Both the position numbers and the translations under genes were made by a program. From Zygophlyctis sp. KS116 (Eukaryota; Fungi; Chytridiomycota), in assembly GCA_054661495.1 (NCBI GenBank), contig BAAFSQ010000003.1:30001-62000 (forward strand): a stretch of 32,000 nucleotides of DNA. The letters run 5' to 3'. Of this stretch, positions 1-32,000 are shown piece by piece. The notes beneath the pieces were generated by a model, which saw only the letters and a program-made list of their open reading frames with translations, did not search any database and was not told the DNA's origin. Position 1 is the stretch's first letter. Every line of letters starts with the position of its first letter.

Positions 1-1127
1 GAAATCTACATGCTGCAACCGTAAAAGCAGAGTCATTTTTATTAGAATTAAGTTTTGTAAGACTTAATAAACTAATAATCTTATTTACAATGACCCCATA
101 TGACTGTTCCAAAAAGCTAATATCAAAATTACGTAAAAGAAACGCAAAAGCTTCAAAAAGCGCGACTTTAACATCTTTAGCTCCTGTTTTTCCAAATAAA
201 TTTGACAAAACACTAAACATTTCATCTACCGACAATATTGACTTGTCTAAATACTCTTGAACTGGAGAAGAGGTAGTAGGACCAGAAAAAAATGGTAATT
301 TCAATCCTTTACTTTCCTTTATAGCAGGCTGATTTCTTTGAGAAATTGATAAAATAAAACCCATAACTTTTGCCAATTCCCTTCTTATTTCTGAATCTGC
401 CCCTTCTAAAGGTTTTAAAAAAAGACCTAGAGTATATTCATACTCATCAAATTTTAGAGGAGGAGTAGCCTCTGTAAACCTATAAATAGCTTCATACAAC
501 TTTTAAAATTATAAAAAAAATATATACTCTTGCCGCAGAAATCTTTATACACGGATATTTATCTGATAATCCATATTTTGCAAATTTAAACAAATCCTTT
601 AGCATAACATCAGTCACACCCTTCCCTGCTCCTTTTATAGAATTTGTAAGAGCCTTTAAAGCCTCTACTCTAGTAGACAAATCCAAATCCTTGACGCCTT
701 TAAGTATTTTTACGAGTAAATTTATAGTTTCTGGAAATAAAGATAATAATTTTGACCCATGATGACAAGTCATACAACCTATTGTATGTACTAGAGCCAA
801 TTTAACCTGAGCATCCTTACTAGAAACTCCATTTAATTGATTTTGTAACCAAACAAAAGAATCAAATAAACTCCTTGGATCTCCTTGTTTATAAATAAGA
901 ACCAGACAACGAGCCAATACTTTTCTAGAAGCATAATTTGGCCTTGGTTCAGCGATATGAAAATTCAATAATACTTTTTCCAAGTCTGACTGATACGGTT
1001 TGAGAATGTGATTTGGAGTTTTCTCTAAATCTTTTTCTAAATTTGACAAGTATTGAAAGAGAAACATTTCTTTTTTTTCTAGACTTTCATTTGGATTATT
1101 TAAAACTCTCTCGTCAAAGGAAAACAT
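1..1127 (-). CDS. LAA1: HEAT-repeat protein HEATR5/Laa1 family (AP-1 accessory), 5' part; runs off the window start
   Basis: N-terminus 'EMFLFQYLSNLEKDL...LKPYQSDLEKVL...RKVLARCLVLIYKQGD...LFD' matches the HEATR5/Laa1 N-terminus. Removing a 28-nt GT..AAG intron (500..527) keeps the frame open to base 1. Confidence 0.8.
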
Positions 1128-1189
1128 TTAAAAATCCGAAATTTTTAGAATTTTAAAATTGAACGCAAACAGAAAAAGTATTTTCTTTG

Positions 1190-1350
1190 TACGCGTTTAC
1201 TCTACACTGGTAACCTAGTGTAGGTCGTATAGTCTAGTCGTATACTCTACACTAGGTTACAAGTATCGCGTATAGTCGTATTGTGTGGTACTTAGTAGGC
1301 GTACCTTAGTAAGTAGGTCCAGTAATCTCCAGTAATAAATGCCTAGGGAT
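1190..1350. repeat. Structured intergenic segment with a 14-bp inverted repeat and several short direct repeats
   Basis: GTAACCTAGTGTAG (1210-1223) / CTACACTAGGTTAC (1247-1260) perfect inverted repeat; TACTCTACACT x2 (1198, 1243); GTCGTAT x3 (1224, 1237, 1275); CTTAGTA x2; CCAGTAAT x2. Confidence 0.85.
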
Positions 1351-1351
1351 A

Positions 1352-2167
1352 ATGGAGTTGCCGCTAGATCTTATTATTCATATTGTGGAATGGACAAGTA
1401 TGCTGGATGCTCTCCAGTTTTGTAATGCATTAGGAATATCTACTAGTGTAGCATATCAGTATTCATGCCCATGGAATTTTCTATTAAACCATCCAACCGA
1501 AAAGGACTGTCGGGCTTTAGATTTCTATTATACTCTGTTTGAGAGGGAAAAGATCAAGGATAATTTTAGATTTCTCTTTAAGAATAAGAGATTTAATCTG
1601 GTATTTACTCTCGCACAAAGGTTGAGGATATCAGTGGTTTTGCAGTGTGTAAATGTAGTGGAATTGATTTTAAAGAACAAGGAAATTTATGATTTAAATT
1701 CAGATTTTGTGTATTGTACTCTACCAGAAATTATAAAAATATTCTTGGCGGATTCTAGATATAATCCTTGTAATAATGATTTAAAAATGGCTATTAGAAA
1801 TGGAAATTTACAAGCTTTAGAATTGCTTTTAAGAGATGGTAGAGTAGATCCGTCAGATCAGGATAATCAGGCAGTGATTTTAGCTTCGGAAACTGGAAAT
1901 TTACAAGGTTTAGAATTATTATTAAGAGATAAAAGAGTCGATCCGTCAGATCAGGCAAATGAAGCTATTATACAGGCTTCTACTAGAGGGCATTTACAGG
2001 TTGTAGAATTACTTTTAAGAGATAAAAGAGTAAATCCTGCTTCGCGTCGTAATAGGGCAATCAATAGAGCATCAGATGCAGGTCATGGAGAGATTGTACA
2101 GCTACTATTATCGGATTCTAGAGTCTTGAAAAAGGGTAATAAATCAAGGTTGGCCGCTAAAAAGTAA
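1352..2167 (+). CDS. Intronless F-box-like + ankyrin-repeat protein (31-aa repeats)
   Basis: N-terminal 'LPLDLIIHIVEW' F-box-like motif. C-terminal repeats 'GNLQ.LELLLRD.RVDPSDQ.N.A...AS' have a 93-bp DNA period (1801 vs 1894). Confidence 0.85.
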   Translation: MELPLDLIIHIVEWTSMLDALQFCNALGISTSVAYQYSCPWNFLLNHPTEKDCRALDFYYTLFEREKIKDNFRFLFKNKRFNLVFTLAQRLRISVVLQCVNVVELILKNKEIYDLNSDFVYCTLPEIIKIFLADSRYNPCNNDLKMAIRNGNLQALELLLRDGRVDPSDQDNQAVILASETGNLQGLELLLRDKRVDPSDQANEAIIQASTRGHLQVVELLLRDKRVNPASRRNRAINRASDAGHGEIVQLLLSDSRVLKKGNKSRLAAKK

Positions 2168-2328
2168 ATTTTTAAGAGTTTTATAAATACAAATTATATA
2201 AACAGCTATTCCATCTTGTATTTATATCTTGTTCTTTTCGGTTCCATTTCAAGCAAGAAATCCTGAACAGCCAAATTTATAACGTGATCAAAGCAAGGAA
2301 GGCTGTGGTTACTGGGGGGTTCGATTGT

Positions 2329-4402
<2,074 letters not shown>

Positions 4403-4414
4403 GGCGTTTTCATT

Positions 4415-7400
4415 ATGTTTTCATCACGTCCGCTCAATGGAATTGTTGCATCATCTACTGGATGTTCCAACAGAGAGGAAATACAGAGTTTAGTATCAGC
4501 GCTCGGGGGGTAAAGCAATAATTAGTAAATATAAGAATATATTCACCACATTTAACGACACAAGTTACGCTCTTGATTGCAGAAGCCGTTGGCTCTGAAA
4601 AGTTTAAAGTTGCGAAACAGTTGGGCATTCCGATTGTAAAATCCACACTATTAAAGTTTCTAAGGTCAAAACAATTCACTATTGAGGAATTTCAAGCGGT
4701 ATATTCCATAATTTCATGTATCAGTCACTAAAGGAATATTCATTAAAATCGTGTACTGGACTAAATATATGTGTGACGGGATTTGATTCTTGTGAAAGGA
4801 AACAAATCGAAAATAATGTAACAGAGCTCGGAGGAACTTTTGTATTGGATTTCTCAAGGAACTGTACACATTTGATTGCGAAATCAGCAGTCGGGGCAAA
4901 GGTTGATCATGCTTTTGACTGGGATATTCCTGTTGTAAAGTATGAATGGATTCAAAAAATGTACAAAGATAATGGTAGTAAAGTTAAAGTTTATCTATAT
5001 AGAATGGTGTCCGATAGATGGATTTCTGTTTAAAAAGGATTCTGATGACATGAATGGAAATGATTGCTTTTTGGATGCATGTGTCTTATACTTGCCTCAA
5101 AGTCTAGATAATTCACTTGTTCCAAAAATTAAAAAAATTATAAGAGGTGCTGGTGGAACTTGTGTTGGGGAAATGGATGGGTTTGTAACTCATGTAATTG
5201 TGGCTACTGCAAAGTATTTTTTACACTCTTATGATATACAGAGAGTTGAATAGCTTTAATGGATGTCGCCCAAAGATTCCAATAGTATTATATACTTGGT
5301 TGGATGAATGTATTGATCGGAAAATGTTGGTTCCATTAGGAAATCATGTAGTTGGAGAGACTGGGTCTTCAATTTTTAAGGTGGATAGGATCATTAGCGC
5401 ACTATCATGTAATTATGAGGTTGAAAAGTCTGAACCAATCAAAAAAAGTCTGGAAAATGATGGATGTGATCAAAATATTTCTTTTGAATCTGCTAATTTC
5501 CCGCGTGCTACAATATCTTATGGCTCTAGTTTCAATTCACAGCCTACAAAGAGAATCAAGGTGAACAGGTCTAAAAGTGTCATAAAATCTCTTATGGAAG
5601 AGGATCTTACCTTGCCTGAAATAGCAGTAAAAGATTCATGCCCTGAAACTTTCAAAAATCCTTGGATTAGAAGAACTGCATCATTTTCTAATTCTGAAGA
5701 ATTAAGTAAAAATGTAGAAAGGAGCTTTCCTATTGACAAGATCAAATGCTCCGAACCCCTACAAAATACTCATGAATCAAATGATTTGGATATCAGTAAT
5801 GTTTTCCATTTCGAAATTTTTAGTGGTAAATCGTTTACAAGCTCAGGTTTTTCGAAAAAGCAGGTATTGTTTGTGTGATATATTAAGTCCAAAGATCAAA
5901 ATTATCAAAAGAGAAATTATTAAGTTTGGGGGTGAATATTATGACTATATTTCTGCGGGTCATTCTACATTATTTTTCGTAATCATGCCTTTTGATAGGT
6001 ATTAATTTTTATTTTTATTAAATTAGTAAATCAACTTTTTCCAGTGATGAAAAGTTTGAAATGGTCTCCGACTTTTGGCTGGAACAATGTGCTCTGGTAT
6101 GATTAAATTTCATCACCAATCATAGAAAAATCAATGGTTTGAACCCGACGAAAGTTTATTATACCGACCTTTGCTTCTAAAAGAACCGATTCATTGTATA
6201 TCATAGTCAAGTTTCTCTTAAATTTTTAGATTTTAAGTCTTACAAATTCGGCATAACAGGCTTCAACAGCTTAGATCGTGAACATATCACTTCTTTAGTA
6301 AAGCTCGCCGGTATTTTTTTGATTTTTGAATGGAAGGTGCATCAATCACAGACGATTTTTGCCAAAAGAATACTCATCTACTTTGCATGGATCAAAGCAA
6401 TCCTTCATTAAAAATTCAAAAAGCCCAAGAATGGAAAATCCCAATTGTAGACCCGAGATGGTTGTTTAATGAAATCGAAAAGGTAGATTGATTGACCTTT
6501 AATTTTGAAGCGGCGAAACATTCCGAACCTATCAAAAGGGCCAAGAACCTCTGGTAAATTTGGATTTGGCTCTGCAGGTACTTTAAAAAATCTAAAAGAT
6601 TTTAGCCCCACTAATTTTCGGCACACCAACTGAAGATGTAAGCACACCTCTCACGTCGAATATAGTCCATGATCCAATTACTGATTGCAATATTAAAGAT
6701 ATACCATCTTCAAATACTCGGAAAATTCAAAATATGTCCTTTGAATCACTGGACAGAAATCAAGATAACTTAAAGAATAAAGAAAATCAAAAGTCTAACG
6801 TTGAAACTTCAGATTCAACCACTGTCAACAATGGATCAGACAATACTGACTTGGACGAATGGCTCACGAATGCATTCCAAAAGCATTTAGAAAAGGTTTT
6901 TTCAAATATGCTTACTATAGACCAATAAAAGAAACCCGAAAGTAAGGCCGAATGTTGTACGGAATCCTGTAATTCTGCAAGCGGCCCCAATACGCTCTTG
7001 TGAAAACAATTCAGATAATGCAAGCGTGATTTCGGTTGTATACGAAGACACAGAGGCAAATAATGAAAAGCAAAAATTACTTGATCACATACAATGCCGA
7101 AAAAGAATACGAGAATCGCAAAAGGATTGCGATTCAATTGAAGATGAAAACTCCCGCCAAACCAGTATTCCATCCAATCAAAAAGTATTTTTGGCAACAG
7201 GGATACCATCAGCCCAGCGACCTTATGTGCGATCAGTGATTGAGCGGTTAGGCGGCAGATTTGTATTTGGTGACTGTTGGGATACTAATTGTACACATAT
7301 TATAATTGGAAGACCGAGTCGGACTGAAAAATGCCTCGCTGCATGTGCTTCAGGCACTTGGTTTTTAAAGATATCATACATTGAGGCATCTGATGCCGCA

Positions 7401-7806
7401 AATGAATTTGTAGATGAAAAAATTCATGAATGCCAAGAGACCGATTTCAAGTCTAAGGAAGAGCGGGAAACTATTCGTGCAGCGAGAAACTGGAGAAGTT
7501 TGATTTGCTCAAAAACAAAGGCTGGTATGATAAATCATTTGACTCTTAGGAAGTTTTGATGGCTGGAGCGTTTTGCTAATTCTGGATCGAACTAAAATGG
7601 AGGGGTTTTCCAGAGTTTTAAGGGCAGGCCAGGCGAAAATTGTTTTAAAAACGGATCCCAATATTAATTGGTCGAAAATAACACACTGTCTTTCAGAAAA
7701 ATCAATATTAGATAAAAATCAATCAATCACACGATTAGTGAAATCGCACAAAATAGATATCATAGAGCCAACATTCTTAGCAGAATACTTATTTTCTAGT
7801 AAATAA
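4415..7806 (+). CDS. TOPBP1: Multi-BRCT protein, TopBP1/Dpb11/Rad4(Cut5) family
   Basis: Successive BRCT repeats (LNGIVASSTG..LGG; GLNICVTGFD..LGG..CTHLI..W; FGITGF..NTHLLC; CTHIIIGRPSRTEKCLAACASGTWFL typical of TopBP1 BRCT7). About 13 micro-introns, e.g. 4510..4535, 4699..4724, 4975..5002, 5214..5241, 5864..5894, 6896..6920, 7525..7549. Confidence 0.82.
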
Positions 7807-7867
7807 TAAATTCTGTTGAGCATCTGTTTATATTCGCGTCCGATTTTCTAATTCTACGACGTCAGCG

Positions 7868-9651
7868 ATGGGTAACCTTTTAATCTTTAAGTTTAAGATA
7901 AAGATAATATTGTCATTGCGCTCTATGACTACAAAGGGAATACTGATGAGGAGTTGTCCCTAAAGGCTGGCCAGGAACTAACCGTATTAAATGATGAGAA
8001 TGATGATTGGTGGTACGTGACTGGTGAGTCCACCAATCAAGAAGGATATGCTCCAAGCACATATTTAAGATACAAGAATGCATTGCCTATCAAAGATCAT
8101 GTGCCTGAAGAGGATGAGGAAGATGAAGAGGGCTATGATAGTGATACTGAATCTAATAGCTCAGAAAACGATGAATATGAAGAAGATGAACCAATCGCTC
8201 AAAAAACAGATGATGATCTTTTAACGGTCATTAGACAACAAAAATTGGAACAACTTAGAAGGCGATCGAGCATTAAACCTTCTCAGGGACATAAACTGAT
8301 CGCTCCAGAGATTTTTAAGGAATTGGATCTCTTTCCTCATGGGTTTAGATATTCTACACTCTCAAAAAATAAAGAAATGGGTAAGATAATTTTCAAGTAA
8401 GAATTCAGGGATCGGAAAACTTGCAAAGCGGTTATTACCAGAAGTGGATTCATCAGGATTGGCTTTTAAAGATTTATTTTTAGATCCAAACAGAAAAACA
8501 GTAAGATCAAACAATTAAATATCAGGTTCGTAAACGGATTGTTAAATCTACTGTGGCTTTCAGTATCATGGATGCAAGAAACATTCCCTGTCCATCATCT
8601 ACTAAAGTCAAAGTTTTAGGACGGCATGTACGTATGGCTATCTTTGATAAAACAAATATTTTGTCAAATATTCATAGCGTCGATGCTATATTTAATCCAG
8701 AATTTGAAAAGACTTGGAAATTCTCTTCAAAGGTAATCTTAAGCTTGATAATACTCAGGCATCTTTACTATTTCCTAAAGACGATGAAAACACATGCTTC
8801 CTTAGAGTAAATGATTTGGATATTCGTTTATCTATACTTTTCGAACTATGCCTGGTTTGTGAAATTCAAAATGAAAATGACCAAGGAACATGTAAAGTTT
8901 TTCAAGTTTACTTTCTAGATATATCTGAAATAAGCTGTGGATGGGGACTTTTACCACTTTTTACGGCTGACGGAGGTCCAATGGAAAACAAAACATATGA
9001 AATTAAACTCTATGGCGGTACTCCCTTTGAAAAGAATATAGATCTAGAAAACGTTCAAGCCGAGAAAAAAGGATTCTTACAAGGATTACTAAATACTTCT
9101 AAAACCCCAAAATTATTTATTCGTGTCTGGAAACTTGGAAAAACAGCCATGCAAGATATGAACACGCTCCCTGATATTTTGGTTCATTCTTTGGCCGCTG
9201 TTCCACTCCTTGTTATTTATAGACGATGTCTCGCCAACCTATTATTAAACAAATCGGGTACTTTCAAAGCTACCTATGACCCTTGGTTTAAATTATTCCC
9301 CCAATTACTGGAAACAAATGACTTTCTCCGTCTTCTTTTAAGTATTTGGGAAAAGAAAAAGCGCCTATTAAAGAAGAAATCCTTTGCCAATACCAAAGCA
9401 GCATTTACTCTTGTAATGCACTCTTTATGGCCTCTTTTAGAAATCTCTAATTTACCTGCATACATCCCAGGAGATAATACAGTAAGATCTTGATATTAAT
9501 ACAATAGATTCGATCATCATATATTAGAACGCTTATAGAAAAGGGATCAATTGAATTCATGACAGGAATGCAAGACACTGTTACTTTTAAACCATTTTCT
9601 GCAACTGAAGTCGAGGCATCGTATTTGAAGCGTGTAATTGAAATCTCCTAG
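7868..9651 (+). CDS. NPHP1: Nephrocystin-1-like ciliary transition-zone protein (SH3 + acidic tract + nephrocystin homology domain)
   Basis: SH3 'IALYDYKG...EELSL...DDWW...GYAPSTYL' then an acidic tract, then 'RHVRMAIFD...LSNIH...TWKFS', 'ILFEL', 'SCGW..LPLF', 'KTYEIKLYGGTPFEK' as in NPHP1. The first coding exon is ATGG, followed by intron 7872..7897. Confidence 0.8.
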
Positions 9652-9743
9652 GCCTGAACAATCTATTTAAAATATAATAAACCTTTTGAACCTAGACAAG
9701 AGCCCACCTGGACCTGAGCTGAAGCCCAAAATCAAATTGTAAA

Positions 9744-10812
9744 ATGTCAGATTTAGAAGAACTTTTTGGCTCTGATATCTCTGATAACGAGATTGTAAAA
9801 ACTGATGATCCGGCAGATTTGCCCGATCAGGAGGGTGTCATTGAAGACGACGCCCAACAAGATCATGATGAAATGGATGAAATGGATACAAAGGAAGACG
9901 ATATCGTTGAAAATATAGAAATTGCAAATACCGGAGGGCCTCTCAAAGAAAATCCGAATATTTTTCTGACAAAAATTCCATTTTTCTTGGGATATGATCC
10001 AATGCCATGGGATCCGAATACCTTTGATCCACAATTTGATGAAAATGATGATTCTGAAGATGTTTTACTCTCGATTCAAAATACTATAAGATGGAGAAAT
10101 CATCCTACTTTAGAAAAACAATCTAATACAAGAATGGTTAAATGGTCTGATGGATCATATTCTTTAATGATTGGGGATGAATTATTTGAAGCAAATATTA
10201 ATGATATCTCAAAATCTCAATTTACATTATTACAATATCATCAAGCCCAAGGATGTTTTCAAACTGTTACAAAGTTTAAAAAGAATATGTCATTTAGACC
10301 ACATTCTACATCTAGTTTAACTCATAAGAAATTGACTAGAGCAATTGCAAAAAAACACGCAAAAACTGATAAAACTAAAACACTAATTACTAAAGAAGAT
10401 CCAGACAAGGCTAGAAATGAATTAGAAAAAAGAGTTAATGAAAATATGAAGGCTCAGCGTAAGAGAGAAGCAAAAGAAAGAGCTTTATTGGAAAGAACAA
10501 TGGGAGATGCAGAATATGATTCTGATGTTGAAGCATCTTATAGACGTGGTGATTCATCACTATTGAATAGATTAGACAAGTATTCTGATGATAAAGATGA
10601 CGGATTTGGTAATTTAATACTTTTTTTTTTATAATTTAGTGGTTGATGATCAAGAAGATTCTGATGATGATGTACAAAAATCTAGACTTTTACAAGCAAA
10701 GAGAGATATGGATGAAGACATGTCTGATCAAGCATCTGATGTGTCTGATAAAGGAAAACCGGCCATTCACTCTAGGAAATTGAGGATCATTGAGTCTGAT
10801 GAAAGTGATTAA
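9744..10812 (+). CDS. LEO1: Paf1 complex subunit Leo1
   Basis: 'IQNTIRWR...QSNTRMVKWSDGSYSLMIGDELF' and 'FRPHSTSSLTHKKL'. Intron 10609..10639; stop TAA at 10810-10812. Confidence 0.9.
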
Positions 10813-10839
10813 AATTCCGCATTTTTCGCGTCTGATATA

Positions 10840-11473
10840 ATGAGCAAAGAAAACTTGAGTAAAGGCTCTCGTTCCAACATATCCTTGTCAAAATCCAATA
10901 TCTCAGGGTCAAAATCCAATATTTCAGGATCTAAGTCAAGTCTCTTGAATAGATCAATGAGTGGATCACTAAAGAATATAAGAGCCAAGGATATTCCCGC
11001 TCCAATTGCAGCTCCAAATGATCAACCTGTAGCCCCATCTATAATATATGAGAACACATTTAAAACCAAACCAGATAGAAAGTAATGTTTCAAATTTAAC
11101 GCGTAGATTCCCAACTGGACCTGTAAAGAGACTTATTGATGAGACTCTATCAAAGCATTTGTCAAAAGTACAGTATGATCCAGAATCCAGCCCAGAACTT
11201 TGTAAAACTATTTCTAATGATTTATTATCTCAAATCAAGGGTAATTTTTACGATTTTATTTTAAGAGATGAATTATGAGAGATATAAAATTGTTGCTCAT
11301 GTTGAAATTGGAGAGTTTAAAGGACAGGGAATAAAAATAGGATCCAGGGCATTATGGGATGTGACAACAGATACATTTGCATCTGGATCATTTAGAAATG
11401 TAAGAAGAATTAAATTAAAATATAGGCGACTTTATATTGTGTAGCAATGGTTTTTGCAAGTTTTTATGAATAA
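10840..11473 (+). CDS. Tctex1-domain dynein light chain (TCTEX1D/DYNLT2-like)
   Basis: 'YENTF', 'ERYKIV...IGEFKGQGIKIGSRALWDVTTDTFAS.SF.N..LYCVAMVF..FYE'. Introns 11082..11106, 11241..11265, 11400..11425. Confidence 0.88.
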
Positions 11474-11571
11474 AGAGCTCGTTAGGTTTAGATCTCTTTG
11501 AGAAGTTTAAAGTTGACAAGCATGTCTCCCACTAAAAATCAAAAACTTGTCTCCCAAAACCCTCAAATAAA

Positions 11572-12736
11572 ATGTCGAATCTCGTAGATCAAGTTGTTGA
11601 AGATGTTGAGGATCAAATGCTCCTGGGAGATGAATTCTTGGAAATTGATAAATTAGCAGAGGTAGGTATTAATTCTGCAGATGTTACAAAGTTGAAAAAC
11701 TTTGGAATCACAACAGTAAAAGTAAATATATTTTGAGTTTTTGAGTTTTTAGGGAGTCCAAATGACCACTGCTAGAAATTTAGCTAAAATTAAAGGTCTG
11801 TCCGAAGCCAAAATTGAAAAGATTAAAGAGGCTGCTGGAAAATTGGTTCATGATGGATTTGTAACCGGGATTGAGTTGGACTCTAGAAGGAAATGTATCT
11901 TTAAGATCTCTACAGGATCAAAGGAATTTGATAAGTTGTTGGGTGGTGGCGTGACTTCATGTTCAATAACTGAAGCATTTGGTGAATTTAGAACAGGAAA
12001 AACTCAATTGTCTCATACTCTTTGTGTAACTGCTCAATTACCAACTTCTATGGGTGGTGCTAATGGAAAAGTAATTGTTTTTCTTTGATAAAAAAAGGCG
12101 GCTTTTATTGATACTGAAGGAACTTTTAGACCTGATCGTATAAGATCTATTGCAAAAAGATTTGGTCTTGATGGAGATGCAGTTCTTGATAATATTGCAG
12201 TTGCAAGAGCTCATAATTCTGAGCATCAAATGGAATTATTAACTGAATTAGCTCAACGTCTTTGTGAAGAGAAACAATACAGATTAGTAGTTGTTGACTC
12301 TATAATTGCTTTATTCAGAACAGATTATTGTGGAAGAGGTGAATTGGCTGATAGACAACAAAAACTAAATTTAATGTTGGCAAAATTAATGAGAATTGCT
12401 GAAGAATTTAATGTTGCGATTTTCATTACTAATCAGGTAATTTAAAATTATTAATTTTAGATGACTGCTGATCCTGGAGCTTCTCTAACATTTGTTGCAG
12501 ATCCTAAAAAACCTATTGGTGGACATGTACTAGCTCATGCATCTACTACAAGATTATATCTACGAAAAGGTCGTGCTGAAACAAGAATTTGCAAAGTAAT
12601 CTTAATTTAAAACTGATTTTAAAGATTTATGATTCTCCAGATGTTCCAGAGGCAGAAGCAAGTATGATTTATTTAAATATTTAATTTTATAGTGTACGAA
12701 ATATCTGAAGGAGGGATCCAAGATGCAAAGGATTAA
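11572..12736 (+). CDS. DMC1: Meiotic recombinase Dmc1
   Basis: '[23 protein letters not shown]', '[12 protein letters not shown]', 'MTADPGA...[15 protein letters not shown]' are Dmc1-type rather than Rad51-type. Introns 11722..11752, 12071..12097, 12437..12460, 12596..12624, 12662..12692. Confidence 0.92.
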
Positions 12737-12767
12737 GTTTTTTAAAAAAAATATTGCTATACTTGGC

Positions 12768-13517
12768 ATGAATTCTAGTTCTAGTGATTCAAAGATCTCA
12801 ATCAAGGATTTTCCATATGATATATACATTGAGATTATTGAGTGGATGTCCTTGACTGATGCTATTGCATTTTGTGAATTTATTGGTCTGCCTTTACATG
12901 AATCTTTTCAACATCATCAATTCTCATTTGCAAAGGATGGAAGATTCAAAAATAATTGTCAATTGCTAAAATCTATGTTCCTAGGAAGATCTGATTTCTT
13001 TGATTTTTTGTGTCTGAATACAAGATTTAACAGGATCTTTAGTATTCAAGACAAACTAATGATTGCATGTGAATTAGGATATACAAATCAGATACAAATG
13101 CTAATGAATGATCCTAGATTAGATCCAGGAGCGGAAGATAATCGTGCTATTAGAATAAGTTGCGGATGTGGTTTTGAACAAGTTGTTCGATTATTATTAT
13201 TAGATCCTAGAGTAGATCCTTCTGCGATGCATAATTTCCCACTTTTAATAGCATCTTTGCATGGATTTACAGAGATTGTAAGGCTTCTTTTGGCAGACTA
13301 TAGAGTATCAACTGTTCCTAGAAATAATGCAGTTGTCGTGGCTGCTTCTCGTCAAGGACACGCTAAAGTTGTTCAATTACTTTTATCTGCAGACATGAAA
13401 TATTGTCGATCGACATTATCTGAAGCGATGATGTCTGCTCATTCAAGGGGTCATACAGAAGTTGTAAAAATATTGGCTGAATATCTCGGACTAGATCCAA
13501 ATAATATCTCGTTTTAA
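12768..13517 (+). CDS. Second intronless F-box-like + ankyrin-repeat protein, paralogue of 1352..2167
   Basis: 'DFPYDIYIEIIEWMSLTDAIAFC..IGL' aligns with the first copy's N-terminus; repeats 'DPRVDPSA..N..L..AS..G..EIV.LLL'. ATG 12768 is chosen because 12723 lies inside the DMC1 CDS. Confidence 0.82.
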   Translation: MNSSSSDSKISIKDFPYDIYIEIIEWMSLTDAIAFCEFIGLPLHESFQHHQFSFAKDGRFKNNCQLLKSMFLGRSDFFDFLCLNTRFNRIFSIQDKLMIACELGYTNQIQMLMNDPRLDPGAEDNRAIRISCGCGFEQVVRLLLLDPRVDPSAMHNFPLLIASLHGFTEIVRLLLADYRVSTVPRNNAVVVAASRQGHAKVVQLLLSADMKYCRSTLSEAMMSAHSRGHTEVVKILAEYLGLDPNNISF

Positions 13518-13632
13518 ATTCTTAAATGTAGTCATAATACTCTAGTCTAAAGTCCTAGGGATCATATACGACAGTACTGGGATGATGGGAAATTTCAAAA
13601 AAAATTGTAAAAATAATTCAAATCCCAATATT

Positions 13633-14621
13633 TTACTTTTTCGATTGTATAGTTCTCATTCTTGCTTGAATTTTTCTATATTTTTCATTCATCTAGTCGT
13701 AAATTTAATAAAAAATACCGCTCTTGGAATATCTTTTGATATATTTCCATAAGATCTAGATTGCATATCCATTCCTTCCTCTGATCTCTTTGACAAAACA
13801 TCTCTGTAACTTGCAGACCTTTGAATAATAGGTCTAATCCATTTATCTACTAATTTCAAAGCTACAGATTGTATATCTTTCATAATTCTTGGATTTATAG
13901 TATAATGTTTCACAATCCTCCCAATTCTAGACGTCCTTAAATGATGTGTTTCAATTGGCATTGCATCTAAAATCAACAATAATTCCTTTTGAATCCGTAT
14001 ATTTGGAAAAGGAGCACCAGGTACTTCAAGTGGTTCTAGCCTAAACTTTTAGTAAAACGTCTTACCACAGTCTGACTCCATCCAAGATTGAGTTATCCAA
14101 AAACTGCGAATGAAGATGCCTTTTTTGCAAATTATCTAAAACAGTTGGCAATAATTTCATTTTTTTCAAACCTGGTTTATCTTGTTTAAGATCTTCTAAA
14201 TCCTGATACGCCGCTTCTCTCATCATATCCAAGAGAGCCGTCATTTTCTCATCCCATTCCTAAATTTCAGAAATATCATCCCTACCGACTCATCCTTCAA
14301 ATCTCTTCGTCTCCCTTTTGGTTTAATCCTTTCCAGCGCCTCATCAAAATCCTGTCTCGCCTGTTCTCTCTTTTGTTCCTCTGGACTTGAATCCTTTTGA
14401 ACCTGTTCCTCTTGAACATGAATTTTTGGTTTTCTTTTCTTTACAATTTTCTTTTCAGACTTTTCAATTTCAGACTTTTTCTTAAAACTTGGCAAGACTC
14501 TTTCCTTGTAAACTTCTTCATCTGAAGACCCAAACATATCCTCTAAATTCTCATTCTCCAGATCTTGCAAATTGTCCCCATCGTCTGAAGAATTCCCAAA
14601 GATTTCCTTTTCAAAATCCAT
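13633..14621 (-). CDS. IWS1: Transcription elongation factor Iws1/Spn1
   Basis: Acidic N-terminus; 'M.EAA..D...KPGLKKMKLLP', 'FLDNSIL..VRLWLEPL', 'SRIGRIV.HY', 'KLVDKWIRPI'. Three micro-introns. Confidence 0.9.
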
Positions 14622-14659
14622 AATTTCAAATGTAAAACCTTACCATTAGTCTTTCTTAC

Positions 14660-14726
14660 TGATTGTCTTGTTGATTGTCTTATGATCTGATGTTGTGCAA
14701 TCAGTCACTGCTAAAGTCACTGCTAA
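14660..14726. repeat. Short direct repeats in the divergent IWS1/TVP23 intergenic region
   Basis: TGATTGTCTT at 14660 and 14672; AGTCACTGCTAA tandem x2 at 14703-14726. Confidence 0.85.
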
Positions 14727-14816
14727 ATGCCAAACAGATCGTCACCTTTAACGGTAGTCTAATATGTCCGGAATCATGGAATCAACAGAGTAAAACCCTA
14801 CAGAGAAAGAATTAAA

Positions 14817-15506
14817 ATGCAACAAGAACTTGTACCAAATGCAGCTCCGTTTGCCATGGCTGACCAGACAAATATTCAAATAGGAGAACCACAGCCAACC
14901 ATTCTACAGCAGTCTTCACATCCAACCATTGTCTTGTTTCATTTATTGTTTAAAGCATTGGCGTTATTCTTTTATCTCTTTTCTTATTGGATTTATAGAA
15001 ATTATATTTTTGCTTTTGTACTAGTCATGCTATCTCTAGCTGCAGACTTTTGGACTGTTAAAAATGTGTCTGGTAGACTCTTGGTTGGACTCAGGTGGTG
15101 GAATGAAATAAAGGAAGATGGTATATTTAAAATTTTATAATTATTAGGAACTAGTTTATGGGTTTTTGAATCTAAAGAGACGCAACCAAATCCTATAGAT
15201 TCACGGATATTTTGGTGGTCATCCTATATTAATCTTGGAATATGGGCTGGAATGTGTTTAATGGCAGTTTTTGGATTAAAATTTATTTGGCTGGTACTTC
15301 CAGTGATTGGATTTATAATGAATGCTGCTAATGTTGTAGGATATACAAAATGTGACAAGGCAAGTATAATTTAGATTTAAAAATTATAGGACGCGAAAAA
15401 GAAACTTTCCAGTTATATTTCCACTCAGAGTCAAGGATGGGTTGGAAATATGGTGTCTAATCAGTTTAGTACAATGTTTAGCAATGATCAAAAGTTGCCT
15501 GTCTGA
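14817..15506 (+). CDS. TVP23: Golgi membrane protein Tvp23
   Basis: 'SSHP...FHLLFK', 'ADFWTVKNVSGRLLVGLRWWNEI..DG...WVFES', 'GYTKCDKDAK'. One GT-AG intron near 15121 and a probable GC-AG intron 15360..15389. Confidence 0.92.
15360..15389 (+). other. Probable GC-AG intron (30 nt)
   Basis: AAG|GCAAGT...TTATAG|GAC restores the conserved Tvp23 'CDKDAK'. Confidence 0.7.
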
Positions 15507-15549
15507 TTGTCTGATTGTCTGATGAAGGGTCTAGGAATAAAACTAAAAA

Positions 15550-18500
15550 ATGAATCTTGAGTCTGCAGTTTTGGCTGCATTAGATCCCAATACTCCGGAG
15601 CCAACTAAATCTCAAGCAATTTATGAATGTGACTTAATTAGACAATCTGCCGACGGTTGGAAAGTTTGTCTGCAGTTGCTCTCTGACGCTTCGCAAGATT
15701 CAATTAAATTCTTTTGTTGTCAAGTTCTCGAGGAAAGTCTTTTGCATCATAATAAAATAAGAGGACCGTTGTGGGAATGGATAAAGTGCAATTATTCTCT
15801 CTCGGATCCAGTATTTATAAGGAATAAACTCGCATTGTTGGTTATCTTGTCGTACAAGAATGAATTCAACTCTTGGCCAGATTTTTTTGATCAACTATTG
15901 GCTTTTGATATTAATTCTGATCTAAGAAGGATTGATTTATTTCTAAGGACTTGCGTGATTTTAGATGAGGAAATAACTAAAAAGGATAAATTAATGGCTG
16001 GTATAAAGGATCTAATGAGGGCTGATGCTGTGTCAAAACTGACTTGTAGTTGGGTTTCTATTCTAAATCTTCAGCAAGATGAATTATCTGCAGTCTGTTT
16101 GTCTTTATTTGGGAAATTTAGTACTTGGATTGATATAAACTTGGTAATACAGGGTCCGTTTTTGGGTATATTGTTTTCAAGTCTTGGGAATACAAGATTA
16201 AGAGTTGGGGCTTTAGAGGCTATTGTTGATATTATAGCAAAAGGAATGTCTGGGCAGGATAAGTTGGCATTGATTCATGGATTTGGATTATCTCTGCTAA
16301 TATCAAAATTTGGTATTCTCTTTTAAGTATTAACTTTAGAGTTGAAAAAGGATTTGGAATTCGATATTGCTATAGGAAAATTGGTTAATGCAATTTTTTT
16401 AGAAGTTACTATAGCTTTGGAAAATATACAATCTCTGGATCAATTCTTGCTTCCTGCTTTTGAATTATTAGATGGGATTTTTCCTGTCATGCTCCAATTT
16501 TTATCAAGAGAAGAAGAAGAGTTTCATGATATCTTTACAAGTCTATCAATACATCTAGCTTTTTTAAAGAAATTAAAGAAAACTTCTTATTATGGATCCT
16601 TGCCTCATATGAAGCAAAAAATGGAATCTCTTTTACGTGTTGTGGTTCTCAAGATGCGTTATCCGTTGGATTTTGATCCGAATGCATTTACTGAATCATC
16701 ACATGAAGAGGCTCAATTTAATCATTTTAGGCGTGTAAGTTTTTTTATTTAATTTCAAGGAGCTTAAAAGTCATTTCGATTCAATTGCAATTTTAGAGCC
16801 TAGCATGTTTATTGAAGCAGTTTCGAGAGCTGTTTGCTCAACATTTCAAAACTTTAGTTTCCCCAATAGTGGGATCTCTTGGTCAGACGTAGAGCTGTCA
16901 ATCTTTTTAGTTTTTATTTTGCATGAAGCTTCACAAGGTAATTACATTTATGTGGTTCCAAGTGGTGCAAATCAAGGTCAAAAGACACCTATTGCAGAGA
17001 TGTTGACTCTTTTGACAAATTCAAGTATGCTACTTTATCATTAACATAAACTAGATATATCCTCATATCCTCATCCTGCTATTTCCCCGATTTATTTTGA
17101 GACGATTGCTCGATATGCTTCATTTTTCGATGAATTTCCAGAAAATATACCAATCGTTTTGAATTCCTTTGTAGACAAAAGGTAGTATTAATATACTTAT
17201 TCTAGGGGCTTACAAAACCCAGATAGATTTGTTCGAAATCGAGTGCAATATCTCTTTTTACGATTTATTAAATCTTTAAAAGTTAAAATAACGACTTATG
17301 TGGGCGATTTATTATCAGCTGTTCATGTAAGCATTTTATTAACTTATATTAAAGGTCCATTTGGTTGTGGAAACTCCGTCTGTTGAAAAAGATTTTAGTC
17401 CGAGCTCAGGATCCTCATCTACCAGTCAGGTCAGGCCAGAATCTATCACATCAACTTTTGAGAGCCAGTTATACCTTTTTGAAGCAGTTGGTCGATTGAT
17501 TTTTTACGAGGTTGATTCTGCAAAGCAATGCGAATATTTATCGGTATTTTTTGATTCTTATATATATAGTTTGTTTTATCTCCGTTAATCTCACAAATAC
17601 AGGCTATATTTAATCGCCAGACTCCAGCTACAAATGAAGTAGATGTTTTGCACATTCATCATCTAATTGTTGCCATTGGAAGCACAGCGAAAGGCTTTCC
17701 AGATTTTAACGCTTCTGAAAAATCAACACCTTCTTGGCACCCAATATTCAGAGATGCATTCAAATTCATTATTCAAATTCTAGAAAATATGCAAAATCAA
17801 AACCTTATTTGTGAAGCTGTAAGATTCTCGTTGCAGCGCCTAGTTGGATGTATGGGATCGGATATTATGGTGGATGTTCTTCCAATTGTTAAGTCTGGCG
17901 TTTTAACAGGCGGATCAAATGGTTCTCCAAAGGACTTGATGGATTTCGTATCATTCTTGGGTGTTTTAATGTTCAAATTCAAAATTGAATTTTATTCAAT
18001 TCTGAATGAAATGATTATACCATTGCATGAACGATCTATATATTTAATCAATAAGGAACGGTTAGGGACAGATGATATGATTGAATCTCTTGAAGTCAAA
18101 AGAGCGTATTTATCTTTTTTGGGAAACATTTTAAACTCTGACTTGGAAATGGCCCTTACATCAGACTGTATTTTTTCAACTCTAAACTTTTAGTAAATTT
18201 GCCGTTGCTGAATTCAGCTCTGGACTTGCTCTTGCGGTCATTGGTTGATTTTTCTGACATTCAATGCCAAAAGATTGTTTGTGCAGTATTAGTAAAAATG
18301 GTTTCTACATGGGGAAACGATCCTGAAACTTGTGTGCCAGCAGATAAAGGATCTAAAAAGGGCACTCCTAGTCTAATCACTACAAAAAGACGACTTTTAC
18401 CAGGCTTTGATGAATTTATCTACAAGTCAATCATACCTATTCTTTTCAGAGTTCCCTTTGAAAAAAAGACTTTTAACCTGGATAATAACCAAATTCAAGT

Positions 18501-18708
18501 ATTTCTAACTGAATTAAGTAGTCTCCACAGGACTATTTATTTATCTCAGGGCTCTAAATACCTAAATTATTTAAACTCAATTGCATTCCCTTCTTATGGT
18601 ATACCTTTAGACTCTAGTACCAAATTCATATCTGCCCTTTCTACAATGGAACCAAAAAACTTTAAAAAGTTTTTGCAAGACTTTATAAAGATTCACCAAA
18701 AACCATAA
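15550..18708 (+). CDS. LOS1: Exportin-T (tRNA export karyopherin) Los1/XPOT
   Basis: 'FIRNKLA', 'WPDFF', 'IKDLMR', 'WIDINLV', 'ISSYPHP..FFETIARY..FF', 'SQLYLFEAVG', 'HHLIVAIGSTAKGFPD'. About 7 micro-introns. Confidence 0.85.
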
Positions 18709-18819
18709 AATCATTATTTCTGCACTGCTTCCTTGTTTGAGTCTAAAACTATATTGGACTTATGATCAAAGTTGCATTTGTTAAAATCATGAATTGATCA
18801 GGTATTAGATCAAAATAGA

Positions 18820-19170
18820 TTAGTCTCCATTCTTAGCATTAATACCAGCATCGGCATCGGTAGATACAGAATATTCTAAGATTAATACAATGGAAATACC
18901 CAATTTTTCTTGCTCTGATAGAGTCAAAAACTCAGCCTTCTTCAATGCATACCATTGTCTGATCCCTGTAAAACAATGACCGGGAGGATAGTCTACAAAC
19001 AATATAATATAAACTGACGATGCTAATGCTAAACCATGGCTGATTAATCTTAAAACTCTAGTGTATGGATGTGCATTGTTTGATCTTGGAGATAGAATCC
19101 TCCTTCTAAACTTTAGGAATCTAGGATTCTCAGCGACAACTCTCGGCACTGGCGTCTCATAATGGTTCAT
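18820..19170 (-). CDS. Small basic single-TM protein, possibly mitochondrial
   Basis: Arg-rich N-terminus, hydrophobic 'LISHGLALASSVYIILFVDY', then 'HCFTGIRQW'. Probable in-frame intron 18876..18899. Confidence 0.6.
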   Translation of the reverse strand: MNHYETPVPRVVAENPRFLKFRRRILSPRSNNAHPYTRVLRLISHGLALASSVYIILFVDYPPGHCFTGIRQWYALKKAEFLTLSEQEKLGISIVLILEYSVSTDADAGINAKNGD

Positions 19171-19230
19171 TTCAGTCAAGACTGTCAAGCCTACTCTCCG
19201 ATGAGTACGTCATCAGTTTCAGCATTTAAA

Positions 19231-19869
19231 ATGTCAAGATCGCTGCTCATAATTCAACCGCAAGTCAATCAAAAAGAGTCTGAAATCATTGATTCCCTAT
19301 TAACAAGAGGATATACAATTCTTGCTGTAGATTTACTTTTTTATTTAGTAATAGAGACGAAGAACCCTATTGGCCCATGATCAGGCCATAGATCTATTTC
19401 AGGCATTCATGACAGACTCAAAGTTTGATGATTTTATTAAAAATATTACTAGGTATATATTGATTTTTAATAGTAGCGGACCGATTCTCGGACTATTATT
19501 GTCAAGAAAAGGAATTCATTCAGATTTACAAGAGTTTTTAGGGACATTAGATGAGTCTATTCGTAATGGATTATATAAAAGCGATCAAGAATCTGCTCAA
19601 CGGGATATATTATTCTTTTTCCCAAATAGTAAGAATTATAAATTAATTATAGCATACTCTGAAAATTTACCGTCTTTTGATGTTTCTAAAACATTTATTG
19701 AAGATTCTGTATATCCCACATTATTAAAAGGATTAACAGAATTGGCAAAAGTTAAGCCTGCATCGCCAACTGTAATTTTTATAGAATTGATCTTTAGGTT
19801 TGGTTGGGGAATTGGTTAATGGATAATAATCCTCACAAGCCAATCATTCAAGAGCCTCTAGATTCTTGA
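19231..19869 (+). CDS. NME5/RSPH23-like NDK-domain + Dpy-30 protein (degenerate kinase)
   Basis: 'RSLLIIQP', 'ITSGPI', 'RNGLYKSD..SAQRDI.FFFP', then Dpy-30 'VYPTLLKGLTELAKVKPASP.VWLG.WLM.NNP.KP'. Introns 19327..19354, 19453..19476, 19629..19652 and one near 19772. Confidence 0.82.
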
Positions 19870-19898
19870 TTTTAATAAAAACTTTTACACATGTTTTG

Positions 19899-19940
19899 AT
19901 CTTGAAAGAGAATTTTTCCATCTTGAAAGAGAATTTTTCC
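19899..19940. repeat. Perfect 21-bp tandem duplication upstream of DNAI1
   Basis: ATCTTGAAAGAGAATTTTTCC at 19899-19919 and 19920-19940. Confidence 0.95.
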
Positions 19941-19949
19941 GAACGCGAC

Positions 19950-19960
19950 GACGCGAAAAA
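19950..19960 (+). promoter_or_regulatory. Candidate GACGCGAAAAA (SCB/MCB/E2F-like) element
   Basis: The same 11-mer lies in reverse at 10822-10832 and its 8-bp core at 7833-7840, each within 35 bp of a ciliary-gene ATG. Confidence 0.45.
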
Positions 19961-22126
19961 TGAAATCTCAACGCAAGCAAAAGGTTCTTTAAACGCTTTA
20001 ATATTAGACGACAGATGTAGGACTTGCTCAAAAAACATTATCATCTAATTCTATCAATGCTAATAACGCGGATGCAAATGCTGGAGATGATTGGCTTCCG
20101 GTATTGATTTTATGGTTAATAATAGCCAAAAACGTTACTGAAACCTTCCGGACAATTGGTTTTGACTGAAAAAGAATTGGATGAAGAAATCACTCGGATT
20201 TTGAATGCTAATAATCCTCATGCCGCACAAAACTATTCTAGATACAATCACAAGGAGCAAATATTTAAAACAGTGGCAAATATGGAACATCATACAATGC
20301 ATTTTGAATTTGATGGGTATTTGATCTATAAGGGTGATGAAGCTGTCGCCGCTCTTCCAGAAGGGAAAATTGACATGGAACAGATTAGAGGTTCAGTTGT
20401 GGCCCTTCCTACTGGTTATGTTCCATCTGAAGAGGGTGCTGGTGATGATTTGAAGCCTAAAAAGCCTCATAGAAATCAGTTTAATTTCAGTGAAAGAGCA
20501 GCGCAGACTGCAAATAATCCATACAGGGTAATATTTTATAAAGATTTATAAAAAGGAACGATCAACAAATACAGATCCTGCTCCAATGCGTATTTTCTCT
20601 CATAGTGTTAATCAATGGACTATTTATGATGCATATATTGAAGATTTACAACAAAAAGAAAAGCAATCAAAGGAAAAATCAAAAGTAAAAGTAAAAAATG
20701 TAAATATTAGGCTGCTCCACTTGGCGCCAAAGGTCATAAAGAAGATGAAAAACAAAATATTCTGCCGGCTGAAACTCATTCAGAAGATTTATATAATAAG
20801 AATCCAGAATTAAGAAAAATGCTGCTGATTATGGATAGAATGGTTAATCAAAATATTTTTGATGAAATTACTCAAGATTTTAAATACTGGGAAGATGCTG
20901 CAGATGAATTGGGAGATAAAAAAGGTATTTTTTGATTTATTTTAACCATTAAGCTGGAAGTTTACTCCCTCTCTGGAAATTTGTCTGCGATAGAGAAAAG
21001 AAAAAAACTGTTACATGTATGGACTGGAATCCTTTAAAGACTGATCTATTTGCTGTTGGTTATGGGTCTTATGATTTTTCTCGTCAATGTCCAGGTATTG
21101 TGGCCGTTTTTACTTTGAAAAATCCTTCTAATCCTGAATTTATTTATGTTACTGAATCAGGGGTAATGTGTCTGCACTTTCATCCACAACATCCTTCACA
21201 TTTGGCGGTTGGTCTTTATGATGGGACTGTTCTTGTATACAACTTACAGAACAAGACAGATTCTCCCATATATCGTTCTATAGCAAATAAAAGCAAACAT
21301 ACTGATCCTGTTTGGCAAGTTGTGTGGCAGAAAGATGATTTAGATGAAAACTTGAATTTCTATTCAATTTCTTCAGATGGTCGAGTGACGCAGTGGACAC
21401 TATTGAAAAATGAGCTCGTTCACTCTGATGCAATTTCTCTAACATATGAAGGGGAATCAGAAGGAGCTCTTAATGATAACTTATTTAGTATGGCAGGAGG
21501 CTGTTGCTTGGATTTCCACAAAACCATTGATCATATTTTTTTGGTTGGCACTGAAGAAGGTCAAATACATAAATGCTCCAAAGATTATAACAATCAATAT
21601 TTACTCACATTCGAGGTAATAAGCAATTGTATATAATTTTTCAGGGCCATCAAATGGCAGTTTATACGATCAAGTATAATCCTTTCAATAGCAACTATTT
21701 CCTTTCTGCAAGTGCTGATTGGACTGTAAAGCTATGGGATCAAAATGATCCGAAACCCATTATGACTTTTGATCTTAACTGTGCAGTGGGCGACGTCACA
21801 TGGGCTCCATATTCTTCTTCAATTTTTGCGGCAGTTACCACAGAAGGAAAGGTATGTAATACCTAAATAATTGCTAGGTTGTTGTATATGATTTGAATGA
21901 AAACAAATACGTACCAGTATGTGAACAGCAAGTTGTTCGAAAGGCAAAGCTTACCCATGTTGCTTTCAATCCTTTCGAACCGATTCTTCTGATTGGAGAT
22001 GATAAAGGAATTGTACAGAGCATGAAACTATCTCCAAATCTTCGGAAAAAACAAGGATCTGAGGAACAAGCCGATAAGATTGAAAGAATATTACTTACTG
22101 CTATGGGCAAATCTAGCAAACAATAA
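19960..22126 (+). CDS. DNAI1: Axonemal outer-arm dynein intermediate chain 1 (WD40)
   Basis: 'LTEKELDEEITRILNANNPHA', 'NQFNFSERAAQT', 'RMVNQNIFDEI.QDFKYWEDAADE', 'DLFAVGYGSYDF', 'KHTDPVWQV.W', 'FLVGTEEG.IHKCSK'. About 7 micro-introns. Confidence 0.93.
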
Positions 22127-22166
22127 TTATCCAAATTGTCAATTTTCCTAGAGAGAATAATAAATT

Positions 22167-24875
22167 TTATTTTGAACAGTATGTGTGTGATATTGTCTGG
22201 TCAACATTGTAATTAAACAAACTGGAAGATATTCTCTTATGGCAAATTGAACATCTCCTGTCATCCGTCAAGTTTATTTTACGGTTTTGCCTTTCTAGCA
22301 ACAAGCTTTGAGTCTATAAATGTAAGTTCAACGCACATACCTGCATCATATATGACTTGAGTAAGCTATGCTTCAATCTGTAATTATTCTTTATTTCAAG
22401 AATATTTTCAAAATATTTTTGGAAGTAAGTAAACAGCTGTACAAGTTTAAACGATTCTGGAAGAGAATTTAAGACCTTGGCATCATTATAAAACTTGTTA
22501 CCTTTTTTATATCCATTTTAGAACCGTATTTTTCAATATATTGAATCACATCATCGTCATCAGATTTAAGCTCAAAAAGAATATCAAATACGTGGCGAGA
22601 ATCTGGGTCTACAATCGAGTAAGTCCTTTCGCAATATCTAAACTTATAAGCTAAAAATATATACGTTTCAGCCGTCTCAAAACTGTTGAGTTCTTTCACA
22701 AGAATATGCAATGCTTCTCGATGCCGTTTGAGGTGACCTAAAACAGTTGATTTCTCCATTAAAAGATCTTGAAATGAATTTTTTTAAATTACCTCTCGAT
22801 GTGAAGAAATGCAAAACGTTAACTGGTCTATAGTATTTTGAGTTTTCTAAAAAATTCTGTAATGTCGGAATATGGCCTCCGTTTAGTGAATCTTTTGTAT
22901 TAAATTATTAAACTTTACCATTGGAAGAAGACAAGCTTGTGAGGCGATTCATGTCAACACCTCTCATCATTTTATCGATGTACTTTTCTACAAATTTCTC
23001 GTGCATTTGCGATGATTTATTGCCTAGAGTACGAATACAGTGATCAAGAAACAGAAATGAAAAATCTGGATGGACTCCATCCATATTATCCACGATTAGT
23101 TCCTGAATATTTTCAGTTATCTATGAGTTTTAATGATTTTATAAAAGACATACATTATCGAATCGCTCTACAAATATCTATAATAATTATCATAATAAGA
23201 TTATACCTTTATTCCCAATGAAACATCATTATCAGTAACCCATTTTGCAAACTCAAAAATTAAGTCAAGATGCTGTTTCATATCTAAATGCTGCAAATAA
23301 TCAACCATTTTCTGTAAATATTCCTCAGAATTAAGTCTTTTCCTTAATTTGTATGTAAAGATACCCTTTTAAGCGTTCTAAAGCCTTTCCATGCAACTTT
23401 TTGCCTTTAAAATATTCAATCAAATCATTCCATCTTTCCTTTTTTGATAAAATTCGCTCAACAACAGATTCTTCAATGTAATTACGAACACGAAACAATG
23501 ATCCCAAGAGAGAGTGATTCAATTCTAGATAAATCCTAAATAAAGCTGTATCTACTAACCCAGAAAGAACAATCAATTCATTTTCTGAATCAAATCCTTC
23601 CCCATCATACGTATCAACAATTGAATATGCTGATTCAGAAGCAGGAACTTCAGATCCAAACTCTGCATTCATTTTTTCTAATTGCCTTAATCTTCTAGCA
23701 ATACTTGCACGCTGCCTTGACAAATAATCCACCAAAACCAATAGAGTTTGTTTATCAACTTTACATTAAAAATAACAATTACTGTAAATTTCATCATCTG
23801 AACCTCCTAAAAAAAGATCAATACACGTTTTAGGAGACGCTTTAATTTCATCTAATAAATCCAAAGTCTTTCTAACATCCTTGAGTTCAACATATGCAAA
23901 AGTTGCATACTCCAATTGAATTTCTTTAAATCTTGATAATTTTAGAGTATCTGAAACATCTGAAGACGTCAACAACTCTTTAGCTAATTCATACTGATTT
24001 AAATCCAATAATTCCTGTATTTGATCTTGAATTGAATTCAGCGTTAATCTCCAAATAGTATGATCATCACAAATATAAGCAGGATTATTTAAATGAATTA
24101 TACTAGTCCCTGGAATTTCCAAAACTTGTACTAAATCTCCTGAATTTAAATTCCTAATTTCTATTGAATTTGCCAAACTTGCCATTAAATAAATCTGAAA
24201 AGCCACAATATTCACTGGTTTACTAGTCCATGTAACCACCCTGTTTTCTTTACTACCATTTTTATGAAAAAATAAACAAGTTTCTTCCCTTGTTATTATA
24301 ATATAGTCTCTAGAAATAGTCACTACTGGCCTTTTTTCCGTACTAAATCCAATCTTATTAAATCTTCCAGACCAAAATATCTGTCTTGATTCCCATGTAA
24401 CAATATCCAAGAGATAAAATCCCCCTTTTTCTTCTAATAAAACTAAATGTGAATCTATTGTCCATGCACGAGTATATTTCACACTTGTCCAACTTTCTCT
24501 CTTTACAATCATCTTGTTCCCATCAAAATCAACCAGAGATAATTTATCTCTTGTACACAGTAAAATAGTATAATCACTGATAACACAAAAAGAATACACA
24601 TTTTTCCATTCAAGCGTCAGTTCCAACTCTTCTCCCATCCAAAATAAATTCCTTTTACTCAATAGAAACAGTCCATCTCTAAAACTAGTCAGTCGAGGAG
24701 CTGAAAGAGTAATTTCACTTTTTAAATCTAATAAAAGCTCTGGTTCTAAACGAATAGAATAAACAAAAAGGAATTTATCACTAGAGACTGCTAGATATTT
24801 ACTAAAACTTGCAGAATCTAATATTTTAAACGTAGGATCTTGTCCAATCACTAGTAAATTAGCAACATTGTGCAT
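22167..24875 (-). CDS. VPS39: HOPS subunit Vps39/Vam6 (CNH + clathrin repeat + C-terminal Zn site)
   Basis: 'VDTALFRIY...LLGSLFRV.N', 'LIEYF..KKLH.KALE', 'HREALHILV.EL..F..AE.YC' and C-terminal 'CSICHKRI..S.F...H.YC'. Multiple micro-introns. Confidence 0.85.
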
Positions 24876-24884
24876 CCCAAAAAC

Positions 24885-26315
24885 TTAAATTTTTCTATTT
24901 TTCCAAATCAAGACACAAGACTCTTCCAAGAGAATCATTTGTGGTAGAATTTCTACTACATCTAGATCCTTGATTGAATACCAAGAGTCTTTAGGTGCAT
25001 TATACACGTGTACATGATATGATCCATCTTCCATATTTCCAGAATGACATATATTAGCTACAAGATCATATCTTGTTTCAGTCTCTTGTGAGATTCCAGT
25101 TGTATCTAATAAATTAATTAAACTAAATTACATTCACGCATATCAAGTCCTTTAATAGGAAAATTCACAATTGTAGGATTCTTTTCATACTTGAAATTAG
25201 ATCTTGTAAATCTTTTAAAGATTAGAATTAAATATGATGGTAGAGATGTAAGAGTAGACCGTTTTAAAGTATTTTCAGAATCAAAAATAGTTTTTCCATC
25301 ATATTTTTCTAGTAATTTTGTTAAAGATACTTGAGGGATAATATTTGCTTCTAATTCATCTTGAAAAAGAGGAGGAGGAGGTAAATCTAGAGTTAAAGCC
25401 AAAAATGGACCAGTTTTAGACTTAATTTCTATAAATTATTATTTTTTTAAAATTACCTCTTTTTAAATCCAATTTCTTTCCTAAAATACCAACAGTCTGA
25501 GATTCAATTTTTACAGATCCTTGAAATGTTTCATAAATTAAATCTATAAAGTTTTAAAAAATAGAAAAATACTAGACTTTTGCTTTTTAGAAAACTGATT
25601 TAAAGTCCAAATTAAAAATTCCCAAGGCTCTTTTTGTTGAACTAGACTAAACTTTTTTCCACTAGAATCAGAGACTTGCTAATATTTTAGAATTTTAAAT
25701 TTACTTGAACAAATTCATGAGGTGAAACATGACCTTTAAAAGCACGAGTATTCCACATTTTTCTAATTAAAGTCCCAAATCTCTTGATCAACTCTTTAGC
25801 TCCATCTTCTTGTTTAGAAAGAAAAAAGTTTCGAAGAGGTAAAACTTGATTCAGTCCTTGAACAATAACATTTACGTAATCATTAGATTTAATATTGTTA
25901 AGTCCAACATAACCCGGTATAAAACTTTTTCCCGATAAATCAGTACAAACAGCTGTTGATTTTGAAATTGATTCTACTTGATCTTTAGTAAATACAGGAT
26001 CAAGAACATATTTTATATCATTTAATGATGAGTCTAGCACTTGATAGTTATCAGGTAAAATATAGATTTTTCCGGAACTTAAGTTGATAAATGGATGATG
26101 ATCTGTTTCTATAGAATGATAATATGCCCAAGTATTTAGTCCTCTTCCTTGAAAGTATTTTCCACAGACTAAACATCCATATACATTTACATGTTCCAGA
26201 CACACCGAACACAATTTCTCTAAAATTAATCATTAAATGTACCAAAGTCAAAATCAAGGACTGATCGGTTGATTGTATCAAGCCAAAGTGAATCCGTCTT
26301 GATCTTCTTATTCAT
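24885..26315 (-). CDS. SAD1: U4/U6.U5 tri-snRNP protein Sad1/USP39
   Basis: 'LDTINRSVLDFDFEKLCSV', 'VYGCLVCGKYFQGRG', 'PGYVGLNNIK.NDY', 'FKGHVSPHE', 'LTLDLPPPPLFQD', 'EKNPTIVNFP'. Five micro-introns including the 23-nt 26220..26242. Confidence 0.93.
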
Positions 26316-26353
26316 TAACCCAATTCTTCACCTACGATTTTACATTTTCAAAT

Positions 26354-28375
26354 TCATTCTTTATTAATAAAACTTGATCTAGATTTAATCTGGCTAGAGC
26401 CCTGAGAACTCTGGGCTTCAGAGTTTTGGGAATCTTCACTTTTATGAAATATGCCACCAGACTTTTGCAATTGTTGAATTTGATATTGTGTTTGATGTGC
26501 TTGTTTTTGTGCTTGTTGCATCATGGCCTTGACTGTTGCTGAGCGTTCAGATGATTCATTCTTCTTTTTTAAGAATTTATCTCCAAGATTCACACTAGGT
26601 CCCTTGGGGAGTCTCTTCTTGATTGAGGCTGGTATGACTGCACGAACTACAGAGCTTGGTGGTGGTCCGCCATAAGGAAGTGTGCCAAGAGGACTCGGAT
26701 GAAAAGAGATTTGTTCAAAATGTGCAGGTTTGTTGATGTAAAATTTATATTCGTCTTCTTTGGGTGCATGTGTTATTGTTCGGAATTTGAGATTACTAAA
26801 ATTATTTTCAAATTTACTTACTTTAATAAGTCTTCTTCTAAAGGAATAAAGTCTGGATCTGAATTAAATTCATCAGAGCTGTTATCATAACGGTTCTTTT
26901 CAAGATTTTTTTGGAAATTTTCATACAATTCTCTAGAATCAAAAACTAGAGGAGAATCTAGATTTCGTACTTTATACTCGGGCTTTCGAGATAAATGACG
27001 ATCTATAATTTGTCGTCCTCCACGTCCAAAACGCTTGCGGATATATAAATTTGACTTTTTGTCCATGGGAATAGATATTAAATCATTATGTTTACACCAG
27101 TATGAAGCTATCGGTGGTTTGGGTATTGAAGTACTCTAAAACGTTTAAAAAAATAAGCTTACATCAGTCAAATCTACCCATCCATCCTTCTCTTCTGTCA
27201 ATTTATGTTTTTGAACTTGTTCTTGTAAAGAAAGAAGAAAAAGACCATGTGAAGAGGTATCCATATCATGTACAAATGAAGATGCATCTTTAAACTTTGA
27301 TGCAGGTATACGAATTTTAGTTGAATCTCTAAGTTTTAAAAAATCCAATTAAATAATACCTGGAATCTTCTATTCTTTTCAGTTTCTTCCTTGGCCGAAC
27401 CAGCGGAGCTATATCCCAATCCCTATCAGTAATCTGAATCCCCAATTTCTTTTTTAATTTTCTAATCTTTACACGCTCTTCAAAAATCTGAATATCATAT
27501 TCTAGAGCCTCCTTTTTGCAATTCTCTCTAGCCACTACTAAATTTAAGATTTCTCTTGCTTGTAAAAGCTCATTTCTTAATCTTGTCAATTTCTCCAATG
27601 ATTGTCCATCTGATCTTCTCATCTTTCTCAATGGTTTTAATTCTCTTCTTCTAAAACATACATAAGGATCTGAATCTGGTTTATCCGACAATTCTTCAAA
27701 CTTTTCTGATTAATTTATACTAGATACCTTTAATTTTGGAATAATTGACTTTCCTCCCCGTGTACCATACCTCCTATCTTTCCAATATTGTATTATTTGA
27801 GTGAAAACATTATTATTTAGAGAGTCTTTATCTAATGCTTCTAAAACACTACAACAATCTTGTAAATTTGGTTCTTCTGTCCCCCTTTCATCCCCCAATT
27901 TTTCCAAAGTCCAGAGTAATTCTTCAAATAATTCTTCAGAAATTGCAGTATCCGCATTTTCCTGCCATTTCCCTAAAAATTCCAAATCTTTTTCATCTAA
28001 ATCATACGGAATCCCTCTAGAGTCTTCAATAAAAGCAGAAAATCTGATTAAACTCTTTGGCAGAGAATAATCTCCACTATAAAAACTTGAATAATTTGGC
28101 CAAACTTTTGAGGCATCGGGCGTTGGAATGACTACAGTCCCTAGCGTATTATTTTGTGAAGCTATGAGAGCGGCTTGTAGATGATGTTCCTCTTCTTCTT
28201 CCTTTTCTACACCGGTTGCAAAAGTTGGAATATTACGATTCAGAACAGCATTTTGGTCAATCAGCGGTAAATCGCAAAGTTTAAAAACTAGAAGGGGTTT
28301 CTTAAAATCGAATTTCCGGGACCTTAGTGAAGATGATGATGGAGTGCCATTGGTAGAATGGCCTGTTGTTGGCAT
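26354..28375 (-). CDS. EPL1: Enhancer of polycomb-like (NuA4 subunit)
   Basis: 'TGVEKEEEEEHHLQAAL', 'IPTPDA', 'YDLDEKD', 'YWKDRR', 'DPYVCFRRRE', 'RKRFGRGGR.IIDR'. Four micro-introns; first in-frame ATG at 28375. Confidence 0.92.
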
Positions 28376-28506
28376 TGTAGAGTTGCTCTTTTCTGCTCTG
28401 ACGCCAAAGGGTTCGCGCTTAAAGGTTTCTGATTGCTTTAATACGCGATAATTATAACACAATAAGTCTTTTTCTAGTGCCAAGATCTACTAGTTAGTCT
28501 ACAATC

Positions 28507-28851
28507 ATGAAGGAATCGCCAACAAATCTAAATTCTGATCAAGAATTCTTAAAGACAAATCTCACTCTATTTCTTTCTAGAGTCATAAAGACTATTATGG
28601 GACTAGTCAAGGAAAGAAATTATAGAAGGAAAAAATATCCAAGATATACTAAAACAGTCACTATTCTAGATGTTAGAGCGGCTCTAATGCTTTTGGAATA
28701 TCCGATTCCAGAGTATTTAAATAAATTAGGAGATATTTCACGAGACATGGCTCTAAAACAGGAAAATACTATTACTAAAGAGTCTAATTTTAAGAGGAAA
28801 TCTACAAGGAGACTGATTAAATCTGATCAAATCATTCAAGACTCGGAGTAA
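28507..28851 (+). CDS. Small basic protein with a partial H4-like histone fold
   Basis: 'LTLFLSRVIK...KTVTILDVRAAL' resembles histone H4 alpha2-L2-alpha3 'LKVFLENVIR...KTVTAMDVVYAL'. Confidence 0.55.
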   Translation: MKESPTNLNSDQEFLKTNLTLFLSRVIKTIMGLVKERNYRRKKYPRYTKTVTILDVRAALMLLEYPIPEYLNKLGDISRDMALKQENTITKESNFKRKSTRRLIKSDQIIQDSE

Positions 28852-28898
28852 ATTTTTTTAGCAAGTTTTAAAATTTTTCTTGTTCTTATCAGTTGATA

Positions 28899-29657
28899 AT
28901 GAATTATATTCCAAAATCAAGAGTAGGAAGAGGATTATTGTTGACTCTAGTGTCTTCAACTGCTTATTTTTCCTATGATAGATATCAGTATATGATTATA
29001 AACCAAGATTTAGAGAAGAAATTCAAGGTTTTTGGATCTCTACCTATTAAACCTGGTGATCCATCAGATAAATTAAAGATTTATATTGCTCCTAGTTTTT
29101 ATGCCATGAATTGGTTTAATTCTTATATTAGACCTTTTTTATATATTGGAGGGATGGATTATGAATTGGTTCAAAAGGAATTAGATCAAATACAAGAGGA
29201 TGTAGTCAATACAATTAAAAATAGTAGAGACCGTTGGATTACTCAAACAATTAAAATTAGAGATAGGACTTGGATTGAATATTTTAGAGGGATTGATGCT
29301 CCTACTAAAGATATTCTAAAAGTCCAAAATGAATTTAAAGGGATTGTAGGAGTTGGACCCGAAGTTTATGATTTAGTTTTGGCTGGATATGATCATGGAG
29401 TGCATTGTACCAAGGAGAGTCATGTTGAAGACTGTACTAATTCAGAAAAATCAGAAAATTTAGAAAATCTAGAGCCGTCAAGGATTACAGCAACAGTGGA
29501 GGATTACAAAAATTATCCAACTTTATTTAATCTTCCAGGAAAGGAACAAACAGGATGGAGAGGATTTCCGAAAAGAATATTTTGGGCTTTTAATCAAAGA
29601 TGGATTTTACAGCAAGTTGGAGATGAATTGGTAGAAATATTCAAAAAAGTTGAATAG
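28899..29657 (+). CDS. TIM54: Mitochondrial TIM22 complex subunit Tim54
   Basis: N-terminal TM followed by 'YDRYQ', 'KLKIYIAP', 'F.SYIRPFL...GMDYELV' and C-terminal 'GWRGFPKRI.WAFNQR...VG'. Confidence 0.75.
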   Translation: MNYIPKSRVGRGLLLTLVSSTAYFSYDRYQYMIINQDLEKKFKVFGSLPIKPGDPSDKLKIYIAPSFYAMNWFNSYIRPFLYIGGMDYELVQKELDQIQEDVVNTIKNSRDRWITQTIKIRDRTWIEYFRGIDAPTKDILKVQNEFKGIVGVGPEVYDLVLAGYDHGVHCTKESHVEDCTNSEKSENLENLEPSRITATVEDYKNYPTLFNLPGKEQTGWRGFPKRIFWAFNQRWILQQVGDELVEIFKKVE

Positions 29658-29660
29658 ATT

Positions 29661-30636
29661 TTAGAAAATAAATGCTTCTTGATCATACTCTTTTCCTAAA
29701 TTCATGTATGAGAATTTATCTGATCTGTTCATGAATGCTTTTGCAAAGAATATTAGAGCACGGAGCAACATAAATAGTAAAAATGATAATCCTCCAACCT
29801 CTCCAAGCCAGTTATCCATATCTAAAGTTAGGAATGATTTTTCATAAGTAACTTCAAGTTTGGGATATCTAAATTGAAGAATTAAATAATTTCCCAAGAC
29901 TGAAGTTGCATTTCCATTAGAAACAATTTCAATTGAAGAAGGTTTAACTTCATAGACTAGATTAGATTTTCCGTATTGATCGATTTCATAAACTTTTCTA
30001 ACTATTAAAAATTTAAAATTACTTTGAAATGATTTGAGTTGCAGTTCCTGTTCCTGCTCCGAAAAAGTTGTCAAAACTCATATTTGGCTTTACATCTCTG
30101 CCATTATGAGCATGAGCAATAACAAAAAGCCCTGAAGGAGATCCTCTTATTTGACCTGATACACTTGCAGTAATTGTAAGTATATCTCCTTCCTGAGATG
30201 CTGCAAGTGTATCACCTGGTAAATCATTTAAAGTTAAACATTCACGATCAAAACCGCTAAAGTTGACTACTCTTGAATATATTCCAGAGTCATCACAAGG
30301 AATTTTATTTCCAGTGGATGATTTAAGACCATAACAAGAGATTATCCCGGCCGTTTCTCCAACTTCCGGACAGATTGTCACTGCAGGAAATTCATAAGAC
30401 GGCGAAGGGATCTGAGATGGAAACATGTTATTTAGGAAATCAACTGAAAGATGCTGAGGTGATGCAGTAGTTCTATAAGTTGCAGGCAGTTGAGAAGCAA
30501 ACTTATGGCCTCGTACGATAGCATAAATGAATACACTGAAACCAAAGATTAACCCAAATACAAATTCCAGTCTAGCGATGATCGTCTGGCCTCTTGTATT
30601 CAATGATCGTTTAAAGAAGAGACTGTTATTGTTCAT
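29661..30636 (-). CDS. Two-TM DEG/ENaC(ASIC)-like channel subunit with a reduced ectodomain (about 316 aa)
   Basis: TM1, 'FPAVTICP', 'ECLTLN', 'GLFVIAH', 'NYLILQFRY.KL', 'WLGEVGG'+TM2 occur in the DEG/ENaC order. One 25-nt intron 29998..30022. Confidence 0.65.
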
Positions 30637-30674
30637 TTTTAGAGTTACGTCATTTGATTGTTCAAGGTTATCAG
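30637..30674. promoter_or_regulatory. 38-bp divergent intergenic region with a CRE-like TTACGTCA
   Basis: ATGs at 30636 (-) and 30675 (+); ACGTCA at 30647-30652. Confidence 0.5.
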
Positions 30675-32000
30675 ATGGAACAAGACTTTACTGACCAAGA
30701 TCTGAATGATCCCACTCTTTTGGCAGAGCTCGCAAAGCTTGGATTGTCTGATACAGTAGATGTTGTTGTAGGCCAGGTGGATCATGTTGAGATTAATACT
30801 GAATTTGATGATGTGGAAGTTGAATTTGATGATAAAGACATGGAAGATCCTGATTTACTGGTAATATGCAATCATTAATCAATAGAAAGATCTTCAGAGA
30901 CTACATGATACGGCCATTGATCGGGAAGAGACCAAAGATGATCATAATCAAGAGCATAAGACTCTTCGCAATGCAGAGGTGAATACGATCGCCAAGAATC
31001 AAGGGGAGTTGGATCAAGGAGAAGATCAGGAAGACTTGCTCAAAGAATTAATACAAGGACAAGTTTCCAAACCCATCGTTTCTCCGTCGATAGATCAATT
31101 AGAGACTTTACAAGCTAAAGCACTGGAATTAAAAAAAACGGCACTGAAATTTAAAAAGGAAAATAATTTAGTAAAGGCTAGAGAAGCTCTGATTGCTTCT
31201 AAAAAGGTTCAAGAGCAGATAGATAGAATTACTTCTGGATTTGCAGTATCTCCAGGGTTTGTGATTCCTGACTTGACTGTGCAGTCTCCAAACATTAACA
31301 GTAATAGTGGTACTACTAATTCTGTTGATGCTGCTAATGTAACCAATACGAGTAATTCGAATGAATCACGTAGATCTATAAGGAAAGAAGTTGTCTCTCC
31401 TAAAATATTACAAAAAGACATCATTCCAATCATACACGATGATCAATTTGATCCATTAAAAGAATTAGAGACAAAAATGGAATCAACAGATATTTTCAAG
31501 CATTTAAGTGATGTATTGAATGAACAGATTAAGACTTGTACGAATTTATCAGCTTACTACTTTAAATCTGGAAAGAAAGATAAAGCTTTGGAGTTTCACA
31601 AGTACAAAAAAGGATTTTTAAGTGATTTAGAAGCTTTATTAGCTTTATCAAAGACCAGTGGTGCTGCACCCCCTACTTTCTCTTATTTTAATATTGCTTA
31701 TAATATTGAAATACGGGTTTCAGAGTTGAGCATGGATGAATTACTCTTAAATATTGTAAAAGGATATGATATGAATTCTTTTCAAGGAAATGAACTCTCA
31801 ATTTCTTTTAAAATAGAAGGATTAGAAGACAATGGAGGAACAGGAGAAGTTTTATTTCAAAAAGAGAATAATCCAGGTATATGAATTTTTTAAAAATCTA
31901 GAGATTAAGTTTTCTAAAAAGATAAGTATTCAAAGAAACAAGAATTTTCAAAGGATTTTAGAACGTAAAAAGGTCCAATTAGAACTTTATTCTACCTCTA
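30675..32000 (+). CDS. CC2D1/Lgd-like protein (DM14-type helical repeats + C2 domain), runs off the window end
   Basis: 'DPTLLAEL' acidic N-terminus; DM14-like 'LQAKALELKKTALKFKKENNLVKAREAL..SK'; 'L.EQIKTC...AYY..G.K..A.EF'; C2 start 'ELSMDELLLNIVKG'. Introns 30861..30885 and 31877..31901. Confidence 0.7.

Follow-up and report, generated by a model that had tools for sequence, protein, structure and literature searches.

Does a gene on the minus strand of the chytrid Zygophlyctis sp. KS116 encode a fungal relative of the DEG/ENaC ion channels? To our knowledge, DEG/ENaC channels are regarded as all but exclusive to animals. A sequence-only reading of the window, by which we mean the whole 32,000-nucleotide stretch of DNA that was analyzed, had proposed that this gene specifies a minimal, thumb-less channel of that kind. 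A 2023 BLAST survey of Fungi and other eukaryotes found no fungal DEG/ENaC protein; its candidates came exclusively from holozoans, a single alveolate and a single stramenopile (PMC10507113). The non-metazoan proteins of that survey, from the heterokont Cafeteria and from Tunicaraptor, were retrieved by BLAST from animal queries and fall with the ASIC and ENaC groups (PMC10507113). The protein described here resembles the Cafeteria and Tunicaraptor homologues in being a DEG/ENaC relative outside animals, whereas the chytrid family appears to have diverged far more and its proteins are considerably shorter.

Our analyses show that the gene is a remote DEG/ENaC homologue with a PAC-like compact build. 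It is not a canonical member of DEG/ENaC or PAC, because several defining features were looked for and found to be lacking. The product is likely a compact protein with two transmembrane (TM) helices that works as a homotrimeric gated ion channel, and we have a good degree of confidence in that reading.

Gene model and chytrid relatives

The candidate channel gene (minus strand, 30636..29661) comprises two exons and one 25-nt GT..AG intron, and encodes 316 aa. Its parts are as follows.

30023..30636, minus strand: exon 1, with the ATG at 30636; codons 1-204 and two bases of codon 205; codes for the N-terminus, TM1 and the larger part of the ectodomain
29998..30022, minus strand: intron of 25 nt, GT..AG; the product is collinear with its homologues once it is removed
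29661..29997, minus strand: exon 2, with the last base of codon 205, codons 206-316 and the stop TAA at 29663..29661

Retention of the intron would place an in-frame TAA at 30021..30019, and removal of the 25 nt restores the frame, giving 614 + 337 nt or 317 codons, with codon 205 split as AA and A (Lys). The splice junction is supported by homology, both from collinear chytrid proteins and from an intronless relative. Across the junction T-Q-I-I-S-[K]-K-V-Y-E-I-D pairs with T-E-I-V-G-K-K-L-Y-T-I-D of full-length chytrid proteins, and the environmental relative P0008 (275 aa, ENA) reads continuously as S-R-K-V-Y where the intron is absent. The spliced model as a whole is collinear with chytrid proteins of 300-325 aa. 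The proposal of a 25-nt intron thus holds by frame restoration and by homologue alignment, for the one intron examined. Two metatranscriptome runs that contained a small share of the stretch yielded one contig, which lay on the neighboring gene (29400-29599), and none on the channel gene and no splice joint.

Searches used the exons separately (window:30025-30636:- and window:29664-29996:-). With exon 1 we retrieved one protein that was 98% identical and several environmental proteins at 53-75%. The named matches, at 41-46%, belonged to Powellomyces, Geranomyces and Fimicolochytrium. A profile built from these exon-1 relatives (A1) was scored against 1.84 billion representative proteins and matched 75 of them, 58 with E <= 1e-10. 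The named relatives were all hypothetical proteins of Chytridiomycota, among them the Spizellomyces punctatus copy, SPPG_04067. Further genera represented were Thoreauomyces, Polyrhizophydium, Boothiomyces, Globomyces, Irineochytrium, Podochytrium, Polychytrium, Cladochytrium, Zopfochytrium, Lobulomyces (two copies) and Clydaea. In the 12.7-Mb genome from which the window derives, the gene is single copy.

A quick maximum-likelihood tree, whose root is arbitrary, separated a chytrid clade (23 rows) from a clade of 33 proteins of ~285-300 aa, each with SH-aLRT support of 100. In the same quick, arbitrarily rooted tree the window protein paired with P0008 and then with members of the Rhizophydiales (support 95). 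The DNA had been attributed from its letters to a probable zoosporic fungus, and this attribution stands: the gene sits inside a family found across the Chytridiomycota and the window falls among the Rhizophydiales.

Two observations were made on individual relatives. P0008 turns into unrelated sequence directly past L-D-M, just ahead of N-W-L-G-E-V-G-G, which suggests an uncalled intron at another position in that organism. The domain was also seen inside longer entries, namely P0017 (858 aa), P0029 (424 aa), P0103 (451 aa) and P0105 (492 aa), and some entries sit in clusters with RNase H-like or ERI1 annotations. These entries are probably merged gene models of compact chytrid genomes, not true fusions.

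Sequence ties to the DEG/ENaC channels

The hydropathy profile of the window protein peaks at residues 23-41 and 272-290, corresponding to two TM helices, with an ectodomain of ~225 aa between them. All four cysteines (Cys 89, 101, 114 and 133) lie in the ectodomain. This agrees with the layout first described for the protein, of two TM helices around ~230 aa and four Cys. The features relevant to the comparison with DEG/ENaC channels are listed below.

30589..30594, minus strand: R15-G16 ahead of TM1, where DEG/ENaC channels have the H-G motif; matched by position only
30514..30570, minus strand: TM1, residues 23-41, from hydropathy (the orthologue model has a helix at 11-45); the family-wide Y-A-x-x-R-G comes next
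30367..30390, minus strand: F-P-A-V-T-I-C-P, residues 83-90, with C89; post-TM1 DEG/ENaC signature, aligned to FPAVTxC of ASIC5 and ENaC
30226..30240, minus strand: C133-L-T-L-N137, counterpart of DEG/ENaC C-x-T-F-N
30112..30132, minus strand: G169-L-F-V-I-A-H175, counterpart of ASIC/ENaC G-x-x-V-x-x-H
29790..29813, minus strand: N-W-L-G-E-V-G-G, residues 267-274, the most conserved motif of the family; counterpart of L-G-D-I-G-G
29730..29801, minus strand: TM2, residues 271-294, without a G/S-x-S filter (M-L-L in its place); R284 lies ten residues past G-G

Three stretches of the protein were aligned collinearly by HMMER with solved chains of ASIC5 and ENaC, so that the alignment of ASIC motifs first made by eye is now reproduced by profile. 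The first was FPAVTxC, the second ran from CxT(F/V)N to GxxVxxH, and the third from a strand (R-Y-P-K-L / N-Y-S-D-L) to the G-G before TM2. Among 50 relatives the Pro and Cys of FPAVTxC were invariant, as was the Cys of CxTxN; in ASIC1 the Cys of FPAVTxC and that of CxTxN form the first conserved disulfide. The L-G-D-I-G-G motif of ASIC1 is at the outer end of TM2, and the Asp of its G-D-I-G-G is at the outer pore. Common to both clades of the tree were Y-A-G-x-R-G at the end of TM1, FPAxTxCP, the four Cys, CxTxN, GxxVxxH and N-W-x-G-E-V-G-G-x-A-x-L-L-x-F-L, and the window protein retains nearly every column that is at least 80% conserved in the family.

The chytrid protein is therefore like DEG/ENaC subunits in having a large ectodomain between two TM helices whose cytosolic ends are short, and in carrying FPAVTxC, CxT(F/V)N, GxxVxxH and a pre-TM2 strand ending in G-G in the same order. 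It differs from them in being ~200 residues shorter and in having only ~20 residues ahead of TM1. Its four ectodomain Cys contrast with the 14 of ASIC1.

The cytosolic tail was observed to have a conservation pattern of its own. The sequence R-S-D-x-F-x-Y-x-x-L-G-K-E-Y (29664-29740, residues ~291-316) is common to the window protein and the Spizellomycetales proteins, and the tail is not conserved in the second clade. Judged by its pattern, the Y-x-x-L within it is a possible endocytic or endosomal sorting signal.

That second clade proved important for placing the chytrid proteins. Its members, which we call ASC-type (P0037-P0100; e.g., L001:81-974 and L002:163-1044), are ~285-300 aa in length and derive from ~1-kb JGI contigs. 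Only two are named, from EukProt transcriptomes of Euglena mutabilis and E. longa, and these may be contamination of those assemblies. Profile A1 matches the clade at E 1e-29 to 1e-10, and when the chytrid type was compared with the ASC type by hhalign, the probability was 100 and E 6.9e-50 over 272 columns. At the level of sequence profiles the two clades are thus unambiguously homologous from end to end.

The results of the Pfam ASC (PF00858; gathering threshold 23.6 bits) searches differed between the two clades. Exon 1 of the window reached only 10 bits (E 0.42, sub-threshold), over the FPAVTICP stretch alone, and exon 2 matched nothing. None of 14 chytrid-type proteins scanned singly came near 23.6 bits (best E 0.073). 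In contrast, all ten ASC-type proteins scanned singly passed, at 29.7-52.3 bits. In a Pfam scan of 50 family members, 32 matched ASC at E <= 1, the best at E 6e-14. The family searches that had been proposed as a check gave a split outcome: the window protein falls below the ASC threshold and PF15122 (TMEM206) is unmatched by its exons at E <= 10, but its kin clade passes ASC.

Comparisons with the sequences of solved structures followed the same pattern. Chytrid-only profiles (A1 and A3) returned only noise and no solved structure from the PDB sequences. The ASC-type profile A4 matched ENaC alpha at 4e-7, as well as ENaC gamma, ASIC2, FaNaC, ASIC1, ASIC5, PPK26 and BRTNaC1, with the ENaC and ASIC matches between 4e-7 and 1e-3, and the nine best matches of the joint profile A2 were all DEG/ENaC. 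The tie of the chytrid proteins to DEG/ENaC is transitive, because A4 and A2 match DEG/ENaC structures and the chytrid-only profiles match none, and we judge this profile-based tie to be strong. Overall, the kinship originally suspected is real but remote, and runs via the Pfam-ASC-passing clade and via the fold.

The ASC-type proteins themselves look, from these matches, like compact DEG/ENaC members in unnamed microbial eukaryotes. When one of them, P0041, was used in a word-based search, all seven proteins retrieved were unnamed JGI/Logan entries, none of them an animal channel. In the structural model of P0041 the elements follow one another as in that of the chytrid orthologue described below, and the thumb is likewise missing. 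Our literature search returned nothing tying TMEM206 or DEG/ENaC to chytrids, fungi or Euglena.

Fold, predicted assembly and putative pore

Structure and trimer predictions used P0009, the orthologue from Powellomyces hirtus, which is 46-50% identical to the window protein. AlphaFold2, run with a 50-sequence alignment, gave a model with pLDDT 91.8 and pTM 0.80. In this model TM helices span residues 11-45 and 267-298, and the ectodomain is almost all beta with two short helices and contains the palm and beta-ball core. In Foldseek searches the 20 best matches were PAC/TMEM206/ASOR chains (E 2e-14 to 2e-11, TM up to 0.62/0.71), and the remainder of the top 50 listed comprised 30 ASIC chains (ASIC1/2/5), from E 2e-9. 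With VIA-align, all 50 listed entries were PAC or DEG/ENaC. The palm/beta-ball architecture, which had been put forward as a check, was hence recovered on the orthologue, and the suggested resemblance to PAC/TMEM206 was confirmed by the top Foldseek matches, the PAC fold spanning the whole chain of the P0009 model. ASOR/PAC is known to resemble ASIC structurally despite a lack of sequence conservation (PMC8809534).

The Cys-rich thumb and helical finger are absent, as judged from the P0009 model, the alignment to ASIC5 and the count of four Cys. The finger region has 35 residues versus 87 in ASIC5 and the thumb region 18 versus 114. Because of these proportions the description of the ectodomain as thumb-less with a reduced finger is accurate: the thumb is missing, the finger is shortened and its helices are lost. 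What the subunit keeps is the core of palm and beta-ball, the two pairs of Cys that form the core disulfides, and two pore helices; the Cys-rich thumb and helical finger are lacking. It is because these are lacking that the overall build is PAC/TMEM206-like.

Searches of the ESM Atlas revealed further proteins of similar shape. Mucoromycota clusters (466, 483, 708 and 1002 aa) and a ciliate family with PF27811 (Y80K_N) resembled the model at TM 0.61-0.69, and the largest Mucoromycota cluster protein is fused to Kelch beta-propellers. On model shape, these may be further unrecognized relatives of the two-TM fold.

Like DEG/ENaC channels, the chytrid protein is predicted, and here only predicted, to form a homotrimer. 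With P0009 in three copies the median ipSAE was 0.75, versus 0.00 for the best of three controls, a score that may reflect memory of solved ASIC/PAC trimers. The trimer runs agreed in at least 70% of contacts, with partner pLDDT of at least 67. The mark used for the trimer was calibrated on two copies, where 21 of 30 solved homo-pairs attained it and none of 23 single chains did. The predicted interface comprises palm strands 159-168, 190-200 and 222-231 together with TM2 residues 268-283, and in the model is as expected for an ASIC/PAC-like trimer. Assembly as a homotrimer in which TM2 lines a central pore would be the most likely arrangement.

Several pore-associated motifs of classical DEG/ENaC channels are missing. 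The pre-TM1 H-G motif was found in neither clade: the window protein has R-G, and 75% of chytrid-type proteins have (R/K)-G. In TM2, where the register was set by ungapped counting from the aligned G-G, the GAS belt is absent, positions +7 to +9 being M-L-L in the window protein and F-L-(H/Q/L) in the family, with His at +9 in 87% of the ASC-type clade. The acidic pair of lower TM2 is also absent, with hydrophobic residues at +15 and +18, which correspond to E451 and D454 in chicken ASIC1. The claim that the GAS filter and the HG motif have been replaced is consistent with all of these counts. In DEG/ENaC channels HG and GAS are highly conserved and have been linked to gating and selectivity; the E451/D454 pair of chicken ASIC1 is likewise described among the functionally critical residues (PMC10148893). 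The Glu of G-E-V-G-G (E271) is conserved and occupies the place of the Asp in ASIC1 G-D-I-G-G. Position +10 (R284 in the window protein) is R/K in ~70% of chytrid-type proteins versus ~13% of ASC-type proteins. We infer that selectivity and the lower gate would differ from those of classical Na+-selective, amiloride-sensitive DEG/ENaC channels, because HG, GAS and the lower-TM2 acids are missing while the Glu ring and the mid-TM2 Arg/Lys are conserved. By analogy, the Glu ring would point to a cationic channel and the Arg/Lys, which recalls PAC, to an anionic one; either could apply.

The last of these residues bears on a first alternative, that the protein is an acid-gated anion channel of the PAC kind. 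In PAC a pore lysine in TM2 sets anion selectivity, and the mid-TM2 Arg/Lys, as its putative counterpart, would take its role; in the predicted trimer this residue lies on the helix face that makes contacts between subunits. The size and thumb-less build are similar to those of PAC, and TMEM206 clusters were listed in the ESM Atlas both by features and by shape. However, sequence similarity to PAC is undetectable, PAC lacks signatures of the FPAVTxC and G-E-V-G-G type, and every sequence link points to DEG/ENaC. PF15122 had no match in the window exons at E <= 10, nor was it among the top 25 families matched by 50 relatives at E <= 1. Even the structure-based identity to PAC (11-12%) is below that to ASIC/ENaC (16-17%). 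We regard this alternative as improbable.

A second alternative is that the fold is shared but there is no channel, the protein being, for example, a scaffold or cargo receptor of the early secretory pathway with two TM helices, as in ERV41/ERV46/ERGIC proteins, or else a binding protein anchored in the membrane. The loss of the classical DEG/ENaC pore motifs from the chytrid family would be in keeping with this, as would the C-terminal Y-x-x-L of the window and Spizellomycetales proteins if it is a sorting signal, and ERGIC/ERV clusters did appear in ESM Atlas shape searches (TM 0.48-0.54). Against it, ERV/ERGIC proteins gave no Pfam signal, the most conserved motif (N-W-x-G-E-V-G-G) and the adjoining TM2 face are the pore-forming element of ASIC, and the predicted trimer puts TM2 at the threefold interface. 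A protein without channel function is in our view likewise improbable. The ERV41/46-like form of this alternative was rejected because the resemblance was seen only in the Atlas, at TM ~0.5, and ERV/ERGIC chains were absent from the 50 best PDB matches of Foldseek and VIA-align.

Returning to the homotrimeric DEG/ENaC-like channel, we infer that it would be ligand-, proton- or force-gated and would reside at the chytrid cell surface or in endomembranes. A sensory or osmotic role in zoospores, as envisaged in the sequence-only reading, is pure speculation.

Implications and genomic setting

These data describe a conserved, single-copy family of many chytrid genera that is linked to DEG/ENaC by sequence and is PAC-like in shape and size, and that was unreported in chytrids. 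It would represent a natural minimal channel, with which it could be asked what the palm and beta-ball core does without thumb, finger, GAS belt and HG gate. The family also constitutes a candidate sensor or ion pathway in zoosporic fungi, with SPPG_04067 as the orthologue in Spizellomyces punctatus, a species that is transformable.

The family adds a new data point on the origin of the DEG/ENaC and PAC channels. We tentatively hypothesize, while considering it the less probable course of events, that the chytrid proteins and their ~290-aa sister clade, from soil eukaryotes and Euglena transcriptomes, represent an ancestral minimal core, to which DEG/ENaC channels added finger and thumb and from which PAC diverged. 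If this were true, the family would be the first sequence-anchored bridge between DEG/ENaC and PAC, and the superfamily would date back at least to the opisthokont ancestor, and possibly to much earlier in eukaryotes.

The gene is closely packed between its neighbors. A Tim54-like ORF on the plus strand (Pfam Tim54, E 2e-11) ends at 29657, 3 nt from the stop codon of the channel gene; since these coding regions are convergent and 3 nt apart, their 3' UTRs must overlap. On the other side, a divergent plus-strand ORF has its first ATG at 30675, separated by 38 nt (30637-30674) from the ATG of the channel gene at 30636, so that any promoter region common to the divergent pair is extremely short. 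The ordinary eukaryotic neighbors and the intron size argue for a native gene, as do the relatives in named chytrid genomes, and the view that the locus is not contamination is upheld. That the gene might be an artefact (a chance ORF, pseudogene or contaminant), for which the lack of RNA reads on it in the two metatranscriptome runs could be cited, is exceedingly improbable and effectively refuted already by the conservation data, given a 98%-identical relative and many at 41-75% in independent samples and named chytrid genomes, the retention of nearly all family-conserved residues, and ordinary eukaryotic neighbors (Tim54 and EPL1) with packing within 3 and 38 nt.

The EPL1 (Enhancer of polycomb-like) domain was found in an ORF at 27710-28480 on the minus strand (E 7e-14). 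The C-terminus of this ORF also showed a weak, sub-threshold match to Pfam Flagellar_put.
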